Shown piece by piece: positions 1 to 64,000 of a stretch of 64,000 nt of DNA. The translations under genes and the position numbers were made by a program. Each line of letters begins with the position of its first letter. Positions within the stretch are counted from its first letter, which is position 1. The DNA is taken from the IMG/VR virus record IMGVR_UViG_3300045988_133811, positions 72,790-136,789 of that record; one strand, given 5' to 3'. This stretch comes from a virus. The notes beneath the pieces were generated by a model. The model had not been told where the DNA came from and ran no database searches. It saw only the letters and a list, made by a program, of their open reading frames with translations.

Positions 1-209
1 TCTATAAAACTATAGTCCAATTTGTAGCCTAAACCATTACATATTTTATTGACATCATCAAAACTTAACGACTTTTTGTTTTTTAGGATATTAGATAAAT
101 TAGCTGGGGAGATACCAATAGCCGTTGCAAGTTGTTTTTGTGTATAATTCTTTCTTAATTGCAATTCTTTAATGGTTGCGATTAATTGAGTATTATCTAT
201 ATATATCAT
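1..209 (-). CDS. HTH XRE-family transcriptional regulator (CI/Cro-like), N-terminal part; gene continues beyond window start
   Basis: Minus-strand ORF starting at ATG (rc of 207-209) with RBS aaggaagg. Translation MIYIDNTQLIATIKELQLRKNYTQKQLATAIGISPANLSNILKNKKSLSFDDV... has a classic helix-turn-helix (QKQLATAIGISPANLSNI). Confidence 0.75.
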   Translation of the reverse strand, partial: MIYIDNTQLIATIKELQLRKNYTQKQLATAIGISPANLSNILKNKKSLSFDDVNKICNGLGYKLDYSFI

Positions 210-270
210 ATATGTTTTACCTTCCTTTACTTTTTATATTATTAAGTGTATAAAAATAATTTTAAAAAAG

Positions 271-319
271 ATCAAATAAATACTTGACAAATCAAGTAAA
301 AACTTGATATAATAATAAC
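271..319 (+). promoter_or_regulatory. Promoter-operator unit, copy 1: -35 TTGACA (284-289), 18-bp spacer, -10 TATAAT (308-313); inverted repeat atcaagt/acttgat in the spacer
   Basis: Consensus sigma-70-like hexamers. The 7-bp inverted repeat lies between -35 and -10. It is a direct repeat of 401-449. Confidence 0.65.
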
Positions 320-400
320 TGTCAAAAGGATACAAGATATAAATCAAGTATCTAATTGATATTATATCATAATTTGATTTTAAAACAAATCAAAAAATAA

Positions 401-449
401 ATCAAATAAATGCTTGACAAATCAAGTAAATACATGATATAATATAAAC
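401..449 (+). promoter_or_regulatory. Promoter-operator unit, copy 2: -35 TTGACA (414-419), 18-bp spacer, -10 TATAAT (438-443)
   Basis: About 85% identical direct repeat of 271-319 with the same -35/-10 geometry and the same dyad (atcaagt/acatgat). Confidence 0.65.
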
Positions 450-985
450 AAGTTAAGAGAGAGACATAAAAAACAAACCACATTGAGTTGTCGGTAGTTT
501 TCAAAAGTCAATCAATTAGCAACAACTTATAAACAGTCTTAAAAAGGAGAGTCAAACAAAAGTAAATCTTAAAAATAAATAAAACGGTTGTACATGATGA
601 AATGTACATAAGGATAATGAAAAAAGGCTTATAAGTGCTGGTAACACCTACAAGCCCATTAAGTATAAAATACTTAGTTCTAGACAATCTAAGTATAACA
701 TATCTTAAAAAGTTTTGTCAATTCTGATAAAACAAAATTCATTTTAAAGTGGCAGACACAATTCAATAGTTTTTTGTCTTGTATGATGATACAAGTTGAA
801 CCCTAGATAATATGCAAGTAATGTTGCAAGGGTTTAACGCAAAGACACTTGATGAGTAGAAGCCGTGTGGCAGAGTAGGGAATAAACCGTAATCAAAGGA
901 TTAACACATACAAGAAGCAAAAGACAACTTATATATTTGTAATATATAAGGGCAGACATGACATTGAACGGATCTAAACTTAAGG

Positions 986-1014
986 GTATCATTTTTTGAT
1001 ACTCTGTTTTTTTT
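986..1014 (+). terminator. Rho-independent terminator (gtatc-a-tttttt-gatac, then tctg + T8)
   Basis: 5-bp stem plus a long T-run on the + strand, downstream of the two strong promoters with no convincing ORF in between. Confidence 0.5.
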
Positions 1015-1187
1015 GTAACAAATTGTAGCAACTCTTTTCTTGTCTTAGAGTAGAAAAGACATGGTTCAAACTTTAAACAACTTTTTAATGGTTGTTAGTG
1101 CTGATTATAGCACAATGGCAAGTATATCAATTAGTAGTATATTTGTATTTATAAATGAACGCCAACGGCTTGTACCCTAGTAGTTAG

Positions 1188-1205
1188 TAATTTGTATACA
1201 AATTA
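1188..1205. promoter_or_regulatory. 18-bp perfect palindrome taatttgta|tacaaatta (operator-like site) just upstream of the first + strand gene
   Basis: Perfect dyad symmetry read directly from the sequence. Confidence 0.5.
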
Positions 1206-1306
1206 TATGAACATTGTTCACTGTCTTGCATACCGCTTTAATCGGCATTATAGAACTATTAAATTTTAAAATCTTATCAAGTCTGATAAGTAGAAAGAAG
1301 GAAATT

Positions 1307-1996
1307 ATGAATAAAAATAATTTTATGCCAATTGTTGAAAAAATCTGTTCTTTCCCACCTTCAGCACTAGATCGCACAGAAGAAGATGGTAAAGAACTGT
1401 TAAATCTTTGTAGAACATTGATGGACATGGTTAATATTCCATCAAATGCAGAAATCTATGAGATCCCTTTGATGAAAAACAATCAAGTTGTAATTTATTT
1501 CTTCTTAGAAAATGATGATGAGAAAGAGTATTGTCTTAATGCTGGTCATTGGTTAGATGATACAATTTCCATGAAACTAGAAGCATATGGGAAAGAAACG
1601 CATGAATACGATATTGAAATGTATACAGCATTTGAATCTTTGCCATTAGATTATTTTGAGAATCATGAAAAAGAAAGTGAAAACACAAAAGTTGTAAGAT
1701 TGTTTGAAAACAAATTAAACAATGAAGGATCTTTATTTTTAAGTCCTTCAGAAAAAAGAAATATCGGTAGAGTAGGTGTAAAAGCCTACTACGGTATGTT
1801 GGAAGTATATAAAGCATACAGCCCATATACAAGAAACGTGTATGGTGTTAACTTTACACAAAATGAGTATATAAAATTTATGTACTCTGAAAATAACATT
1901 GGCAATTGTGAACATTGCCCGGAGAATAACGGCGGTAAAGGTTTACACCCTTGCAATCAACCGAATTGTTGGGTATCTTGCCATTGTAACCAGTAA
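1307..1996 (+). CDS. Hypothetical protein with a Cys/His-rich C-terminus (CEHCPENNGGKGLHPCNQPNCWVSCHC)
   Basis: ORF track frame 1214..1996. Start moved to the ATG at 1307, which is preceded by the RBS gaaggaaa. Confidence 0.55.
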   Translation: MNKNNFMPIVEKICSFPPSALDRTEEDGKELLNLCRTLMDMVNIPSNAEIYEIPLMKNNQVVIYFFLENDDEKEYCLNAGHWLDDTISMKLEAYGKETHEYDIEMYTAFESLPLDYFENHEKESENTKVVRLFENKLNNEGSLFLSPSEKRNIGRVGVKAYYGMLEVYKAYSPYTRNVYGVNFTQNEYIKFMYSENNIGNCEHCPENNGGKGLHPCNQPNCWVSCHCNQ

Positions 1997-2107
1997 ACCA
2001 AAGGCACGATCTAAAAAAGATTGTGTCTTTTTTATTTGTAACTATTTAAAATCCCGCTTTTATAACTTAATGTAAGTCGGGTATTTCAAGAAAGAAGGTA
2101 TATTATT

Positions 2108-3049
2108 ATGATGATGAATAAGACAAACGAAACAAAAGTAAGAAATCTTGTTGAAGGCTTCCTTGTGAAAAATGATGACATTGAATCATTTGAAGAATTC
2201 ATGAAAGAATTTTACAAAGATCCCGACATGATGATTGATAATTTGAAATGGCGTGTTAATGGTGGCATTATGAAAGATGAAATACTTCCATGTGGCTACG
2301 TCAATGCTTACAAACAGATTTTAGAAATTGTTAGATATTCAAATATGAATATTAAAGAAATTGAATCATTAACATATGATGAAGTAAAAAACATAGCACT
2401 TGATCATATGTCAATCAATGGACATGATTGTTTCTTTGTTGATTTAGGAAAATACTTTGGATATTCAGTTCTTATTTTTAAGAATAAAAAGCATATCTAT
2501 TATGCTAATGATTATCAGTTACACCATCCAGCAACAAAAAACATTTATCAATTAAAAGAAAACTACATAAAACATTTAAATGAATCACTATTTTTTGATA
2601 GTGATTTTTTGTTTCCAGTGTCAACATATGATGAATATCAACGTAAGAATAACTATCTTTTGAATTATTACTCACAAAGATATGATCATTTATCAATGTA
2701 TTATTGTGGTTTTACACCTGACAAAAAGAAAGAAGCTGAATTCGAAAAACTAAAGAAAGAATATAAGTATTTTTCTACTGTTTGTTTCTGTTACTTTAAA
2801 AATGAGAACATAGTAACTAAGTTATTCAAATATAAACAGATCTTAGAAGATTCATTTTCAGAAATGAAAAAAACAGATGATGAATTCAGAAAAATGATCC
2901 GAAAAGAACTTGCCAATCATGAATTTTGTATTATACAAGATCCAACTGATACATTGGGTAGTTTGGGATTAACCAGGGATGAATTATCTTATAATCAAGA
3001 AATGATCTTGCAAGAAGAAATGAAAAGAAATGTGGAAATGTATTATTAA
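2108..3049 (+). CDS. Hypothetical protein (313 aa)
   Basis: Long ORF; RBS aagaaggt upstream; dense + strand packing. Confidence 0.6.
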   Translation: MMMNKTNETKVRNLVEGFLVKNDDIESFEEFMKEFYKDPDMMIDNLKWRVNGGIMKDEILPCGYVNAYKQILEIVRYSNMNIKEIESLTYDEVKNIALDHMSINGHDCFFVDLGKYFGYSVLIFKNKKHIYYANDYQLHHPATKNIYQLKENYIKHLNESLFFDSDFLFPVSTYDEYQRKNNYLLNYYSQRYDHLSMYYCGFTPDKKKEAEFEKLKKEYKYFSTVCFCYFKNENIVTKLFKYKQILEDSFSEMKKTDDEFRKMIRKELANHEFCIIQDPTDTLGSLGLTRDELSYNQEMILQEEMKRNVEMYY

Positions 3050-3066
3050 AGAAAGAAGGTATTATC

Positions 3067-3579
3067 ATGAATTATTATAGTTTAGATGGAATTCAGACAG
3101 AAATCAAAAGACAGATCGAAAGAACAAAGTGCTTAATTGAAAAATGGGAGAAAGTTACATATCCAACCAAAAAAGATGGTGCACCATTCAAAAATATGTC
3201 AAAGAATTTTGACGGTGCTACATATACCGCAAAAGATAATAGTGCAGAATTATCAATCTGCGGATGGTCTGAACTCAGCGGATATGAACATGATACTATT
3301 TTCTGCCATGAAACAAAATACGATCATGGACAATATACAACCATCCTTTATGACGTAAATCAGATTAAAGAAAAGATCAATAATAGGATTGACGATTTAA
3401 AAGACAATCTTGTTTCATTAGAAAAACAGTTAGAAGTATCTAAAAAAGCATATACAGAATTCCAGGAAGTATATGAAAATATGAGAAATAGCCTTAAGGA
3501 ATTAAGCGGATGCAAAAATGAACAATACGGAAATACTTTATTCCATGCAATCTATGGAACTATTGTTAAACCATATTAG
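3067..3579 (+). CDS. Hypothetical protein (170 aa)
   Basis: ORF with RBS aagaaggt; the overlapping 73-aa frame at 3137 is judged spurious. Confidence 0.6.
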   Translation: MNYYSLDGIQTEIKRQIERTKCLIEKWEKVTYPTKKDGAPFKNMSKNFDGATYTAKDNSAELSICGWSELSGYEHDTIFCHETKYDHGQYTTILYDVNQIKEKINNRIDDLKDNLVSLEKQLEVSKKAYTEFQEVYENMRNSLKELSGCKNEQYGNTLFHAIYGTIVKPY

Positions 3580-3602
3580 AGAAATAAAAGGAGTGTTTTA
3601 AA

Positions 3603-3965
3603 ATGGAACAATATTTATATGCTGATGAATATGATGATAATGAGATTAAAATTCTAACGGTTGGACAACTGTTAGAATTTTTTAATAAATCGGATGATAA
3701 AAAGAACGGTTCAAGTTTAGATGATTATATTAAAGACAATATCAAAATGGATCTTATTGAACCGTTTTGCCCACATAAAGAAGCAGAAACGGTTGTTTGT
3801 GATTTACAGCCATTAGCAAAACAGTATATCTTACAAGAAGCTGAGAAGGTTTTTAATGATATGCCGTGGGTAGATACTCAAGAAGAACTGGATAACGTGT
3901 ATCATGAGAAAATCAAGAACTTATATGATACGGTTGATTTTTCAGAGTTTGTAGCGTATTTATAG
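3603..3965 (+). CDS. Hypothetical acidic protein (120 aa)
   Basis: ORF with RBS aaggag; followed by a terminator. Confidence 0.6.
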   Translation: MEQYLYADEYDDNEIKILTVGQLLEFFNKSDDKKNGSSLDDYIKDNIKMDLIEPFCPHKEAETVVCDLQPLAKQYILQEAEKVFNDMPWVDTQEELDNVYHEKIKNLYDTVDFSEFVAYL

Positions 3966-3977
3966 ATTGAATATTAT

Positions 3978-4010
3978 AGACAAGTCAAAACACGGCTTGT
4001 CTATTTTGTT
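3978..4010 (+). terminator. Rho-independent terminator (agacaag ... cttgtct + attttgtt)
   Basis: 7-bp stem, 11-nt loop, T-rich tail. Confidence 0.6.
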
Positions 4011-4060
4011 GAACCTATAAAGAAAAATAAAGTCCCGTAAAGGGCAGAAAGAAGGGTGTT

Positions 4061-4312
4061 ATGACAAAATACAGAGTGATTTTTGGTTATTTCAGCGAAC
4101 TTGTAACAGTTGACGAACCTACAACGGACTACGGCACAATTTTAGATCTTGCGATCGATCAACTAGAATCTGATGGAAATATTGGTGTATTTGTTTCAGA
4201 TGATGACATAGAACGTGATGGAATCAATGATGATATGTATATTACTGGTGGAAATCACGGACTTAATTTATATCATGGTGGTAATTTCATGATAGAAAGA
4301 GTTGACGAGTAG
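4061..4312 (+). CDS. Hypothetical protein (83 aa)
   Basis: ORF with RBS gaagggtg. Confidence 0.5.
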   Translation: MTKYRVIFGYFSELVTVDEPTTDYGTILDLAIDQLESDGNIGVFVSDDDIERDGINDDMYITGGNHGLNLYHGGNFMIERVDE

Positions 4313-4325
4313 GAGGTAAAAAGAT

Positions 4326-4637
4326 ATGAATAAAATGAATGGGTTTTACTTTTTGATGGGTTGCAAAGATGTTTTTGTTAAAACAGAAAAGAAAAATAAA
4401 ACAGTAGGTTTAGCCAAAGAAATTTGTGAGAAAATGGGATATCCAGCGAGCCAAAACAATGTAACCGAGTTGATCCGCAGATTACAAAAGGCAACGTATC
4501 AGCTTACTATACTTTCCAATGGTAGAAAATGCCACGATATAAAAGGAAATGGATTTTCTTATGGAAGTTTTGTTGACGAAAATAATACGATTATTATTGA
4601 TTTAAATAAACCAGGAGGAAAGAACAATGGAAAATAA
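4326..4637 (+). CDS. Hypothetical protein (103 aa)
   Basis: ORF with RBS aggaggtaaaaag. Confidence 0.55.
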   Translation: MNKMNGFYFLMGCKDVFVKTEKKNKTVGLAKEICEKMGYPASQNNVTELIRRLQKATYQLTILSNGRKCHDIKGNGFSYGSFVDENNTIIIDLNKPGGKNNGK

Positions 4638-4821
4638 GACACAATTACATAAACCAAAACTAACAGATATAGCCGTTGCGATTGTATGGATTGCGATGGC
4701 TATTGTTACGTTTATAAGAATACCGCAAGCCTTCATTTTAGAAGCATTATTGGTAATTATTACCGCTGTCTATATGCTTGCTTGCGTTGGATTTTTTGAT
4801 GATACAGATATAGAAGAATAG
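4627..4821 (+). CDS. Small membrane protein (two predicted TM helices)
   Basis: RBS aggaggaaag; hydrophobic stretches IAVAIVWIAMAIVTFI and ALLVIITAVYMLACVGFF. Confidence 0.5.
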   Translation: MENKTQLHKPKLTDIAVAIVWIAMAIVTFIRIPQAFILEALLVIITAVYMLACVGFFDDTDIEE

Positions 4822-4841
4822 GAAAGAAGGTACAGAACGCA

Positions 4842-5450
4842 ATGAAAACAAAACAGAACAAAACAATCAAGATCTTATTAGCCGTAGCACTCATGTTTAC
4901 GGCTTTTTTAATGATGGAAAATACAGTACACGCAAAGACAAAAAGAAGCACGTACAGAACGATAAACGGCATTTATAACAGTGACGGCACAATTGACACG
5001 GTTGACGGCTACTGTTGGAAAGTTCGCAAGGGATCATATGCCTATCCAGGGACTACCGTTGTAACTGTAAAATTTAACACACACGGCACTAGAAATAAGC
5101 TCGATGATAGCATTGTAAAGATCGTAGCAAAGAATAGAAATATCCAGCTTGTAAACGATTATATACGCAGAAATTACGATCTAAACGCCTATAAGGTAAA
5201 GTATATCAACACTAGAAAATTAACGGATAAAATGATCCGTGAATGTGCCACACGACATACGATTTACGTGGAAATTATCAAAAGTGTTTCTGCTGGTGGT
5301 AGACATGGAACGTATGGAAAAAACTACTACATTGCCTATAACAAACGTGTACGCAAAGGAAAGCACGTAACAAGCTATTGTGTATGGAATCCTTGCAATA
5401 GTTACTGCGATGACGTAGAAGCCGTGACAGATAATGGAAAAATCAGATAA
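4842..5450 (+). CDS. Secreted protein with N-terminal signal peptide (MKTKQNKTIKILLAVALMFTAFLMMENTVHA)
   Basis: RBS gaaagaaggt; a typical signal peptide ending AKT. Confidence 0.6.
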   Translation: MKTKQNKTIKILLAVALMFTAFLMMENTVHAKTKRSTYRTINGIYNSDGTIDTVDGYCWKVRKGSYAYPGTTVVTVKFNTHGTRNKLDDSIVKIVAKNRNIQLVNDYIRRNYDLNAYKVKYINTRKLTDKMIRECATRHTIYVEIIKSVSAGGRHGTYGKNYYIAYNKRVRKGKHVTSYCVWNPCNSYCDDVEAVTDNGKIR

Positions 5451-5459
5451 GAAGGAAGG

Positions 5460-5702
5460 TTGGAAATCATGACAACGATTACTATATACAGAAACAAACG
5501 CAACAAAAACAAATATATAGAAGTCCATAACGATGGATATTATCATAACTCTGTAAAACAGTATATGCAATGGAAAAAAGATCACAATGGAAATCAGCTT
5601 GCCAAACCTATCAGAAATGAAACGGGGGATCGAGTATTGCATAGATGGAAAAAAGCAAACCTGATGGAGCTACTGGAAGATTATGAACTGATTACAGCAT
5701 AG
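5460..5702 (+). CDS. Hypothetical protein (80 aa)
   Basis: ORF with RBS gaaggaaggttgg. Confidence 0.5.
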   Translation: MEIMTTITIYRNKRNKNKYIEVHNDGYYHNSVKQYMQWKKDHNGNQLAKPIRNETGDRVLHRWKKANLMELLEDYELITA

Positions 5703-5718
5703 GAGGATGGAAGAAATT

Positions 5719-6030
5719 ATGAAAGATTATAGAACGATTATTGATAGTGATACAGTAGAAATGTTTTGCACGACTTTAAATAATTACTTAGAAGATAGTT
5801 TTGAAGGTTGTATGCTGGATAACTATTTCTTTGATATTGGAAATAGTAACATGAGATGGGGCAGAATCAAACTAAGAAAGTACGTGATGATCTTAGAAAA
5901 AGGCTTGAATGAATGGTCTAGTGTCAACGAATTGTACATGACAGACAGCGAAAAGAAGTATAGAGAACTGTTGGATATGTACTATAAAGATCGTGAAGAA
6001 TATGAGAAAGAAGAACTGGAAACGGCATAG
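5719..6030 (+). CDS. Hypothetical protein
   Basis: Track ORF 5707..6030. Start moved to the ATG at 5719, which is better spaced from AGGAGG (5701-5706). Confidence 0.5.
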   Translation: MKDYRTIIDSDTVEMFCTTLNNYLEDSFEGCMLDNYFFDIGNSNMRWGRIKLRKYVMILEKGLNEWSSVNELYMTDSEKKYRELLDMYYKDREEYEKEELETA

Positions 6031-6049
6031 AATAGGAGGATGGAAGATC

Positions 6050-6394
6050 ATGAAAGAAAGAGAAGTAAGAACCGCAAAGAAGTTTGGAATTTTAGATAAA
6101 TGTCAAGAACTAGAACAAGAACTCTTACAAATTGGCAGAGTTGAAAAGATAGAATTTGATCTTAATGGATTTTACAGTGATATATATCAAGTAATTATCT
6201 TAGCAATATATGATATTCCAGCAACTTTGGAAAACTATTTTGAAACACGGAAGGAAGTCGTGAAAAATATCATCAAGGTTGCTGGAAATTATGGATTAAC
6301 AAGAACAGAAGATGCTATCGAGGACTACGGAACGACATTTTATTTTGTGTTTCGTTGTTCTAAAGAATGGAAAAATAAAGAAACTAAAAGATAA
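6050..6394 (+). CDS. Hypothetical protein
   Basis: Track ORF 5993..6394. Start moved to the ATG at 6050 after the RBS aggagga. Confidence 0.5.
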   Translation: MKEREVRTAKKFGILDKCQELEQELLQIGRVEKIEFDLNGFYSDIYQVIILAIYDIPATLENYFETRKEVVKNIIKVAGNYGLTRTEDAIEDYGTTFYFVFRCSKEWKNKETKR

Positions 6395-6412
6395 CCAGGA
6401 GGAACAATAGAT

Positions 6413-6748
6413 ATGATTGGAAATAGATATGAATTGAAAAAAGATGAAACAGAACTAAAAGAAATTGAAAATGATCTTGCAAGACATCTTAATGTGCCAT
6501 TTGTAAAATGTAGCTATGACAATGTAAATAGTCATAAGTATAAAGATAAAAATGAAATTGAATATAGAAATAAAGAAGCAATGGAAACTGGTTTATATGA
6601 TATATGTGATTACATTATTAACTATGAAAAATACAATACGTTAGATGACTATAAACAAAATAATGGCGGATACGATGGGGAGGTGTATGAATTGTTATAT
6701 CTTAAGGGAAATGGAAATTATATTGTGATTACCAATATCGCAGAATGA
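6413..6748 (+). CDS. Hypothetical protein (111 aa)
   Basis: RBS ccaggagga. Confidence 0.55.
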   Translation: MIGNRYELKKDETELKEIENDLARHLNVPFVKCSYDNVNSHKYKDKNEIEYRNKEAMETGLYDICDYIINYEKYNTLDDYKQNNGGYDGEVYELLYLKGNGNYIVITNIAE

Positions 6749-6778
6749 TTTATAAGAAAGAATAGGAGGAACGATAGA

Positions 6779-7084
6779 ATGGAAAAGAACTTAAAAGATT
6801 TATACTTTGTATCTGTTTATTACAGTTTTGATTGTGATTCACCGCTTTATGTTTTTAGTACAGAAGAAGAAGCGGTTGCATTTATTAGAAAACAATATCA
6901 GGATGAATTAAACATAGAATGTAGAGAATTGGAAATTGATATGAGTGTTTCTGAAAAGGATTATAGTGATTATGGATTATTTGTCAATATATCCGATGAT
7001 GGAAATTTTGCACGTATTGAACAAGTAAATGATGATCCGTCATTTATTGAATGGAATTTAACAACATTAAGAAATGATTTATAA
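6779..7084 (+). CDS. Hypothetical protein (101 aa)
   Basis: RBS taggagga. Confidence 0.55.
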   Translation: MEKNLKDLYFVSVYYSFDCDSPLYVFSTEEEAVAFIRKQYQDELNIECRELEIDMSVSEKDYSDYGLFVNISDDGNFARIEQVNDDPSFIEWNLTTLRNDL

Positions 7085-7101
7085 AAAGGAAGGTGTACAA
7101 A

Positions 7102-7374
7102 ATGGAAATTTTAAAGATGACAAGAACAAACATGGTAGTGATTCAGACAGTGGAAAAGGAAGAACATAACACTTTTGACATTGGAAAAATCAAGGTATCA
7201 GCTTTACCACCGATCGCAAAGAAAGATCTTATCGCAGAACTTAAAAGTAAAGGATTCTGTGATGGAATGATTCATACAGCTTTACAATGTAAGTTAGAAG
7301 ATCTGAACGGATATGTGAACGTATGGAAGTATGTAGCATATATCCTTGCTGTAGAACTGATGGAAAGATTATAA
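7102..7374 (+). CDS. Hypothetical protein
   Basis: Track frame 7093..7374. First ATG at 7102 follows the RBS aaaggaagg. Confidence 0.5.
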   Translation: MEILKMTRTNMVVIQTVEKEEHNTFDIGKIKVSALPPIAKKDLIAELKSKGFCDGMIHTALQCKLEDLNGYVNVWKYVAYILAVELMERL

Positions 7375-7390
7375 GAAGGGCGGTGGAAAC

Positions 7391-7849
7391 ATGGAAAATA
7401 CAAATACATTAACAGTAAAATTCGTCGGTTTTGGTGGTGGATTTATGGAATATCCATGCTATAAAGATGAAAACGAAAAGCTATATTTTGACATAAACGA
7501 TGGAAAAAATGGACTTGACTTATACACTGGTGCTTACATGGATGAACTTGGAGATATTTGTGGTGAACCAAATCAGTCAGTAATGCAAGAAATCAAATGC
7601 GATAAACCATTTTCAAGGAATCTTAGGGAACGTGATTATCAGTTTCTAAGTAGATTAAAAGCAGATTGCGAATACTTCTTAAGAAATGGAAACGGTTGTA
7701 AGAAATACTTATATAAAGAAAGCATTGAAAAACATTGCGATGAGATGGAAAAAATATGGAATTCATTTACAGACGAACAAAAACCTAAATGGTTAACGAT
7801 GGAACAAATAAAAGATTTTAGAAAGAAAATGTTAAATACAAGAAAGTAG
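7391..7849 (+). CDS. Hypothetical protein (152 aa)
   Basis: RBS ggcggtggaaac + ATG. Confidence 0.55.
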   Translation: MENTNTLTVKFVGFGGGFMEYPCYKDENEKLYFDINDGKNGLDLYTGAYMDELGDICGEPNQSVMQEIKCDKPFSRNLRERDYQFLSRLKADCEYFLRNGNGCKKYLYKESIEKHCDEMEKIWNSFTDEQKPKWLTMEQIKDFRKKMLNTRK

Positions 7850-7858
7850 GTGGAAATT

Positions 7859-8047
7859 ATGATCGTAAGAAACACTTATACAGATGGTAGAACAGAAATT
7901 TTTTGTAATACGCCCGATGAATACAATGACTTATGTTGTGAGTACGATTTAGAAGATTGTGGTATGAGTGGAAAATACGTTGGATCTAGTTGGAGCCACG
8001 ATGATAAGAACAATGTAGACGTTTATTTTAAATGTACAGAACAGTAG
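7859..8047 (+). CDS. Small Cys-containing hypothetical protein
   Basis: Track frame 7850..8047. ATG at 7859 in the recurring context aggtggaaattATG. Confidence 0.45.
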   Translation: MIVRNTYTDGRTEIFCNTPDEYNDLCCEYDLEDCGMSGKYVGSSWSHDDKNNVDVYFKCTEQ

Positions 8048-8063
8048 AAAGTAGGTGGAAAGA

Positions 8064-8297
8064 ATGAGTCGCAGAACGACTATGGAAGCATTAGCGTGTC
8101 ACATTGAACGAAAGTACAACACACTGTACTACACGGAAAATCCTCCGAACGCTGGAATTGATGATAGCTTACATGGTTATAAATACTTCTTGCTATTCAA
8201 GAACACGTTCGGAATTTTTCAGAAATATAAAACGCAAGAAGAAGCAATTAATGGCATGACGGAAATTTTAAAAGAAGATCCGTCAAAACTTATTTAG
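8064..8297 (+). CDS. Hypothetical protein
   Basis: Track frame 8055..8297. ATG at 8064 after aggtggaaaga. Confidence 0.45.
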   Translation: MSRRTTMEALACHIERKYNTLYYTENPPNAGIDDSLHGYKYFLLFKNTFGIFQKYKTQEEAINGMTEILKEDPSKLI

Positions 8298-8467
8298 TTA
8301 CATAGCCAATTAAAGGCTTTTACTACTCATGATGATATGAGTATACACCCTAACGGAAATACTGGACTATTGAAGCTAATAGTTACTTTAAATGAACGGA
8401 AAGACTGTACTACTGGTTGATGGTAGTGACGTATTGGAACGGAAAAACGGTGGCGTATGGTAATTTG

Positions 8468-8494
8468 TGATAGGTTCGATTCCTATCCCGTCAC
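8468..8494 (+). other. tRNA 3'-end-like fragment (T-arm atagg-ttcgatt-cctat plus acceptor strand cccgtca)
   Basis: Canonical GGTTCGATTCC T-loop with a 5-bp T-stem and an acceptor-like strand. Upstream there is only a partial 5' acceptor match (tgacgta) and 36 nt where 8-48 normally needs about 40, so it does not fold as a full tRNA. Confidence 0.35.
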
Positions 8495-8588
8495 TTCACA
8501 CGATGGAAATTATCGTGTATAATAAAGATGTAGCAACTAATAAAATCTGATCCTAAGATCAGTCACTAACGAAAGGGTGATGGAAATT

Positions 8589-9074
8589 ATGGTTTTAGAG
8601 CTCAAAAGAGTTCCAGATATGGATAAGAATTTTACGAAATTGACTTATCGTGGATACACAATGCCATTAAAGAAAGGTCGTTGGTATTATGGACAAGATC
8701 TTGAAACTGGAAATCTTTGTGTCACGAATGGTTTTGAATGTGGTGGACGTACTCAAATATTTATTCAGTATGAGAAAGGGAAAAAATATACAGAAGAATG
8801 GCTGAATTTGTATGATGATAACGGAAATCAGCAAATAACAATCGCAGAACCAGATTTAACTAATATCATGACAGATATTAAGGATAATATATCTCATAGT
8901 ATGGATATTGATGATTGGTGTATTGGAAATGGATATGATGCAGAATATCTTAGACAAACCAAAAAAGAAAACCTTGAAGCATTGGAAAAAGATTATCAAT
9001 ATTATTTATACATGGGTTGGAAGTATCCTTACTTTGTAAGACAGATTGTAGAAAAACATATAGGAAAGATGTAA
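8589..9074 (+). CDS. Hypothetical protein
   Basis: Track frame 8577..9074. ATG at 8589 in the context ggtgatggaaattATG. Confidence 0.5.
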   Translation: MVLELKRVPDMDKNFTKLTYRGYTMPLKKGRWYYGQDLETGNLCVTNGFECGGRTQIFIQYEKGKKYTEEWLNLYDDNGNQQITIAEPDLTNIMTDIKDNISHSMDIDDWCIGNGYDAEYLRQTKKENLEALEKDYQYYLYMGWKYPYFVRQIVEKHIGKM

Positions 9075-9088
9075 ACGAGGTGGAAATT

Positions 9089-9367
9089 ATGTTTGATTAT
9101 GAAAAAGAACAGTTTGAGAAGAATGTGGAAATTTTAATGGAAGATCGTTGTACACGAAAAGAAGCGGAACGATTGTTAAAAAATAGCACAGTAGTATATG
9201 AATTGAAAGATTTTACAGAACATTTTGGTCAGTTTATGGAAGATTGGCAAGAAGACAAGGAAGGAATTGAAGCATATAAGAAGATGCTTGAAACTAAAAA
9301 ACCGATGAGTGGATATAGTTTTGTAGAATATAATGGAAAAGAATATTTGATTAATTATTGTTTATAG
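9089..9367 (+). CDS. Hypothetical protein
   Basis: Track frame 9017..9367. ATG at 9089 after the RBS cgaggtggaaatt. Confidence 0.5.
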   Translation: MFDYEKEQFEKNVEILMEDRCTRKEAERLLKNSTVVYELKDFTEHFGQFMEDWQEDKEGIEAYKKMLETKKPMSGYSFVEYNGKEYLINYCL

Positions 9368-9403
9368 AATAACGGAAAATTTAATATAAAACAAAGTAAT
9401 CTA

Positions 9404-9433
9404 GGAAGATGCAGAAATGTATCTTCCTTTTTT
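9404..9433 (+). terminator. Rho-independent terminator (ggaagat-loop-atcttcc + T6)
   Basis: 7-bp stem, 10-nt loop, TTTTTT. Confidence 0.65.
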
Positions 9434-9459
9434 AATGGAAAGAAACGAGGTAAGAACGA

Positions 9460-9747
9460 ATGAAAGTTAGTAGAGAAGAATATGAAAGATTAGACTTTGA
9501 AGATTTTGTGGAAAAATTAAAGCCACAATGTGATACATTATGTAGCCTTGAAGATATGAAAAATGCTTGCGTTCAGGCGGTAAACGTAATGGAAGTTAGT
9601 CTTGCGATTCATATCCTGGAACCGATTGAAGAGTACGGTGTGTGGTATTACGACTACGATCGAGAAAAGGGTATGCAGTATGTACCGCAGCCATTATCAC
9701 AGAAAGAGGATCTTGTGAAGGCTGGGTACTTAGAATTAGTCGGATAA
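9460..9747 (+). CDS. Hypothetical protein (95 aa)
   Basis: RBS aacgaggtaag. Confidence 0.55.
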   Translation: MKVSREEYERLDFEDFVEKLKPQCDTLCSLEDMKNACVQAVNVMEVSLAIHILEPIEEYGVWYYDYDREKGMQYVPQPLSQKEDLVKAGYLELVG

Positions 9748-9786
9748 TAAAATGCAGATTTAACGAAAAGATATGAGGTGGAAATT

Positions 9787-9957
9787 ATGACATGGAATCA
9801 TATTAAATTTGAAGATGGATCTAACCCATATATTTGTAAAACAGAGAAAGAGCTGGAAAGAATGAAACGTAAATATGATCTTGTGCAGCTTGACGGAAAT
9901 TTTTGGTTAGCAAAGGATCATAGGATGAAAATGGATTTAGGCGGATTAATGTTTTAA
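9787..9957 (+). CDS. Small hypothetical protein (56 aa; below the ORF-track threshold)
   Basis: atatgaggtggaaattATG; translation MTWNHIKFEDGSNPYICKTEKELERMKRKYDLVQLDGNFWLAKDHRMKMDLGGLMF. Confidence 0.45.
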   Translation: MTWNHIKFEDGSNPYICKTEKELERMKRKYDLVQLDGNFWLAKDHRMKMDLGGLMF

Positions 9958-9972
9958 AAAGGAGAAGAAATT

Positions 9973-10305
9973 ATGAATAAATACAAATGGAAATATGGAG
10001 AAAATAGTTGCCAAAAATACTACGAGGCAAGTATTGAAGAAGATTATCTTTGTGTGTTTGCAAACAATTGGAACCCGAATGTATGGTTAGGATCGTACAC
10101 TAAACAAGGCAAAGGCACTATAACTATTGGAGATAAGACATTTAATGATAGACAGAAGAAGAAAGACTCTAAAAATAAAACTAATATTTACAATAATCTT
10201 AATATACCAACTTCATTTAGGGTTTTGTCAAATGATAATCCTGAATATATGAAGAAAAAGGTTATTTGGGCATATGAACATAATTTGTTTGAAATTAGTC
10301 GATAA
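9973..10305 (+). CDS. Hypothetical protein (110 aa)
   Basis: RBS aaaaggagaag. Confidence 0.55.
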   Translation: MNKYKWKYGENSCQKYYEASIEEDYLCVFANNWNPNVWLGSYTKQGKGTITIGDKTFNDRQKKKDSKNKTNIYNNLNIPTSFRVLSNDNPEYMKKKVIWAYEHNLFEISR

Positions 10306-10342
10306 AAGAAAAGTTTTATCACATGAATAGGAGTGACGAACA

Positions 10343-10876
10343 ATGGAAAATAAAACAAGATTAATTACTTTATCTGATAGTCCTGGAATGGATGGAGAGT
10401 TAGTTATTTTTAGAACAAACGCACCTGTGGAAAGATTGAAAGCGTTAGAAGTAGAAAGCTGTAAAGCATATACAAACAATACTGATATTCCAGTTTGGGC
10501 AGATGTATTGGAAAAAGAAGGTTATATATGCGATGTTGTAGATTCGCACAGTCATGTAACACCATATGAAACGTCTTTTGAATGGAAAGCAAAGTGTTAT
10601 CCTTATATTACAGAATGTTATGACATTGATAATGTTATAAGTCTTATTAGTGGATCAGAAGAAGAGAGAATTGCAAATATTTTATTCAATATGTCTTTAG
10701 ATATGGATTATGATAGCTCTGTTGATGACTACAGAGAGGATATGGAAATGCTGACTAAAAGTATTGGAAATTTATCTATGATAGATGATCTGCTATTTCA
10801 TGTGTTACAGAATATTGCAGATGATAACGCAGAAATGGAAAACAAACTTGTCAATGCAGATGGATCTATTAACTAA
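10343..10876 (+). CDS. Hypothetical acidic protein (177 aa)
   Basis: RBS ataggagtg. Confidence 0.55.
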   Translation: MENKTRLITLSDSPGMDGELVIFRTNAPVERLKALEVESCKAYTNNTDIPVWADVLEKEGYICDVVDSHSHVTPYETSFEWKAKCYPYITECYDIDNVISLISGSEEERIANILFNMSLDMDYDSSVDDYREDMEMLTKSIGNLSMIDDLLFHVLQNIADDNAEMENKLVNADGSIN

Positions 10877-10929
10877 TTAAATGTCAATTTTATTAAAATA
10901 ATATTGTGTAAAAAGTGTGTAAAATATTA

Positions 10930-10957
10930 TTGACAGTGTGTAGATATTGTGTATAAT
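10930..10957 (+). promoter_or_regulatory. Near-consensus promoter: TTGACA, 16-bp spacer, TATAAT
   Basis: ttgacagtgtgtagatattgtgtataat, located 25 bp upstream of the hicA start. Confidence 0.6.
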
Positions 10958-10982
10958 ATAAGTAAGTAAAGGAGACAATACA

Positions 10983-11156
10983 ATGAAGCAGAAAGATTTA
11001 ATCAAGAAGCTCAAAGCAGGCGGATTTGTCTTTGACAGACATGGCGGTAACCATGATATCTACATCAAAGGAAACAAAGTTGAATCAGTTCCACGGCACA
11101 AGGAAGTTGATGAAAGACTTGCTAAAGAGATTCTAAGAAGGAACGGGCTGTTATAA
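10983..11156 (+). CDS. hicA: HicA-family toxin (mRNA interferase), 57 aa
   Basis: MKQKDLIKKLKAGGFVFDRHGGNHDIYIKGNKVESVPRHKEVDERLAKEILRRNGLL matches the HicA pattern. RBS ggagacaa. Below the ORF-track length cutoff. Confidence 0.65.
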   Translation: MKQKDLIKKLKAGGFVFDRHGGNHDIYIKGNKVESVPRHKEVDERLAKEILRRNGLL

Positions 11157-11214
11157 TACAGCCTGCCCTTGGGAAATCTTGTTTGCAATCATATATAAGA
11201 ATAGAGGTGAAAAT

Positions 11215-11649
11215 ATGAAAGCAGTATATCCTGTACTATTTACAAAAACCGATGACGGAAAATATTTAATTGAGGCACCAGATTTAAATGTATTAACGGA
11301 AGGAAAAGATATGTCGGATGCTATTAAAATGGCACGAGACGCAATGGAATTAACTTGTGTTTCTATGGAAGATAGAGAGGTGGAAATTCCTAAACCAACA
11401 AATATTACAGATATCGATATTGCGAAAAGCACATTTTTTGATGAAGGAGAAACTATTATTTCATTGGTTGATATTGATTCAACAGAATATCGAAGAAAAA
11501 TTGATACAAAATCTGTAAGAAGAAATGTTGCATTACCTAGTTGGTTAAATTATGAAGCAGAACATTCTGGAATTAATGTTTCTAAAGTGTTACAAGATGC
11601 ACTTATTCAAGTATTGAATGTTACTGATAGACCAAATTATAATAAATAA
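11215..11649 (+). CDS. hicB: HicB-family antitoxin
   Basis: Track frame 11179..11649. Start at M13 (MKAVYPVLFTKTDDGKYLIEAPDLNVLTEGKDMSDAIKMARDAMEL) after the RBS agaggtga. HicB-like N-terminal fold signature, located right after hicA. Confidence 0.6.
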   Translation: MKAVYPVLFTKTDDGKYLIEAPDLNVLTEGKDMSDAIKMARDAMELTCVSMEDREVEIPKPTNITDIDIAKSTFFDEGETIISLVDIDSTEYRRKIDTKSVRRNVALPSWLNYEAEHSGINVSKVLQDALIQVLNVTDRPNYNK

Positions 11650-11678
11650 TATATATAAAAACGATTAATTTATTGTCA

Positions 11679-11707
11679 ATAGGCACTTTTAATAGTGCCT
11701 ATTTTTT
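11679..11707 (+). terminator. Rho-independent terminator (ataggcac-ttttaata-gtgcctat + T-run)
   Basis: 8-bp stem followed by TTTTT. Confidence 0.65.
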
Positions 11708-11726
11708 AGCAAAGGAGAGTAAAATT

Positions 11727-11897
11727 ATGCCATTGGTTTTATTATTAATAATTATATTTATCGTTCCAGAGGATAGTTTGGAATATATGTTAGGAGCTAT
11801 CTTAGGTGGTGGCTATGGAATTTTAATGGTTATAGCATTTGTTGCTATTCTGTATGGAATTTATAAGTTCTTTTCCGATCTTTGGAACGGAAGATAG
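11727..11897 (+). CDS. Small hydrophobic membrane protein (56 aa)
   Basis: Track frame 11673..11897 overlaps the terminator. Internal ATG at 11727 with RBS aaaggagag. Two predicted TM helices. Confidence 0.45.
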   Translation: MPLVLLLIIIFIVPEDSLEYMLGAILGGGYGILMVIAFVAILYGIYKFFSDLWNGR

Positions 11898-11949
11898 AAT
11901 GGAGAATATCATTTAAGAAAGCAGATTATATATGGAAGGAGTGACAGAT

Positions 11950-12471
11950 ATGAATAAATTCAAGCATTATGGAAAAGACGTATGGGTTCAGACATTTACA
12001 GAAACAAACTGGGTAGATGGACTAAAGAAAAACGGATTAGAATATGTAGCACTTCCAGATCTTGAACATGAAGTATATAAATATGTTAAGAATGGAAAAG
12101 AGAGGTATGCTCTAATTCATTATCCTGATGTACCAGAAGAAGCTTTACAGGAAGTGTATATAATAGAAAAGATCCCTGATGATCTTAGTTGGGATAACAT
12201 AATAGAAGATTACAGACAGCAGAGCAGAGGATATGAACCGATGAAACTGCCAACACGAGCAAGACTATTGTATGATAAAGCCGATCACATAGCATATGAA
12301 TTGGAAAAAGAAGATCCCAATTTTGCTAAAAATTTTTGGCATAGACCTACAGGATATATTGATCCTAAACGATTTAAGTCGGCTCTTACTTTGCTTGGAA
12401 CAAGTATCGAAGAACTAAGGGAAATGGATCATTCCGATACGCCAGAAATTGATGAACTAGAATTAGAGTGA
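11950..12471 (+). CDS. Hypothetical protein
   Basis: Track frame 11932..12471. ATG at 11950 after the RBS ggaaggag. Confidence 0.5.
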   Translation: MNKFKHYGKDVWVQTFTETNWVDGLKKNGLEYVALPDLEHEVYKYVKNGKERYALIHYPDVPEEALQEVYIIEKIPDDLSWDNIIEDYRQQSRGYEPMKLPTRARLLYDKADHIAYELEKEDPNFAKNFWHRPTGYIDPKRFKSALTLLGTSIEELREMDHSDTPEIDELELE

Positions 12472-12493
12472 ATACAAATTAATATAGGTAACT

Positions 12494-12528
12494 AGGACAC
12501 TTATGGAAAATTCCAGAGTGTCTTTTTT
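12494..12528 (+). terminator. Rho-independent terminator (aggacac ... gtgtct + T6)
   Basis: Stem with one G.U pair, 16-nt loop, TTTTTT. Confidence 0.55.
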
Positions 12529-12564
12529 AATACAAATTTTTACATAAGAAAGGTGGAATTGATT

Positions 12565-13917
12565 ATGAATCTAAACGAAATGGAAATCCCTTGCGATCCA
12601 ATTTTGGACAAAGCAAAGAGGGATGAGTTGGTGCAGAACACAGAACTTTTAAAACAGGTTACAATCAAGCCGATCCCGTGGCTTCCTGGACGAGATTATA
12701 TTACTACGGAACAGGTAGCACGATTCTTTGACGGAGATGTTGACGAGGTTAAGAGGCTGTGTACAAAGTATCGCAAAGAGTTTTTAGACGATGGAATGGA
12801 AGTTAAGACGGTGCAGGAGATCATTGACGGTCAGGACGCAGCAACGGAAAAACAGAAGGGAAGAATCATGGTAACGTATCCGAACGGATTAAATATCTCA
12901 TTCGGTTATAAGGGTGCTAAGGTGTTTACTCTTAAATGTTTAATCCGACTTTCACTACTGATGGAAACTTCAAGCCTTGCTGAGAACGTAAGACATTATG
13001 TTTTTATTAATGACTACATCACGATGGAAGAACGAAGAGAACAAGAACAGGTAGAGGCAGGTGTGCAGCTTGTTGACACAACGGAAATTTTAGGTAGACG
13101 AATTGACTTATACAGAAGTATTGAAGATCCGTTATTTTTGGCGAAGGATGTAGCAGAATGGATTGATTATAGTAAACGTCCTGACGGAACTAGGCAGATT
13201 AGTCAAATGATCAATACTATTGATAGCGAGGAAAAATATAAGACCAAAATTTTGACCGTTAATAATGTTAACGTACAAAATTTAGGTCAGCTTGATGCTA
13301 ATGGAAAAACTAAAGTTCCATTTTGGTTCCTCACAGAAGATGGACTCTATGAAGTGTGTATGCAGTCACGTAAGCCGATTGCAAAGCAGATGAAGAAACA
13401 AATTAAAGAATATCTTAAAAACATTCGTAAGACAGGCGGTGCGGTTGACTTTGGGAAAGAGTCACAGTTCATTGAACACTACTTCCCGTCATTCTCTGAA
13501 GATGTCAAGCTCGCTATGGTAACCGATCTGCGAACACAAAACAAAGAACTCAAAGAAGAAAATCAGAAGTTGCAGAATGATAATAAGCTATTAGCAGCGG
13601 AAATTTTAACATGGGATGATCGGAATAAGATGAACGCTGGTATTAGAAAATTGGCTGCGGTCACTGGAACGCAATTCTCTGTTATGTGGAACGAGCTGTA
13701 TAAGAACTTACAGTATAAATACCAGATTGATGTTAAGAAACGTGGAAAGAAACCATTTCTACAGTGGATTCAAGAACATGAATGGGATAAGGTACTGAAA
13801 GTCTTTTGTGCAATGTGTGAAGCTAGAAACCTATCTCCAACAGATATGTTCCAACAGACGGCACCTGTGGAAAATTTATATGATAATGAAGATGAGGATG
13901 ATGAAGTATGGAATTAG
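12565..13917 (+). CDS. Phage protein with a Bro-N-like (antirepressor N-terminal) domain in its central part
   Basis: Track frame 12553..13917. The segment DPLFLAKDVAEWIDYS...TEDGLYEVCMQSRKPIAKQMKKQIKEYLKNIRKTG resembles the Bro-N core. Confidence 0.45.
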   Translation: MNLNEMEIPCDPILDKAKRDELVQNTELLKQVTIKPIPWLPGRDYITTEQVARFFDGDVDEVKRLCTKYRKEFLDDGMEVKTVQEIIDGQDAATEKQKGRIMVTYPNGLNISFGYKGAKVFTLKCLIRLSLLMETSSLAENVRHYVFINDYITMEERREQEQVEAGVQLVDTTEILGRRIDLYRSIEDPLFLAKDVAEWIDYSKRPDGTRQISQMINTIDSEEKYKTKILTVNNVNVQNLGQLDANGKTKVPFWFLTEDGLYEVCMQSRKPIAKQMKKQIKEYLKNIRKTGGAVDFGKESQFIEHYFPSFSEDVKLAMVTDLRTQNKELKEENQKLQNDNKLLAAEILTWDDRNKMNAGIRKLAAVTGTQFSVMWNELYKNLQYKYQIDVKKRGKKPFLQWIQEHEWDKVLKVFCAMCEARNLSPTDMFQQTAPVENLYDNEDEDDEVWN

Positions 13918-14144
13918 AACAGATTATTCGGTATTCAGATGTATTTGTAGGAGTAATGATTACATTAGAGACTATTGTCTTTATTGTTAATGCAGCTCTG
14001 AAATTAATTGATGAATATTACAATACAAACTTAAAGAAATATACTGACTTACTAGATGATACAATAGGAGTTATTGATAAACCAACTACTATTATTTTAT
14101 GGACTTGGTTTATTATAAAAATAGGAACGGCATTTATTAAATAA
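13908..14144 (+). CDS. Small membrane protein (78 aa)
   Basis: Start overlaps the upstream stop. Hydrophobic helices VFVGVMITLETIVFIV and TIILWTWFIIKI. Confidence 0.45.
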   Translation: MELEQIIRYSDVFVGVMITLETIVFIVNAALKLIDEYYNTNLKKYTDLLDDTIGVIDKPTTIILWTWFIIKIGTAFIK

Positions 14145-14166
14145 TTCCATATAATAATTTTGGCAA

Positions 14167-14195
14167 AGAACCGAACGGAAGGTTCTTTTTATTTT
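14167..14195 (+). terminator. Rho-independent terminator 1 (agaacc-gaacggaa-ggttct + T-run)
   Basis: Hairpin plus ttttta tttt. Confidence 0.65.
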
Positions 14196-14212
14196 ACGGA
14201 AATATTTGGCAG

Positions 14213-14239
14213 GAACCGATTTGGCAGGTCGGTTCTTTG
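14213..14239 (+). terminator. Rho-independent terminator 2 (gaaccga-tttggcagg-tcggttc + tttg)
   Basis: Second hairpin in tandem with the first. Confidence 0.5.
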
Positions 14240-14281
14240 TCAAATTTATTATACACAAATTAATGATTAACTAAGCATAGA

Positions 14282-14400
14282 ATTGTTAATAGGTAAGGTG
14301 TTGATTATATAGAGAACTAATAGGAATAGAATAGGTTTCTATTAGGATTGGCACACTAATAGTTGGAATTAAATGTTGATTTTATTCCTATTGGTTTACG
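14282..14400. repeat. Cluster of at least six AATAGG / CCTATT(GG) half-sites in both orientations (iteron- or operator-like array)
   Basis: taataggtaagg, ctaataggaatagaataggtttctattaggattgg, actaatagttgg, ttattcctattgg; includes an aatagg-tttc-tatt hairpin and a longer-range aataggaat / attcctatt inverted pair. Confidence 0.5.
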
Positions 14401-14466
14401 GAATACAGTTATACAAAAATAATGAGTGTAGAGAAAAATAAGACAGTCTAGAAAGGAAGATGAAGA

Positions 14467-15561
14467 ATGAACCTACAGTTAGTTAAAACGGAAAATTTTA
14501 ATGATTTATCGTGTGATTTTTATAGTGCTGAGGATGATATTTGGATGACAAGAAATCAAATTGGAGAAGCACTGGAATATGCAGATCCAAGAAAAGCAAT
14601 TCAAAATATTCACGATAAGAACAAGGCTCGGTTTATTGGAAAATCAAGTGTCCTCAAAACGAGGACGGTTGATGGAAGGAATAGGGAAACAGTTGTATAT
14701 AATGAGTTGGGAGTATTTGAAATATGTAGATTAAGTCGTCAGCCAAAAGCAGATGCCTTTATGGACTGGGCATGGAATGTTATCAAAGCTTATCGTCATG
14801 GAAAATTAAGAACAGGAACTTCTGTGACAACAGTAGAACAGTTTCTTACAGAGCAGACAGAACTTATGAAGCAGATGGAAAGAAACAATGAGCGTCTGTA
14901 CAAGGTTACTATTAAAGGATTTAATCAGTTGGCTGACATTGTTAAAGAGATGAAAGCCGAACGGAAAGAATTGTTTAAGCAGATTGGAAAGCCTACGCAA
15001 GATGTTCCAGTAGTAGATACGGAAAGCGTTATTGCAGAATACAAACTTAATGAATGGAAATCTAATGTCTACTCTATCATTGATGATATCCTAAAAGAAT
15101 CTGACGAACTAGGAACCACTACTAGAGATATTCTTAGAGAGGCATACAGGTATCTTACTAACACATATGGAATTGTGTGGGAACAGGATCGGAAAGAATA
15201 CAAAGAGAAATACAACATTAGTGAAAGAGGTAATGTACCAACGATTGATCTTTGTTATGACAAATATCCTGACCTACTGGTAAGTGTGCTGGAAAAACTT
15301 CTGCGACAGTTCCGCAAAGAGAACGCACAGCCTGATTGGGAAGAAATGAAGATTAAGATTACCAATTATGCTAATCATATTGGAAATAAATCTAAAGGTG
15401 GAACTTCGGTTTATCGGAAAATCTACACTAAGATGACAGAAAACGGTGTTAACTGGGATGAATATGCCCATGGGCTATCTAAATCCCAGCTTATTAAAAC
15501 AAATGCAACTTTATACAATAGATTTTATGAAGCTGCGGTGGAAATTATTTCAGAAGAATAG
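14467..15561 (+). CDS. Bro-N domain protein (phage antirepressor family)
   Basis: N-terminus FNDLSCDFYSAEDDIWMTRNQIGEALEYADPRKAIQNIHDKN...ELGVFEICRLSRQPKADAFMDWAWNVI matches Bro-N. RBS gaaaggaaga. Confidence 0.65.
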   Translation: MNLQLVKTENFNDLSCDFYSAEDDIWMTRNQIGEALEYADPRKAIQNIHDKNKARFIGKSSVLKTRTVDGRNRETVVYNELGVFEICRLSRQPKADAFMDWAWNVIKAYRHGKLRTGTSVTTVEQFLTEQTELMKQMERNNERLYKVTIKGFNQLADIVKEMKAERKELFKQIGKPTQDVPVVDTESVIAEYKLNEWKSNVYSIIDDILKESDELGTTTRDILREAYRYLTNTYGIVWEQDRKEYKEKYNISERGNVPTIDLCYDKYPDLLVSVLEKLLRQFRKENAQPDWEEMKIKITNYANHIGNKSKGGTSVYRKIYTKMTENGVNWDEYAHGLSKSQLIKTNATLYNRFYEAAVEIISEE

Positions 15562-15579
15562 AGAGGTGTGATATAATTA

Positions 15580-16548
15580 ATGGAAACTTGTATACTGACA
15601 GAAAAAACAGAATTTTATGAAAGACCAAAAGAAGGTTATGGATATGTGTATGTCTATTTATATAATAATCGTGTAATATATATTGGACAAACAAGACAAA
15701 GTGTAGAGGCAAGATATAAACAGCATATTAATCATGGATTTAATACAGCAGGAGCAAAAATCACTAATAAAATTTTATGGATAGGTATTAAAGAAGATTA
15801 TATGGATTATATGGAAGGTTTGTTTTTTGAGCATTTTAATGGGATTTGTCAGTTTATTGCTCCAAAAACAGAGACACATCAAATCCCAGTCTTTTATGAA
15901 AATGAATGTAAAATTTGTATGAGTGCCATTGATCATTTTCTTACAGGAGATACACTTGATAATATTGATTTTTTAATGCGTAAAGATGTTGAAATATCAC
16001 TTGAAAAGTCGGACGATATGCCATATTTACAAAGTTATATGAGATTGTTACTTTTAGCACATGATATAGGAGACGTACTCGTAAAAGAATTTAATCAACA
16101 TATATCTACAAAATATGATATCGACCTTCTTTTACAAAGTGATTATTTTCATGGATTTACTCTAGTTGATATAGATCGAAAAGACGCAGTGTGTCATGTT
16201 GTTGATGTTAGATTTGATGTAGGTGTGTTCAATTATATGAAAGAAGCGTTAACTTATAAACGAAATACAATACCGACATATTATGTGATATCTTCGTATG
16301 AATATATTAATTATCAAAAAGGATATGATGATTTAATGAGTATGGAAGATGCGATTGAGGGGCTGATAGTATATGATGTAACTAGTAATTCGTGGGAATA
16401 TTATTGGAGCCACGATGGGGCTTATATGAAAGATGGAGTTGATCGTGAGCTTAACAAACATGCAATACAAGTTTGTATTGAAAGAAGAGATGATTATAAT
16501 GCAATATATTTGCAGTCTACTTCTTATCAACAGCTACGAATAGCATAA
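15580..16548 (+). CDS. GIY-YIG nuclease-domain protein (homing-endonuclease-like)
   Basis: GYGYVYVYLYNNRVIYIGQTRQSVEARYKQH followed by a downstream conserved E (FFEHFNG), which is the GIY-YIG signature. Confidence 0.5.
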   Translation: METCILTEKTEFYERPKEGYGYVYVYLYNNRVIYIGQTRQSVEARYKQHINHGFNTAGAKITNKILWIGIKEDYMDYMEGLFFEHFNGICQFIAPKTETHQIPVFYENECKICMSAIDHFLTGDTLDNIDFLMRKDVEISLEKSDDMPYLQSYMRLLLLAHDIGDVLVKEFNQHISTKYDIDLLLQSDYFHGFTLVDIDRKDAVCHVVDVRFDVGVFNYMKEALTYKRNTIPTYYVISSYEYINYQKGYDDLMSMEDAIEGLIVYDVTSNSWEYYWSHDGAYMKDGVDRELNKHAIQVCIERRDDYNAIYLQSTSYQQLRIA

Positions 16549-16587
16549 TACATAAAATGAAACTTTGATAGAAAGGAAGTTGGATAA

Positions 16588-17316
16588 ATGAGAGAAAATG
16601 CCAGGAAAGAAGGAGATTATATAATATCAGAAGATGTTCTTGGAACATCATATAAACACCCATCATTTGGAATGTTATCATTTAGCCGTACTCATGGTGG
16701 ACATAGTAATTTATTTGGTAGTAGTATTCAGCATAATGATACAATTCATATGGTGTTGAGAGAAGGAAAGGTCACTAGAGGATTAAATGATGATTGGTAT
16801 GTTGGAGAAGATGAGATTCTGGAAGTAGAAATGTCGCAATCACAATTTGCGGAATTAATTACTTCTATGAATGTTGGAACAGGTACTCCATGTACTATTA
16901 AATATTTACGTGGTAAAGGACGTATTAACGAAGCGGATTTTATCAATAAAAGACAGCAGATAACAAATGAATTTAAAGAGTCTATGAACAAGCGTATGAG
17001 CGATGCAAAAGAATTTTATGATGAAGTCAAGGAGCTTTTTACTACGAAGAAATCTATTGGAAAAGGCGATCGAGAAATGATTCTGAGAAGACTTGCCAAC
17101 GTGACTCAAGGTATGGAATCTAGTTCAAAATTTATTTTTGATCAATTTCAAAATCAGATAGACAAAACAATTACAGAAGCTAAAGGTGAAATCGAAGCCT
17201 TTGCCCAGAATAAAATTAATGCAATTGCTCAACAGGCTTTAGTAGAACAGAAAGAAGATATTTTAAAATTAGAGAATCCTGTTGATGTAAATCATATGGA
17301 ACTTGATGAAGAATAA
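16588..17316 (+). CDS. Hypothetical protein (242 aa)
   Basis: RBS gaaaggaag. Confidence 0.55.
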   Translation: MRENARKEGDYIISEDVLGTSYKHPSFGMLSFSRTHGGHSNLFGSSIQHNDTIHMVLREGKVTRGLNDDWYVGEDEILEVEMSQSQFAELITSMNVGTGTPCTIKYLRGKGRINEADFINKRQQITNEFKESMNKRMSDAKEFYDEVKELFTTKKSIGKGDREMILRRLANVTQGMESSSKFIFDQFQNQIDKTITEAKGEIEAFAQNKINAIAQQALVEQKEDILKLENPVDVNHMELDEE

Positions 17317-17344
17317 AACGAAAATTTGATAGGTGGTGGTACGA

Positions 17345-17719
17345 ATGGTGGATTTGAATGATCACAAATGTACGTTTGAATATACAGATGATGAACTGTT
17401 GGAGCAGGGAAAGTTAGACATTCAGGTAAGATCACATGGAATAAGAGACGATAGAACTTTTTTAGAACAATATATAGTCTTGGAAGAAATCGGCAAGCGA
17501 TGGATTCGAGAACATGAAAATATGAAGAAAGAAAATATCGTGAGTAATCAGTTCAAAAGCTGGAGCGATGATAAGTTGTTGAAATTTTATAAGGAACGAA
17601 AAGAAATTTATAATGGAAATTTCCCTATCTCGTATATTAATATGTTAGCGGAAATTTCTGATCGTTGGATTAAACAGAATGAAATTAAAGAGATAGAATT
17701 AGAAGAAGGTGCTAAATGA
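17345..17719 (+). CDS. Hypothetical protein
   Basis: Track frame 17333..17719. ATG at 17345 after aggtggtggt. Confidence 0.5.
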   Translation: MVDLNDHKCTFEYTDDELLEQGKLDIQVRSHGIRDDRTFLEQYIVLEEIGKRWIREHENMKKENIVSNQFKSWSDDKLLKFYKERKEIYNGNFPISYINMLAEISDRWIKQNEIKEIELEEGAK

Positions 17720-17961
17720 GAAAACCAATAACAAAATGTCCGCACTGCGGAAGTGATCGTGGAATGGCTGTTAGGTTTAAAGCTACTGGAACCGATATAT
17801 ATAGTTTTGATGGACATTTTCAAGATGAAGAAATTATTGAATGCTGTACATATAATAAATGTATGACATGCTGTGACTGTGGTAAACGTATAATGAGTTA
17901 TGATGAATTTATGACACATTATGCAATTGATGAATTAACAGGTAAGCATTTAAAACAGTGA
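17716..17961 (+). CDS. Zinc-ribbon protein (CPHCGS...CCDCGK)
   Basis: Start overlaps the upstream stop (ATGA). Two CxxC pairs. Confidence 0.5.
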   Translation: MRKPITKCPHCGSDRGMAVRFKATGTDIYSFDGHFQDEEIIECCTYNKCMTCCDCGKRIMSYDEFMTHYAIDELTGKHLKQ

Positions 17962-18001
17962 AAGGAGAATTTTATCTCCATATATAGAGGGGAGTGATGC
18001 C

Positions 18002-18724
18002 ATGAGTAACACAGGATGGATCAAACTCCATCGGAAAATTACAGATCATTGGCTATGGGAAGACAAACCATTTGCCAGAGGACAAGCAATGATTGACTTA
18101 CTTATTCTCGCAGGTTATAATAATCAACCTAAGTATGTTGATGGAAACTTAGAAATAGTCGAGCGAGGATCGATGGTTACTTCGATCAGAAGATTGTGTG
18201 ATCGATGGGGGTGGAGTAATTCAAAGGTTATCAAATTTTTAAAGACACTGGAAAACGACAGTATCATACATGTAAAAAGCGACACTAAAAAGACGGTCAT
18301 AACCATAGTAAATTACAGTGTTTATCAAGGTTTTGTAGACGAACAAGCTACACAGAAAGGACACCAAAACGACGCAGAAGCGACACATAAAAAGAAAGTA
18401 AAGAATAATAATAAATATAATAATAATAATATAAAGCGATTCACACCGCCTGATTGCGAGCAAGTCTCCAGATATTGTCAACAAAGAAACAATGGGATTG
18501 ATCCAGAAGAGTTTGTGGATTATTACACAGCCAAAGATTGGATGATGGGCAATAGCAAGATGCAAGACTGGAAGGCAGCAGTACGAAACTGGGAACGAAA
18601 TCAGGCTAAGAAGAACGCTAAACAAAAGCCAAAGGTAACGAACCTTGCACACTTGGAATGTGATCGTGATTATGATTTTGGTGCGTTGGAAAGACAGTTG
18701 TTTGAGAAGCAGATGACAGGATAA
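18002..18724 (+). CDS. Phage replication initiation / replisome organizer protein (DnaD-like C-terminal domain)
   Basis: N-terminus WIKLHRKITDHWLW...RGQAMIDLLILAGY and C-terminus EEFVDYYTAKDWMMGNSKMQDWKAAVRNWERNQ are typical of this family. Confidence 0.6.
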   Translation: MSNTGWIKLHRKITDHWLWEDKPFARGQAMIDLLILAGYNNQPKYVDGNLEIVERGSMVTSIRRLCDRWGWSNSKVIKFLKTLENDSIIHVKSDTKKTVITIVNYSVYQGFVDEQATQKGHQNDAEATHKKKVKNNNKYNNNNIKRFTPPDCEQVSRYCQQRNNGIDPEEFVDYYTAKDWMMGNSKMQDWKAAVRNWERNQAKKNAKQKPKVTNLAHLECDRDYDFGALERQLFEKQMTG

Positions 18725-18745
18725 GTTTGACGAAAGGATGGAAAA

Positions 18746-19210
18746 ATGTCAGAAAATATTTATATTCACTACGGAAGTGATAAGTTTGAGAAAGAGTTGT
18801 TTATGTCAATTGTGAACAGAAACATGATTAACAAACCATTTGGAGGTTTATGGGCATCGGATATAAAGGCGGATCAGCCGTGGGAGAAATGGTGTATTGA
18901 TAATGATTTTAGAATTGATAAACTAGACAAAAACTTTAAATTTACATTGGATGATTCGGCAAATATTGTTGAATGGACAGCGAAAGCCGATTTAAAGCAG
19001 GTTCCAACGCAAGATCTATCGGGATATCTCCCAGAATATTTATTTGATACAATGGGCGTTGTGCCAGATTTTGAGAAGATGGTCGAAGATGGAGTTGATG
19101 CAATTAAGCTTAATTTATCCAAAGGTGATTATGAGTTATATTATGAGCTTTACGGTTGGGATTGTGATAGTATTCTGATCATGAATCCTGATATTATTAG
19201 ACCATTGTAG
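18746..19210 (+). CDS. Hypothetical protein (154 aa)
   Basis: RBS gaaaggatgg. Confidence 0.55.
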   Translation: MSENIYIHYGSDKFEKELFMSIVNRNMINKPFGGLWASDIKADQPWEKWCIDNDFRIDKLDKNFKFTLDDSANIVEWTAKADLKQVPTQDLSGYLPEYLFDTMGVVPDFEKMVEDGVDAIKLNLSKGDYELYYELYGWDCDSILIMNPDIIRPL

Positions 19211-19363
19211 AAATTGAATAACAGAATGAGATTGAGAAGCTTATGGCTTCTTTTTATTTTGCCTAAATTTAGAGAATAGGAGTAAGAATTATAGAATTAA
19301 TCGAAGTAGAAATTAGACCAGAAGTACGTGAACAGTGCAATAATTAGAGAGGAGATTGGAACA

Positions 19364-19660
19364 ATGAAATTATACGGAACAGTGAATACAGAGGTTGATG
19401 TGAGTAAATATAATATATTAATAGCTGCGGCTCAAATACTATACGATGGACATCTATATGATAGTTGGGGAATTCATACAGAGTTATTGGAGTCAGATCA
19501 TAGAGAAAATAACACTGGTAAAAGAGCATTATTTAAGGTTGAAGATATATCATATCATGGTTCCCCAGTATGGAAATATACATTGATTACTGACGATGAA
19601 AATGCAATAAATGATTTTCTGTTGGCACAGGAAATAGAAAAAGTAATTAAGAGAGTGTAA
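19364..19660 (+). CDS. Hypothetical protein
   Basis: Track frame 19328..19660. ATG at 19364 after the RBS agaggagattgg. Confidence 0.5.
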   Translation: MKLYGTVNTEVDVSKYNILIAAAQILYDGHLYDSWGIHTELLESDHRENNTGKRALFKVEDISYHGSPVWKYTLITDDENAINDFLLAQEIEKVIKRV

Positions 19661-19686
19661 GAATAATTAAGAGAGGAGAGATTATC

Positions 19687-20637
19687 ATGGCAGCAACACA
19701 GTTTGAAGTTATTAAAACAGCAAACAATAATAACGCAGAAGAACCTGAAGCAAAGATCAAAAGACGTAAGGACGGAAATCCTAAATGGACTCGATCTAAT
19801 AAACAAAAAGGCGTATCATCTTTAGTGTATCCAATTAAGAACAAAGAAAAATTTGCAGCCTTTAATGCATATTTTAGAGACCAGATTGATAAATCGTACA
19901 CAGAGTACAAACGATATGTAGCTGCCAGAAACAATCTTTTGGTTGCAGTTGGAAACAATACAGCATATCGTATCTCTGATATCGTCAGACTCAAATGGGG
20001 CGATTTATTAGACGATAAGACTCGTAAGCAGGAAAAGAAAACAAAGAAATTCAGAACTGTATACTTTAACGATTTGGTAACTGAAGCAGTGGATATTTTC
20101 TTTGAAGCTGTTGCAGGAACTAAATATGATGTCAAGATTGATGGCGAAGTGCCAATGGATGATTATGTTTTTGGAACATGTAAGTCTGGATCAGGACACA
20201 TGACTGAAGCAAATGCTTTGGATTTTGTTAAAAAAGGTGCTAAAGCAGTTGGAATTGAGGACAATATTGGTACGCATACATTACGAAAGAACTTTGTGTA
20301 TTGGACACTTGTCGATCATAAAGATGATCAGAACGTATTGTATACACTTATGAGATTATTGAATCATAGTAGCCCTGCAATGACATTTCTGTATGCAACA
20401 ATCACAGAGGAAGAAACTCATGTATTGTTTGATGATATTGCGCAGACATACAAGGAAATTATCAGTGGGGCTTTTAACGGATTGAAGGAAAATGTTGTTA
20501 ATGTGAGTTATGATAGAGTTATGGAGATTATCAAGTTTGCTTATAAGACTGGCAAAGATGATGCAGATCAAGATGATAGAGTACATGAAGATAATATGCA
20601 GGCATTAGAAGAGTTATTGGAAGGAGTAATTGTATGA
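19687..20637 (+). CDS. Tyrosine recombinase (phage integrase family)
   Basis: Box I AYRISDIVRLKWGDL, HTLRKNF (HxxR) and LLNHSSPAMTFLYA (H...Y catalytic Tyr). RBS agaggagag. Confidence 0.75.
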   Translation: MAATQFEVIKTANNNNAEEPEAKIKRRKDGNPKWTRSNKQKGVSSLVYPIKNKEKFAAFNAYFRDQIDKSYTEYKRYVAARNNLLVAVGNNTAYRISDIVRLKWGDLLDDKTRKQEKKTKKFRTVYFNDLVTEAVDIFFEAVAGTKYDVKIDGEVPMDDYVFGTCKSGSGHMTEANALDFVKKGAKAVGIEDNIGTHTLRKNFVYWTLVDHKDDQNVLYTLMRLLNHSSPAMTFLYATITEEETHVLFDDIAQTYKEIISGAFNGLKENVVNVSYDRVMEIIKFAYKTGKDDADQDDRVHEDNMQALEELLEGVIV

Positions 20638-21380
20638 TATTTGTAACAGGAGATACACATGGGGATTGGATGACTCGATTAAACAGTCGTTCTTTCCCAG
20701 AGGGAGTTGAGTTAACCAAAGATGATTATGTGATTATCTGCGGAGATTTTGGACTGTGGCATGACACAAAAGAAGAACGATATAATCTGGAATGGTTAGA
20801 TAACAAGCCATTTACTACATTGTTTGTATGTGGGAATCATGAAAATTACGACCGCTTATATCAATATCCTGTAGAGAAATGGTGTGGCGGAAAGATTCAC
20901 AAGATCAAAGACTCTGTATTTCATCTTATGCGTGGACAGGTGTTTGAAATTCAAGGAAAGAAATTCTTTACATTTGGCGGTGCCAGTTCCCATGATGTGC
21001 AAGATGGAATTTTAGAGCCAGACGATCCAAGAATTAATGAATGGTACAGAGATTATGACAAAATGTTTAGGATTAATCATGTGAGCTGGTGGAAAGAAGA
21101 ATTGCCATCTGATAAAGAGATGGCAGAAGGTGTGATGAATTTAGAGAAAAATGACTTCCAAGTAGATTACGTTATTACACATAGTCCATACACATCTGTT
21201 TTAAGACAAATGGATCAAGGATCAGGAGTGTACAAATCTGACAAGTTAACGGATTATTTACAGCAAATAAAAGACAAAGTGATTTATCAAAAATGGTTCT
21301 TTGGGCATATGCATGTGAACCAGAACTTTCCAGAAGATAATGCGATTGCAATTTACGAACAAATTATTAGGATTTTATAG
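20634..21380 (+). CDS. Calcineurin-like metallophosphoesterase
   Basis: Motifs GDTHG, GDFGLW and GNHE; start overlaps the upstream stop. Confidence 0.75.
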   Translation: MIFVTGDTHGDWMTRLNSRSFPEGVELTKDDYVIICGDFGLWHDTKEERYNLEWLDNKPFTTLFVCGNHENYDRLYQYPVEKWCGGKIHKIKDSVFHLMRGQVFEIQGKKFFTFGGASSHDVQDGILEPDDPRINEWYRDYDKMFRINHVSWWKEELPSDKEMAEGVMNLEKNDFQVDYVITHSPYTSVLRQMDQGSGVYKSDKLTDYLQQIKDKVIYQKWFFGHMHVNQNFPEDNAIAIYEQIIRIL

Positions 21381-21391
21381 GAGAATTTTGT

Positions 21392-21712
21392 ATGAAGATA
21401 AATACGATTAGACAAAATAAGGAAGAAAAGAAAGCAAACCAGAATCTTATGTGGATTTCAGCAGAGATTCCACCATTAAAACCAGATAATGCATCACGTT
21501 ACATGAGGTATAAAACATATCCTGTTATTGTGGATTACAAATATAATGATGGATGTGTGGACGAAGTGCTTGATTTTTGTGACTATGATTTTGAAGAAAA
21601 GAAATGGAAACTGGATAAGCCTCATAAAGTTAGACAGTATTTCCCCCTTCCAAGTAAGCACAAAGTAAAGTGTTCGAACAAAAAGAGAACATCTGTTCGA
21701 AAAATATCTTGA
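21392..21712 (+). CDS. Hypothetical protein (106 aa)
   Basis: RBS taggagaa. Confidence 0.5.
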   Translation: MKINTIRQNKEEKKANQNLMWISAEIPPLKPDNASRYMRYKTYPVIVDYKYNDGCVDEVLDFCDYDFEEKKWKLDKPHKVRQYFPLPSKHKVKCSNKKRTSVRKIS

Positions 21713-21784
21713 TTTTGTTCTATGGTAGCATTATAATAAGAAATGTAGAGATTCTTTGTTCACAACAAAAATTAACTTTCTTTC

Positions 21785-21822
21785 TTGCACCTATTGACAG
21801 GGTGCAAAAAGTATGGTATATT
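21785..21822 (+). promoter_or_regulatory. Promoter with the -35 inside an inverted repeat: ttgcacc-TATTGACAG-ggtgcaa; TTGACA (21794-21799), 17-bp spacer, TATATT (21817-21822)
   Basis: Perfect 7-bp inverted repeat flanking the -35 hexamer; correct spacing to the -10. Confidence 0.55.
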
Positions 21823-21872
21823 TAATTCATGAAAACAAAAAATGCAACTGGGGAAAGTTGAGGGACGTAAAA

Positions 21873-22322
21873 ATGAACGGATATACTAACAAAGAAAGAA
21901 AAGGAAACGATAACAGAAAAAGAAAAGAATATGTATATGGCAAATATCAAAATCCTCAAGTTTGGGGAATATATTTTGCAGATTTGCCGAAAATTGAAGG
22001 TAGTCATATCTTGCATGGGAAAAGACCAGTCATCGTATATTCTAATAATATTTGTAATAATACGAGCACAGAGATTAACGTGTATCCAATTACAAAAAAA
22101 TTAAGGAACTGGATACCGACACATGTAACCATTTATCCAAATACCAGTAATGGATTAAAAATGGTATCACATGTGTATTTAGAGCAAGGAAGAACAATTC
22201 CAAAGAATAATCTTTTAGAGTATTGGGGAAGAATATCTGATCTATCTTTAATGTTAAAAATAGGACATGGCATTTTAATACAAAACGGCATGTTATCGTA
22301 CATGAATGCAATGGCATCCTAG
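21873..22322 (+). CDS. MazF/PemK-family endoribonuclease toxin-like protein
   Basis: Track frame 21813..22322; start at ATG 21873 after the RBS gaggga. WGIYFADLPKIEGSHILHGKRPVIVYSNN...EINVYPITKK...HVTIYPN...SHVYLEQGRTIPKNNL matches the PemK/MazF pattern (RPxlVls, PiTs, dQiRtid). Confidence 0.55.
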   Translation: MNGYTNKERKGNDNRKRKEYVYGKYQNPQVWGIYFADLPKIEGSHILHGKRPVIVYSNNICNNTSTEINVYPITKKLRNWIPTHVTIYPNTSNGLKMVSHVYLEQGRTIPKNNLLEYWGRISDLSLMLKIGHGILIQNGMLSYMNAMAS

Positions 22323-22336
22323 AAATGGAGAATATT

Positions 22337-23353
22337 ATGAATAATAAAGAATTGATACAAAATTATATAGATTCTCACGTATCAGAATCACGTCGCCCAA
22401 CATGGAATTGGTTGTTAGATTCTGATATTGCGGACGACAATGAATCTGGGTTAACGTATGCACCAGGTACAATCCAAGAGGCTATATTATCAGATACTAG
22501 AGGTAAAAAAACCAAAAGTATGAATTCTATTAAAAAAAGATATGACCAGCTCGTTAAACTATATACTTATGCATATGAACAAAATTACATTAAATATAAT
22601 CCATTTGTTAATGATAAATTTATAAACTTGCAATTAGCAGTTGATATATATTTTTCAAATAGAGTTAATGTTAATTATGTTACACCAGATAAAATAAATG
22701 CGTTTATTTCGAATCTGATGTCGTGCAATGCATCAGCCGATACCAAATTGAATACTAGATTTCATATTGTGAGTTTATATAATGGGATAAATGGAAAGGA
22801 GTTAAGAAATCTAAAATTCTCAGATATTAATCAAAATGATTTAACAATTTTTGGGAAACCAGTCTCCAAAGATTTTATCGAGACATTGAATGAATATAAA
22901 TTGAAAATGGGAGATACGAATATATATCATGATTTTGTATTAATACCACGAAAAAAATGTAATAATATAGAAGAATATCAAGCAGAGCAAAAGAGGATAT
23001 ATAATAATGTGCAGTCTCAATTAGAATTAACTGGTAACACTTTATCTTATGAGAAATTGACAACCATTGATGTTATTAATTCTGGTTTTATACAATATTT
23101 AAAATCTAAAATGGATATCAAGGCAATTGCAGATTTGTATTATATTAAATCAAAAGAAGGAATCGCACGATCTGTAATCGCACGTCAATTTAGTGAAATT
23201 GCAATTGAATTTTATTATAATTATTATATATCATATAGAATAAAAAAGAAACAATTTAGTGATCGTCAAACGGTAATCGGTAAAAGTATTGGTTACCTAT
23301 ATAAAGATGAGGACTATAAGAATTATCGTGCACATCAAATCATGGCAGAATAA
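22337..23353 (+). CDS. Hypothetical protein; possible divergent tyrosine-recombinase-like fold
   Basis: Track frame 22325..23353; ATG 22337 after ggaga. The segment TRFHIVSLYNGINGKELRNLKFSDI resembles integrase box I. No clear HxxR/Y motifs. Confidence 0.3.
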   Translation: MNNKELIQNYIDSHVSESRRPTWNWLLDSDIADDNESGLTYAPGTIQEAILSDTRGKKTKSMNSIKKRYDQLVKLYTYAYEQNYIKYNPFVNDKFINLQLAVDIYFSNRVNVNYVTPDKINAFISNLMSCNASADTKLNTRFHIVSLYNGINGKELRNLKFSDINQNDLTIFGKPVSKDFIETLNEYKLKMGDTNIYHDFVLIPRKKCNNIEEYQAEQKRIYNNVQSQLELTGNTLSYEKLTTIDVINSGFIQYLKSKMDIKAIADLYYIKSKEGIARSVIARQFSEIAIEFYYNYYISYRIKKKQFSDRQTVIGKSIGYLYKDEDYKNYRAHQIMAE

Positions 23354-23367
23354 AGGAAGGTATATGT

Positions 23368-23733
23368 ATGGACAATCAAATATTGGAAATGTTAGCAGCG
23401 AATCAATCAAATCAAATGCATATTGATGTACTTGATTTACACTCATCAGAAATGTCATCGTGGTTTCTGAGTGAATATAAGATTCGAGCAGATGATAGAA
23501 AGATGAAGATCTATGGCAAAGATAAAGATCTTTCATATCATTGGATCGAATTTATTCAAGATGAGAATTTGTTCTCTCATATTAGGCAGGACGACATATT
23601 TGACATAATCAAATGCCTGCAATTTACATACAAAGAGAGATACAATGTTGGAATAAAAATACAGACAATAAAAAAGAAAGCAGAAGTCTTTGGTAAAACT
23701 TCTACTTTCACACAAACTAAAAATTTCAACTAA
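23368..23733 (+). CDS. Hypothetical protein (121 aa)
   Basis: RBS aaaggaaggt. Confidence 0.55.
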   Translation: MDNQILEMLAANQSNQMHIDVLDLHSSEMSSWFLSEYKIRADDRKMKIYGKDKDLSYHWIEFIQDENLFSHIRQDDIFDIIKCLQFTYKERYNVGIKIQTIKKKAEVFGKTSTFTQTKNFN

Positions 23734-23927
23734 ACAAATCATAGATAACAAAAAAAGATTTTTTGAATCTACCGTGTTGGCAGCACGATAGAAAATCGAA
23801 TTTGATATTTAGAATTGTTTAATCTGAAAGGATAATAATATCCTTGAAATCATTATAACAATTCTAAACATGTTCGTCAACATGAAAATTTTTCCAAAAA
23901 AACTACAATTAAATACAGGAGTGATGT

Positions 23928-24578
23928 ATGAAATACATAATTACGAATGGAGAGTTCTATGTGAAAAGAGATCATGCAAGAAATAAATACGTTCGTGATA
24001 ATCGTAAGTCTGAAGCTACTCAATTTACATCTAAGCAAGCAAAGCACATTTTAGGTTTGAAGCATAAATATACGTGGATGAAAGACGGATTTTATGCCCG
24101 AGAAATTGAGCTAGGTAAAGTTGGAAAACCCATGGAATCTAGCGAAATAATGCGAAAAGGTAATGGAAATTGCTTTATGGACTGGGAATGTGATAATACA
24201 TTGATCGACAACATAGAGACTGAGGAAAGAGCTATAGTAGGGCTTTTAGCATATGACTCAGATCAATTAGGAGAAAAGAAGTTTGAATTAGAGCAGGCGT
24301 TATCATATGCCGACTCTGCCAGAAGTGATATTCTTCATGCGATTGAGTTTAAAAAGATTGATGCTGCGAAACGTGCAGTGATTGTTGGGTATCTTAAAAC
24401 CTTACAAGAATTACACAGAAAGATCAAGAATTGTATTCGATACATAGAAGTGATGCAAAATTGCATGGATAATCAGAAAGACATATGTACTTTGAAGAAA
24501 GAATTAAAAGATGCAGAGCATAAACCTTATGTCGGTAGAACAAAGTATTATGAGCTGATCCAGAATATAATCGGGTAG
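23928..24578 (+). CDS. Hypothetical protein (216 aa)
   Basis: RBS acaggagtg; follows a 190-bp intergenic region rich in dyad symmetry. Confidence 0.55.
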   Translation: MKYIITNGEFYVKRDHARNKYVRDNRKSEATQFTSKQAKHILGLKHKYTWMKDGFYAREIELGKVGKPMESSEIMRKGNGNCFMDWECDNTLIDNIETEERAIVGLLAYDSDQLGEKKFELEQALSYADSARSDILHAIEFKKIDAAKRAVIVGYLKTLQELHRKIKNCIRYIEVMQNCMDNQKDICTLKKELKDAEHKPYVGRTKYYELIQNIIG

Positions 24579-24661
24579 AGTTTCTTCCTTATTATATATG
24601 ATGACTCGCACAGGCATTTGTGCAAAATTAAAATGTAAAATTATAACTTAGGAGGTATTTA

Positions 24662-25492
24662 ATGACAGAAGAAAAGAATATGGTAAATGAAGGATTAAAC
24701 ACATTGGTGTTTAATAATGATGAATTTGGGAATATCAGAACGGTAATCTTAAATAATAACCCGTGGTTCGTAGGGAAAGATGTAGCTGAGTGTCTTGGTT
24801 ATACAAATTCGAAGAAAGCAATTCGAGATCATGTTGACGATGAAGATAAAATTATGGGGGAACGAAACGTTACCCCATCTATAACAGACAAATTAGGGAG
24901 AGTTCAATACCCAGTGTTTATTAATGAGTCAGGACTTTATGCATTAATCTTTGGAAGTAAGCTTGATAAGGCAAAAGAATTCAAGCATTGGGTAACATCA
25001 GAAGTTCTTCCGCAGATTCGTAAGACAGGCGGATATATTCCAATTGAAAAAGACGATGATGATTTAACTATCATGGCGAAAGCATTGAATATTATGCAAA
25101 ACACTTTGGAACAAAAGGATGAACTATTAGCCCAGAAAGAAGAAGTTATCAGTAAACAGAAGCCACTTGTTGATTTTGCCAATACGGTCAGTGCCACACC
25201 AACAATGGTTGATATGAAAACAATGGCAAAGCTTCTTGAGAAAGAAAATCAAGATATTCATATGGGCAGAAACAAATTATTTGCGTGGTTAAGAAAAGAA
25301 GGGTATCTCATGTCAGATAATACCCCATATGAAAGATATGTTAAGCAGGGCATTTTCAAATTAACAGAAAGTGAAGTTGAAACTAAGAATGGAAACAAGT
25401 TGATCACCAAAACATATGTGACTGGCAAAGGGCAATTATACTTGGCAAAGAAATTAGCACAATACTTTGCCTCACAGAGTGCATCAGCTTAG
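24662..25492 (+). CDS. Phage antirepressor (Bro-N domain + KilA-C/ORF6C-like C-terminal domain)
   Basis: LVFNNDEFGNIRTVILNNNPWFVGKDVAECLGYTNSKKAIRDHVDDEDK...SGLYALIFGSKLDKAKEFKHWVTSEVLPQIRKTGGY is a classic Bro-N. RBS ttaggaggt. Confidence 0.75.
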   Translation: MTEEKNMVNEGLNTLVFNNDEFGNIRTVILNNNPWFVGKDVAECLGYTNSKKAIRDHVDDEDKIMGERNVTPSITDKLGRVQYPVFINESGLYALIFGSKLDKAKEFKHWVTSEVLPQIRKTGGYIPIEKDDDDLTIMAKALNIMQNTLEQKDELLAQKEEVISKQKPLVDFANTVSATPTMVDMKTMAKLLEKENQDIHMGRNKLFAWLRKEGYLMSDNTPYERYVKQGIFKLTESEVETKNGNKLITKTYVTGKGQLYLAKKLAQYFASQSASA

Positions 25493-25506
25493 AGAGGAGA
25501 CAAAGA

Positions 25507-26847
25507 ATGGACGAAAATAAAACGGGCGTTTGGATAAAAATGAGGAGTGGAGAAAAACTTAGGTATGACCATGATTGGATGGAACCATTTGGTGTAGGTG
25601 ATCTGGTCGAAATAAATAGTGAAGATATGTATGTAAACTTTAAAATTGTAACTGTTGAATCCAGAAATAATCCATCAATAACTACTTATGGAATCAAACC
25701 TCAAGTTAGAATTGATCGAACTCTACATCCTCATGATGTTACTAAATTTCGAAATGCTGAAGCAATTGTAATGGATGTGAATAAATACAGTCAGGCATTG
25801 ATTATTGTTCCATTTTGGTATAACAAAAAACTATATAGAAACCAGAGAATACGTTCGTCAGAAGTTGCCATTACAATTACAAGAATAGAAAAATTAAAAA
25901 CAATAAATGAAGATATTGAGATTCAGACAGGTACGATTTCAGCCGACAAAATACAGATTGATACATTAACTCTACCGTCACTCTCAGAAAGAAGAGTGTC
26001 TGCTCTGTCACACTATCAGCAAAAACCAATTACTGCAACGTCAGAACCAATAAAGAATGAGGTTGGTGAGCTTTTAGCCACAGGGAAATCGTGGATGATA
26101 CATGACGACCGTGGGTTGAGTCCTTATGCACCAACACATATTGATTGGAATGGTGAAATGAGTGCGACTTTAACATTCTCGCCAAAAAAAATTGATGAAA
26201 TCATGAACAAACTTGCAGGAAACGAAGAGGAGAAAGATATGTATACAGAAAAATTAAAAGACAAAATCAAAAAAGTTATTTATGTAGACAAAGAGATGAC
26301 AGTTAGGGAACCTATTTTAGATAGTAATGGTAAGCCACTCGAAAGAGGTGGTAAACCAGTAACTAAGGCTAAATTTTACAGAGGTATGGTTAAGGTGGTT
26401 TGGAACTGTGGTACTGAAACTGTTGCTTATACAAGCAGATTCGACAGATTTAACAGAGAAGAAGGTTTCAAGACTTGTGTATTAAAATACCTGTTTGGTA
26501 ACGCAGGCGCCTATGATGCTGTTGACTTCTGGACAAACAAATATGTGAAATATCCAAGTAGCTGCATTGAAGTGACAGAAAATTTATGCAAACTGGAAGA
26601 GATCATCGAGAATGATAAGCACAGAGAAGAGGAACGCAAAGGTTTACCTCATGCAAAATTCTTAAGAAGAACGGTGGATCGTTTAGTACCTAGCTTTTCA
26701 GATGACAAATTACATTATGCACCAGAAGATGAAAAGCTTGCTAATGAATTTAAGAAATTAGCAAAGAAATATTTTCCAGAACTTAAATGTAGGGAAATTT
26801 ATATTAATGATAGAAAACAGGAAGACGTTTTCGTAGCAATTAAATAA
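25507..26847 (+). CDS. Hypothetical protein (446 aa)
   Basis: RBS agaggaga; no motif recognised. Confidence 0.55.
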   Translation: MDENKTGVWIKMRSGEKLRYDHDWMEPFGVGDLVEINSEDMYVNFKIVTVESRNNPSITTYGIKPQVRIDRTLHPHDVTKFRNAEAIVMDVNKYSQALIIVPFWYNKKLYRNQRIRSSEVAITITRIEKLKTINEDIEIQTGTISADKIQIDTLTLPSLSERRVSALSHYQQKPITATSEPIKNEVGELLATGKSWMIHDDRGLSPYAPTHIDWNGEMSATLTFSPKKIDEIMNKLAGNEEEKDMYTEKLKDKIKKVIYVDKEMTVREPILDSNGKPLERGGKPVTKAKFYRGMVKVVWNCGTETVAYTSRFDRFNREEGFKTCVLKYLFGNAGAYDAVDFWTNKYVKYPSSCIEVTENLCKLEEIIENDKHREEERKGLPHAKFLRRTVDRLVPSFSDDKLHYAPEDEKLANEFKKLAKKYFPELKCREIYINDRKQEDVFVAIK

Positions 26848-26869
26848 CAAAATGAAAAGGAGATAAATT

Positions 26870-35957: not shown

Positions 35958-36278
35958 ATGAATTACAATCTAACATTTCCTGTCGTAGTTCTAAAAGATG
36001 AAAATGACTCGGTTCCATATATGGCATATATCCCATATTTTGACGTAATGACGCAGGGATATGATGAAGAAGAATTGCAGATGATGGTCAAAGATTTGTT
36101 GAATCTTTGCTTAGAAGATAAGGAATCTTACACAATTCCTGCATGGGCATATAGTTATTTCAATGAAGACGATGTTAAGGAACGAGGCAGAAAATATTTT
36201 ACAGAACTTGATGACGGAGACGATACATATTTTCAGAAGAATTTTTACACAGTATGGTGGTTTGATTTTAGGAGATAG
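35958..36278 (+). CDS. Hypothetical protein (106 aa)
   Basis: Start 5 nt after the previous stop. Confidence 0.5.
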   Translation: MNYNLTFPVVVLKDENDSVPYMAYIPYFDVMTQGYDEEELQMMVKDLLNLCLEDKESYTIPAWAYSYFNEDDVKERGRKYFTELDDGDDTYFQKNFYTVWWFDFRR

Positions 36279-36303
36279 TAGTAGACAGAAAGGAGTTGTT
36301 GAT

Positions 36304-36570
36304 ATGCAGATTTTAAATCTTTCCAAAGAAGATAGTGAGGCGATCATTAGATTGGATGCAACAGAGCTAACAACATTATGTAACGCATTGTATTATTGCA
36401 GAAAAGAAATGGTCAAAAACGAAACATATCATAAGATTTATGGGGATTTGACAATGGCACGAAACTTCGCATCGTATGGACACATAGATGATTTTGCATT
36501 TAATGTGGTCGAAAAACAAAGAAGGTATCTCAGAAAAATAGAAAGAGATCGAAGAAAAGGAGAAAGATAA
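36304..36570 (+). CDS. Hypothetical protein
   Basis: Track frame 36163..36570; ATG 36304 after the RBS gaaaggagttg. Confidence 0.5.
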   Translation: MQILNLSKEDSEAIIRLDATELTTLCNALYYCRKEMVKNETYHKIYGDLTMARNFASYGHIDDFAFNVVEKQRRYLRKIERDRRKGER

Positions 36571-36571
36571 A

Positions 36572-36754
36572 ATGGACGTTTTGTTTTACATAATTTGGGT
36601 ATTGGCGTTTATGGTAATTGCAGCGATCGGCATTGGAGTACCATATATGACCTATTACAATTACAAAAGAATTAAGGCAATGGATAAGAAACTTACGGGT
36701 ATGTGCACAGGTCTTGGCATTATGTTAAGACCAGAAGAAGGTGATGAAGAATGA
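36572..36754 (+). CDS. Small membrane protein (60 aa)
   Basis: TM helix FYIIWVLAFMVIAAIGIGV. Confidence 0.45.
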   Translation: MDVLFYIIWVLAFMVIAAIGIGVPYMTYYNYKRIKAMDKKLTGMCTGLGIMLRPEEGDEE

Positions 36755-37059
36755 AAGATATGAGAAATAATCCAATTGAAAATGGAAATCTGTGTTTTAG
36801 ATCAAGAATGGTAAATGGAAAAACATTGATGGGATATGCATTAGTTATCTCAAACAAGTTGTTTTGGAAAGACGGATGGAATAACTATATTTCTAGTCAC
36901 GACAAACTTAATTCTAAGCAAGTAGTTGTTATCGAACACCTAAATGATGATGAAAAGAAAATGAGAAAAGAGTGGTTAGAGTTTATGGCAACAACAAAAT
37001 CAAAAAAGGTTAAAGATGAAGATAAAGAAATCGTAAAAGGATTACTGAGTGAAATGTAA
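36751..37059 (+). CDS. Hypothetical protein (102 aa)
   Basis: Overlapping start ATGA. Confidence 0.5.
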   Translation: MKDMRNNPIENGNLCFRSRMVNGKTLMGYALVISNKLFWKDGWNNYISSHDKLNSKQVVVIEHLNDDEKKMRKEWLEFMATTKSKKVKDEDKEIVKGLLSEM

Positions 37060-37094
37060 AATCTGAGTTTTATGTAAAGAGAGGATGATGAGAA

Positions 37095-37679
37095 ATGAGT
37101 TGGTGGACATATGTAAAGGGATTTGTTGAAGTTAGACCATTTGGAAGAACACAAGCAGAGGAAAGATACATACTTGAAACTGCATTGAATCATTTGCCTA
37201 GAGTAACAGGGTCTGAAAGCGATATGAATATACATATAGTTCAAAAAGCAGGATATGATATGAGCGATTCATGTAATGAATTTGAACAACGAACTCATTT
37301 GGGAAATGGTAGAAGAGGAAATTTCGAAACACAGGGAACATATTATTTGTTAGTCGAAGGCAGTTTGCGAGACAGAGAATTTCAAGAAACATATAGAGAA
37401 TTACAAAAATGGCTATGTCGGCTTGCTAAAAGAGTTAGTGTCCAAGATGTAATAATTGAGGTCAAAGCATGGAACAGAAATAAACTTATTAGAAATGATA
37501 AAGGAATTTATACTCAAATGCTCGAAGATGTTAGTTGGATAAACAAGAATAGCATTAATTGGTGCGAATATCTAATGTGGAAACCTTATGGAACACATAG
37601 AATGGTTGGTTATCCTGAGAAGCTTGTAGAAAAATATTATCCAGAGATATACAAGAAAGAAAAGGAGTATGAGGAATGA
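37095..37679 (+). CDS. Hypothetical protein (194 aa)
   Basis: RBS agagaggatgatg. Confidence 0.55.
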   Translation: MSWWTYVKGFVEVRPFGRTQAEERYILETALNHLPRVTGSESDMNIHIVQKAGYDMSDSCNEFEQRTHLGNGRRGNFETQGTYYLLVEGSLRDREFQETYRELQKWLCRLAKRVSVQDVIIEVKAWNRNKLIRNDKGIYTQMLEDVSWINKNSINWCEYLMWKPYGTHRMVGYPEKLVEKYYPEIYKKEKEYEE

Positions 37680-38014
37680 TAAATATAGTTGCGATTATAT
37701 TAGGAACGATTGTTGGTAACATTATTGGTAACGAAATATTTGATAGTTTGTATCGAAAAGATAAACGTGTTAGTGATTTTCACAAGGATAATGATGTATC
37801 ACTGCGTACTCGGACAGAAAATGATATGAAGCAATTAGATATGATGTTTGATGATCAGGTTATTAGGATATTAAGAGATATTCAAAACCATTGGTTACCT
37901 GAAAGACCAATAATATACGGAGATGATCGTATGTATACAGAGTCACAATACCAGGCAGAAAAGATGCATCAGGCTATTGACGATGCCGTTACTGTGTTAT
38001 TAGAAAAAATGTAA
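37676..38014 (+). CDS. Hypothetical protein with N-terminal TM (112 aa)
   Basis: Overlapping start; IVAIILGTIVGNIIG. Confidence 0.5.
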   Translation: MINIVAIILGTIVGNIIGNEIFDSLYRKDKRVSDFHKDNDVSLRTRTENDMKQLDMMFDDQVIRILRDIQNHWLPERPIIYGDDRMYTESQYQAEKMHQAIDDAVTVLLEKM

Positions 38015-38029
38015 AGTGAGGTAATTAAT

Positions 38030-38350
38030 ATGGGAGCCAATATTGAGTTTGCCATTGGCTATGCGATCGGGTTTTGTATTGTTGGAGTGATTGTATTCCT
38101 GAGATACGAAAGAAAGATGGATCGGATGAGGCAGACAAATGTAAATCTGATCTTAGATAAGATGTCGTTCATGGCTGACGCAAGCGACAAAGAAAATGAT
38201 ACATATCATAAGGAAGAAACTCGTTCAGATGTTAAGGACGCAGTGAAGTATGCAATGAAGAAAAGTCATCCAGACAATGGTGGCAGTGCAGATGATTTTC
38301 GAAAATTTAGAGAGCTTTATGAAGAAATGGAAGGTAAGGCTAATGACTAA
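38030..38350 (+). CDS. Membrane-anchored J-domain (DnaJ-like, HPD motif) protein
   Basis: N-terminal TM FAIGYAIGFCIVGVIVFL; C-terminal VKYAMKKSHPDNGGSADDFRKFRELYEEM matches the J-domain helix II-III with HPD. Confidence 0.55.
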   Translation: MGANIEFAIGYAIGFCIVGVIVFLRYERKMDRMRQTNVNLILDKMSFMADASDKENDTYHKEETRSDVKDAVKYAMKKSHPDNGGSADDFRKFRELYEEMEGKAND

Positions 38351-38528
38351 ACAAGAATCATTGAAGTTTTTACAAAGTTTGATTGATGAAGTAGAAAATT
38401 GGACAAAAGAAGATATTGAACGAGCGCAGAAGTTGATGGAGAAAATAGATAAAGAAGAGCCAAAAGAAGTTGAAAATAGTGATGGGTATTGGGAATTTAT
38501 AATGCCAGATGGCAAAGGAGTGAAGTAG
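38343..38528 (+). CDS. Small acidic hypothetical protein (61 aa)
   Basis: Track frame 38277..38528; ATG 38343 overlapping the upstream stop (ATGACTAA), RBS ggaagg. Confidence 0.45.
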   Translation: MTKQESLKFLQSLIDEVENWTKEDIERAQKLMEKIDKEEPKEVENSDGYWEFIMPDGKGVK

Positions 38529-38530
38529 AT

Positions 38531-40162
38531 ATGGCTAAAAAACAAGACGATAATACAATGACAATTACAAGGAAGATCACGTTAATTCCTGTCGCAAGCG
38601 AGCGAAAAGAGTGGAAGAAAAGAATTGATGCTTTCTTAGAAAAAGATTTTCCAAGAAAAATTGAAGCAAAGAAGAAACAGATTAAGAACACAAGTAAACC
38701 TGAAAGAGTAGATGGGTATAAACAACAACTTGCAGAATTAGAAAAGCAATATAAAGATTTCAAAGAAAATGGGATTAAAGAATACACTCATAAAATGGCG
38801 AGTGATTATACATATGATATTGTAAGAAGGGCAATGGAGAGTGAAGCAAGACGAAAGAACTATATTTTATCTTATATATATACAAAAATGATACAAGACG
38901 AAGTGGCAAATTTACCGACTCTTACAGAAAAGAATAAATGGGTGAGCACCAATGTAAAAGAGTGTTACCGTAAAGCAGGTAATAAGAATGGTAGTATCTT
39001 TACAAATGTTGACATTGATAATCCATTAGCAGGATATGGATCTGATTTCGGTCAAGCATTTACAAGAAAAATTAAAAAATTAATCAAAGACGGCATACTG
39101 GAAGGAAATGTTTCTGTGCCGAATTATAAATTAGATTCTCCTTTTGCTTTAAGCAATCAAAATTTTGGTATTTTTACAGATTGTGAAAATATAACAGAAT
39201 TAAAAAAGAATATTGGTAAGCCTACATATCCAGTATATGTGTGTTTAGGCAAGCATGGTCTTCCAACGATTGCTAAATTCAAGATTAATTTTGGACATAA
39301 ACAAAATAAGAATAAGGCAGAATTAATTTCAACAATTATTAAGATTCTTACAGGAGAGTATTCGGTTGGCGGAAGCACATTCGGTATTGATGACGATAAA
39401 ATAGAAATGAATTTAAGTATAACAATGCAGAAACAAAAAATGGATTTAGATGAAAATACTGTTGTTGGCGTTGACTTGGGACTTGCTGTTCCTGCCGTAT
39501 GTGCTTTAAATAATAACGAATACGACAAACAATATATCGGAAGTGGGAATGATTTTGTTACAAGAAGAACAAAATTTCAAAATGAATATACACAGTTACA
39601 AAAAGCTTTAGAATTGGCAAAAGGTGGACATGGAAGAAAAAGAAAATTATTAGCTTTAGAAAGGCTAAAAGAAAAAGAAAAGAATTTTGTTGATACATAT
39701 TGCCATCGAGTTAGTAAAAAAGTTGTTGATTATGTAATCAAACATAGAGCAAAATATATCAACATAGAAAATTTAAAAGGGTATGATTCAAGTGAATTTG
39801 TTTTAAGAAATTGGAGTTTTTATAAGCTACAGCAATATATTACATATAAAGCGGAACAATGTGGAATCATAGTTAGAAAAATCAATCCGTCATTTACATC
39901 TCAAGTGTGTAGTTTTTGTGGGCATTGGGAAGAGGGGCAAAGAAAAGATCAGGCAACATTTAAATGCAAGAATCCTAATTGTAAAAGTCACAAATTATAT
40001 ACTGTAAACGCAGATTATAATGCGGCTAGAAACATCGCAATGTCAACACAATTTACAGACGATAAATTTAAATGTTCAAAAGAAACGATTCAAGATGCGG
40101 CAGATTATTATGGAATCGTCTTAGAAGATGATAAAAATAATGATAATAAAAAAGCTGCTTAA
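38531..40162 (+). CDS. Compact TnpB/Cas12-like RNA-guided nuclease candidate (RuvC-I/II/III + C-terminal zinc finger), 544 aa
   Basis: Track frame 38489..40162; start at the ATG 38531 after the RBS aaggagtg. RuvC-I VVGVDLGLAVPAVCAL, RuvC-II YINIENLKG, zinc finger CSFCGH...CKNPNCKSH, RuvC-III TVNADYNAARNIAM. This is the canonical TnpB/Cas12f C-terminal architecture. The N-terminal 330 aa has no recognised motif. Confidence 0.75.
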   Translation: MAKKQDDNTMTITRKITLIPVASERKEWKKRIDAFLEKDFPRKIEAKKKQIKNTSKPERVDGYKQQLAELEKQYKDFKENGIKEYTHKMASDYTYDIVRRAMESEARRKNYILSYIYTKMIQDEVANLPTLTEKNKWVSTNVKECYRKAGNKNGSIFTNVDIDNPLAGYGSDFGQAFTRKIKKLIKDGILEGNVSVPNYKLDSPFALSNQNFGIFTDCENITELKKNIGKPTYPVYVCLGKHGLPTIAKFKINFGHKQNKNKAELISTIIKILTGEYSVGGSTFGIDDDKIEMNLSITMQKQKMDLDENTVVGVDLGLAVPAVCALNNNEYDKQYIGSGNDFVTRRTKFQNEYTQLQKALELAKGGHGRKRKLLALERLKEKEKNFVDTYCHRVSKKVVDYVIKHRAKYINIENLKGYDSSEFVLRNWSFYKLQQYITYKAEQCGIIVRKINPSFTSQVCSFCGHWEEGQRKDQATFKCKNPNCKSHKLYTVNADYNAARNIAMSTQFTDDKFKCSKETIQDAADYYGIVLEDDKNNDNKKAA

Positions 40163-40166
40163 GTAT

Positions 40167-40309
40167 TTGGTGTGTTTTGGAGGGAGTGCCGAACTCCCTC
40201 AACCATAAATAAAATGGTTACGCCAAAAGTGAGGAGAAATCACTCACTAAAATTTGTGTAATGAGACAGAATGTAAAGTTTTGCATTGTATACATAATTA
40301 AGATTTGAG
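40167..40309 (+). ncRNA. tracrRNA-like structured scaffold, copy 1 (starts at the nuclease stop codon)
   Basis: tttggtgtgttttgg + GC hairpin ggagggagt-gccga-actccctc + hairpin aaccat-aaataaa-atggtt + acgccaaaagtgagg-agaaat-cactcactaaaat + anti-repeat atttgtgtaat, ending in atttgagg at the repeat junction. Confidence 0.6.
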
Positions 40310-40411
40310 GTTTTAGAACCATTCAAAATTACACAAATACAAAACAAAAGAACGGCTTGTATGAATTTTCTCCGTGTTTGAGAATCATTGAAAATTACAC
40401 AAATAAAATAC
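40310..40411 (+). CRISPR. Mini CRISPR-like array 1: two related 36-nt repeats (about 30/36 identical) flanking one 30-nt spacer
   Basis: gttttagaaccattcaaaattacacaaatacaaaac | aaaagaacggcttgtatgaattttctccgt | gtttgagaatcattgaaaattacacaaataaaatac. Confidence 0.55.
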
Positions 40412-40547
40412 ATGGCATGTTTTGGGAAATTTTATTCCAATTAAAATTTCTGGTCATGGAATTGTGGCTATGCCAAAAGTGAGACCGTAAGGTACTCACT
40501 AAAATCTATGTAAATTAGGTAACAAAAATTGGACAAAAGAATTTGAG
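40412..40547 (+). ncRNA. tracrRNA-like structured scaffold, copy 2
   Basis: catggcatgttttggg + AT hairpin gaaatttta-ttccaa-ttaaaatttc + ...gctatgccaaaagtgag-accgtaaggta-ctcactaaaat + anti-repeat ctatgtaaattaggta + atttgagg junction. Same architecture as copy 1 with base-pair-preserving changes. Confidence 0.6.
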
Positions 40548-40715
40548 GTTTGATACCTATTTAATTTTACATAGGTACAAAACCGATCGAAGAAAAATTT
40601 AAGGAAAAGGGGAGTTTGATACCTATTTAATTTTACATAGGTACAAAACGTGATTACAGTAATGCAGTGTCAGAATGTGGTTTGATACCTATTTAATTTT
40701 ATGTTATTAGCTCAA
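40548..40715 (+). CRISPR. CRISPR array 2: 36-nt repeat gtttgatacctatttaattttacataggtacaaaac, two perfect copies plus a degenerate terminal copy; two 30-nt spacers
   Basis: Repeats at 40548-40583 and 40614-40649 are identical. Terminal copy 40680-40715 matches the first 22 nt. Spacers cgatcgaagaaaaatttaaggaaaagggga and gtgattacagtaatgcagtgtcagaatgtg. The repeat has an internal palindrome tacctat/ataggta. Confidence 0.8.
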
Positions 40716-40735
40716 TAAAAGAAAAATTTTAAAAT

Positions 40736-40860
40736 ACTTGGTGTGTTTTGGGAATATATATGAAATATTCTGCTCAAATAGTATTGAGTACGCCAAAAGT
40801 GAGGCTTATTATAGCACTCACTAAAATCTATGTTATTTTGTCGGATTTATGTTATTTGTG
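40736..40860 (+). ncRNA. tracrRNA-like structured scaffold, copy 3
   Basis: cttggtgtgttttggg + hairpin gaatat-atatgaa-atattc + ...gagtacgccaaaagtgagg-cttattatag-cactcactaaaat + anti-repeat ctatgttatttt. Confidence 0.6.
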
Positions 40861-40957
40861 GTTTGACAGCTATTAAAAATAACATAGGTACAAAACCTCA
40901 AAAAAGGCAGTATCTGTGGTAGGGTGCTGCTTGGCAATCATTAAAAATAACAAAATC
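40861..40957 (+). CRISPR. Mini CRISPR-like array 3: 36-nt repeat gtttgacagctattaaaaataacataggtacaaaac + 30-nt spacer + degenerate repeat
   Basis: Shares 5' gtttga and 3' ataggtacaaaac with the array-2 repeat. Spacer ctcaaaaaaggcagtatctgtggtagggtg. The following ctgcttggcaatcattaaaaataacaaaatc keeps only the central attaaaaataac block. Confidence 0.5.
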
Positions 40958-40970
40958 TAAAGGAATAAAA

Positions 40971-41138
40971 ATGAAATCAAGACGACAACGTAAACAGGAA
41001 ATAAAACGATTCTTTGATCGGTTGAGTCCGCAGGAATTGGACGCACTGTTAGAAAGAAATGGAATCAATGATAAAGAGTCAAAAGAGGCTCTTTCATATA
41101 GAATTATTAAAGAAGAAATTGAGAAAGGAGAGATATAA
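40971..41138 (+). CDS. Small basic/acidic hypothetical protein (55 aa; below the ORF-track threshold)
   Basis: ATG 40971 after aaggaataaaa; MKSRRQRKQEIKRFFDRLSPQELDALLERNGINDKESKEALSYRIIKEEIEKGEI; stop overlaps the next start (TAATG). Confidence 0.45.
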   Translation: MKSRRQRKQEIKRFFDRLSPQELDALLERNGINDKESKEALSYRIIKEEIEKGEI

Positions 41139-41449
41139 TGAACCACTTCTTATATATTGAATCACGGGAAGAAGAGAATACATCCCTCGATTCTAAACGT
41201 GTTTTATTAAATGAAGAAAATTACAAACATATTATTTCATCATTAGATCATTATCCACCGACGGCAGATGAAGTTAAGAGAGCAATTTGTATTTTGATAG
41301 GACGATTGATCTATAGAAGCGTTTGGAATATGGAATCTGATATTGATAGTTTAAATATGAGTTTATCCCCGCCAAAAGAAATGACGGTTGCAGAAATCGA
41401 AAAAGAACTCGGTCATAAAGTAAAAATTGTAGAGGAGAAAGAAGAATGA
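41138..41449 (+). CDS. Hypothetical protein (103 aa)
   Basis: RBS gaaaggagagat. Confidence 0.5.
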   Translation: MNHFLYIESREEENTSLDSKRVLLNEENYKHIISSLDHYPPTADEVKRAICILIGRLIYRSVWNMESDIDSLNMSLSPPKEMTVAEIEKELGHKVKIVEEKEE

Positions 41450-42399
41450 AATGTTTTTATCACGTTGATCAAGACGGAATTGTATCTGGTTTTTACGTTA
41501 GAAAAGCTTGTGAACAGCGAGGTTTAGCATTTGAACCAGAGGACTTCCGAAAAATTAATTACGGCATGAAATTCCCGTTTCATGACATTGAGCAGGATGA
41601 ATTTGTGTTTATTGTAGACTACAGTATTGAGCCAGAAGAGATGTGGCAGTTGCTCAGTATTACAAAGAATGTATTTTGGATCGACCATCATCAGTCTACG
41701 ATTGAAGCGTATAAAGATTTCAAGTGTGATGTAAAAGGAATCAGAATTACTGGAGCGGGTATTTCAGGAGCGAATTTGACATGGTTATATTTTAAATATA
41801 TGTGTGATGAAAATTGGGAGCAAATTGAGAGGACGGATGAGAAAAATGTAAAAAGATTACTCAATATATATAAATATAAAGCAGATTATCCAAAACTGGC
41901 AGAATATACAGCCATGTGGGATACATTTTATTTTGGTGAAACGTCAAAACAATTCGTAAAAGCATTTCACTATGCATTTGAATCGTATGATTTTGATGCG
42001 TTAAGTCCATTGCTAAACACGTTAAATAAAGATCAAGGAATTTATGAAGCAGCAAAAATTATTGGTGATATGATAGCAGATGGCTTATCAATTATTGAGT
42101 ATTTAGCAGCAAATGCAGAACAATATCTTAGAGCATATGGTTTTGAAACCATATTTGAGGGACATAAAGTCTATGCAATCAACCGAGCATTAATCAATTA
42201 TGATTTCTTTGAATCTATTGATGCTTCTAAATATGATATGTTCATTGGTTTTTCGTTCAATGGAAGTATGTGGGAATATCAGTTGCGATCCGCAGAACAG
42301 GATAAAGTAAATGTGTATGAGCTTGCTGTGAAATATGGTGGCGGTGGTCATCCAAATGCAGCTGGGTTCAGAAGTGATAAGTATGTGTTAGGAGTGTGA
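41446..42399 (+). CDS. DHH/DHHA1-family phosphoesterase (NrnA-like)
   Basis: FYHVDQDGIVSG (DxD), FWIDHHQST (DHH), GGGHPNAAGF (DHHA1 GGGH motif). Confidence 0.7.
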   Translation: MKCFYHVDQDGIVSGFYVRKACEQRGLAFEPEDFRKINYGMKFPFHDIEQDEFVFIVDYSIEPEEMWQLLSITKNVFWIDHHQSTIEAYKDFKCDVKGIRITGAGISGANLTWLYFKYMCDENWEQIERTDEKNVKRLLNIYKYKADYPKLAEYTAMWDTFYFGETSKQFVKAFHYAFESYDFDALSPLLNTLNKDQGIYEAAKIIGDMIADGLSIIEYLAANAEQYLRAYGFETIFEGHKVYAINRALINYDFFESIDASKYDMFIGFSFNGSMWEYQLRSAEQDKVNVYELAVKYGGGGHPNAAGFRSDKYVLGV

Positions 42400-42402
42400 T
42401 GT

Positions 42403-43206
42403 ATGTCAAGGAAAAATACAAGAGAATTTGAACTTGCTTTTAGTAAAAATAGAGACCCAGATTGGGAAGCCGATGTAGAGATTTATGGAAAAAGAAAGTT
42501 CGAAGTAGTGCGTGGTATTTGTCTGGGAGATGAGTTTGCTGAAATTGAGTCTTTAGAATACAAAAATTGTGACGAGTTAGATGAAATGTATTATCGTTTT
42601 GATTATAATTTAAAAATACTTATGCAGTCTTATTTGTATGAATATACAGATTATGTGCCAATCGAAACAATGCATATTACATCTCCTGCAATATTGTGTT
42701 GTGATGAAATTGTATTAAAAAACGGTGAGAAAATTTCTATTGATAACATATGTATTGATAAATCAAATGGCAATGAAGTTTATAAATTATATTCTAATAG
42801 TACATATACAGATGATGTATATTATGAATCTACTAAAGCATTAGTTTATGAATTGGCTAGTAAAGATGTTTGCAAGGCTATACATATAATGAAAGATATG
42901 ATGGACAAAGCGTATATAAAAGCAAGAAATGAACGAAGCATACATCCTTTTATTAGCCACTTGTTTAACGACCCTCCAATTCCATGTATTAAAAATAAAT
43001 ATTCTATACATGATTTAGTAATGGGTACATTAAAATGCAGTGGTGATATTTATAAAGAAATAAACAAAGAAGTCCCAAATGCTATAGATATGATTGTGCC
43101 TCATCCTGGAAGACATGCAGAGTATTATTTTGGGTTAGATTATACAGATGAAGTAGAGCAATTTATTAAAGAACAGGAGGCTAAGAAATGTGAAGAAACT
43201 AAATGA
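42403..43206 (+). CDS. Hypothetical protein (267 aa)
   Basis: Start 4 nt after the upstream stop. Confidence 0.55.
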   Translation: MSRKNTREFELAFSKNRDPDWEADVEIYGKRKFEVVRGICLGDEFAEIESLEYKNCDELDEMYYRFDYNLKILMQSYLYEYTDYVPIETMHITSPAILCCDEIVLKNGEKISIDNICIDKSNGNEVYKLYSNSTYTDDVYYESTKALVYELASKDVCKAIHIMKDMMDKAYIKARNERSIHPFISHLFNDPPIPCIKNKYSIHDLVMGTLKCSGDIYKEINKEVPNAIDMIVPHPGRHAEYYFGLDYTDEVEQFIKEQEAKKCEETK

Positions 43207-43741
43207 TGAACAGCGAAAGCTGATTGAAGATAATTATTCTTTGATTTGGCATTTGCATGAGAAGTATTTTACAAAATTTAAAGATTTTGATACATATATG
43301 GATCTTGGTCGTATGGCAATTTGCAAAGCAGCATTAAAATGGGATGAGTCTAAAGGTAATTTTGGGACGTATTTTAGATGGGTATTACAGTCAGAAATTA
43401 ATAAATATTATATAAAATGGCATAGCCCAACAGAGAAAATGAACAGAAATGCGGAATCATTAGATGCACCTGTTGACGAAAGAGTTGACGCAGAAGAATT
43501 AACAATTGGTAGTTTGCTTGTGAGTAACGATGACATAGAGAGTCAAGCACTAACAACAGTATATTATCAAGGAGAATTTAACAAATTATCAGACAAGCAG
43601 AAGAAAATTATATATATGTTACTTGATGATATTGAGCATAAATACATAGCCAAAGAATTTGGAAAGAGTATTCAATGGGTAAGTTGGCAACTTGGTAATA
43701 TTAAAAAAATAATGCATAGGGCAAAGGCGGTGAGATCATGA
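43190..43741 (+). CDS. Sigma-70 family (ECF-like) sigma factor
   Basis: Region 2-like DLGRMAICKAALKWDESKGNFGTYFRWVLQSEINKY and region 4-like LSDKQKKIIYMLLDDIEHKYIAKEFGKSIQWVSWQL. Confidence 0.65.
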   Translation: MKKLNDEQRKLIEDNYSLIWHLHEKYFTKFKDFDTYMDLGRMAICKAALKWDESKGNFGTYFRWVLQSEINKYYIKWHSPTEKMNRNAESLDAPVDERVDAEELTIGSLLVSNDDIESQALTTVYYQGEFNKLSDKQKKIIYMLLDDIEHKYIAKEFGKSIQWVSWQLGNIKKIMHRAKAVRS

Positions 43742-44571
43742 CAATTGAAGAAGTGAAAGATTACATAAACTCGTCTACAGAGTATGATTTTTTGCGAGAT
43801 TATCCTCATAAAATCGCTTTTCTCACACTAGGTGGAAGTTATGCTTACGGAACAAATACAGAGGATTCTGACATTGATTTACGTGGTGTTTTCCTTAGTG
43901 ATAAAAGAGAGATTTTGTTGAATAATAATCCAAATAATCTTGAAAAGACAGACGATCATAAAGATGTTGATACTGTGTTACATTCGCATATTAAGATGAT
44001 TAACATGCTTGCAAAGGGTAATCCTACGTTTTTAGAGCTGTTATATTTTGCACCAGACCGCTATTTATATATATCTGATATTGGTATGGAACTGATCAAA
44101 AATAGAGATATGTTTTTATCTAAGAGAGTTTATCATGCATATAAAGGATATATATGTGATTGCCTGACTCGAACGAGTTTTAAGTATTATAAAAATAAAG
44201 ATTCAGAGAAAGAAAAGCAAAAGGCGGAACGATACGCTAATAAATCAATGATGCACGCAGTTCGATTATTGTTACAGGGTATTGAATTATTACATAACGG
44301 AACAATGTTTGGATCTATGGATGACATAGGAAAAGATCTTGTAAAGATCAAAGAAGGGTACAATAGTACGCATAAAACATATAGATTTGGCAAACACAAT
44401 GAGCATACAGAATATTTCCCAAATCAGTCATACGATGTTTTTATTGAAGGATTACTTTATCAATTTGATTATGATTATATGAATACTGATTTGCCAGACG
44501 AACCAGACTGGGATCGTATCAATAACTTCTTGATGACAACAAATGAACGAATTGTGAGAGGAATGGTGTAA
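43738..44571 (+). CDS. Pol-beta-superfamily nucleotidyltransferase domain protein
   Basis: FLTLGGSYAYGTNTEDSDIDLRGVF is the GS..G..x9..DxD nucleotidyltransferase signature. Confidence 0.6.
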   Translation: MTIEEVKDYINSSTEYDFLRDYPHKIAFLTLGGSYAYGTNTEDSDIDLRGVFLSDKREILLNNNPNNLEKTDDHKDVDTVLHSHIKMINMLAKGNPTFLELLYFAPDRYLYISDIGMELIKNRDMFLSKRVYHAYKGYICDCLTRTSFKYYKNKDSEKEKQKAERYANKSMMHAVRLLLQGIELLHNGTMFGSMDDIGKDLVKIKEGYNSTHKTYRFGKHNEHTEYFPNQSYDVFIEGLLYQFDYDYMNTDLPDEPDWDRINNFLMTTNERIVRGMV

Positions 44572-44573
44572 AA

Positions 44574-44843
44574 ATGTATGTAAAGATTGGAGACGAAATT
44601 GCTTTTCATCCTGGCGAATGCTTAGAAGAATTTGTTGAATCTTGCAGGATGACTCCTTATCAGCTTGCGAGTAAAATTGGCATGGATGTTGATTATGTTC
44701 AAGGGTTGATTGACGGATCACAAAGTGTTACAAAAGAATTTGCGAAAACAATGGCAGACCATTATGGGTTTGCTGATGATGGGCAGTTCTGGTTAAATTT
44801 GCAAGAAACATTTGATAAGAAAGTAGGTGATAGGGATGTTTAA
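44574..44843 (+). CDS. HigA-like HTH (XRE-family) antitoxin-like protein
   Basis: FHPGECLEEFVESCRMTPYQLASKIGMDVDYVQGLIDGSQSVTKEFAKTMADHYGFADDGQFWLNLQETFD matches the HigA pattern (HPGE..L.E.F..P.G.s...LA..lgv....v..l..g.r.it...A..L...fG.s..FWlNLQ). Confidence 0.6.
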   Translation: MYVKIGDEIAFHPGECLEEFVESCRMTPYQLASKIGMDVDYVQGLIDGSQSVTKEFAKTMADHYGFADDGQFWLNLQETFDKKVGDRDV

Positions 44844-45369
44844 ATTAATAAAACGTCCACGTTCTGATAACGATAAATATACTAAATATGATGTTGTGCT
44901 TGATAAAGAATATACTGTAGAAGAATTTATTGATGCGATTGCAGATGGAAGAAATGGAACGCATGGTCAAATTACAATAAAAAATGATAAAGAAGCCATT
45001 GAATCACTTGTCTATAATATCGAGAGTATTGATTATAGACATTGTGTACTTCAAAATGCTGAAGAAAAAATTAAACAAGTATGGGCAAATGGTAGCTGGT
45101 TAAAAATCAATTATACTATTTTACTTGAAAATAAAAAGGAAACACAAAAAAGTGCGCTCAGATTTATTGTTAAGAAACCAGATGGAGAAGAATCAGTGGT
45201 TGTTATTTTTAGGAACAAGTCAGATAGCACATATTCATTTGTTAATTTGACCAAAGAGCATATTTGTTCATGTAAATTTAAAACAATCGATGAAGCCATT
45301 CAGGATATGAATGACCGACTAAAGAAAGGATTGATTGAGTCCTATGTTATGAAAGGAGAAAGAAAATAA
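44836..45369 (+). CDS. Hypothetical protein
   Basis: Track frame 44827..45369; ATG 44836 after aggtgataggg. Confidence 0.5.
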   Translation: MFKLIKRPRSDNDKYTKYDVVLDKEYTVEEFIDAIADGRNGTHGQITIKNDKEAIESLVYNIESIDYRHCVLQNAEEKIKQVWANGSWLKINYTILLENKKETQKSALRFIVKKPDGEESVVVIFRNKSDSTYSFVNLTKEHICSCKFKTIDEAIQDMNDRLKKGLIESYVMKGERK

Positions 45370-45707
45370 TGGATGTACATATTGGAGATTTTTGGCAGAG
45401 TAAATGTAATCCAAAAGTAATTCAACATGTAGTTAATTTTTCATTTAGAATGGGTGGATTTCCAAGTAGTAAAGATATGCTACTGATCTGTGAAGAATTT
45501 CATTATACAAAGATAGGTGAGAATCCTGCCTCTGTCGAAGAAGATTCCAGATTCTTCTCACATATTACAGTGGATAATTTTAAAAAGATGAATCAATGTA
45601 TTCTAAGTGCTGAGAGGATTATGAAAGATACTCAGGCATTTAAAACAGATAAAGATATTTTGGATTATTTAACAAAGAAAGTGGAGGAGAAATTAAATGC
45701 AAAATAA
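45369..45707 (+). CDS. Hypothetical protein (112 aa)
   Basis: Start overlaps the upstream stop (TAATG). Confidence 0.5.
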   Translation: MDVHIGDFWQSKCNPKVIQHVVNFSFRMGGFPSSKDMLLICEEFHYTKIGENPASVEEDSRFFSHITVDNFKKMNQCILSAERIMKDTQAFKTDKDILDYLTKKVEEKLNAK

Positions 45708-46170
45708 TGTATTTCAGATTTATCTTGCAGGCGGTATGCAGGATTTATCATTTGAAGAGCAGAATACTTGGAGAGAAAGAATTTGCAATCAAATTATTGC
45801 TATGCGTAGAATACTTAATGTTAATATGAAAGAAGTCAACATTATTAACCCCGTTGATTATTACAATTTTCAAACAGAGTTACATGATACAGAAAAAGAA
45901 GTAATGAGATTTGTTACAAATTTTGTTAGACATAGTGATCTTGTTGTGGTAAATGCGAATGATCCGAAGAGTATTGGTACATCTATGGAGATTGCAATTG
46001 CATATGAACGTCATATTCCTGTACTGATTTTGAATACAGAAAAGAAAAGATTGCATGCTTGGTGGGTGCAAATGTCTGACAAGATATTTGACGATGAGAA
46101 AAAATTATGTACATATATATATGACTTTTATCTCAGGATGAATCATAGTAGTATTCGAGCATGGGTGTAA
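45697..46170 (+). CDS. Nucleoside 2-deoxyribosyltransferase-like protein
   Basis: IYLAGGMQDL near the N-terminus and overall NDT/Rcl-like layout (…DLVVVNANDPKSIGTSMEIAIAYERHIPVLIL). Confidence 0.5.
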   Translation: MQNNVFQIYLAGGMQDLSFEEQNTWRERICNQIIAMRRILNVNMKEVNIINPVDYYNFQTELHDTEKEVMRFVTNFVRHSDLVVVNANDPKSIGTSMEIAIAYERHIPVLILNTEKKRLHAWWVQMSDKIFDDEKKLCTYIYDFYLRMNHSSIRAWV

Positions 46171-46203
46171 ATGCAATGATATGAAATAGGAATTTGAGGC
46201 AAA

Positions 46204-46335
46204 ATGAAAGGAGTTGAATCACTATCACGGCAGAGAAACAAGGCAAGTTTATTATTTTCCATCTGGATGATGGTAAAACTTGTAAATATGATTTATCAAA
46301 TGGTGATTGCTATGGCAAAAGTGGTAAGAAAGTGA
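46204..46335 (+). CDS. Small hydrophobic protein (43 aa; below the ORF-track threshold)
   Basis: RBS gaggcaaa + ATG 46204; MKGVESLSRQRNKASLLFSIWMMVKLVNMIYQMVIAMAKVVRK; stop overlaps the GTG start of the next gene. Confidence 0.35.
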   Translation: MKGVESLSRQRNKASLLFSIWMMVKLVNMIYQMVIAMAKVVRK

Positions 46336-47366
46336 AAGCTTTAAATAATATTCTGTCTGGGCATTCGGCTGATGAATTGGATAAATTATTTGTGTCCGAT
46401 CCACATTATGCAGAGTTTTTAAAATATGTAAACTGGCGAAAAAATTGTGAAATGGGAAGAACTACATGGGGCTTCATTGATTATAATTTAGGAACATTGT
46501 TTAAATATGCAAGTAAATATTCGGTATGTGAGCAGTTCTTTGCTATAGGATTTACACATAAACAAGTCACAGAAGATTTTAAATATTCAATCAATGAAGT
46601 ACCAAAATGGTTAAGAAATTATTGTCTTGGTGTGAAGAATAGACGATTGTTAAGTAATGATTTTGTTGATTTTTATAAGATGTATCCAGATTATGTACAA
46701 ACGATTTTACAGACAGAGTATATGACATTAACTAAAGAATATTTAATAAATTTCTTCGAGGATAATCATAGATATCGTTTTACGAAAATTTTGGAGGCTT
46801 TAAATCAGGATTATGGCTATAATCTTGCAGAGGTGTTTGTTTATATAGATAGAATAATTACATTTGAAGCTGCTACCAATAGTATAAATTGGTTACTCGG
46901 AGAATTGCGTGATTATGCCCGTATGATGGACGCAATCAGTCATAAATTTGATAGATATCCAAGACATTTCAAAACAACAATGGATATTGTCACAAGAAAT
47001 TACAAAAGATTGCAAAAAGAATTTTCGGAAGAAGTCTTTAAGAACCGTATTAATAAAGAATACGAATTTACATATAAAGGACTGAGATTCTTTTATCCAG
47101 ATTCTACTCAAGACATTAAAGACGAAGCGGTGCAGCAAAATAATTGTGTGGCAAGTTACATAGATCGAGTCATTGATGGCGAATGCCATATTATGTTCTT
47201 GAGAAGAGTAAAAGAACCAAACAAATCGTTAGTGACGATTGAAATACAAAATGGACGAATCGTACAAGCACTGCAAAGATTCAATGATCCTCTAACTGCC
47301 GATCAACAAGAAGCGGTTGATGCATGGAATAAACATTTTAGTAAGAAAGGTAAGGTGGCAGCATGA
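46332..47366 (+). CDS. PcfJ-like protein
   Basis: C-terminal QQNNCVASYIDRVIDGECHIMFLRRVKEPNKSLVTIEIQNGRIVQALQRFNDP matches the PcfJ family. GTG start coupled to the upstream small ORF (start uncertain). Confidence 0.5.
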   Translation: MKALNNILSGHSADELDKLFVSDPHYAEFLKYVNWRKNCEMGRTTWGFIDYNLGTLFKYASKYSVCEQFFAIGFTHKQVTEDFKYSINEVPKWLRNYCLGVKNRRLLSNDFVDFYKMYPDYVQTILQTEYMTLTKEYLINFFEDNHRYRFTKILEALNQDYGYNLAEVFVYIDRIITFEAATNSINWLLGELRDYARMMDAISHKFDRYPRHFKTTMDIVTRNYKRLQKEFSEEVFKNRINKEYEFTYKGLRFFYPDSTQDIKDEAVQQNNCVASYIDRVIDGECHIMFLRRVKEPNKSLVTIEIQNGRIVQALQRFNDPLTADQQEAVDAWNKHFSKKGKVAA

Positions 47367-47902
47367 TTAATATTAATGAATTGACAACAGATCATAAGAT
47401 TAAATTAAAGAAACCAATGGGATGCTTCGATAATCTTGGCGAGGTATGTGAGATTGTTAAGATTGATACAGATGAAAATGTTATTAATTTTAGATTTGGT
47501 GTAGATGGAGTACATCTTGGCGTGATGTCAGGAGATGAATTGGAAAAATATTTTGATGTTATTGAACCAACTGTTATTCCTGATGATTATGAGTGGCATC
47601 CATATGGTTTTATTGAAGATAATCAGGTTATGTATCATGCTCTTAAGAATGGTAGTATTTCGATGGAGACTACATATGATGGAGATGGAACAATTTCTGT
47701 TGTGTATGAGCACCCTGAAAATCCTTATCGGCAAATTAAAAATGGGCAAAGAGGTAGGTTTTATTGTGAAGATTTGAAAGTAGCATTTTTTAAATTAAAG
47801 AAAACATACTATGACAAATTATATGAAGATATACAAGAAGAAGCCATGTTGGATTTTGTTAAAAATAAAGACAAATTAGAGCCAGTTGAAGTCAATGAAT
47901 AG
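47363..47902 (+). CDS. Hypothetical protein (179 aa)
   Basis: Overlapping start ATGA; the embedded 80-aa and 73-aa frames are judged spurious. Confidence 0.55.
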   Translation: MININELTTDHKIKLKKPMGCFDNLGEVCEIVKIDTDENVINFRFGVDGVHLGVMSGDELEKYFDVIEPTVIPDDYEWHPYGFIEDNQVMYHALKNGSISMETTYDGDGTISVVYEHPENPYRQIKNGQRGRFYCEDLKVAFFKLKKTYYDKLYEDIQEEAMLDFVKNKDKLEPVEVNE

Positions 47903-47911
47903 TAGGATGCA

Positions 47912-48106
47912 ATGATAGATAATGTTAAATTAACAATCAGGATATTTTCAATTGCTGTGTGCGTATTGTTGTATGTAGTTATCTTGGTTTGGTTCATAAT
48001 TACTGGTTGTGATGATTCATCCTATTGGGATTGGACTAAATATTATAGGACATTTTTCTTATGGATTATGTTACATGTAGTATGCTTAATTGGAGTAATT
48101 ATATAG
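47912..48106 (+). CDS. Small membrane protein (2 TM)
   Basis: IFSIAVCVLLYVVILVWFII and FFLWIMLHVVCLIGVII. Confidence 0.45.
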   Translation: MIDNVKLTIRIFSIAVCVLLYVVILVWFIITGCDDSSYWDWTKYYRTFFLWIMLHVVCLIGVII

Positions 48107-48133
48107 GCTTGGTGTTAGAAAGAGGTGATAAAG

Positions 48134-48532
48134 ATGGGCGATTTTAAAGTTGGAGACGAAGTGTATTTTGCTTGGTACGATGAACCATATACTGTTAAAT
48201 CTGGAATTATTACGGAGATTAAATGTCTTGGCGATCTAATATATATAATGATACAAGACAGTATAACGCATGGTTTATATATGGTTCTTTTAGAAGAGAT
48301 ATATCGCACTGAATCAGAAATAAAAGCGGTTCTAAAACGAGAGTTTTATGGCAAGGTAAATGAGGTTAAAAAAGACATTCATACCTTAGAAGATTTGCTG
48401 AAATTTATGTATGACAATGGTCTCGTAGATTGGTCATCACCACATATAAATGGTTGGCAGACAGATTGGGTAAGTCGTGTTGCAGTACGAGAACTGGCAA
48501 AAGAAATTTGCGGTATTGAGTTAGGAGAGTAA
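48134..48532 (+). CDS. Hypothetical protein
   Basis: Track frame 48125..48532; ATG 48134 after agaggtgataa. Confidence 0.5.
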   Translation: MGDFKVGDEVYFAWYDEPYTVKSGIITEIKCLGDLIYIMIQDSITHGLYMVLLEEIYRTESEIKAVLKREFYGKVNEVKKDIHTLEDLLKFMYDNGLVDWSSPHINGWQTDWVSRVAVRELAKEICGIELGE

Positions 48533-48537
48533 TGTAA

Positions 48538-48942
48538 ATGAACAAGCTTTATCAATACAATGGAATGTATTGTCGAGCACAAAACCAATGTGATAATAAA
48601 TGGTTTGTCGGAGCATATATCGGTAATGAGTGGTTGTTATTCCCAAGATGTGATAATGCTACTCTGTACGGATGTCAAATTAAGCCAGAGTCTATCTGTA
48701 GATCAACAGGCAGAGAAAATGAGTTTGAATATGATGTAGTACAGATGGTCGACGATGACGAAGACGTATATTTGATTATTTATAATGATGAAGATTTGGC
48801 GTGGCAGATGTTATCTGTTTATGGTTCTGATATGATTGATTTAGGAGAAATTAAACCAGATCAATATGTGAAACTTGGCAATATCAAAGAAGATGATTAT
48901 TGGAGAAAGGAATGGGAAAGACAGAGTGAAAAAAGAAAATAA
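48538..48942 (+). CDS. Hypothetical protein (134 aa)
   Basis: Start 6 nt after the upstream stop. Confidence 0.5.
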   Translation: MNKLYQYNGMYCRAQNQCDNKWFVGAYIGNEWLLFPRCDNATLYGCQIKPESICRSTGRENEFEYDVVQMVDDDEDVYLIIYNDEDLAWQMLSVYGSDMIDLGEIKPDQYVKLGNIKEDDYWRKEWERQSEKRK

Positions 48943-49381
48943 TAAAGTATTTACATACGGGCAGTTAGAAGAATTAAGAGATAGTTTAGTAGTTCCAATG
49001 AGTGAGGTTGAATCAAATAAGCAAGATCATATACTTCGAAAATATTATAACATATGTAGTTTACTTGATACGTTTCAACTGACGAAACCGCTAGTTGATG
49101 AACTAAAATGTCAGCCGATTGCAGCGAGATATTTTGTTTTTTCGCTATGGAACGAATTGGTAAATTCGTGTATTAATGCTTGCGACACACTGACTGTGAA
49201 CGACATAGAGAATCGAGATTCCAAAAACCTATTATCTACTAAAATCAATGCGGCACAGTACATCCATGTATTAAATGATATGATTTCCGTAAATGATTAT
49301 ACAACAATTCAAGATGAGGCGTTGCAGTTTGCAATTGATACAATTAAGGAGAAATATAATGGAGAAAGAAAAGAAAAGTAA
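48893..49381 (+). CDS. Hypothetical protein (start uncertain)
   Basis: Track frame 48875..49381 begins at TTG. First ATG at 48893; overlaps the previous gene by 50 nt. Confidence 0.4.
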   Translation: MIIGERNGKDRVKKENNKVFTYGQLEELRDSLVVPMSEVESNKQDHILRKYYNICSLLDTFQLTKPLVDELKCQPIAARYFVFSLWNELVNSCINACDTLTVNDIENRDSKNLLSTKINAAQYIHVLNDMISVNDYTTIQDEALQFAIDTIKEKYNGERKEK

Positions 49382-49592
49382 ATTACATACGCCAAAAGAA
49401 ATTTTAAATGCACTGCATGTGATTCAGGATACGTGCGAATATTATCTTGTAAACGGATATGAAGATTGCAGAAAATGTCCTCTATGTACAATAGAAGAAG
49501 ATTCTCCGACGTGTACGGTCACATGCTTTGAGCCTTATAATTGGAGTATTGCAGATGATCCAGATACTACGTGGCGAGCATTTGAAAAGTAG
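49359..49592 (+). CDS. Small Cys-rich protein, paralog A
   Basis: Track frame 49293..49592; ATG 49359 after aaggagaaatata. ...LNALHVIQDTCEYYLVNGYEDCRKCPLC... Confidence 0.45.
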   Translation: MEKEKKSKLHTPKEILNALHVIQDTCEYYLVNGYEDCRKCPLCTIEEDSPTCTVTCFEPYNWSIADDPDTTWRAFEK

Positions 49593-49597
49593 GAGGT

Positions 49598-49840
49598 GTG
49601 TATATGTTTGATAAAAATTATGGAGAGTATACAGAAGAAGCAGTGGCTGTTGCATTAAAAACAATTCAAGATATTTGTGCTCTTAACAAAGATAGTTGTG
49701 GTTGTAGTAGTAAATGTCCGTTTTTAGAATTGTGGGACGGGGGAGCTAGGCAAATATGTCATATCTCCTATAATTATCCTGATGACTGGAAATTAAACCA
49801 ATTTCCGCCTAAACAATGGGAGCCTTTTTACAAGGGATAA
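49598..49840 (+). CDS. Small Cys-rich protein, paralog B
   Basis: RBS taggaggtgtgtat; similar in length and Cys spacing to 49359..49592 (AVALKTIQDICALNKDSCGCSSKCPF). Confidence 0.5.
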   Translation: MYMFDKNYGEYTEEAVAVALKTIQDICALNKDSCGCSSKCPFLELWDGGARQICHISYNYPDDWKLNQFPPKQWEPFYKG

Positions 49841-49871
49841 ATTGCATAAACACAAGTAAATAAAGGAGAAA

Positions 49872-50414
49872 ATGTCGTTGAAATTAAATGACGAACAGAG
49901 AAAATTAGTGGAACAAAATCATAATTTGATTTACTCTGCTATGCGGAAATTTGGTATCCACAGACAAGATTTTGATGACTATTATGGATTCGCTGCTATT
50001 GGGTTGTGTAAGGCAGCAATTGATTATGATGAAACACGATCTAAATCATTTTCGACATATGCATATTTATGTATACAAAATGAGATAATGGTATATAACA
50101 AATATAGATTTCGGCAGAGAAGAAAAGGTGATATGAATACTATTTCATATAATCATATGTTAGATGATTGGGATGAAGACAAAAATGAAAATTCATTTCT
50201 TTTAAAGGATGAAGAAAATTTTGAAAAAAATATTATTTTCAAGTTGAATTTTCAAGATAAATGTTACACACTAAATAATAAGGACAGAATGATTGTTGAT
50301 TTAAAATCAAAAGGTTATACATATCAAGAAATCGCAAAAATGTTTGGTACATCATTTCAAGCGATACAACAAAAGATTAAAAGAATGCGATCAACAACAT
50401 TTTCCAGATTATAA
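49872..50414 (+). CDS. Sigma-70 family (ECF-like) sigma factor, second copy
   Basis: N-terminus MSLKLNDEQRKLVEQNHNLIY... parallels MKKLNDEQRKLIEDNYSLIW of 43190..43741. Region 2 AAIGLCKAAIDYDETRSKSFSTYAYLCIQNEI; region 4 GYTYQEIAKMFGTSFQAIQQKIKRM. Confidence 0.65.
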   Translation: MSLKLNDEQRKLVEQNHNLIYSAMRKFGIHRQDFDDYYGFAAIGLCKAAIDYDETRSKSFSTYAYLCIQNEIMVYNKYRFRQRRKGDMNTISYNHMLDDWDEDKNENSFLLKDEENFEKNIIFKLNFQDKCYTLNNKDRMIVDLKSKGYTYQEIAKMFGTSFQAIQQKIKRMRSTTFSRL

Positions 50415-50451
50415 AAGTTGAATAACGCAAACAACTTTTATTATTTTTTTT
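50415..50451 (+). terminator. Rho-independent terminator (aagttg-aataacgcaaa-caactt + ttattttttttt)
   Basis: 6-bp stem plus a long T tract. Confidence 0.6.
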
Positions 50452-50626
50452 GACGCATTTGTTATAAACGTAATAGAACGATTATAACAATATAAGCCGA
50501 TCAGATAAAATTATTTTTTGTTCCTGTTGGCTTTGGCAGAGTTGACAGTGGATATAAATTGATGACTTATTTACAAACTAAAAACTAATTAAACAAATTT
50601 AATAACAAGAGGAGGAATTCTATTTA

Positions 50627-51862
50627 ATGAATTTTGAAATGACAGGAAAGCTCAGCATTAGCAAGGACACAGAAAAATTTCACCCTTACAGTGAGACAAA
50701 ATATGAAAAGTCAGGCTGGGTACGAAGAAGACTGTTATTTAATGTGACATGCGGTGACAGTAGACATATGTTAACTGTTGATGCAGGAAGTTTCGAAGAT
50801 GGACACGGTGATGTCTATACATATTCCAAACCAGAATACAACTCAAGTGGTAAGAAAATCAAAGATGGAGAAAAAATTCAGATTCCTTTTAAAGACAGAT
50901 TAACATCTCCAAAACTGGAAGAAGTATCAGATTTCAGAAAATTTGTTTTTGACCTAGAAAAACCAGGAAGAAGATACAAATTAAAAAATGCCTTAGAAAA
51001 AATCAAAGAAGGTAAAGATATTACGGATAAAGATCTTGCCGAAGTTGGATTAACGTCCGTAGATGAGCTTGAAAAAGAGTACGAAAAGAGCAAAAAGAGA
51101 CATCATGAGTTTATCTCTGAATGGGATTACGCAGAATTTATCAAAAAAGTCATTGATAGTGGCAAATATGATGATTGCAATTTCCATATCAGAGGACGTG
51201 GAGATTATTCATATTCTGATGACAAAGAAAGATTTTATGAGAATCTAATTCCTAACAGAATTTATCTCGCAGCAGATGATGATGAACCATATTCTACAGC
51301 AACAATGAGTTTTGTATTTGGAGCTGAGAGCTTAGACGAAACAAGTGTTGAGGAAGACGGTAAATATTACGTTAATGGATTTGTCTTTGAATACATCCAG
51401 AGCAGAAAGAAAAAATTAGCCGTTCCAACAACAATTGTTATTCCAGTTCCTGATAAAGAAAAAGACGAAAGCGGATACAAGAAAGCCAATGGATTAAAGA
51501 GAAAATTCATTGTTGAAGATGAAGATAAATACATGGAATACGGTATTCTCGTAGACATGATTAATGGTTCTCAGCGTGTAGAACTTACAGAGGACATGCT
51601 CTCAGAAGAACAGAGAGACGACCTTGAATGTGGAATCATTACTATGGAAGAGATTCAAAAGGCGATTGGCGGAAGTGCTTATGGAGATAAGGTCAAAGAG
51701 TATCAGCTAATTAAACCATCACGCAACGGTATCAAAGAAGGCGTTCAGGACACTGTTTATACAGCAGAAGATATGGAAGTACCTGCATTAGAGATTGATG
51801 AAAATGAAGATTTATTCTCAGAAGAATCAGTTAGTGATGACGATGAAGATTTATTTGATTAG
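50627..51862 (+). CDS. SSB-like protein with an acidic C-terminal tail (DDDEDLFD)
   Basis: RBS aagaggagga. C-terminal acidic tail typical of single-strand binding proteins. N-terminal region assumed to be OB-fold-like (not verified). Confidence 0.4.
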   Translation: MNFEMTGKLSISKDTEKFHPYSETKYEKSGWVRRRLLFNVTCGDSRHMLTVDAGSFEDGHGDVYTYSKPEYNSSGKKIKDGEKIQIPFKDRLTSPKLEEVSDFRKFVFDLEKPGRRYKLKNALEKIKEGKDITDKDLAEVGLTSVDELEKEYEKSKKRHHEFISEWDYAEFIKKVIDSGKYDDCNFHIRGRGDYSYSDDKERFYENLIPNRIYLAADDDEPYSTATMSFVFGAESLDETSVEEDGKYYVNGFVFEYIQSRKKKLAVPTTIVIPVPDKEKDESGYKKANGLKRKFIVEDEDKYMEYGILVDMINGSQRVELTEDMLSEEQRDDLECGIITMEEIQKAIGGSAYGDKVKEYQLIKPSRNGIKEGVQDTVYTAEDMEVPALEIDENEDLFSEESVSDDDEDLFD

Positions 51863-51940
51863 AGTTTAGAGCTTTTAGCTCTTTACTCGCTTGATGATTT
51901 ATGAAACAAAACACTGTCTTTAAAAGGAGAAATTATACAT

Positions 51941-53140
51941 ATGGAATTACCAGTAATTAACGAAATTAAACCAGATATTAAAAACCTGTCAATCTATCTT
52001 AGATCCATTAAAAAGTTTGGAAAGACTACATTATTCAGAGATGTAATTATTGCAAAATATGGAGATCCGTCATGTGGACTTCTCGTACAGTGCGGATTTG
52101 AAAAAGGAACAAAGATGTTAGATAACATCAACACTCTGCGTATTACATCTTATGAAGATGCGATCGAACTTAAAGAATACCTAATTAACAAAAGAGTATT
52201 CAAGAGAGATAAATCTGGCAAGATTGTCCGTAACGAAAAGAGAAAACCAGAATACATCCCAGTAAAACACAATATTCAGATGGTTTGCTTTGATACAGTT
52301 GATGAAATTTGCCCACTGTTTGAAGAAGAAACAATCAGAATCAGCAATAAAGAAGGACAGAAAAAATGCAAAACTATCAATGCTGCAATGGGTGGTTATC
52401 AGGCAGGACAGAGATACACAGCTGATATGATCAAAGCTTATATGGGTGATATTGAAGATGCTGGCATCGGTGTTTGGGGAATTGCTCATACAAAATTCAA
52501 AACTATCAGAGAAAAAGGTGGCTTAGAAGAAGATGGATATCAGCAGTTAACATCTAATCTTGTAAGTGCTTATGAATCTGCTTTTGGTGATATTTTTGAT
52601 GTAACTTTCACTGGTGTAATTGACAGAAATGTTGAAGTCAGAGGTGAAGGTGATAAAGCTAAGAGATATGCTACAGATGAAATTAGAAAACTTTATTTCC
52701 GTGGAACAACATTAATTGATGCTGGTGGTAGATTTGCTTCTGATGCAGTTCCTGAATATATGGTATTTGACAAAGGAAACATGGGAGAAGATTTCATTGA
52801 AGTGGTAGAAGATGGAATGGAGAAATCTAAAACAGTTCTTTCTAAAAAAACTAAAAAGCCAACTTCTCAGCCAGAGCCAGAAGATGAGATCGAGGAAGAC
52901 ATCGATGATGTTATTGAAGACGATGTCGTAGAAGCTGACGAAGATTTAATGGAAGATGTCGTTGATGAAGACGTATCAGATGACTACCCAGAAGATTTAA
53001 GAGAACATGTAAAAGAATTATATAAAACTTGTGGAGACGCAGATTTAAAAACAAAAGTTAAAGGCATCATTAAGCAGTATGGAAAACTTAGCGAAGTTGA
53101 TGATGATGGGTTAAAAGAAATGTATGATCTGCTGAAATAG
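51941..53140 (+). CDS. Putative phage recombination/replication ATPase (AAA_24/Sak4-like?) with an acidic C-terminal region
   Basis: SIKKFGKTTLF degenerate P-loop; long acidic C-terminus. RBS aaaaggagaaatt. Confidence 0.3.
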   Translation: MELPVINEIKPDIKNLSIYLRSIKKFGKTTLFRDVIIAKYGDPSCGLLVQCGFEKGTKMLDNINTLRITSYEDAIELKEYLINKRVFKRDKSGKIVRNEKRKPEYIPVKHNIQMVCFDTVDEICPLFEEETIRISNKEGQKKCKTINAAMGGYQAGQRYTADMIKAYMGDIEDAGIGVWGIAHTKFKTIREKGGLEEDGYQQLTSNLVSAYESAFGDIFDVTFTGVIDRNVEVRGEGDKAKRYATDEIRKLYFRGTTLIDAGGRFASDAVPEYMVFDKGNMGEDFIEVVEDGMEKSKTVLSKKTKKPTSQPEPEDEIEEDIDDVIEDDVVEADEDLMEDVVDEDVSDDYPEDLREHVKELYKTCGDADLKTKVKGIIKQYGKLSEVDDDGLKEMYDLLK

Positions 53141-53151
53141 GAGTCTGAGCA

Positions 53152-53688
53152 ATGCTTGTAAAATGTAGAATTTGCGGCAAAAAAGTAGACAGAAACGAAG
53201 CTTTTAAAGTAGCAGTAGAAGGTAAACCAAATGCCTACTACTGCTCAGAAGCTGAGTATAACAAAATGATGGAGAACCGCAAAAATAGAAATGATACATA
53301 TTATTGTATTTATGATATTTTCGGCTATACGGTAACGAACACTGTATTAAATAAGGAAGTAAATGCTCTTGGCAAGATTTACGGATTTAAGCTGATATTA
53401 GAATACTTGCATGACAATCAAGAATATTTAACAAGAATTGTTGGGAGAGAATATAATAGCGAGTTTGCTAAGATTAAATACTTTTCAGCAATTTTAAAAA
53501 ATAGTCTGGTTGATTATAGGGATTCTGACGAAAAGATTCCGCAGAGAAAACAAGCTACAGTTAAGCACCATGATGTAAGCAAACAGATCAATGAAAATAT
53601 CGGAACCGAAAAAACTAAATACAAAAAGAAAAAGAAATCTCGTAGATGTATTGACGATATTTTGACGGAAGTTGGTGAGAAAGAATAG
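53152..53688 (+). CDS. Zinc-ribbon protein upstream of the helicase (possible helicase loader)
   Basis: CRICGKK...YYCSEAEY. The loader call rests on position only. Confidence 0.3.
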   Translation: MLVKCRICGKKVDRNEAFKVAVEGKPNAYYCSEAEYNKMMENRKNRNDTYYCIYDIFGYTVTNTVLNKEVNALGKIYGFKLILEYLHDNQEYLTRIVGREYNSEFAKIKYFSAILKNSLVDYRDSDEKIPQRKQATVKHHDVSKQINENIGTEKTKYKKKKKSRRCIDDILTEVGEKE

Positions 53689-53744
53689 CAGATTTTGTTG
53701 CAGGAGTTAAAGACAAATATCCGTCAAAATTATTAAAAGGTCGC

Positions 53745-55235
53745 ATGGAGGCAGAGGGAAATGTAATCAGTTGTTTTTTTAAAGATATGTTGCTTTTGGA
53801 TGACACCACATTCGAACAGCACGATTTCATTACAAAAGATGGGCTTTTTTACTTTTCTATGCTCAAAAAATTACGTGAACAGGGCTTCTATTCTCTGGAT
53901 GAAATCACGATTTTATCCAACCTGTCTGAGAACGCTATAAAAAGATACACTGACATGGGAGGATGGGATTCTATTCAACATCAGATAGATATTATCAACA
54001 CACAGAATTTTGATGTGTATATCGACATTCTGTATAGAGAAAACACTATGCTGAAGATGTATGATGATGGATTTAACCTGTTCAAAGAGATAGACATTGA
54101 CGGCAAGAAAATCGTACCAGTAACACTTTTCAGAAGAATGACTGCCGAGGAAGTTACAGATTGGTATGATGCAAGACTAAGTACATATGGTACGGGATAT
54201 TCCAGTAAGATTCTGGAAGAAGAAGAAATTGATTTTGATGATGATTTTATTGATTCCTGCGTGGAAGGTGAAGAAAATGGAGTTCCATTTGATGTGGCAG
54301 GGATTGATATTAATGGCGAAGAAATGAACTGCTTTCCGTTCTTATCCAGACAGATCATGGGTATTCTTGAGGGAACACTTACTATGATGGGTGGATTCAG
54401 TAGTGCAGGTAAATCAACATGGTTTATCACTTTGCTTATGGCATTGCTGAATTATGATAGGAAAGTATTGATCATTTCAAACGAAGAAAAAGTAAAGAAA
54501 TTTAAAGTCAAGTTTATGATTTGGCTTTTGGCGAAGCATAATCGTTATTTTAAGTTGACAAAAAAGAAAATGATGTCTGGACAGATTGATGATGCAAGCC
54601 GAAGAGAACTAAAAGACGTGCAACAGTTATGGCGAGAACAGTATAAAGGCAGGGTAAAATTCTTACTTATCAATGATGCTGACATGACTGTTGTCAAGAA
54701 GAAAATCAGAGAGCATGTACTTCGCTATGGATATGACACAGTGTTGTATGACACTTTTAAGATTCAAGAAGGAGATTTTAAAGGCAATCGTACTGACTTA
54801 TCTTTGGTTCATGACAGTCGAGAGTTAGATAAACTTGCGAAAAAATATAACATTATCATGCTGGCATCTGTGCAGTTAGCAGAGTATATGAGAGGAAGAC
54901 TATTTCTTGATAGTTCTGTTCTTTCAAACTCTAAACAGATCAAAGAAGTATTAGAAAATCTTTTCTTGATGAGAACCGTGTATGATGAAGAGCTTGACGA
55001 AAAGAGCAAATTCTATTGCCGTCCATTTAGGCTAAAAAAAGTCAATGACAAATGGATTGAGGAGGAATATCATCCTGACCGCACTGCGGTATGGAGAGCT
55101 TTATTTGTTGAGAAATGTCGAAGCGGTTCAAACTCATCAGATACAGGAGTTGGTTATCTACTTAAATTCGATGGTGATCATTGTATCTTTAGAGAGGTTG
55201 CGCAGGCAAGATTTAAACATGGAGAGATTAAATAA
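53745..55235 (+). CDS. DnaB-like replicative DNA helicase
   Basis: Walker A GGFSSAGKSTWFITLL; RecA-like C-terminal domain; DnaB-like N-terminal domain. Confidence 0.7.
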   Translation: MEAEGNVISCFFKDMLLLDDTTFEQHDFITKDGLFYFSMLKKLREQGFYSLDEITILSNLSENAIKRYTDMGGWDSIQHQIDIINTQNFDVYIDILYRENTMLKMYDDGFNLFKEIDIDGKKIVPVTLFRRMTAEEVTDWYDARLSTYGTGYSSKILEEEEIDFDDDFIDSCVEGEENGVPFDVAGIDINGEEMNCFPFLSRQIMGILEGTLTMMGGFSSAGKSTWFITLLMALLNYDRKVLIISNEEKVKKFKVKFMIWLLAKHNRYFKLTKKKMMSGQIDDASRRELKDVQQLWREQYKGRVKFLLINDADMTVVKKKIREHVLRYGYDTVLYDTFKIQEGDFKGNRTDLSLVHDSRELDKLAKKYNIIMLASVQLAEYMRGRLFLDSSVLSNSKQIKEVLENLFLMRTVYDEELDEKSKFYCRPFRLKKVNDKWIEEEYHPDRTAVWRALFVEKCRSGSNSSDTGVGYLLKFDGDHCIFREVAQARFKHGEIK

Positions 55236-55256
55236 TTAAAATGTGCGGTGTGATAT

Positions 55257-56285
55257 ATGTTAGACAATATAAAAAAAGAACTATTGTCTAATCCTGAAAA
55301 AATAAGAGAAGTCTTGGAGCATTTTGATTATTGTCATGTAGTGATCAGAAACACATATATGTCATTTGGTCGAGATGAGGTTTCTTCAAAGAAGTCCATA
55401 GTAATCAATCTAAAAAATAACAAAGCGTTGTTTGTGCATGATTATGCTAGAGCAATCCAAAAAGATTTGTTTTCATATATTATGCAGCAACGTGGAGTTG
55501 ATTTTGCAGAGGTTTTAGGAGTTGTTAAAAACATCTTAGGGATTACTGATTACTATGATTTCTTTGATAGACAAGGTATTTTTGGCGGATTTTATGAAAG
55601 GATTAGAAATCACAATGTAGTTCGAATCCAAACTTATGATGAATCTATATTAGATAAATACAATAATGTAGGGAATTTAAGATTCCTTAAAGATAATATA
55701 TCACTTGAAGCACAAAGAACTTTTGGCATTCGGTTTGATACATCATCTCAAGGGATCGCAATTCCGATTAGAAATCAATTAGGACAACTAATTGGCGTAA
55801 AAGAAAGATTTAACTATGACGTTGAAGATGGTGAAATGAAATATTTCTACGATGTTCCGTGTCAAATGTCTCAAACATTATATGGATATTCTCAGAATTA
55901 TCAGTATTTAGCCAACGGTGTTGTGTTGATATTTGAGGCAGAGAAATCTGTAATGCAGTGTTTTACATATGGAATTAGAAACTGTGTGGCACTTGGCAGT
56001 GGAACAATCAGCAAGAAACAGGTGCAATTATTATTGGAATTAAATCCTAAAAAAGTAATATTTATGCATGATGTTGGCTATGATATTGAGAATATTATGA
56101 GAAATATTGACATGGTAAAAGGATACTCAAGATTTGCTGAGATTGAGTTAGGATACTGGGACTTTAAATTAAGTGAGTATTCCAATAAGGTATCACCGTC
56201 CGATATGGGAAAAGAAAAGTTAAATTACATATTAGAAAACGAAATAAAAATGATAGGGGATGAAGACGTCGAAGAAGAAATATAA
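55257..56285 (+). CDS. DNA primase (TOPRIM domain, DnaG-like)
   Basis: VLIFEAEKSVMQCF...KVIFMHDVGYD has the TOPRIM E...DxD arrangement. Confidence 0.6.
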   Translation: MLDNIKKELLSNPEKIREVLEHFDYCHVVIRNTYMSFGRDEVSSKKSIVINLKNNKALFVHDYARAIQKDLFSYIMQQRGVDFAEVLGVVKNILGITDYYDFFDRQGIFGGFYERIRNHNVVRIQTYDESILDKYNNVGNLRFLKDNISLEAQRTFGIRFDTSSQGIAIPIRNQLGQLIGVKERFNYDVEDGEMKYFYDVPCQMSQTLYGYSQNYQYLANGVVLIFEAEKSVMQCFTYGIRNCVALGSGTISKKQVQLLLELNPKKVIFMHDVGYDIENIMRNIDMVKGYSRFAEIELGYWDFKLSEYSNKVSPSDMGKEKLNYILENEIKMIGDEDVEEEI

Positions 56286-57879
56286 CATTTTGAACGATTG
56301 CAGAGGACTTTTTGAAGATGAGGTATTTGAAATTATCATGCAGGAGCGTGGTATTGATGATCCAGAGCATTTTCTAAATCCTACGGAAGATGATTTACTT
56401 CCTCTTGATGACTTAAAAAATATTGATAAAGCATATAAGCTTTTGGTAGATGCAGTATACAAAGATAAACGTATTGCAGTACATTTTGACACAGATACTG
56501 ACGGAGTTGCAGCGGGAACTATTATGACACGACATTTAAAAAACATGACAGAAAATCCAGTAGATGTATACATTAACCGAGGCAAACAGCATGGATTAGC
56601 AAATCAGGACATTGCTAAGTTTTATGGGTATGATTTACTGATTGTCGTTGATAGTTTGGATAAAGACGAGACTCAGTATAAGGATTTAAAAGAAACAGGA
56701 GTTGATGTGATTGTGTTAGATCACCATGCCATCGATCCAGATGTTCCTTATGACAACTATTGCACATTAGTTTCTTCTCAGAGAGAATATGAAAATCCAC
56801 AGCTATCTGGCGCAGGTGTTGTTTGGAAGTTTTGCAAGTATATTGATGAGCAGAATGGTACAGATTATGCAGATGATTTGGTCGATCTAGCAGGCGTTGG
56901 GCTGATTGCAGATATGATGGATATGAGAGTAATGGAGAATCGTTACATTGTATCCGAAGCTTTGAAAGAAATTAGAAATCCTGCGATTAAGAAGATTATT
57001 GGTGGATTTGAATTCAACAGCACAGCAGTTGCTTTTAGTATTGCACCGTTGGTTAATGCTGCAAACAGAATGGATCAGAATGAAATTGCTCTAAATGCTT
57101 TCCTTGAAGATGACAATAAAAAGTTACGAGGATATATTAAACAGTTAAAGCAATGCAAAGAAGACCAAAATGAAGAGGTCGCACAGCTGATGCCAATGAT
57201 TGCAGAGCAGTGTGAGGCTCAGAGTGATAAAAAGATGATCACAACTTTTATTGACACTGATTATGGTATTTCTGGATTAATTGGGAACAAGTTACTTGAA
57301 AAATATCAGAAACCGATTCTTGTGCTAAAGAAAAATGAAGATACATACGCAGGATCTATGCGAGCTGTTGGTGTCAAAGACTTTAGACAGATGTGTAATG
57401 ATAGTCAATTGGCTGAAGCGAATGGACATGAACTTGCCAGTGGTATTGAAATTCCTAGAAAGAACTTTACCGAGTTCACCTCTTATATAGAAGAAACTCT
57501 TCCAGATAAACCAGAAGATACAACAGTTGATGTCGATATTATGCTTGATATTTCAGACATTACAAGAAAAATGGTTGACACGATTAAGAAAATTGATCGT
57601 ATTTCTGGGCAGGGATTTAAGCCTGTAAGAGTTTATATTGAAGAGATTGACGACTATGACATTGGTCAGATGAGCAATTATAAACATCTTGTCCTGAAAC
57701 CATGTAACAATGATAAATTGTGGATCATTAAATGGAACTATGATGGATCGTTTGAGGATATGGAAGACCATTCTATGATGAATGATGAGTTTTGTGCAGT
57801 TACTACACTTGATTGCGGATTCTTTGGAAGAAAGTTTGTGCTGAAAGCTGTGTGTGATTCACTTGAAGAGGTGGGATGA
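56260..57879 (+). CDS. RecJ-like DHH-family single-strand exonuclease
   Basis: RIAVHFDTDTDGVAAGTIM (DxDxDG), LLIVVDS, DVIVLDHHAI (DHH). RecJ-like N-terminal LLxxRGI context (IMQERGID). Start uncertain. Confidence 0.65.
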   Translation: MKTSKKKYNILNDCRGLFEDEVFEIIMQERGIDDPEHFLNPTEDDLLPLDDLKNIDKAYKLLVDAVYKDKRIAVHFDTDTDGVAAGTIMTRHLKNMTENPVDVYINRGKQHGLANQDIAKFYGYDLLIVVDSLDKDETQYKDLKETGVDVIVLDHHAIDPDVPYDNYCTLVSSQREYENPQLSGAGVVWKFCKYIDEQNGTDYADDLVDLAGVGLIADMMDMRVMENRYIVSEALKEIRNPAIKKIIGGFEFNSTAVAFSIAPLVNAANRMDQNEIALNAFLEDDNKKLRGYIKQLKQCKEDQNEEVAQLMPMIAEQCEAQSDKKMITTFIDTDYGISGLIGNKLLEKYQKPILVLKKNEDTYAGSMRAVGVKDFRQMCNDSQLAEANGHELASGIEIPRKNFTEFTSYIEETLPDKPEDTTVDVDIMLDISDITRKMVDTIKKIDRISGQGFKPVRVYIEEIDDYDIGQMSNYKHLVLKPCNNDKLWIIKWNYDGSFEDMEDHSMMNDEFCAVTTLDCGFFGRKFVLKAVCDSLEEVG

Positions 57880-57881
57880 TT

Positions 57882-59141
57882 ATGGCAGGAAAAGAAGTAT
57901 TTTGTTCAGTCTGCGGTTTATCATCTACTTTGGACGGACATTTTTGGAAAGAAAAGAAGTTGTGCAACAGACACAATATGCAGTTAGAAAAACATGGAAA
58001 ACTGTTAGATAAAGATATAGTGATCCCTAAAAAGAGGCATAGATGGACTCCAGAAGAAGAAGTCAGATTAGAAGAGTTGTATAAACAAGGAGTTTCTTTT
58101 GAAAAAATTAGTAAACAAATGAATCTATCCGTGGCAGCCATAGCGGCTCGAAGTCGTCATTTGAATCTTGGCAATAAGTATATGAGGTCTAATAATCCTA
58201 ATTTTAAAGCCACATATCAGGATTATGATTGGTGTTATGAAAGATATGTTGTTAAGGGAATGACTCATCAAGAAATGGCAGATGAATGTGGTGCCTCGTT
58301 AAGAGTTATTCAGAAATGGTGTTCTGAAGTTCATAAATTAAATTGTTGGACTTTCAAAAACAATAAGACATTAACCGATAAACAGTATCAAATTATTTTA
58401 TTTGGCACATTAGGAGATGGGCATATTGATAAGAGAGAGACGCAACCTTTGTATATTGAATGTCATTCTATAGCAGAAAAGGATTACGTGTTTTGGAAAT
58501 ATGAAGAATTAAAAGATTTATGTAACTCTGAGCCAAAGTATTATGAAGGTGGCTATAAAGATTTTGGTTCTGGTACAAAGTATTGGTGTAAACCACATTA
58601 CAGATTTGAGACAAGAATTATTAATCAATTGAAGGACATTCGAGACATGCCAAGAATCAATAAGATTTGGCAATTGAATGAATTTGGATTATCTCTTCAT
58701 TGCTTAGACGATGGATGCAGAGGTAAATCAGCGTGGGAATTATGTTTGGCAGAATATACTCAGCAAGAAATTGATTTATATATCAAGCTGTGTAAAAAGA
58801 GATTTGGGTTATATGCTAAACAGCAGACAGATAAAAGATATATAAGATTTGATTCAGATTCAAGTAGAATTATTGATCAAATTATTTTAAACAATATTCC
58901 TAATTCGCTTGACATTATCAAAAAGAAGATATTAGAAAACGATAAAATTTCTAAAAAAGTAAGATACATTTATGTTGTCATGCAGAACGGAGAACAGATT
59001 GGTTTATCTACATATTGTAGATCTCATGGTATTCCATATGAAAAGACAAGAAAATATGTCATTGAGCACAATATCTCTCGAATTCAAGAAGCTGATCTAC
59101 TAAATAGATTAAAAGCTGGAGGATTAATGAATGCGGTATAA
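57882..59141 (+). CDS. LAGLIDADG-type homing endonuclease-like protein with an N-terminal zinc finger and a Myb/SANT-like helix
   Basis: Track frame 57876..59141. CSVCGL...CNRHN; WTPEEEVRLEELYKQGVSFEKISKQMN (Myb-like); ILFGTLGDGHID and LHCLDDGCRG (two LAGLIDADG-like motifs). Confidence 0.5.
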   Translation: MAGKEVFCSVCGLSSTLDGHFWKEKKLCNRHNMQLEKHGKLLDKDIVIPKKRHRWTPEEEVRLEELYKQGVSFEKISKQMNLSVAAIAARSRHLNLGNKYMRSNNPNFKATYQDYDWCYERYVVKGMTHQEMADECGASLRVIQKWCSEVHKLNCWTFKNNKTLTDKQYQIILFGTLGDGHIDKRETQPLYIECHSIAEKDYVFWKYEELKDLCNSEPKYYEGGYKDFGSGTKYWCKPHYRFETRIINQLKDIRDMPRINKIWQLNEFGLSLHCLDDGCRGKSAWELCLAEYTQQEIDLYIKLCKKRFGLYAKQQTDKRYIRFDSDSSRIIDQIILNNIPNSLDIIKKKILENDKISKKVRYIYVVMQNGEQIGLSTYCRSHGIPYEKTRKYVIEHNISRIQEADLLNRLKAGGLMNAV

Positions 59142-62100
59142 CAATTATCATAAACACGATCATGTGTCAAATATCTTTACCCCAGATACAAATACTAAAC
59201 AAGAAGAGTATATTCTTAAAGCATTGGAGTATGGGCATACAAGTTATTATAGTACGAATCATGGCAGTTTTGGAGATATCTTTGAAGCCAGAACATTGTG
59301 TAATAAGTATGGATTGCGTTGTATTGCAGGCATCGAAGGATATATTGTCCCAAATGCGTCGCAAAAAGACAAAAGGAATTATCATATTATAGTGATCCCT
59401 AAAACCGATGAAGCCAGAAAGAAGATGAATTATGTATCAAGTATGGCAAACATCAAAGGGTTTTATTATAAACCAAGATTTTTTTTATCTGATTTATTAA
59501 AACTTGATCCCAATGATGTTTATATTACAACTGCATGTGTAGCAGGATTATTACGAGATGAGGATTCAATTAATGAGATTTTTATGCCTCTATATAAGCA
59601 TTTTAAAGAAAATGTAATGCTAGAAGTTCAGACTCATGATGATCCGTTGCAAATTGAAATCAATAAAAAGGCAATATATCTGTCTGATCAATATGGGTTA
59701 AGCTTAATTGCTGCAAATGATTCACACTATATTGACGAATCAGGCAAAGAAGAACGTCTGGAATTATTGCGAGGTAAACATATCAATTACGGCAGTGAAG
59801 ACGATTTTATATTAGATTATCCTACTGCTGAAACAATGATTGAAAGATTCAAAAAACAAGGCGTTTTGACAGATAGACAAATCTCAGATGCATTAAATAA
59901 CACATTGTTGTTTGATGAATGTGAAGAAATACAACTCGATTATTCAATTAAAATGCCTACGATTTATCCTAACTTGACTCCCGAACAAAGAGTGGGTCTT
60001 CTAAAAAAAGAAGTAAATAAACGGTTCAAGGAGATTCGAAAAGAAGAACATATTGAAGGAGAAGAGTTTAAAAAATATAAAGATGGAATTCGATATGAGA
60101 TGAAAATCATCGAGGATACTAACGATGAAATACATACAGCGGACTATTTTTTGTTTAATGAGAAAAATGTAGATCTTGCAGTTAATAAATATGGTGGTGT
60201 ATTGACTCGTGGTGGAAGAGGTAGTTGCGGTTCCTTCTATATAAATAGGATATTGGGAATGACACAACTAGATAGATTTAAAATTAATCTTCCGCTTTTC
60301 CCAGACAGATTTGCTTCTACTGCCAGATTGCTAGAGAATCGCTCATTGCCCGATATAGATTTTAACGTAAAATCCCAAGAACCATTTATTAAAGCTTCAA
60401 GGGAATTGCTTGGTGAACACGGGTGTTATCCAATGTATGCACCAGGAACCATGCAAATATCTGAAGCATTTAGAAATGTATGTAGATCTAAGAATATGTC
60501 ATTTGACGAATTTAATCATGTGGCAAAAAATCTGGAAGAATATCAAGATGATCCGAAATGGAAACCGATTATCGAAGAGGCAAATCGCTATGTTGGAACA
60601 ATTATATCTGGTTCTGTACATCCTTGCGCCCATATTTTAAGCAACACTAATTTGCTTTATGAGTACGGTGTTACTCGTTTAGGTGAAAACGTATGTGTTT
60701 TAATTACTTCATCTGAAGCAGATGAATATAAGGTACTTAAAAACGATTATCTTATCGTCACGGTCTGGAAGCTTATTGACGAAACATTTAAAGAGATTGG
60801 AATTCCGATTATTAAGGCAAATGAATTATTGGATAAAATTAAAGATGATCAGAGAATATGGGATTTATTTAAAAATGGTATTACATGTACTTTAAATCAG
60901 GTTGATAGCGACAATGGATGTAGACAAGCAAAACAGTATGGTATTTCGTCATTTGAGGATGGCGCCCATATTGCAGCAGCCATAAGACCGTCTTTTGATT
61001 CATGGAGAGAACAGTTTTTAGATAGAAAACCATATACAACTGGTTCAGATCAGCTAGACAATGTTTTGAAAGATACTCATGGATACATTTTATTTCAAGA
61101 ATCATTAATGCAATATTTTGACTGGTTAGGGGTTAGCCCAGCTGAATCTATTGGTTTAATTAAGAAAATTTCCAAGAAAAAAATTAAACAATCGGATTTT
61201 GATAATCTTGAGGAAAGAATCAAAAAGCAATGGATTATTAATACTGGCTCAGAAGAAATGTTTTCCGAAACATGGCATTTGGTACAAAGTTGTATGAGCT
61301 ACGGATTTTGTTCAGCCCATGCAGCAGCAACCTCATTGGACATGTGTTATGGAGCATATCTAAAGGTCAATTATCCTTACGAATACTACAGTGTTTGCTT
61401 CAATAATTACGTTGGAGACAAAGAACGAACTAATAAACTGACAAATGAGTTAGAGTATTTTGGTATTAAATTAAGTGATATTAAGTTTAGGCACTCTAAC
61501 TCAAAATATTCTTATGATAAAGAAACCCATACAATATTCAAAGGCATGTCTTCTATAAAATTTGTTGGGGACAATGTTGGAGAAGAATTATATGAATTGC
61601 GAGACAATCAATATGATTCTTTTATAGATTTGTTGCAAGATATCTCTAATACATCTGTCAATTCTAAACAGTTGGATATTTTAATTAAATTAGATTTCTT
61701 TTCTGAGTTTGGGGATATTAATTATTTGCTCAAACAAGTTGAATGTTATGACAAATTCTATGGCAGAAAACAGTTTACAATTTCGAAGCTCCAAAAAGAA
61801 GGCGAAGATATTGAATTAATCAAAAAGTATTGTCAGAAACAGACAGAAAAAACATTGAAAGAATTTGATTATATTGGATTTTTGAAAGTTATGACATCAA
61901 GTATGGCATATTCACCAGTTTCAATAACTGAACGGATGGATTATCAGAAAGAATATATTGGTTACATCAGTTACATTAACCCAAACATCAGCAAGCGATA
62001 TTACTATGTCAAAGATTTATCTGTAACAAAATCCATCGTTAACATTCAATTATATGAAATTTACTCTGGAAAAACACAGAAAGTAAAAATGTGGACAACC

Positions 62101-62295
62101 CAATATAAGAAGAATCCATTCGATGAAGGAGATATTCTATATCTGAAATCAGTTGAGAAGAAACATAAAAAAGAACCAACTGGGGAGATCAATACAAAAA
62201 CAGGAAAGAAAATCTACAAAGATGTACCAGATAAATTTGAGTTTTGGCTTAAGAATTTCACTATTAAAAATGACGCAGAGGAGGAATTAATATAA
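59131..62295 (+). CDS. dnaE: DNA polymerase III alpha subunit (DnaE-type, N-terminal PHP domain)
   Basis: N-terminus YHKHDHVSNIFTPDTNTKQEEYILKALEYGHTSYYSTNHGSFGDI (PHP HxH motif); 1054 aa. Confidence 0.75.
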   Translation: MRYNNYHKHDHVSNIFTPDTNTKQEEYILKALEYGHTSYYSTNHGSFGDIFEARTLCNKYGLRCIAGIEGYIVPNASQKDKRNYHIIVIPKTDEARKKMNYVSSMANIKGFYYKPRFFLSDLLKLDPNDVYITTACVAGLLRDEDSINEIFMPLYKHFKENVMLEVQTHDDPLQIEINKKAIYLSDQYGLSLIAANDSHYIDESGKEERLELLRGKHINYGSEDDFILDYPTAETMIERFKKQGVLTDRQISDALNNTLLFDECEEIQLDYSIKMPTIYPNLTPEQRVGLLKKEVNKRFKEIRKEEHIEGEEFKKYKDGIRYEMKIIEDTNDEIHTADYFLFNEKNVDLAVNKYGGVLTRGGRGSCGSFYINRILGMTQLDRFKINLPLFPDRFASTARLLENRSLPDIDFNVKSQEPFIKASRELLGEHGCYPMYAPGTMQISEAFRNVCRSKNMSFDEFNHVAKNLEEYQDDPKWKPIIEEANRYVGTIISGSVHPCAHILSNTNLLYEYGVTRLGENVCVLITSSEADEYKVLKNDYLIVTVWKLIDETFKEIGIPIIKANELLDKIKDDQRIWDLFKNGITCTLNQVDSDNGCRQAKQYGISSFEDGAHIAAAIRPSFDSWREQFLDRKPYTTGSDQLDNVLKDTHGYILFQESLMQYFDWLGVSPAESIGLIKKISKKKIKQSDFDNLEERIKKQWIINTGSEEMFSETWHLVQSCMSYGFCSAHAAATSLDMCYGAYLKVNYPYEYYSVCFNNYVGDKERTNKLTNELEYFGIKLSDIKFRHSNSKYSYDKETHTIFKGMSSIKFVGDNVGEELYELRDNQYDSFIDLLQDISNTSVNSKQLDILIKLDFFSEFGDINYLLKQVECYDKFYGRKQFTISKLQKEGEDIELIKKYCQKQTEKTLKEFDYIGFLKVMTSSMAYSPVSITERMDYQKEYIGYISYINPNISKRYYYVKDLSVTKSIVNIQLYEIYSGKTQKVKMWTTQYKKNPFDEGDILYLKSVEKKHKKEPTGEINTKTGKKIYKDVPDKFEFWLKNFTIKNDAEEELI

Positions 62296-62345
62296 TTCAA
62301 TTTTACAAATATACCGACAAGGAAATCAAAGAACTCATCAGCTCG

Positions 62346-62828
62346 ATGACAATCCTGGTTGACACAAGGGAGCAAAAGGCTGATCATATCATAGGTTACT
62401 TCGATAGAAAAAGCGTAAATCATAAAAAGAAAGCATTGAATTATGGAGACTACAGTTTCCTGATTCCTGCAAATGAAAAGCTTGGTATTCAGAGAGATAT
62501 GTATTTTGACAGCAAAGTATGTGTTGAGCGCAAAGGAAGTCTTGAAGAAATCAGTGGCAATTTATCAAAAGATCGTGCCAGATTTGAAAAAGAGTTAAGT
62601 CTTGCACCAGAGACAAAAGTTATTCTGCTTGAAAACGCCAATTACTCAGATATTGCAGATGGCAATTACAACACGCAATATAACAAGAAATCATTCATCG
62701 GATCATTGCATAGCTTCTGGTTCAAATACGATGTGCCGATATTCTTCATGCCAGATAATAAATATTCTGGGCTGTTTATTAGATTGTATTTTGAGTATTA
62801 CTTTAAAAATTATTTAAAAGGGAAATGA
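62346..62828 (+). CDS. ERCC4-type nuclease (Mus81/Hef-like; putative junction resolvase)
   Basis: ILVDTREQ ... YGDYSF ... VCVERKGSLEEISGNLSKDRARFE is the ERCC4 ERK signature. Confidence 0.6.
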   Translation: MTILVDTREQKADHIIGYFDRKSVNHKKKALNYGDYSFLIPANEKLGIQRDMYFDSKVCVERKGSLEEISGNLSKDRARFEKELSLAPETKVILLENANYSDIADGNYNTQYNKKSFIGSLHSFWFKYDVPIFFMPDNKYSGLFIRLYFEYYFKNYLKGK

Positions 62829-62843
62829 GGTGCTGCCTAAATA

Positions 62844-64000
62844 ATGGAGAGTCAGACATGCGGAAAGGTATGCGAGTTTGAAATGATTCCTACATATCAG
62901 ATATTTTATAATGAAGAATCAATGTTTGGTATCTATGCGTTTTGTACAAAAGATCAGATACCACAATTCAGTCCATACAATGATAATAAATTTGATGACT
63001 CAGGAGATAAAGAATATGTTGCAAGTAAACTTGTTGGAGAAGTTCAACAGTTATATATTGGGACAAAGTATAATGTAAAAGCGACATGTATTTATTCTCA
63101 AAAATATCATGAATATCAATATAAACCGATTTCGGTTGTTGCAGACGTTCCAAAAACACAGACTGATCAGCTAATGTTTTTGAAAACGCAAGCTAAAGAA
63201 TTAGTCGCAGAAGGTTTGCTTGCCGTATATCCAAATATTATTGAGGATGTTATGGCAGGCAAATGTAAGACGATTGACACATCTATGATTAAAGGACTTG
63301 GCAACAAGACATGGGCGAAGCTCAGAGAGAAGATCATTAATAATTATGTGATTTCCGAGGTTGTAGTTATGCTACAGCCTCATGGGATTACCTTTAATAT
63401 GATTAAGAAATTAGTAGAAGCTGAGCCAGATCCAGAAAAGTTAAAATATAAAATCAACACAAATCCTTACATTTTGACTAAGATCAGAGGTCTTGGATTT
63501 AAGAAAGTTGATGATATTGCTTTAAAGATTCGTCCAGAGTTGAGAGATTCCAAGTATCGACTTGATTATTTTATGACGTATTATTTAACGAATCTTGGCG
63601 AGAGTGACGGGCATACATATATGGCAATTGCCACGTTGCGATCAGAAGTTAGTGCAACAGTTGGAGAATGTCTGCATATATTTGACGATTATGTGGAAAA
63701 TGATTTTCCTTCAGACATCTATGTTAGTGGCGAACTAATTGGTTTGAAAAAGTACCATGACACAGAAATGAATATACTGGCATTGTTGCAAGAACGCAGA
63801 GATACCAATTCTACCAAGAAGAAAGAGATAATCACTGTAAACGAAATTGGACAAGTTATTGCTGAAGTTGAAAAAGAAGAAGGATTTACTTTTAGTGAAG
63901 AACAAAACAAAGGTATTTATACTGCATTACAAACAAATGTCATCTTGATTAGTGGTGAAGCTGGAACTGGTAAAACTACCTTATTAAAGCCGATCATCAG
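62844..64000 (+). CDS. RecD-like ATP-dependent DNA helicase (N-terminal part; continues beyond the window)
   Basis: RBS gaaatgaggtg + ATG 62844; Walker A ISGEAGTGKTTLL near the window end; HhH-like N-terminal region. Absent from the ORF track because there is no stop in the window. Confidence 0.55.
   Translation, partial: MESQTCGKVCEFEMIPTYQIFYNEESMFGIYAFCTKDQIPQFSPYNDNKFDDSGDKEYVASKLVGEVQQLYIGTKYNVKATCIYSQKYHEYQYKPISVVADVPKTQTDQLMFLKTQAKELVAEGLLAVYPNIIEDVMAGKCKTIDTSMIKGLGNKTWAKLREKIINNYVISEVVVMLQPHGITFNMIKKLVEAEPDPEKLKYKINTNPYILTKIRGLGFKKVDDIALKIRPELRDSKYRLDYFMTYYLTNLGESDGHTYMAIATLRSEVSATVGECLHIFDDYVENDFPSDIYVSGELIGLKKYHDTEMNILALLQERRDTNSTKKKEIITVNEIGQVIAEVEKEEGFTFSEEQNKGIYTALQTNVILISGEAGTGKTTLLKPII

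What the first reader, a model, noticed from the sequence alone, without database searches (positions are those of the whole stretch)
38531..40970. Phage-borne compact TnpB/Cas12-like nuclease followed by three tandem tracrRNA-like scaffold + mini-array modules
A 544-aa protein with an unmistakable TnpB/Cas12f-type C-terminus (RuvC-I GVDLG, RuvC-II IENLKG, CxxC...CxxC zinc finger, RuvC-III NADYNAARNIA) sits inside an otherwise typical phage gene block. Its stop codon abuts about 800 bp of non-coding DNA. That DNA is a three-fold tandem repetition of [about 130-nt structured scaffold] + [36-nt repeat / 30-nt spacer mini-array]. Classical Cas12f loci have one tracrRNA and one array. TnpB has one ωRNA fused to the transposon end. 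Neither published architecture has three co-linear scaffold/array cassettes behind one nuclease. A single effector apparently served by three parallel guide modules on a phage is unusual. It could be an intermediate between transposon-end ωRNAs and bona fide CRISPR arrays, or a phage counter-defence or inter-phage competition weapon.
Basis: partly seen in the sequence, partly recalled or inferred. Interest (0 to 1): 0.95.

Follow-up and report, generated by a model that had tools for sequence, protein, structure and literature searches.

The report
Phage Cas12f with three guide cassettes
A large gut phage carries a miniature CRISPR nuclease (Cas12f) followed by three separate "scaffold RNA plus mini-array" cassettes, and the guides match two other mobile elements: cassette 1 matches an 18-kb mini-phage or satellite, and cassettes 2 and 3 match a 13-kb plasmid.

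Summary
ORF 38531-40162 encodes a 543-aa Cas12f of the V-F1/V-U3 branch, with an intact RuvC D/E/D triad and zinc finger. It lies in a phage genome that has no cas1, cas2, cas4 or tnpA.

The 808 bp downstream hold three tandem modules. Each module is a structured tracrRNA-like scaffold followed by a 36-nt-repeat / 30-nt-spacer mini-array, with 1, 2 and 1 spacers.

Eleven related phage loci keep the same modules but carry almost entirely different spacers, 1-3 per module. One relative has four modules.

Covariation across 24 modules supports a Cas12f-type fold. It also shows that each scaffold's two anti-repeat segments co-vary with the repeat of its own module.

The spacers have real targets with a 5' T-rich PAM. 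Module-1 spacers, including the window's at 27/30, hit an ~18.5-kb element that encodes an integrase and capsid genes. Module-2 and module-3 spacers, including the window's M3 spacer at 30/30, hit a circular ~13-kb Rep/ParA plasmid-like element from the human gut. No spacer crosses between the two groups (Fisher p = 3e-5).

The locus is therefore a working phage-borne type V-F system used against other mobile elements, not a TnpB-to-CRISPR intermediate. Phage-borne Cas12f is already known. I found no description of the multi-tracrRNA cassette layout or of the module-to-target specialisation.

The parts
38531..40162 (+). cas12f gene (543 aa), V-F1/V-U3 branch, with RuvC D315/E413/D495 and a CCCC zinc finger
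   Evidence: Pfam Cas12f1-like_TNB 2e-17 and OrfB_IS605. PADLOC Cas12u3 1.6e-94 and Cas12f 4.7e-91. PDB CnCas12f1 7e-60. AF2 model pLDDT 87. Foldseek full-length hits to CnCas12f1, Al3Cas12f and AsCas12f at 1e-25 to 1e-22. Conservation in 50 homologues.
40166..40309 (+). Module 1 tracrRNA-like scaffold. P1 stem closes a junction that holds the unpaired GUUUUG (40174-40179, pseudoknot strand) and two hairpins. A GUGAG/CUCAC hairpin follows, then the anti-repeat AUUUGUGUAAU (40252-40262) and a linker ending in AUUUGAG.
   Evidence: Fold z = -5.5. Consensus structure and covariation. nhmmer hit 5.9e-22.
40310..40411 (+). Module 1 mini-array: repeat 40310-40345, spacer 40346-40375, degenerate terminal repeat 40376-40411. 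The 3' end of the terminal repeat (TAAAATAC) may act as a -10 box for the module 2 scaffold.
   Evidence: The spacer matches the large-terminase gene of the ~18.5-kb family A element at 27/30. The TAAAATA(C/T) variant of the terminal repeat is kept in all relatives. The promoter role is inference.
40411..40547 (+). Module 2 tracrRNA-like scaffold, with the same topology. Anti-repeat AUCUAUGUAAA at 40504-40514.
   Evidence: z = -2.5; 2.1e-22.
40548..40715 (+). Module 2 mini-array: repeats 40548-40583 and 40614-40649, spacers 40584-40613 and 40650-40679, degenerate terminal repeat 40680-40715.
   Evidence: No target was found for these two spacers. Orthologous M2 spacers in relatives hit the 13-kb family B element.
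40737..40860 (+). Module 3 tracrRNA-like scaffold. Anti-repeat AUCUAUGUUAU at 40826-40836. It is preceded by TAAAAT at 40730-40735.
   Evidence: z = -2.8; 2.7e-20.
40861..40962 (+). Module 3 mini-array: repeat 40861-40896, spacer 40897-40926, degenerate terminal repeat ~40927-40962. The terminal repeat overlaps the RBS of the next gene (ATG 40971).
   Evidence: The spacer matches the circular 13.1-kb element at L040:11559-11588 at 30/30. The identity extends to 38 nt.

Best explanation
This is a functional, adaptation-less type V-F CRISPR-Cas12f system carried by a large phage (~140-170 kb) of gut Firmicutes. Its guide RNAs are organised as three self-contained cassettes.

**How a cassette is built.**
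- Each cassette encodes its own tracrRNA, immediately followed on the same strand by a 1-3-spacer array.
- The tracrRNA 5' GUUUUG pairs with the repeat 3' end CAAAAC to form a pseudoknot (R:AR-1).
- The tracrRNA 3' anti-repeat pairs with the middle of the repeat (R:AR-2). This is the arrangement seen in solved Cas12f-sgRNA complexes.
- The three cassettes have diverged, so each tracrRNA pairs best with its own repeat.
- Because scaffold and first repeat are co-linear, the primary transcript can fold in cis into a natural single-guide RNA. This step is inferred.

**What the complex does.**
- The Cas12f-guide complex recognises a 5' T-rich PAM: T at -4, no G at -3, mostly purine at -2.
- It is expected to cut DNA of two other mobile elements that share the host.
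- Cassette 1 is aimed at an ~18.5-kb element with an integrase and capsid genes, either a miniature temperate phage or a capsid-forming satellite.
- Cassettes 2 and 3 are aimed at a circular ~13-kb Rep/ParA plasmid-like element.

**Shown versus inferred.**
- Shown: gene identity, RNA structure and covariation, spacer turnover, targets, PAM, and cassette-target specialisation.
- Inferred: transcription and processing, cleavage rather than mere binding, the source of new spacers (probably a host Cas1-Cas2 acting in trans, or recombination), and the benefit to the phage.
For: **Protein.**
- It is a Cas12f by profile, sequence and fold, with conserved catalytic residues.

**RNA.**
- RNAalifold on 24 modules independently predicts the P1 stem, hairpins and the anti-repeat:repeat helix.
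- With the pseudoknot added, 98.1% of cells pair, against 32-55% in slid controls. Twelve of 33 pairs show compensatory changes.
- The R:AR-2 helix is 100% paired, with 5 of 11 pairs covarying.
- The pseudoknot covaries twice: GUUUCG/CGAAAC and GUUCUG/CGGAAC.
- Cognate duplexes are -12 to -18 kcal/mol, against -4 to -9 for non-cognate pairs.

**Population.**
- Eleven related loci at 68-99% protein identity keep the cassette order but carry different spacers, 1-3 per cassette. One relative has 4 cassettes.
- More distant relatives at ~50% identity also place a scaffold in front of each array.

**Targets.**
- Eight M1 spacers hit family A and twelve M2/M3 spacers hit family B. None crosses (Fisher p = 3e-5).
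- The window's own M1 spacer matches at 27/30 and its M3 spacer at 30/30.
- The 5' flank has T at -4 in 16 of 18 protospacers (p = 1.4e-6).

**Other.**
- No Cas1/Cas2/Cas4 or TnpA was found among 88 ORFs.
- No spacer self-targets the window.
Against: - There is no expression, processing or cleavage data.
- No canonical sigma-70 promoter or terminator flanks the scaffolds.
- Two of the four window spacers (both in M2) have no identified target.
- The window's M1 spacer has 3 mismatches to every family A variant I could retrieve.
- The covariation alignment mixes paralogous and orthologous modules, so the number of independent events is smaller than the cell counts suggest.
- The host organism is not identified.
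- It is not shown that the phage and the two target elements share a host. Co-occurrence of family A and the phages in one IMG metagenome (3300045988) is only suggestive.
Confidence: 0.85

Rival explanations
1. The locus is a TnpB / IS200-IS605-type element, or a TnpB-to-CRISPR transitional form. On this view the scaffolds are omega-RNA-like transposon ends duplicated in tandem.
For: NCBIfam's best hit above its own cut-off is the generic guided_TnpB subfamily (3.4e-44). Pfam reports OrfB_IS605. Scaffold and guide lie co-linear on one strand, as in an omega-RNA.
Against: - Cas12f-specific profiles score far higher (1.6e-94 and 4.7e-91).
- Structure search puts Cas12f 13-15 orders of magnitude ahead of TnpB.
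- There is no TnpA.
- The scaffold does not overlap the 3' end of the gene.
- Full 36-nt repeats flank 30-nt spacers, arrays hold 1-3 spacers, and spacers turn over between near-identical phages.
- The locus is syntenic in phage relatives rather than dispersed in many copies.
Confidence: 0.03
2. Only the arrays are functional. The 'scaffolds' are array leaders or promoters, or only one of them is a real tracrRNA, and the other copies are duplication by-products.
For: Each scaffold sits exactly where a CRISPR leader would sit. A conserved ATTTGAG precedes every first repeat, which could be a leader-anchoring site. There is no direct evidence of transcription.
Against: - All three scaffolds keep the same multi-helix fold through compensatory changes.
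- Both anti-repeat segments of each scaffold track the sequence of that module's own repeat, including independent double changes in L001 M2/M4 and L017.
- Cognate duplexes are much more stable than cross duplexes.
- A leader has no reason to co-vary with the repeat in this way.
Confidence: 0.07
3. The system acts as a programmable DNA binder or repressor of genes on the target elements, not as a nuclease.
For: Phage 'dCas14' cases proposed to act as repressors are on record (PMC7162821). Some protospacers lie in intergenic or origin-like regions of the plasmid (L040 ~7700-7830 and 11559-11588).
Against: RuvC D315/E413/D495 and the zinc finger are intact and conserved across the clade. Protospacers are spread over coding regions on both strands of both targets. 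That pattern fits destruction better than promoter silencing.
Confidence: 0.08
4. The locus is a decaying, non-functional remnant, or the tandem modules are an assembly artefact.
For: Terminal repeats are degenerate. One relative (L034) has lost cas12f by deletion. Several contigs break inside the arrays.
Against: - The same three-module layout is assembled independently in more than 10 contigs from different samples and pipelines.
- The ORF is intact at 68-99% identity.
- Spacers match coexisting elements perfectly or nearly so, and a PAM is conserved.
Confidence: 0.02

Closest known systems
Type V-F1 (V-U3) CRISPR-Cas12f, e.g. CnCas12f1 (PDB 8HR5), Al3Cas12f, AsCas12f
   Same: - Same effector family by sequence and predicted fold.
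- tracrRNA-dependent, with a 36-nt repeat ending in ...AAC.
- The tracrRNA pairs with the repeat at two sites, including a pseudoknot with the repeat 3' end.
- 5' T-rich PAM.
- Often lacks cas1/cas2.
   Different: - Canonical loci have one tracrRNA region and one array. The bacterial relative L012 (Ectobacillus antri) has a single 16-repeat array.
- Here there are 3 tracrRNA genes (1-4 in relatives), each fused upstream of its own 1-3-spacer array, with diverged, cognate repeat/anti-repeat pairs.
- The N-terminal half (residues 1-247) has no detectable sequence similarity to solved Cas12f proteins.
Phage-encoded CRISPR systems used in conflicts between mobile elements: huge-phage V-F/Cas14, CasPhi, Cas-lambda and Cas12p 'hacker', Vibrio phage ICP1 type I-F against the PLE satellite, and viral mini-arrays
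   Same: - Carried by a phage and lacking an adaptation module.
- Short arrays.
- Spacers aimed at other mobile elements of the same host (PMC7162821; PMC11656645; ICP1/PLE from my own knowledge of Seed et al. 2013).
   Different: - CasPhi and Cas-lambda need no tracrRNA.
- Cas12p is a different family (Foldseek 7e-10) with a single tracrRNA.
- ICP1 uses a class 1 system with conventional arrays.
- Viral mini-arrays borrow the host's Cas proteins.
- None is described with several tracrRNA+array cassettes, or with cassettes dedicated to different targets.
TnpB omega-RNA / natural single-guide RNAs: tracr-L, and phage vsgRNAs for Cas9 (bioRxiv 10.64898/2026.06.01.729453)
   Same: Scaffold and guide are encoded co-linearly, so one transcript can carry both functions. 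Each guide has its own scaffold copy.
   Different: - The guide here sits in a true repeat-spacer-repeat unit and is exchangeable.
- The phage brings its own nuclease and uses the guides offensively.
- vsgRNAs instead hijack or silence the host's Cas9.
- There is no transposon context.

Membership tests
Type V-F CRISPR-Cas12f | Compact effector (400-700 aa) with a C-terminal split RuvC domain plus a zinc-ribbon TNB domain, closest to Cas12f rather than to TnpB or other Cas12 subtypes | tested here: met
   PADLOC Cas12u3 1.6e-94 and Cas12f 4.7e-91. Pfam Cas12f1-like_TNB. PDB phmmer CnCas12f1 7e-60. Foldseek top 22 hits are all Cas12f; TnpB scores 1e-10 to 1e-12.
Type V-F CRISPR-Cas12f | Catalytic RuvC D/E/D triad and CCCC zinc finger present | tested here: met
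   D315, E413, D495 and C460/C463/C479/C484 are invariant or >=90% conserved in 50 homologues. They align with the CnCas12f1 motifs.
Type V-F CRISPR-Cas12f | Adjacent CRISPR array with variable spacers | tested here: met
   36-nt repeats and ~30-nt spacers. Spacers differ between phages at 90-99% Cas12f identity, with 1-3 spacers per array.
Type V-F CRISPR-Cas12f | tracrRNA with anti-repeat complementarity to the repeat, including a pseudoknot with the repeat 3' end | tested here: met
   Covariation-supported R:AR-2 helix (11 bp, 100% paired) and pseudoknot (6 bp, 99% paired, 2 covarying pairs). The evidence is sequence and structure only; no RNA data.
Type V-F CRISPR-Cas12f | 5' PAM, usually T-rich | tested here: met
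   T at -4 in 16 of 18 protospacers (p = 1.4e-6), no G at -3, purine at -2 in 14 of 18. There is no signal on the 3' side.
Type V-F CRISPR-Cas12f | Asymmetric homodimer on one guide RNA; RNA-guided dsDNA cleavage | not testable with these tools
   Requires biochemistry or cryo-EM.
TnpB / IS200-IS605 transposon | Association with a TnpA (Y1 or serine) transposase and/or defined LE/RE ends; multi-copy dispersal | tested here: not met
   No Y1 transposase among 88 ORFs. The locus is single-copy in the window and syntenic in relatives.
TnpB / IS200-IS605 transposon | omega-RNA overlapping the 3' end of tnpB and ending at the transposon RE, with the guide taken from flanking DNA and no repeats | tested here: not met
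   The scaffold starts after the stop codon. The guide is bracketed by 36-nt repeats.
CasPhi (Cas12j) / Cas-lambda (Cas12l) phage effectors | No tracrRNA (self-processing crRNA); distinct effector family | tested here: not met
   A tracrRNA-like scaffold is present. Foldseek to Cas-lambda reaches only about 3e-7 to 1e-6 at 10-12% identity.
Cas12p 'hacker' (phage, TrxA-dependent) | Cas12p effector family | tested here: not met
   phmmer to 9jfs 2e-4. Foldseek 7.5e-10 at 12% identity, far below the Cas12f hits.

The most novel reading that the evidence does not exclude
The tracrRNA+mini-array unit is a new organisational principle: an autonomous, horizontally exchangeable 'guide gene'.

- Each unit has its own promoter, made from the degenerate terminal repeat of the preceding unit.
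- Each unit has its own semi-orthogonal repeat:anti-repeat code.
- Each unit has its own dedicated enemy: cassette 1 is anti-satellite or anti-mini-phage, and cassettes 2 and 3 are anti-plasmid.

On this reading, one miniature nuclease is time-shared between separately regulated and separately updated guide channels. Spacer acquisition or retention is channel-specific even though the phage has no Cas1-Cas2 of its own.
Probability: 0.35. Interest if true: 0.9.

Novelty: new variant of a known kind. Interest (0 to 1): 0.8.

Why it matters
1. It shows a natural way to run several guide "channels" on one miniature nuclease. The three tracrRNA:repeat pairs are partly orthogonal, which is directly useful for multiplexed or separately regulated Cas12f editing. 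Scaffold lengths from ~100 to ~145 nt act as a natural truncation series for sgRNA design.

2. It gives a clear, testable case of a phage using CRISPR against two different co-resident mobile elements. One is a small capsid-encoding integrative element that may be its satellite. The other is a plasmid. The division of labour between arrays is unexplained and raises the question of how spacers are acquired and sorted without Cas1-Cas2.

3. The family is large. There are 880 homologues at E<1e-10, many on contigs of 140-230 kb. The layout may therefore be common in gut phages and could have been missed by array finders, which need at least 3 repeats.

Tried and rejected
- **Rfam scan (4 kb).** Only sub-threshold CRISPR-DR22 hits on two repeats; no known tracrRNA family.
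- **blastn of the locus against INPHARED phages.** No match.
- **BLAST of 25 spacers against INPHARED phages and PLSDB plasmids.** No match.
- **Exact 22-mers of three window spacers in IMG/VR.** No match.
- **First metagenome scan with an L006 M2 spacer.** No match.
- **Scans with L007 M3 and L010 M2 spacers.** These found only other arrays, not protospacers.
- **What worked.** Two M1 spacers from different phages overlap by 19 nt. That overlap gave the family A pattern. A second metagenome scan then found family B.
- **Genome-contig scan.** It returned only one distant bacterial Cas12f, so the host remains unidentified.
- **Sigma-70 promoter and terminator scan.** No convincing sites for the scaffolds. 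The promoter proposal rests only on the conserved TAAAATA(C/T).
- **Defence content of the plasmid.** Only a weak radical-SAM/pVip hit (1e-9). This is not enough to call the system counter-defence.
- **Satellite or phage for family A.** Unresolved. It has an integrase, scaffold protein, major capsid protein, TerL, portal, a helicase and one tail-fibre-like gene in ~18.5 kb.
- **Reverse targeting.** No CRISPR repeats or credible scaffolds occur in families A or B; the only nhmmer scaffold hits there are two marginal ones (E 0.006 and 0.018) on two family A loci.
- **Literature.** Searches for multiple, duplicated or tandem tracrRNAs with Cas12f found nothing relevant. Subscription-only papers were not searched.
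Full report
**1.

The ORF from ATG 38531 (AAGGAG 9 nt upstream) to the stop at 40160-40162 encodes 543 aa. It is followed by 808 bp without a credible ORF, up to the ATG at 40971.

Repeat analysis and a Hamming scan resolve three tandem modules:

| Module | Scaffold | Repeats and spacers |
|---|---|---|
| M1 | 40166-40309 | repeat 40310-45, spacer 40346-75, degenerate repeat 40376-411 |
| M2 | 40411-40547 | repeats 40548-83 and 40614-49, spacers 40584-613 and 40650-79, degenerate repeat 40680-715 |
| M3 | 40737-40860 | repeat 40861-96, spacer 40897-926, degenerate repeat ~40927-62 |

- A profile built from the scaffolds finds exactly these three copies in the 64 kb.
- No repeat-like sequence occurs elsewhere in the window.
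- The window is a phage. All genes are on one strand and GC is 32%. It encodes a PolIII-alpha-type DNA polymerase, DnaB, RecJ, a sigma factor and Bro/Ant proteins.

**2. The protein is a Cas12f, not a TnpB**

- Pfam gives Cas12f1-like_TNB plus OrfB_IS605.
- PADLOC gives Cas12u3 1.6e-94 and Cas12f 4.7e-91.
- The best solved relatives are CnCas12f1 (8HR5, 7e-60) and Al3Cas12f (7.5e-59). TnpB scores only 3e-3.
- An AlphaFold model built on 50 homologues (pLDDT 87) aligns over its full length to CnCas12f1, Al3Cas12f and AsCas12f at 1e-25 to 1e-22. TnpB aligns at 1e-10 to 1e-12, Cas12p at 7.5e-10 and Cas-lambda at about 3e-7 to 1e-6.
- D315, E413, D495 and the four zinc-finger cysteines are conserved across the clade.
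- Among 88 plus-strand ORFs of 70 aa or more there is no Cas1, Cas2, Cas4 or Y1 transposase, and only one Cas12f/TnpB-like gene.

**3. The scaffolds are tracrRNAs matched to their own repeats**

All three scaffolds fold alone into the same topology (z = -5.5, -2.5, -2.8):
- a P1 stem closing a junction that leaves GUUUUG unpaired and carries two hairpins;
- a GUGAG/CUCAC hairpin;
- a single-stranded anti-repeat.

I aligned 24 scaffold-plus-first-repeat segments from the window and seven related loci (A1).
- RNAalifold, run without any hint, predicted P1, the first junction hairpin (H1), the GUGAG/CUCAC hairpin (P2) and an 11-bp helix between anti-repeat and repeat. Ten of 28 pairs showed compensatory change.
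- I then added the pseudoknot between the scaffold GUUUUG and the repeat 3' end CAAAAC. With it, 98.1% of cells pair, against 32-55% when partners are slid by 1-3 columns.
- Twelve of 33 pairs carry double changes. The R:AR-2 helix is 100% paired, with 5 of 11 pairs covarying.
- The pseudoknot covaries twice independently: L001-M2 has GUUUCG/CGAAAC and L001-M4 has GUUCUG/CGGAAC.
- Cognate anti-repeat:repeat duplexes are -12.1, -17.9 and -17.1 kcal/mol. Non-cognate combinations are -4.1 to -9.1.

This two-site pairing, including a pseudoknot with the repeat 3' end, is what structural papers describe for Cas12-family tracrRNAs (10.1101/2025.01.20.633832).

**4. The layout is conserved and the spacers turn over**

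- Seven IMG/VR contigs have 90-98% protein identity.
- A 158.6-kb ENA contig has 99% identity.
- Logan contigs have 68-69% identity.
- All carry the cassettes in the same order, and the 69% relative L001 has four.
- Apart from three near-identical contigs, spacers differ completely between loci. The count per cassette varies from 1 to 3: the window has 1/2/1, L006 has 1/3/2 and L018 has 2/2/1.
- The first repeat is always intact and the last is always degenerate.
- Relatives at ~50% identity also put a scaffold in front of each array. L017 has one upstream of the gene and two downstream. L015 has one upstream and one downstream.
- A bacterial Cas12f locus (Ectobacillus antri, 37% identity) has the canonical single gap plus one 16-repeat array.
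- The degenerate terminal repeat of M1 always ends in TAAAATA(C/T), 5-7 nt before the next scaffold. This may be a -10 box. That is inference: the consensus promoter scan found nothing convincing.

**5. The targets**

Direct BLAST of the spacers against isolate phages and plasmids found nothing, and exact scans with the window's spacers also failed.

*Family A*
- The M1 spacers of L018 and L006 overlap by 19 nt. Scanning IMG/VR with that overlap found twelve contigs of 17.8-19.0 kb, mostly from the same metagenome as the phages.
- Family A has GC of 36.7%. It encodes a tyrosine integrase, a Big_2 protein, a scaffold protein, a major capsid protein, an SF2 helicase, a large terminase, a portal and one tail-fibre-like protein.
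- Its capsid protein is 32-34% identical to capsids of ~37-kb siphophages.
- It is therefore either a miniature temperate phage or a capsid-forming satellite. I could not decide between these.

*Family B*
- A metagenome scan with an L006 M2 spacer found contigs of ~13 kb.
- Two of them have 55-nt terminal overlaps, which marks them as complete circles.
- They encode Rep, ParA plus an RHH protein, a serine recombinase, an HNH endonuclease, a radical-SAM protein and an SprT-like protein.
- One contig is labelled human gut.
- A 70-nt stretch is shared with small plasmids of Waltera, Mediterraneibacter and Clostridium perfringens.

*Module-to-target pattern*

| Spacers from | Hit family A | Hit family B |
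|---|---|---|
| M1 | 8 | 0 |
| M2 or M3 | 0 | 12 |

- Hits are counted at E <= 0.01.
- On the stricter count of 7 and 11 hits, Fisher p = 3e-5.
- The window's M1 spacer matches the terminase gene of family A at 27/30.
- The window's M3 spacer matches L040:11559-11588 at 30/30.
- Both matches are independent of the spacers used to retrieve the families.
- Protospacers lie on both strands and in many genes.
- Mismatches in the best-resolved cases (w_M1s1, L001_1, L002_1) fall mostly three nucleotides apart (my reading, not a formal test), as expected for synonymous divergence of the targets.
- The 5' flank has T at -4 in 16 of 18 protospacers (p = 1.4e-6), never G at -3, and a purine at -2 in 14 of 18. 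The 3' flank shows no signal.
- No spacer matches the window itself.

**6. Mechanism**

*Shown*
- A catalytically intact Cas12f.
- Three cognate tracrRNA/array units.
- Guides complementary to PAM-flanked sites in two other mobile elements.

*Inferred*
- Each unit is transcribed, either from its own weak promoter or by read-through from cas12f, since no terminator lies in between.
- The scaffold pairs with the adjacent repeat. For the first spacer this can happen in cis, giving a natural single guide.
- Host RNases trim the RNA.
- The Cas12f dimer then cleaves family A or family B DNA during infection.
- This removes a competitor or parasite (A) and a plasmid (B) whose effect on the phage is unknown.
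- New spacers probably come from a host Cas1-Cas2 acting in trans. The conserved ATTTGAG at the leader-repeat junction would suit this. Recombination is the alternative.

*Recombination between cassettes does occur*
- Relative L034 has fused M2- and M3-type repeats into one array.
- It has lost cas12f, M1 and the M2 scaffold through a deletion at a 16-nt microhomology.
- Divergence of the cassettes may therefore also protect against such deletions.

Why M1 and M2/M3 are each dedicated to a different target remains unexplained.

**7. Comparison and novelty**

- Membership in type V-F is met on every feature I could test.
- The TnpB, CasPhi/Cas-lambda and Cas12p alternatives each fail a defining feature.
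- Phage-borne V-F/Cas14 without adaptation genes, and phage CRISPR aimed at other phages, are already published (PMC7162821, PMC11656645).
- In the searchable literature I found no description of (a) several tracrRNA genes, each fused to its own mini-array behind one Cas12f, (b) co-evolved, partly orthogonal repeat/anti-repeat pairs within one locus, or (c) arrays of one locus dedicated to different target elements.
- I therefore rate this a new variant of a known kind. It is of high interest both for phage-satellite-plasmid conflict biology and for Cas12f guide engineering.

Noticed in passing
L034:3560-3960 (IMG/VR contig 3300045988_130367, 141 kb), compared with window 38396-38411 and 40525-40540: A close relative of the phage lacks cas12f, module 1 and the module 2 scaffold. 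The deletion joins the two copies of a 16-nt microhomology, AAATTGGACAAAAGAA. What remains is an orphan hybrid array: two M2-type repeats followed by M3-type repeats. It carries a spacer shared with L007 M3 apart from 1 mismatch.
   Followed up: partly
window 13234-13290 (inside the Ant/KilAC anti-repressor ORF 12553-13917): A stretch of 36-47 nt is 93-98% identical to a segment of the ~18.5-kb family A elements (e.g. L046:1034-1078, L030:6404-6439). Otherwise the phage and the element share no detectable similarity. It could be a shared regulatory or sensing sequence, which would matter if family A is a satellite of this phage.
   Followed up: no
window 40895-40932 compared with L040:11557-11594: The perfect match of the M3 spacer to the 13-kb plasmid is 38 nt long. 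It runs 2 nt into the preceding repeat and 6 nt into the degenerate terminal repeat. The real spacer may therefore be ~32 nt, or the terminal repeat 5' end may have been overwritten when the spacer was acquired.
   Followed up: partly
window 23710-23790 compared with L040:11011-11095: An 87-nt stretch is ~75% identical between the phage and the targeted plasmid-like element (E = 2e-7). Its nature is unknown.
   Followed up: no
window, ORF not located (one of 88 plus-strand ORFs): One phage protein hits the PADLOC 'Csx1' model at 4.5e-23. A CARF/Csx1-like protein in a phage could bear on cyclic-oligoadenylate signalling or anti-CRISPR activity. I did not identify which ORF it is.
   Followed up: no
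L010:5080-5109 and L010:5323-5353: The M2 and M3 spacers of one phage share their last 12-13 nt (ATGCAAGTCTGC). This suggests they target two copies of a repeated or paralogous sequence. The M3 spacer hits family B at 27/31.
   Followed up: partly
L040 ~7697-7834 (also L042:518-547 and 1876-1905, inverted): Two protospacers (L006 M2c and L007 M3) cluster in or next to a 70-nt stretch of the plasmid. That stretch is conserved in small plasmids of Waltera intestinalis, Mediterraneibacter gnavus and Clostridium perfringens. It is probably an origin or antisense-RNA region, and it hints at a Lachnospiraceae/Clostridia host.
   Followed up: partly
L001:9039-9658: In the four-module relative, two Tad2-like (anti-Thoeris) genes sit just downstream of the CRISPR cassettes. 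The neighbourhood may therefore be an anti-defence / conflict island. The window instead has a DHH phosphoesterase at this position (41446-42399).
   Followed up: no
L015:3753-3958: The array upstream of this distant relative's cas12f contains an exact 103-nt tandem duplication, so the same repeat-spacer-repeat unit appears twice. This is either a recent duplication or an assembly artefact.
   Followed up: no
window, various (Pfam summary): The phage also encodes a MazF/PemK toxin, a HicB-like antitoxin, a tyrosine integrase, LAGLIDADG and HNH homing endonucleases, an SPFH/flotillin protein and an RlaP nucleotidyltransferase.
   Followed up: no

Follow-up and report, generated by a model that had tools for sequence, protein, structure and literature searches.

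A phage-borne type V-F CRISPR locus in which three paralogous guide-RNA cassettes very probably serve one Cas12f

Type V-F1 CRISPR systems, such as those of CnCas12f1, Al3Cas12f/Cas12f-MG119, AsCas12f and Un1Cas12f1, use a Cas12f nuclease that acts as a homodimer on one guide RNA and recognizes a 5' T- or C-rich PAM. Their guides follow a common dual-RNA logic, in which the anti-repeat of the tracrRNA pairs with the repeat (stem 5) and a loop of the tracrRNA forms a pseudoknot with the guide-proximal end of the repeat, such a pseudoknot being typical of Cas12f and TnpB guide RNAs. Stem 1, the pseudoknot and stem 2 constitute the conserved core of the Cas12f sgRNA (PMC12255294). In the bacterial V-F loci that we examined, one tracrRNA is accompanied by one longer array of 8–16 repeats. 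Tandem guide-RNA genes, termed "omega-RNA arrays", are located just 3' of the Cas12f-derived gene in the Sigma-TnpB/dCas12f-sigmaE systems (PMC10691335, PMC12259090). In Bacteroidota, these dCas12f proteins act as transcription factors that have lost catalytic activity; each of their guide RNAs is a single fused molecule, similar in sequence to the others, with a fixed guide of 14–16 nt, and no tracrRNA-like species or CRISPR arrays have been reported for them. The omega-RNA or reRNA scaffold of TnpB is located at the 3' end of the nuclease gene and forms a pseudoknot with the guide-adjacent segment. Finally, viruses carry mini-arrays of 1–3 spacers for inter-virus competition, without adaptation genes (PMC11656645); the classical viral mini-arrays borrow the effector of the host and copy its repeats.

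We analyzed a stretch of 64,000 nucleotides of viral DNA (positions 72,790 to 136,789 of the IMG/VR record IMGVR_UViG_3300045988_133811), referred to here as the window. It contains a cas12f gene on the plus strand at 38531..40162, which encodes a protein of 543 amino acids from an ATG, the open reading frame opening at a TTG at 38489. By sequence and fold, the effector is a Cas12f. Sequence searches of the PDB yielded CnCas12f1 (8hr5, E = 7e-60) and Al3Cas12f (9nzo/9nzr, 7.5e-59), with a dCas12f (9n9c) at 2.4e-20. The AlphaFold model has a pLDDT of 86.6, and the top 22 matches to this model in a Foldseek search of the PDB were all Cas12f chains (8hr5_A at 1.6e-26 over 541 columns), with Cas12f structures placed above TnpB structures. 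The protein also matched the Pfam families Cas12f1-like_TNB (PF07282, 2e-17) and OrfB_IS605 (PF01385), and the NCBIfam model guided_TnpB (151.7 bits). Another miniature Cas12 from phages, the Cas12p "hacker", was considered as a member of the same family and rejected, with a PDB match (9jfs) of only 2e-4. The RuvC residues D315 (VGVDLG), E413 (INIENL) and D495 (NADYNAARN) are intact, align with those of CnCas12f1 and are kept in an alignment of 21 homologs, and the zinc ribbon CxxC...CxxxxC is intact as well. The window effector is thus similar to those of type V-F1 in fold, size class, catalytic residues and zinc ribbon, and is predicted from its catalytic residues to be nuclease-competent.

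The 809 nt that follow cas12f contain no gene according to the gene callers; the region has a G+C content of about 30%, and 23 inverted pairs are listed there. Three paralogous cassettes were identified between 40165 and 40962, beginning 5 nt past cas12f, each consisting of a scaffold, an anti-repeat, a short leader and a mini-array of 36-nt repeats and 30-nt spacers with a degenerate last repeat, all on the plus strand. In unit 1, the tracrRNA-like scaffold (40165..40253), identified by a covariance-model match of 95.8 bits, its fold and covariation, contains a closing stem (40168-40173/40227-40232), the hexamer GTTTTG (40174-40179), two inner hairpins and a third hairpin (GTGAGG..CACTCAC). 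It is followed by the anti-repeat ATTTGTGTAAT (40252..40262), the leader end ATTTGAG (40303..40309) directly 5' of the first repeat, and mini-array 1 (40310..40411), which is composed of R1a (40310-40345), spacer S1 (40346-40375) and the degenerate terminal repeat R1b (40376-40411). Scaffold 2 (40410..40505, 81.6 bits, hexamer GTTTTG at 40419-40424) is followed by the anti-repeat CTATGTAAATTAGGTA (40506..40521), the leader end ATTTGAG (40541..40547) directly 5' of R2a, and mini-array 2 (40548..40715) with R2a (40548-40583), S2 (40584-40613), R2b (40614-40649), S3 (40650-40679) and the truncated terminal repeat R2c (40680-40715). Scaffold 3 (40736..40827, 90.1 bits, hexamer GTTTTG at 40745-40750) precedes the anti-repeat CTATGTTATTTT (40828..40839), the leader end ATTTGTG (40854..40860) 5' of R3a, and mini-array 3 (40861..40962) with R3a (40861-40896), S4 (40897-40926) and the degenerate terminal repeat R3b (40927-40962). 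A second near-copy of anti-repeat 3 is located at 40845-40857. The cognate repeat of unit 3 lies just past the segment covered by an earlier, sequence-only reading of this DNA.

That reading had described a conserved core, family-specific anti-repeats and hairpins rebuilt with different sequences, all of which are present in the DNA. Three copies of the core TGTGTTTTGG...ACGCCAAAAGTGAG(G)-loop-(C)ACTCACTAAAAT are present (within 40165-40253, 40410-40505 and 40736-40827), and the three scaffolds share a common fold, in which a closing stem and two inner hairpins of rebuilt sequence are combined with the conserved hairpin GTGAG..CTCAC. Pairing in the first hairpin is kept as proposed, with all three versions (GAGGGAGT/ACTCCCTC, GAAATTTTA/TAAAATTTC and GAATAT/ATATTC) recovered in minimum-free-energy folds. 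The suggestion that TTTTGG pairs with CCAAAA in the core to close a multi-branch structure did not hold: this helix shows no covariation, the core GCC[AG]AA being constant while the hexamer varies. Instead, the multi-branch structure is closed by TGGTGT/ACGCCA, replaced by the compensatory TGGCAT/ATGCCA in unit 2 relative to units 1 and 3, and all six of its pairs covary, while the hexamer pairs with the 3' end of the repeat.

A covariance model of the scaffold, a check that the sequence-only reading had suggested, recovered 166 copies from about 90 related loci, all on the cas12f strand, and no family for the scaffold was found in Rfam, where the only matches were weak ones of the repeats to CRISPR-DR22. 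The pairs covary throughout the family. Compensatory changes were observed at 14 of the 28 scaffold pairs in a set of 13 sequences, and at 25 of the 28 in an alignment of 103 distinct scaffolds fitted to the model, in which 96.9% of the cells were paired and the covariation score was 0.44, as compared to 0.136 in shuffles and at most 0.053 in slid controls. Scaffold lengths are about 50 or about 90 nt. Judging from the sequences, the closing stem, hairpin 3 and AAAAT are likely to represent a protein-binding core common to all cassettes.

Each anti-repeat matches the repeats of its own unit. In unit 1, ATTTGTGTAAT is complementary to ATTACACAAAT of both R1a (40328-40338) and R1b (40394-40404) at 11 of 11 positions. 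In unit 2, CTATGTAA..TAGGTA faces TACCTA..TTACATAG of R2a and R2b in helices of 8 and 6 bp around an internal loop, with CTATGTAA pairing to 40567-40574 and TAGGTA to 40554-40559. In unit 3, CTATGTTATTTT is complementary to AAAATAACATAG of R3a (40876-40887) at 12 of 12 positions, or 14 pairs with the preceding AT, one G.U pair included. Duplex energies between the 27-nt anti-repeats and their cognate repeats were -14.8, -17.9 and -18.4 kcal/mol for units 1, 2 and 3, as compared to -3.4 to -10.2 kcal/mol for the non-cognate combinations, a difference of 4.6–15 kcal/mol that bears out the pairing of each scaffold with its own repeat family. Dinucleotide-shuffled repeats gave -7±2 kcal/mol (z = -3.5, -4.4 and -5.4 for the cognate duplexes; p = 0.0025, 0.0005 and <0.0005 for units 1, 2 and 3). 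With the paralogs aligned in register, double compensatory changes were observed at four anti-repeat/repeat positions (T-A/C-G, G-C/A-T, A-T/T-A and T-A/A-T), while the variants of the unit 2 repeat in related phages are confined to unpaired loop positions or result in G.U pairs. The units are only partly orthogonal: all three cassettes of the window have an identical hexamer helix, the anti-repeat of unit 1 can pair with R2 and R3 via G.U, and the mean pairing of non-cognate anti-repeats from the same locus was 9.15/12 with G.U counted, as compared to 10.96/12 for cognate pairs.

Two intermolecular helices covary over 89 distinct cassettes, namely the anti-repeat with the center of the repeat, and the 5' hexamer GTTTTG with the six terminal nucleotides at the 3' end of the repeat (CAAAAC), a helix missed in the sequence-only reading. 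Double changes were identified in 14 of the 18 intermolecular pairs. In total, 90.4% of the cells were paired, as compared to 78.3±0.6 in shuffles (0/500 reach this value), and the covariation score was 0.400, as compared to 0.166±0.008 in shuffles (0/500) and at most 0.111 in slid controls. The cassette sequences share descent, which inflates the shuffle statistics, but pairing fell from 90% to 26–49% when the partner was slid, and this control, together with the many independent variants, argues against shared descent as the whole explanation. Ten hexamer variants were observed, including GTTCTG, GTTTCG, ATTTCG, ATTTCA, ATTCAG, ATTTGG, ATTCGA and ACTTTG, each with a complementary repeat end (in the same order CAGAAC, CGAAAC, CGAAAT, TGAAAT, CTGAAC, CCAAAC, TCGAAC and CAAAGC). 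Since the helix between hexamer and repeat end crosses the closing stem, it forms a pseudoknot. By our reading of supplementary file 3 of the corresponding study (PMC13186708), the tested Cas12f-MG119 sgRNAs have a matching two-helix plan and the same order of stem with hexamer loop, hairpin and anti-repeat: in MG119-3, the stem GGUGU/ACGCC presents the loop GUUGGA to the repeat end UCCAAC, and the anti-repeat AAUUCAUUUA faces UAAAUGAAU. The comparison with type V-F1 at the level of the guide sequence covered these MG119 sgRNAs.

We also compared the locus to those of related phages. The region 38400-41000 has no relative among the GenBank phages, even at blastn sensitivity, but seven phages with Cas12f proteins that are 90–98% identical retain the three-cassette layout at a single, conserved position. 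Their spacers are mostly different; none is shared between these relatives or with the window, except within three near-identical loci. At least two mini-array clusters were identified in 72 of the 80 viral loci of the clade, and at least three in 35 of the 80. A matrix for the repeat yielded 387 matches on the gene strand and 35 on the other. The mini-arrays are very short (1–5 repeats), the repeats are 36 nt long, and 135 of the 180 spacers, of which 132 are distinct, have a length of 30 nt, such that the units are CRISPR arrays with repeats and spacers of constant length and spacers that vary between strains. The gap from scaffold to first repeat is only 7–57 nt, with a few longer ones of up to 118 nt. 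Cassette sets vary (A-B-C, A-B-D, A-E-B-D), and one locus, L018, carries a mismatched hybrid cassette.

A spacer from one 48%-identical relative, L031, matches Lachnospiraceae phages at 29 of 29 positions, and its protospacer, the single one behind any inference about a PAM, has a T-rich 5' flank (AATTTTT). It was the only spacer with a match when the 132 spacers were concatenated and searched against GenBank phages, and the four spacers of the window had no match in GenBank phages or, as exact 22–24-mers, in IMG/VR. The longest matches of spacers and pseudo-spacers to the 64-kb window were 11–14 nt, which is at chance level and leaves self-targeting or autoregulation without support. Neither cas1 nor cas2 was detected with PADLOC and Pfam among the 85 plus-strand open reading frames of the window, as is the case for many V-F loci (PMC10691335), and cas9 and csn2 were likewise not found in the window. 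The junction of leader and array is that of a type II-A system, with ATTTGAG/GTTT being the type II-A leader-end adaptation motif (PMC5382924), repeats that start with GTTT and the 36-nt/30-nt geometry. Over 52 distinct leader ends, the last seven positions were A65 T84 T94 T86 G86 A71 G80 (%), and TTTGAG was found in 22 of the 52, as compared to 0 of 129 spacer ends. Effector and guide polarity are of type V. With a Cas12f as its effector, the locus falls outside type II-A, and the resemblance to that type is confined to the junction. Capture of spacers from II-A arrays in antisense was also considered but found no support; it predicts a 5' CCN flank, whereas the single protospacer flank is T-rich.

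We interpret the locus as a phage-borne type V-F (Cas12f1-like) CRISPR locus in which one predicted nuclease-competent Cas12f is very probably served by three paralogous guide-RNA cassettes. The covariation and the likeness to the tested MG119 sgRNAs suggest that the scaffolds are most likely functional tracrRNAs. The anti-repeat, immediately 3' of hairpin 3, would pair with repeat positions about 20–29, and the hexamer located 3' of the first arm of the closing stem would pair with the final six nucleotides of the repeat, beside the spacer. The short linkers between scaffold and repeat suggest that scaffold and array are probably co-transcribed as one RNA, in which the first repeat-spacer unit may fold back onto its scaffold in cis, as a natural single-guide RNA would, with later units pairing in trans. 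Competing phages are the probable targets of Cas12f with these guides. The cassettes appear to be inherited as units and, as suggested by the varying cassette sets and the hybrid in L018, have probably been exchanged, which would explain why each repeat family has co-evolved with the adjacent scaffold.

The paralogous units might instead be decaying tandem duplications of one tracrRNA-plus-array, with one or none being functional and the complementarity a leftover of common descent. The tiny arrays of 1–2 spacers, each ending in a degenerate repeat, and the duplicated anti-repeat of unit 3 would fit such a history, as would the clear paralogy of the units, but decay is expected to break pairs and not to compensate them. 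The four in-register double changes between the paralogs, the 14/18 intermolecular and 25/28 intramolecular compensatory pairs of the family, the maintenance of three units at 90–98% protein identity while the spacers turn over, and the location of repeat variation among phages at unpaired positions or in G.U pairs make decay a quite improbable explanation. The view of the sequence-only reading that these are functional tracrRNA:crRNA-like duplexes and not decayed duplications is supported by the Cas12f, the seven phages, the 166 scaffolds and the covariation over 89 cassettes. Chance complementarity has a negligible probability: short A/T-rich complements are common at about 30% G+C, but each unit independently exceeded its dinucleotide shuffles (z from -3.5 to -5.4), contrary to the refuting outcome named in the reading, a complementarity no better than expected for AT-rich sequence, and pairing collapsed in the slid-partner controls (90% to 26–49%).

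Somewhat less improbable than decay, but still unlikely, is that the units are regulatory or decoy RNAs, either cr-like autoregulators or RNA anti-CRISPRs against a host type II-A system. In viruses, regulatory or anti-CRISPR roles are known for standalone repeat units and for mini-arrays (PMC11656645), and the repeats of the window resemble the anti-repeat strand of a II-A tracrRNA; R1a and R3a weakly match Rfam CRISPR-DR22 (24.3 bits, E = 0.014), a family whose consensus corresponds to the classical II-A repeat read in reverse complement. This similarity is, however, below the gathering score of 50 bits, and the spacers are diverse 30-mers that are replaced between close relatives, match the window elsewhere only at chance level (≤11–14 nt), target foreign phages in the case of one spacer of a relative, and adjoin a dedicated effector with intact catalytic residues. 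It is very unlikely that the scaffolds are single guides of the omega-RNA/reRNA type belonging to a TnpB transposon with IS200/IS605 ends. The protein also matches TnpB models, scaffold 1 begins 5 nt past the stop codon, where TnpB omega-RNAs lie, and in the bacterial relatives L089 and L091 a scaffold is fused to the 3' end of a repeat without an array. Against this, Cas12f structures rank over TnpB structures, the window contains neither a TnpA or any other transposase family among its open reading frames nor a second copy, true repeat-spacer-repeat arrays with variable spacers reside at a fixed phage locus, and the repeat is separate from the scaffold and paired through an anti-repeat, as in dual-RNA guides.

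The distant bacterial relatives L092, L097, L099 and L103 carry a homologous scaffold, but the phage clade differs from the bacterial V-F loci examined in the number of tracrRNA-plus-mini-array cassettes (2 to 5 or more for each effector, located both up- and downstream of the gene), in its diverged, covarying anti-repeat/repeat families, in tracrRNAs that abut the array, in its very short scaffolds and in its phage carrier. In common with dCas12f, several whole guide-RNA genes are arranged in tandem downstream of the gene, but the window Cas12f retains its catalytic residues, and its guides are true repeat-spacer arrays with replaceable 30-nt spacers in units that diverged with compensatory changes. 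The sigma gene of the window, encoding a Sigma70_r2 protein, is not adjacent to the cas12f locus, and on all these counts the locus does not belong to the dCas12f/Sigma-TnpB group. The topology of scaffold and guide in TnpB omega-RNAs would also apply to the first unit of the window if co-transcribed, but here repeats, spacers and an anti-repeat duplex are present, and transposase and transposon ends are absent. As for viral mini-arrays in inter-virus competition, the carrier is a virus, the spacers are few, and at least one spacer from a relative targets other phages of the same host group, whereas this phage brings its own effector and tracrRNAs. Our search of the full-text literature found no description of a multi-cassette layout for a nuclease-active Cas12f; we consider the type V-F variant to be new, while tandem guide genes are already known for dCas12f.

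A more speculative reading, possible but doubtful, is that a phage weapon receives its guides from self-contained "plug-in" modules, the cassettes, each producing a single RNA, with arrays loaded by the type II-A Cas1-Cas2-Csn2 of the host. The tracrRNA would fold back on the first repeat to yield a natural single-guide RNA, and the ATTTGAG/GTTT leader anchor and the 36/30-nt geometry would let the host II-A machinery insert spacers, such that a phage type V effector would be re-armed by a host type II adaptation system. The diverged tracrRNA/repeat pairs might prevent recombination or cross-talk between tandem modules, and the family would represent an extant transitional form that links split tracrRNA/crRNA guides with fused guides resembling omega-RNAs.

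The type V-F reading implies that one miniature Cas12f in nature can be served by several diverged tracrRNA/repeat pairs, in a large and apparently undescribed Cas12f clade from big phages of gut Clostridia that is most likely used against rival phages. The compensatory changes map the nucleotides that must pair, in two helices, as distinct from the parts that are free to vary, and the 89 natural variants provide a ready mutational scan for the engineering of Cas12f guides, with scaffolds down to about 50 nt and partly orthogonal scaffold/repeat sets usable for multiplexing. The tracrRNA plus mini-array cassettes occupy an intermediate place, with the canonical split guide on one side and the fused tandem guides known from dCas12f on the other, and provide living examples on which the "split and re-fuse" history proposed for the guide RNAs of TnpB and Cas12 can be tested, and the II-A leader motif suggests that the phage may make cross-type use of the host adaptation machinery.

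A scan for sigma-70 promoters and terminators identified no convincing plus-strand element in the region (18 sites as compared to 12.7 expected, none convincingly placed), which is weak evidence since the consensus is that of sigma-70 and the phage encodes its own sigma factor. By eye, the sequence TAAAAT recurs 2–3 nt 5' of each scaffold.

The window is phage DNA, and its large ORFs, which all lie on one strand, include genes for a PolIII-alpha-like polymerase, a DnaB-like helicase, a RecJ-like exonuclease, Ant and Bro-N proteins, an integrase and a sigma factor. The cas12f ORF (38531-40162, plus strand) codes for a protein of 543 amino acids with Cas12f1-like TNB zinc-ribbon and OrfB_IS605 domains. 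This protein scored 151.7 bits against the NCBIfam model "guided_TnpB", and the solved structures closest to it in sequence are CnCas12f1 (8hr5, E = 7e-60) and Al3Cas12f (9nzo/9nzr, 7.5e-59), followed by AsCas12f. The AlphaFold model (pLDDT 86.6) was compared with the PDB using Foldseek; the top 22 matches were all Cas12f chains, with 541 aligned columns to 8hr5_A (E = 1.6e-26), and TnpB structures ranked lower. Conservation extends to RuvC residues D315, E413 and D495 and to all four cysteines of the zinc ribbon, and the intact catalytic residues predict a nuclease-competent enzyme. An identical Cas12f with an identical 813 nt downstream was found in contigs of up to 213 kb from at least four metagenome samples. 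The sigma factor is a sigma-70-region-2 protein and the Bro-N proteins number three; MazF/PemK-like and HicB-like parts of toxin-antitoxin systems and a pair of SPFH/flotillin proteins are encoded as well.

Three paralogous units follow, the first of which starts 5 nt past the cas12f stop codon. In each, a scaffold with the conserved core described in the sequence-only reading is followed by an anti-repeat and a short leader, and then by repeats of 36 nt that alternate with spacers of 30 nt and end in a degenerate repeat. RNAfold gave the same architecture for all units, with a closing stem (TTGGTGT/ACGCCAA in units 1 and 3, TGGCAT/ATGCCA in unit 2), two inner hairpins and a hairpin 3 (GTGAGG..CACTCAC); both inner hairpins, the first of which had been described as rebuilt in sequence with preserved pairing, were rebuilt in sequence and paired in all three. 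That each anti-repeat matches its own repeat family was also confirmed, with complementarities of 11/11 in unit 1, 8 + 6 in unit 2 and 12/12 in unit 3. Duplexes between the 27-nt anti-repeat segments and their cognate repeats had energies of -14.8, -17.9 and -18.4 kcal/mol, as compared to -3.4 to -10.2 kcal/mol for the non-cognate combinations in the window and -7±2 kcal/mol for dinucleotide-shuffled repeats (cognate z = -3.5 to -5.4). The matching is thus above chance, and orthogonality among the three cassettes is partial only.

Several smaller features were observed in these units. A second near-copy of the unit 3 anti-repeat (ATTTATGTTATTT at 40845-40857, as compared to ATCTATGTTATTT at 40826-40838) also complements repeat 3, overlaps the leader end and is kept in close relatives. 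In unit 1, the anti-repeat can alternatively pair with a downstream stretch in its own 47-nt linker before the first repeat (40263-40300, RNAfold), which may sequester it as long as the scaffold is free; a linker of this length is found in cassette type A only. The motif TAAAAT is located 2-3 nt upstream of the scaffolds (40404-40411 and 40730-40737), with TTAAGT before unit 1 (40157-40166). The terminal degenerate repeat of cassette 1, in which the 3' end has mutated from ACAAAAC to AAAATAC, holds TAAAAT, and the change is conserved in relatives. The motif, not called by a consensus scan, may have been exapted from the terminal repeat as a -10 element. A sigma-70 promoter scan of the cassette region was uninformative; the phage has its own sigma factor, and host-type scans may therefore miss phage promoters.

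We assembled 89 distinct gapless constructs, each comprising the 5' arm, the hexamer that follows it, the scaffold end, the 14 nt that come directly after it and the first repeat, and counted the named structure against partners shuffled among cassettes (500 shuffles) and slid partners. In helix 1 the hexamer pairs with the final six nucleotides of the repeat; in helix 2 the partners are the anti-repeat and repeat positions 18-29. Both helices together were paired in 90.4% of cells, as compared to 78.3±0.6% after shuffling (0/500), although kinship among the sequences inflates the shuffle statistics. The intermolecular covariation score was 0.400 (0.166±0.008 shuffled, at most 0.111 slid), with double changes at 14 of the 18 pairs. 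Ten hexamer forms were recorded, every one opposite a complementary repeat end (e.g., GTTCTG/CAGAAC, GTTTCG/CGAAAC, ATTTCA/TGAAAT, ATTCAG/CTGAAC, ATTTGG/CCAAAC). The core GCC[AG]AA was rejected as the hexamer partner, being constant while the hexamer varies. The earlier proposal that TTTTGG pairs with CCAAAA to close a multi-branch structure therefore has to be replaced, as the hexamer covaries with the repeat end instead. Helix 1 forms a pseudoknot, because it links a hexamer enclosed by the closing stem to a partner outside that stem.

In seven IMG/VR phage contigs (44-169 kb), Cas12f shares 90-98% identity with the window protein, and all carry the three cassettes in the same order. Their spacers differ mutually and from those of the window, except in one trio of near-identical loci, while repeat differences fall in an unpaired internal loop or yield G.U pairs. 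With a profile search the set grew to 80 viral loci and 62 genomic ones. Thirteen scaffolds (28 pairs, 14 compensatory) served to build a covariance model, which gave 166 matches, all on the cas12f strand and both up- and downstream of the gene, and a repeat matrix identified 387 repeats on that strand and 35 on the other. The recurrent layout is scaffold-repeat(s)-scaffold-repeat(s), with at least two mini-array clusters in 72 of the 80 viral loci, at least three in 35, and 1-5 repeats per cluster. Scaffolds come in a full form of about 90-100 nt and a mini form of about 50 nt, in which the closing stem directly caps a 6-nt loop. Among 103 distinct scaffolds, 96.9% of cells were paired, with double changes at 25 of 28 pairs and a covariation score of 0.44 (0.136 shuffled, at most 0.053 slid) in an alignment fitted to the model. 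The mini scaffold is also present in distant bacterial relatives from Anaerotignum, Ectobacillus, Bacillus and a MAG, each with a single scaffold and a single array of 8-16 repeats; in one bacterial locus, L099, the loop GTTGCA lies opposite the repeat end TGCAAC.

Two further arrangements were seen in this survey. In more distant loci (L034:4640-4675, L036, L020, L041, L029 just 5' of the first downstream scaffold, and L070-L075:2360-2440), a GC-rich hairpin such as GGGTAGC-GTAATT-GCTACCC is located about 17 nt before the scaffold and could be the terminator of the upstream gene or an additional 5' tracrRNA stem. In the isolate genomes of Roseburia sp. 1XD42-69 (L091:3985-4060 and 2500-2680) and Clostridium sp. 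AF37-5 (L089:2773-2900 and 4586-4700), the scaffold is followed directly by a short hairpin and a segment resembling the repeat 3' end (..TTATGTTAATTAAACATAATACAAAAG), with no array after it; this looks like a natural fused single guide and is a possible intermediate toward omega-RNA-like guides.

The sgRNAs of Cas12f1 structures share a conserved core of stem 1, pseudoknot and stem 2, which is common to TnpB reRNA, plus a repeat:anti-repeat stem 5 (PMC12255294). Tested sgRNAs are available for the Cas12f-MG119 family (supplementary file 3 of PMC13186708), which includes Al3Cas12f, one of the two best PDB matches of the window protein. In our reading of those sequences, MG119-3 has GGUGU-GUUGGA-ACGCC, with the same closing-stem sequence as units 1 and 3, a crRNA end UCCAAC and an anti-repeat AAUUCAUUUA opposite UAAAUGAAU, and MG119-2 has GGGCA-AUUUUAU-GUCC with the crRNA end UAUAAAAC. 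Given this shared plan and the bacterial mini scaffolds, the window scaffolds most likely serve as functional Cas12f tracrRNAs, and the layout with multiple cassettes characterizes the phage clade. The initial view of functional tracrRNA:crRNA-like duplexes was essentially right.

By the effector and tracrRNA criteria checked, the locus can be classed as type V-F1-like; by their membership criteria, neither a TnpB transposon, a II-A system nor a dCas12f/sigma system fits it. Whole-guide genes in tandem have their closest precedent in the nuclease-dead Cas12f lineage, but its guides are fused, similar in sequence and without repeats, and serve a transcription factor. A full-text search, with most subscription journals outside its scope, returned no account of multiple diverged, co-varying tracrRNA-plus-mini-array cassettes per active Cas12f, nor of this phage clade; an earlier description of either is possible. 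The locus is a new multi-cassette, phage-borne type V-F CRISPR variant, in which every mini-array has a tracrRNA fused to it.

The leader-repeat junctions (40303-40309, 40541-40547 and 40854-40860, plus strand) read ATTTGAG before GTTT, with ATTTGTG in unit 3. Among 52 distinct leader ends (L008-L091), the last seven nucleotides have the consensus ATTTGAG (65-94% per position), and TTTGAG occurs in 22 of the 52 as compared to none of 129 spacer ends. In type II-A arrays, the leader-repeat junction ATTTGAG/GTTT is conserved and required for function (PMC5382924), and the cassette junction is identical to the group-1 leader-anchoring motif needed for spacer integration. According to the summary of Wei et al. 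(2015) in PMC5382924, a leader stretch of 10 nt, together with the first repeat, is enough for adaptation. The idea that II-A adaptation enzymes of the host might load the phage arrays agrees with four further facts, namely the 36/30-nt geometry, the rapid spacer turnover, the lack of the motif in the four bacterial single-array relatives inspected (L092, L097, L099, L103), and the failure to find cas1, cas2 or cas4 in the 64-kb window. The bacterial relatives have this geometry as well. The repeats at 40310-40345 and 40861-40896 gave weak matches to Rfam CRISPR-DR22 (24.3 and 16.9 bits, with a gathering score of 50), a family whose consensus is the classical type II-A repeat in reverse complement. 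The Cas12f repeats are thus similar to the anti-repeat strand of the II-A tracrRNA, and the unit 3 anti-repeat CTATGTTATTTTG resembles the II-A repeat CTATGTTGTTTTG; this resemblance could have arisen by chance, the sequence being AT-rich.

In most cassettes, 7-57 nt separate the scaffold end from the first repeat, which leaves no space for a separate array promoter, and scaffold and array are thus probably co-transcribed as one transcript. The first unit could fold in cis as a single-guide RNA, while later units would need the scaffold in trans. No target was matched by the spacers of the window in IMG/VR and GenBank phages. One spacer of a 48%-identical relative matched 29/29 in eight phages of Lachnospiraceae, Agathobacter, Coprococcus and Dorea from human faeces; the protospacer 5' flank AATTTTT is a PAM indication from one case. 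The cassettes probably serve competition against other phages. In a contig with an identical Cas12f locus (L152:4913-5517), two Tad2-like (anti-Thoeris) genes follow the cassettes, and judging from these neighbors the locus may be part of an island for counter-defence or competition.

Spacers at L056:2553-2582 and L054:2599-2628 (also L046, L051 and L052), from related phages, are reverse complements over 27 nt; such overlap on opposite strands of one target indicates independent acquisitions, and argues for adaptation rather than merely array recombination. The cassettes appear to behave as units of inheritance, the sets by cassette type being A-B-C in the window, A-B-D in L014 and A-E-B-D in L019 and L042. 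In a hybrid cassette at L018:4997-5220, the scaffold hexamer is GTTTCG, the match for CGAAAC repeats such as those of L019 and L042, but the repeats after the scaffold end in CAGAAC, which leaves one mismatch and suggests a recent recombination between cassette types.

Follow-up and report, generated by a model that had tools for sequence, protein, structure and literature searches.

The locus described here, from a phage of the human gut, is very probably a minimal CRISPR-Cas12f system of type V-F (V-U3-like), in which one nuclease gene is followed by three tandem guide modules. The modules span positions 40167-40962 of the window (the whole analyzed stretch of 64 kb), directly 3' of cas12f (Table 1). 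Each consists, in this order, of its own predicted tracrRNA, a short leader ending in ATTTGAG (in one base different before array 3), and a mini-array of 36-nt repeats with one or two spacers. The three mini-arrays lie within 800 nt 3' of cas12f, which is the adjacency of array and effector expected of type V-F. The repeats and spacers are real, yet they are just one part of this larger unit. It is the guide module as a whole (tracrRNA, leader and mini-array) that multiplies, not the repeat-spacer unit.

Table 1. Features of the locus, with positions in the window
Feature	Positions	Strand	Details
cas12f	38531-40162	+	543 aa; type V-F1 / V-U3 kind, by profile matches and intact catalytic residues
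Predicted tracrRNA-1	40167-40273	+	P1 stem, junction GUUUUG (40174-40179), P2, P3, P4, UAAAAU, anti-repeat ATTTGTGTAAT (40252-40262) plus GAATG (40269-40273); fold z = -6.2; covariance model match 40219-40262, 60 bits; duplex energy -16.4 kcal/mol with repeat 1, -9.5 / -6.5 kcal/mol with repeats 2 / 3
Leader end, array 1	40303-40309	+	ATTTGAG; type II-A Group 1 junction ATTTGAG/GTTT
Mini-array 1	40310-40411	+	repeat 40310-40345, spacer W_1 40346-40375, terminal repeat 40376-40411
Predicted tracrRNA-2	40413-40521	+	P1 TGGCATG:TATGCCA, junction GUUUUG (40419-40424), P2, P3, P4, anti-repeat CTATGTAAA (40506-40514) plus TAGGTA (40516-40521); fold z = -4.8; covariance model match 40469-40514, 62.8 bits; duplex energy -17.9 kcal/mol with repeat 2, -5.9 and -8.6 kcal/mol with the other repeats
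Leader end, array 2	40541-40547	+	ATTTGAG, by sequence and motif enrichment
Mini-array 2	40548-40715	+	identical repeats 40548-40583 and 40614-40649; terminal copy 40680-40715
Spacers of array 2	40584-40613; 40650-40679	+	W_2a; W_2b
Predicted tracrRNA-3	40738-40842	+	P1, junction GUUUUG (40745-40750), P2, P3, P4, anti-repeat CTATGTTATTTT (40828-40839) plus GTC; fold z = -4.8; covariance model match 40789-40836, 65.6 bits; duplex energy -18.4 kcal/mol with repeat 3, -7.8 and -10.2 kcal/mol with the other repeats
Leader end, array 3	40854-40860	+	ATTTGTG, one-base variant of ATTTGAG
Mini-array 3	40861-40962	+	repeat 40861-40896, spacer W_3 40897-40928, degenerate terminal repeat 40929 to ~40962
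Site within cas12f matching a spacer of rival phage L051	39720-39749	-	27/30; 5' flank TTTG

An initial annotation of the same DNA covered positions 40310-40957. The effector gene, the three dedicated tracrRNAs and the type II-A identity of ATTTGAG were absent from it, and its coordinates omit cas12f as well as the three tracrRNA-like genes listed in Table 1.

The effector

Effectors of type V-F are TnpB-related proteins of 400-700 aa in which the C-terminal RuvC domain is split and a zinc ribbon (TNB) is inserted, and all of these traits were found in the product of cas12f. The RuvC residues D315, E413 and D495 and the CxxC...CxxxxC zinc ribbon are intact; in an alignment of 16 homologs the catalytic columns and the four cysteines are conserved. 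The protein matched Pfam Cas12f1-like_TNB (2e-17) and OrfB_IS605, both above the cut-offs, NCBIfam guided_TnpB (3e-44), and the PADLOC models Cas12u3 (4.7e-95, profile positions 20-394 of 398) and Cas12f (8e-91). Sequence matches in the PDB were CnCas12f (8hr5, 7e-60) and Al3Cas12f (9nzo, 7.5e-59); no close solved relative was found for the N-terminal 240 residues. Further traits of type V-F are a homodimer on one guide RNA, a 5' T-rich or C-rich PAM, and cleavage of double-stranded DNA. The NCBIfam Cas12f2 score of 107 is below the cut-off of 450, and the effector is thus not Cas12f2. A "Csx1" match reported by PADLOC was the Cas12f protein itself against a mislabelled model and was discarded as an additional csx1 gene.

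About 70 related phage loci were found in IMG/VR, with one to five modules each, always on the cas12f strand. No near match of the locus was found in GenBank phages, where protein matches were limited to distant TnpB-like genes.

Mini-arrays and spacer turnover

Three repeat families and four spacers had been placed at 40310-40957 by the initial annotation, and the placement stands; a spacer length of 30 nt does not apply to the fourth spacer, W_3, which measures 32 nt (repeat period 68, protospacer match 32/32). Array 2 was correctly described as two perfect 36-nt repeats plus a degenerate terminal copy, the degeneration setting in beyond ~22 nt, and was also detected by Tandem Repeats Finder. 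The second repeat of array 1 ends in ...ATAAAATAC, an altered 3' end that carries TAAAAT just 5' of tracrRNA-2. Not all repeats begin with GTTT(G/T)A, as had been claimed, since the terminal repeat of array 3 begins with GCTTGG. The conserved repeat 3' end ATAGGTACAAAAC, taken for a 3' handle, is in type V the 5' handle of the crRNA.

The same three arrays recur at the corresponding position of seven related phage contigs and are therefore not a product of chance. Among related loci, the repeat period is 66 nt in 91/125 units and the spacer length 29-31 nt in 114/125; the number of spacers per module ranges from one to four.

Spacers differ between phages whose Cas12f proteins are 90-98% identical. 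In near-identical phages the leader-distal spacers are common and the leader-proximal ones differ. With spacers that differ and new ones located at the leader end, the arrays are therefore adaptive and not sets of fixed guides; new spacers enter at the leader-proximal end. The initial annotation, which had likewise proposed adaptive phage arrays aimed at competing mobile elements, had named invariance of the spacers among related phages as the result that would speak against this; the spacers were found to vary, and its proposal is further supported by the plasmid matches and by the cas12f-targeting relative described below.

An alternative in which the spacers are inherited and fixed, as guides of ωRNA-like RNAs are in TnpB or in the tandem guides of dCas12f-sigma-E, is extremely improbable. 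A scaffold-plus-guide layout that folds like a single guide, the prevalence of single-spacer modules (54/85), and the existence of Cas12f relatives with tandem single guides (PMC13472631, PMC10691335) would agree with such guides, but these would not be expected to differ completely among phages with nearly the same Cas12f, to vary in number from module to module, or to be gained at the leader end while the distal ones are kept. In addition, every spacer has a further repeat after it, the RuvC site is intact, and no sigma factor (rpoE) was found among the neighbours examined.

Predicted tracrRNAs and guide pairing

The structured RNA gene of ~90 nt located 5' of each mini-array is read by us as a tracrRNA, on the computed evidence of complementarity, co-variation and a conserved fold. 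The three elements are paralogous, and G-U pairs make the fold of their + strand better than that of the - strand. Each comprises a three-way junction (P1-P3), a hairpin P4 and an anti-repeat. This four-helix architecture was predicted independently in 17/18 copies, despite wholly different P2/P3 sequences between modules, and P1 of tracrRNA-2 carries a compensatory change from G-C to A-U. The independent single-sequence folds were relied on because a MAFFT alignment of the three paralogues misaligns P2/P3; of the helices, RNAalifold retrieves from it no more than P1, a portion of P2, and P4. When 550 kb were scanned with a covariance model built on the 3' half of the tracrRNA, 154 matches were obtained, every one on the same strand as cas12f, with exactly three in the window.

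The duplex of anti-repeat and cognate repeat was the most stable one in 18/18 rows from six genomes (energies of the present locus in Table 1). A second contact is possible between the junction, GUUUUG, and CAAAAC, the six bases that end the repeat directly before the spacer. This pseudoknot co-varies within locus L011 (GUUUUG:CAAAAC, GUUUCG:CGAAAC, GUUCUG:CGGAAC) and also in more distant loci. A pairing of GUUUUGG with the internal CCAAAAG was also considered and dropped; the repeat 3' end is preferred because only that pairing co-varies. When whole modules were folded, the anti-repeat paired with the first repeat in cis. A conserved TAAAAT lies 4-5 nt 5' of each P1, and a scan for sigma-70 promoters and terminators gave nothing convincing on the + strand. 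Transcription starts, RNA processing and cleavage activity are treated here as predictions.

In the proposed mechanism, the long, module-specific duplex of anti-repeat and repeat would form first, followed by the 6-bp pseudoknot of GUUUUG in the junction with the terminal CAAAAC of the repeat. The partners might belong to one transcript and pair in cis, much as a natural single guide does, or pair in trans. The assembled RNA would then guide Cas12f, with its intact RuvC site, to DNA with a 5' T-rich PAM, roughly TTW.

Some type V effectors work without a tracrRNA, and no Rfam family was found for the elements, which might instead be leaders, promoters, terminators or unrelated small RNAs next to a Cas12f that uses the crRNA alone. 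We consider this very improbable: in every module the 3' end of the element can base-pair with the repeat of that module, and the two vary in concert; co-variation also links the junction to the 3' end of the repeat; and each of the 154 copies lies on the same strand as cas12f. CnCas12f and Al3Cas12f, the nearest relatives with a solved structure, moreover use tracrRNAs, which are 129-156 nt long (PMC13186708).

On the reading as tracrRNAs, the locus offers naturally diverged tracrRNA:repeat pairs for one miniature Cas12f, which, if mutually specific, could serve in multiplexed or orthogonal guide designs. The module layout also bears directly on the evolutionary division of ωRNAs into a tracrRNA and a crRNA.

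Leader junction and source of the spacers

The leader-repeat junction of type II-A Group 1 systems is ATTTGAG/GTTT, with 36-nt repeats (Van Orden 2017, PMC5382924). An octamer, atttgagg, had been noted before arrays 1 and 2 in the initial annotation and was recovered there as ATTTGAG abutting the repeats. ATTTGAG occurs in 63/113 distinct modules, against an expected 0.027 per 130 nt, and TTTGAG is followed by GTTT in 48/71 cases. The arrays thus show what defines a type II-A array, namely a leader end ATTTGAG (or CTRCGAG), a 36-nt repeat starting with GTTT, and spacers of ~30 nt. Compared with Rfam CRISPR-DR22 the repeats scored 24-26 bits, where the gathering score is 50; the interiors are only weakly type II-A-like.

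No PADLOC match to Cas1, Cas2 or Cas4 was obtained among the 62 ORFs of at least ~100 aa in the window, which covers 64 kb of a roughly 160-kb genome. No cas genes were detected near the locus in the relatives, as judged by the lengths of called genes and by a small number of Pfam marks. The cas9-cas1-cas2-csn2 set and the Cas9-type tracrRNA of type II-A are absent from the window; with Cas12f as the adjoining effector, the locus does not belong to type II-A, and the likeness is restricted to the integration site. The combination of a type II-A junction, 36-nt repeats and 30-nt spacers with no cas1 or cas2 found suggests the type II-A Cas1-Cas2-Csn2 of the host as the likeliest machinery to load the arrays. 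Selection of a spacer by Cas9 would not in itself ensure a PAM suited to Cas12f, which counts against such loading.

Spacer turnover could also stem from the exchange of entire cassettes by recombination when phages co-infect a cell, or from a phage integrase that escaped recognition, with no part for the type II-A machinery of the host and with ATTTGAG serving, for example, RNA processing or transcription. One spacer is common to the upstream module of L071 and the downstream module of L076, the conserved flanks would permit homologous exchange, a type II-A system in the host is an assumption, and the analysis covered 64 kb of the roughly 160-kb phage genome. This origin is nevertheless rather unlikely: strictly leader-proximal gains and spacers of 29-31 nt are hallmarks of Cas1-Cas2 integration, and it is the exact ATTTGAG/GTTT junction, together with 36-nt repeats, that is strongly enriched. 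If the host machinery does load the arrays, the type II-A leader end in a V-F phage locus would give a testable answer to the question of how mobile CRISPR systems lacking Cas1-Cas2 are supplied with spacers.

Targets and role

Two of the four spacers of the window found a target. W_2b matches the plasmid-like contigs L156-L159 at 30/30, with the 5' flank TTAA, and W_3 matches L157 at 32/32 and L156 at 31/32, with the 5' flank TTAC. The target is a circular plasmid-like element of ~12 kb from human-gut metagenomes, with genes for Rep, ParA and a resolvase. Matches to the same element family were also obtained with eight further spacers, drawn from seven related loci, and are less complete (24/30 to 30/31). 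A second kind of target is cas12f itself: a spacer of the rival phage L051 matches the cas12f gene of the window (Table 1) and that of the relative L002 at 29/30. The T-rich flanks that the initial annotation had proposed to look for were seen as 5' TTW in 7/11 protospacers, the other 4/11 not being TTW.

No target was found for W_2a, nor for W_1 in the window, the flanks of relatives, INPHARED, PLSDB, IMG/VR or the polymerase flanks. Exact seeds of all four spacers gave nothing or chance matches of 19-22/30 in IMG/VR. There was no match in INPHARED phages for 24 spacers, nor for a set of about 85 with some overlap, and none in PLSDB plasmids for about 20. Spacers of the window and its clade had no match in the window or in the cas12f flanks of L001-L007, and those of the window had none in the flanking DNA of the larger collection of related loci either; the initial remark that the spacers are not obviously derived from the window holds. 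A comparison of all spacers with the surroundings of the DNA polymerase genes in 62 related phages, 1.2 Mb in total, produced only low-complexity partial matches.

The known targets are a plasmid-like element and the cas12f of a rival phage, and the locus therefore very probably serves as a weapon when mobile elements come into conflict. Any reason for an attack on the plasmid would be conjectural. The element has no near match in PLSDB or INPHARED; its Rep has only weak matches, to Bacillus and Vescimonas plasmids; and PADLOC detected no defence system on it, nor was a defence or satellite function recognised.

These targets would fit equally well a prophage-borne defence that serves the host by protecting the lysogen against plasmids and phages, in place of a weapon of lytic growth, and one anti-repressor-like gene is present in the window. 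Such a role is unlikely, however. No integrase or host junction was found in the 64-kb window, which contains phage replication genes and has 91/97 ORFs on one strand, and the array pattern of repeats 2 and 3, searched in 185,579 representative bacterial and archaeal genomes, gave one chance match in Vibrio, with no array and no host or prophage. As a weapon between mobile elements, the locus documents a conflict of phage and plasmid in the human gut, along with one between phages over a rival cas12f, both with defined partners that can be followed in metagenomes.

A broader proposal, which we put forward tentatively and regard as possible but on balance doubtful, is that in widespread gut phages Cas12f reads guides that are written by the type II-A system of the host, using modules that fold in cis, stand between ωRNAs and dual-RNA guides, and form separate channels. 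If true, mimicry of a type II-A junction would allow acquisition across CRISPR types and across genomes; the self-contained modules of tracrRNA, leader, repeat and spacer would be living intermediates between ωRNAs and dual-RNA guides; and the diverged pairs of anti-repeat and pseudoknot would give one Cas12f several guide channels.

Relation to other systems

The systems of type V-F1 / V-U3 known from Clostridia and Bacilli (CnCas12f, AsCas12f, SpCas12f, Al3Cas12f) likewise have a miniature effector with RuvC and zinc ribbon, depend on a tracrRNA, and use a repeat-derived 5' handle and a 5' T-rich PAM, the last three being predicted for the present locus. They have no adaptation module (PMC7229846), and the absence of cas1, cas2 and cas4 from the locus that characterizes V-U3 was observed here as well, among 62 ORFs of the window. 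The accounts of them consulted here describe one tracrRNA and one array, whereas the phage loci contain one to five, each array with its own co-evolved tracrRNA. The present locus also differs in being phage-borne and in having a leader end of the type II-A kind.

Arrays of type II-A Group 1 share with it the ATTTGAG/GTTT junction, 36-nt repeats of the form GTTT...AAAC, 30-nt spacers, and acquisition at the leader-proximal end. In contrast to type II-A, there are no cas9, csn2, cas1 or cas2 genes nearby, the predicted tracrRNA has the Cas12f layout, and the repeat interiors differ.

The dCas12f-sigma-E proteins are nuclease-dead and work with sigma-E, using fixed guides of 14-16 nt that have no repeat after them (PMC13472631, PMC10691335). 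Like the present locus, these and ωRNA arrays consist of a protein of the Cas12f lineage followed by tandem guide genes, with scaffold and guide on one transcript, as is predicted for the phage modules, and they illustrate how evolution can lead from ωRNA to a tracrRNA with a crRNA, and in the opposite direction. Unlike them, the phage Cas12f has an intact RuvC triad and exchangeable spacers bounded by repeats. Membership in the dCas12f-sigma-E group, which is marked by an inactivated or truncated RuvC domain, a neighbouring rpoE and single chimeric guide RNAs, was rejected on account of the intact triad and of the lack of a sigma factor among the neighbours examined. A TnpB-ωRNA element (IS200/IS605), which would have a fixed guide at the right end of the transposon, transposon ends or a TnpA partner, and no repeat-spacer units, was rejected on account of guides that are repeat-bounded and turn over; IS ends are not evident either.

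Phages with CRISPR systems that have compact arrays and no Cas1/Cas2, for which a borrowing of Cas proteins of the host has been suggested, were described by Al-Shayeb (2020, PMC7162821). Phage origin, no acquisition genes found, very short arrays and mobile elements as targets are shared with those systems and with virus-borne mini-arrays. In the present case the borrowed part would be the adaptation machinery only, of type II-A, as opposed to an own V-F effector, and the modular layout of tracrRNAs is not described in that account (PMC7162821).

A phage CRISPR effector directed against a small mobile element, with rapid turnover of spacers, is also found in Vibrio phage ICP1, whose type I-F system, from the work of Seed et al. 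in 2013, reportedly targets the PLE island. The PLE is resident in the host, and the system of ICP1 is a complete type I-F with its own Cas1-Cas2, whereas the phage Cas12f locus, for which no Cas1 or Cas2 was found, is aimed at a plasmid-like element with no recognised defence function.

Gene and phage setting

The cas12f product matches the Pfam families Cas12f1-like TNB and OrfB_IS605 and the NCBIfam family guided_TnpB. With PADLOC it was assigned to Cas12u3 (4.7e-95, nearly the full profile length) and to Cas12f (8e-91). By sequence, CnCas12f (8hr5) and Al3Cas12f (9nzo), both tracrRNA-dependent, are the closest relatives with a solved structure. The RuvC D/E/D triad and four zinc-ribbon cysteines are kept in the homolog alignment. 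A "Csx1" gene in the window was rejected; the PADLOC model PDLC01039 is mislabelled and matches the RuvC half of Cas12f (residues 284-507, 4e-23). No match to Cas1, Cas2 or Cas4 was found by PADLOC among 62 window ORFs. The window looks like phage DNA, with 91 of 97 ORFs on one strand, a G+C content of 33%, and genes for a phage-type DNA polymerase, a DnaB-like helicase and a RecJ-like exonuclease. The IMG/VR contigs of the relatives are 44-170 kb long, the majority 85-170 kb.

Several further features were recorded. Protein P0119 (alignment A4) belongs to a cluster of 415 member sequences in which N replaces the RuvC-I aspartate (VVGVNLG) and the RuvC-III motif is altered; from these residues, the cluster may be a nuclease-dead branch of the phage Cas12f family. 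Directly 5' of the DNA polymerase gene lies a 421-aa ORF, and in some related phages (L139, L142-L148) the polymerase match covers about 1 kb of extra DNA. The tRNA-like 19-mer TAGCTCAGTTGGTAGAGCA is common to several related loci and could be either a piece of a tRNA or a divergent one; ARAGORN called no tRNA anywhere in the window. The 17-nt sequence AAAATTGGACAAAAGAA occurs in the module 2 leader and 120-136 nt 5' of the cas12f start codon. This pair is retained in relatives and might be a regulatory, cr-like contact or a remnant of a duplication.

Organization of the locus

The actual unit is larger than the initial annotation described, and comprises cas12f and three modules, each a tracrRNA-like element, a leader and a mini-array; we hold this core description to be highly probable. 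On inspection of the sequence the repeats, the spacers and the ATTTGAGG octamers lie where they had been annotated. The annotated spacer length of 30 nt is right for three spacers; that of array 3 has 32 nt, as given by a repeat period of 68 nt and a protospacer match of 32/32. The three-array pattern is not due to chance, because it is kept at the same place in seven IMG/VR phage contigs (Cas12f 90-98% identical).

Features of the cas12f locus and its surroundings in the window
Feature	Position	Strand	Description
Complete unit	38531-40962		cas12f and three tracrRNA-leader-array modules
cas12f	38531-40162	+	ORF of 543 aa
Array 1	repeats 40310-40345, 40376-40411	+	one spacer (30 nt)
Array 2		+	two identical repeats, terminal copy decaying after ~22 nt; two spacers (30 nt each)
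Array 3	repeat 40861-40896; degenerate repeat from ~40929	+	spacer 40897-40928
Module 1 pairing			anti-repeat ATTTGTGTAAT; repeat segment ATTACACAAAT
Module 2 pairing			anti-repeat CTATGTAAA (+TAGGTA); repeat segment TTTACATAG (+TACCTA)
Module 3 pairing			anti-repeat CTATGTTATTTT; repeat segment AAAATAACATAG
TAAAAT boxes	40404-40409; 40730-40735		5' of tracrRNA-2; 5' of tracrRNA-3
17-nt pair	38395-38411; 40525-40541		upstream of cas12f; module 2 leader
tRNA-like 19-mer	33573-33591
421-aa ORF	57876-59141		LAGLIDADG/HNH homing-endonuclease and D5-like regulator matches

Predicted tracrRNAs

Alignment of the three inter-array stretches revealed that each array is preceded by a copy of a ~90-nt element. 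On the + strand the elements fold into a shared shape, in which helix P1 (TGGYRTG:YAYGCCA) closes a three-way junction with an unpaired GUUUUG and the hairpins P2 and P3, followed 3' by AAAA, hairpin P4 (GUGAG...CUCAC), UAAAAU and a 3' tail. The three elements have fold z-scores of -6.2, -4.8 and -4.8; owing to the G-U pairs in P1, the reverse strand folds less well. When 18 copies from six genomes were folded singly, 17 had the same architecture, despite wholly different P2 and P3 sequences between modules, and P1 shows a compensatory G-C to A-U exchange between modules. In some distant loci the tracrRNA is minimal, with P1 as a hairpin and the pairing strand as its loop.

The 3' tail of each element is complementary to the repeat of its own module. 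Duplex energies were arranged as a 3x3 matrix for each of six genomes, and in 18/18 rows the most stable duplex was the cognate anti-repeat:repeat pair (cognate -12 to -20.5 kcal/mol, non-cognate -4 to -14). The junction strand GUUUUG is complementary to CAAAAC, the last six bases of the repeat. These strands co-vary among the four modules of a single locus, L011 (Cas12f 69% identical), as GUUUUG:CAAAAC, GUUUCG:CGAAAC and GUUCUG:CGGAAC, and further variants occur in more distant loci. Cas12 guide RNAs are described as usually having a pseudoknot between the tracrRNA 5' segment and the repeat 3' end (bioRxiv 10.1101/2025.01.20.633832). We conclude from folding and pairing that each of the three mini-arrays has, in the element before it, a dedicated predicted tracrRNA gene. 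When whole modules were folded as one RNA, the anti-repeat paired in cis with the first repeat and the spacer stayed unpaired, and the nested prediction for module 2 favours GUUUUG:CAAAAC above P1; a cis, single-guide mode is conceivable, at somewhat less than an even chance.

Apart from a conserved TAAAAT 4-5 nt 5' of every P1 (TAAGTAT at module 1), no sign of a promoter was seen, and a consensus promoter scan added nothing. In array 1 the terminal repeat has, across all relatives, ...ATAAAATAC as its end in place of ...ATACAAAAC, and the altered end supplies the box before tracrRNA-2. A decayed repeat may have been re-used as a promoter element.

Modules among relatives

The window and 77 loci, 550 kb in sum, were scanned with a covariance model for the 3' half of the tracrRNA (E <= 0.01). 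All 154 matches lie on the cas12f strand, exactly three of them in the window. Loci carry 1-5 modules, mostly 2 or 3, some upstream of cas12f. The 85 distinct arrays hold one spacer (54 arrays), two (24), three (5) or four (2); the unit period is 66 nt in 91/125 and spacer length is 29-31 nt in 114/125. Two related phage loci have one spacer in common, downstream of cas12f in L076 (~3772-3816) and in an upstream module in L071 (2026-2070), which suggests that modules were shuffled or that one protospacer was acquired more than once. Two Tad2-like genes and a nucleoside deoxyribosyltransferase-like gene lie some 0.5 kb downstream of the arrays in L011 (7039-8068). Tad2 is an anti-Thoeris factor, and this part of the genome, with the CRISPR locus in it, may be a counter-defence region.

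Spacer turnover and acquisition

Invariant spacers in related genomes would have pointed to a fixed guide. Spacers were instead found to be unlike between almost identical phages, and within each of four groups of near-identical phages the members have their leader-distal spacers in common, with a new or different one at the leader-proximal position, for example [s77,s78,s79] vs [s76,s77,s78,s79] vs [s82,s77,s78,s79]. The degenerate repeats are the terminal ones. Such a pattern is classical for polarised acquisition, and the adaptive reading of the initial annotation stands. In the related locus L006 the array 1 "spacer" has 62 nt (7810-7871), and the spacers of arrays 2 and 3 (8080-8109, 8323-8353) are identical over their final 13 nt, since they match different variants of a single plasmid site (L156 8385-8415).

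Type II-A Group 1 arrays have a conserved leader-repeat junction, ATTTGAG followed by a GTTT-starting repeat, and 36-nt repeats (PMC5382924). According to that paper, which reports Wei et al. 2015, spacer integration in S. thermophilus needs no more than one repeat and the final 10 bases of the leader. Exact ATTTGAG stands just 3' of the tracrRNA in 63/113 distinct modules (expected 0.027 per 130 nt), and TTTGAG is followed by GTTT in 48/71 cases. Repeat interiors are only weakly like type II-A repeats. Given this junction, the 36-nt repeats, the 30-nt spacers, the polarised gain and the lack of adaptation genes among the 62 window ORFs, the arrays could be integration substrates for the type II-A Cas1-Cas2-Csn2 of the host; we put this at just short of an even chance. 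Counting against it, Cas9-guided spacer choice alone would not give a Cas12f PAM.

Targets and flanks

When metagenome contigs were scanned for 22 nt of W_2b, the second spacer of array 2, four human-gut contigs proved to match the spacer 30/30, with no repeats around the match. The longest complete one, L156 (12,394 nt, G+C 33.7%, like the phage), has a 55-nt terminal overlap that indicates a circle. It encodes a DnaD/HTH/DUF6017 replication protein, ParA, a serine resolvase, an HNH endonuclease, a SprT-like protein and a PBECR nuclease, and is a plasmid-like element. W_3, the array 3 spacer, matches the same family 32/32. Eight spacers from seven related loci also match it (30/31, 28/30, 28/30, 28/30, 27/31, 26/30, 24/30 and 24/30), on both strands and in several genes. 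The suggestion that the spacers target competing mobile elements is supported for W_2b and W_3; W_1 (array 1) and W_2a (array 2, first) had no target in any database searched. The cas12f gene of the window's clade is itself matched, on its antisense strand, by a spacer of phage L051 (Cas12f 60% identical), 29/30 in L002 and 27/30 at window 39720-39749.

The T-rich flanks that the initial annotation had proposed to look for are present 5' of 7/11 protospacers (TTAA, TTAC, TTTG, TTTA, TTAT, TTAT and TTTG on the spacer-identical strand; by our own estimate ~0.07 expected per site at this base composition). They fit the T-rich 5' PAM of Cas12f nucleases and independently support the proposed crRNA orientation. 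On the 3' side, protospacers in the plasmid-like contigs L156-L159 have CG at +5/+6 in 4 of about 10 cases (AAAGCG, TTTTCG, AAGACG, TGATCG), a sample too small to say whether a Cas9-type PAM at acquisition has left a trace.

Comparison with known systems

In the literature searched, of which coverage is incomplete and absence therefore unproven, neither several dedicated, co-evolving tracrRNA-array modules for one active Cas12f nor a type V locus with a type II-A leader end was found described. V-U3 Cas12f systems lack adaptation genes (PMC7229846), and the borrowing of host Cas proteins by phage-borne systems has already been proposed (PMC7162821). Phage-borne type V-F and V-U systems are known without Cas1/Cas2 and with compact arrays (PMC7162821). 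Tandem complete guide RNAs are known from nuclease-dead Cas12f-sigma-E systems and ωRNA arrays.
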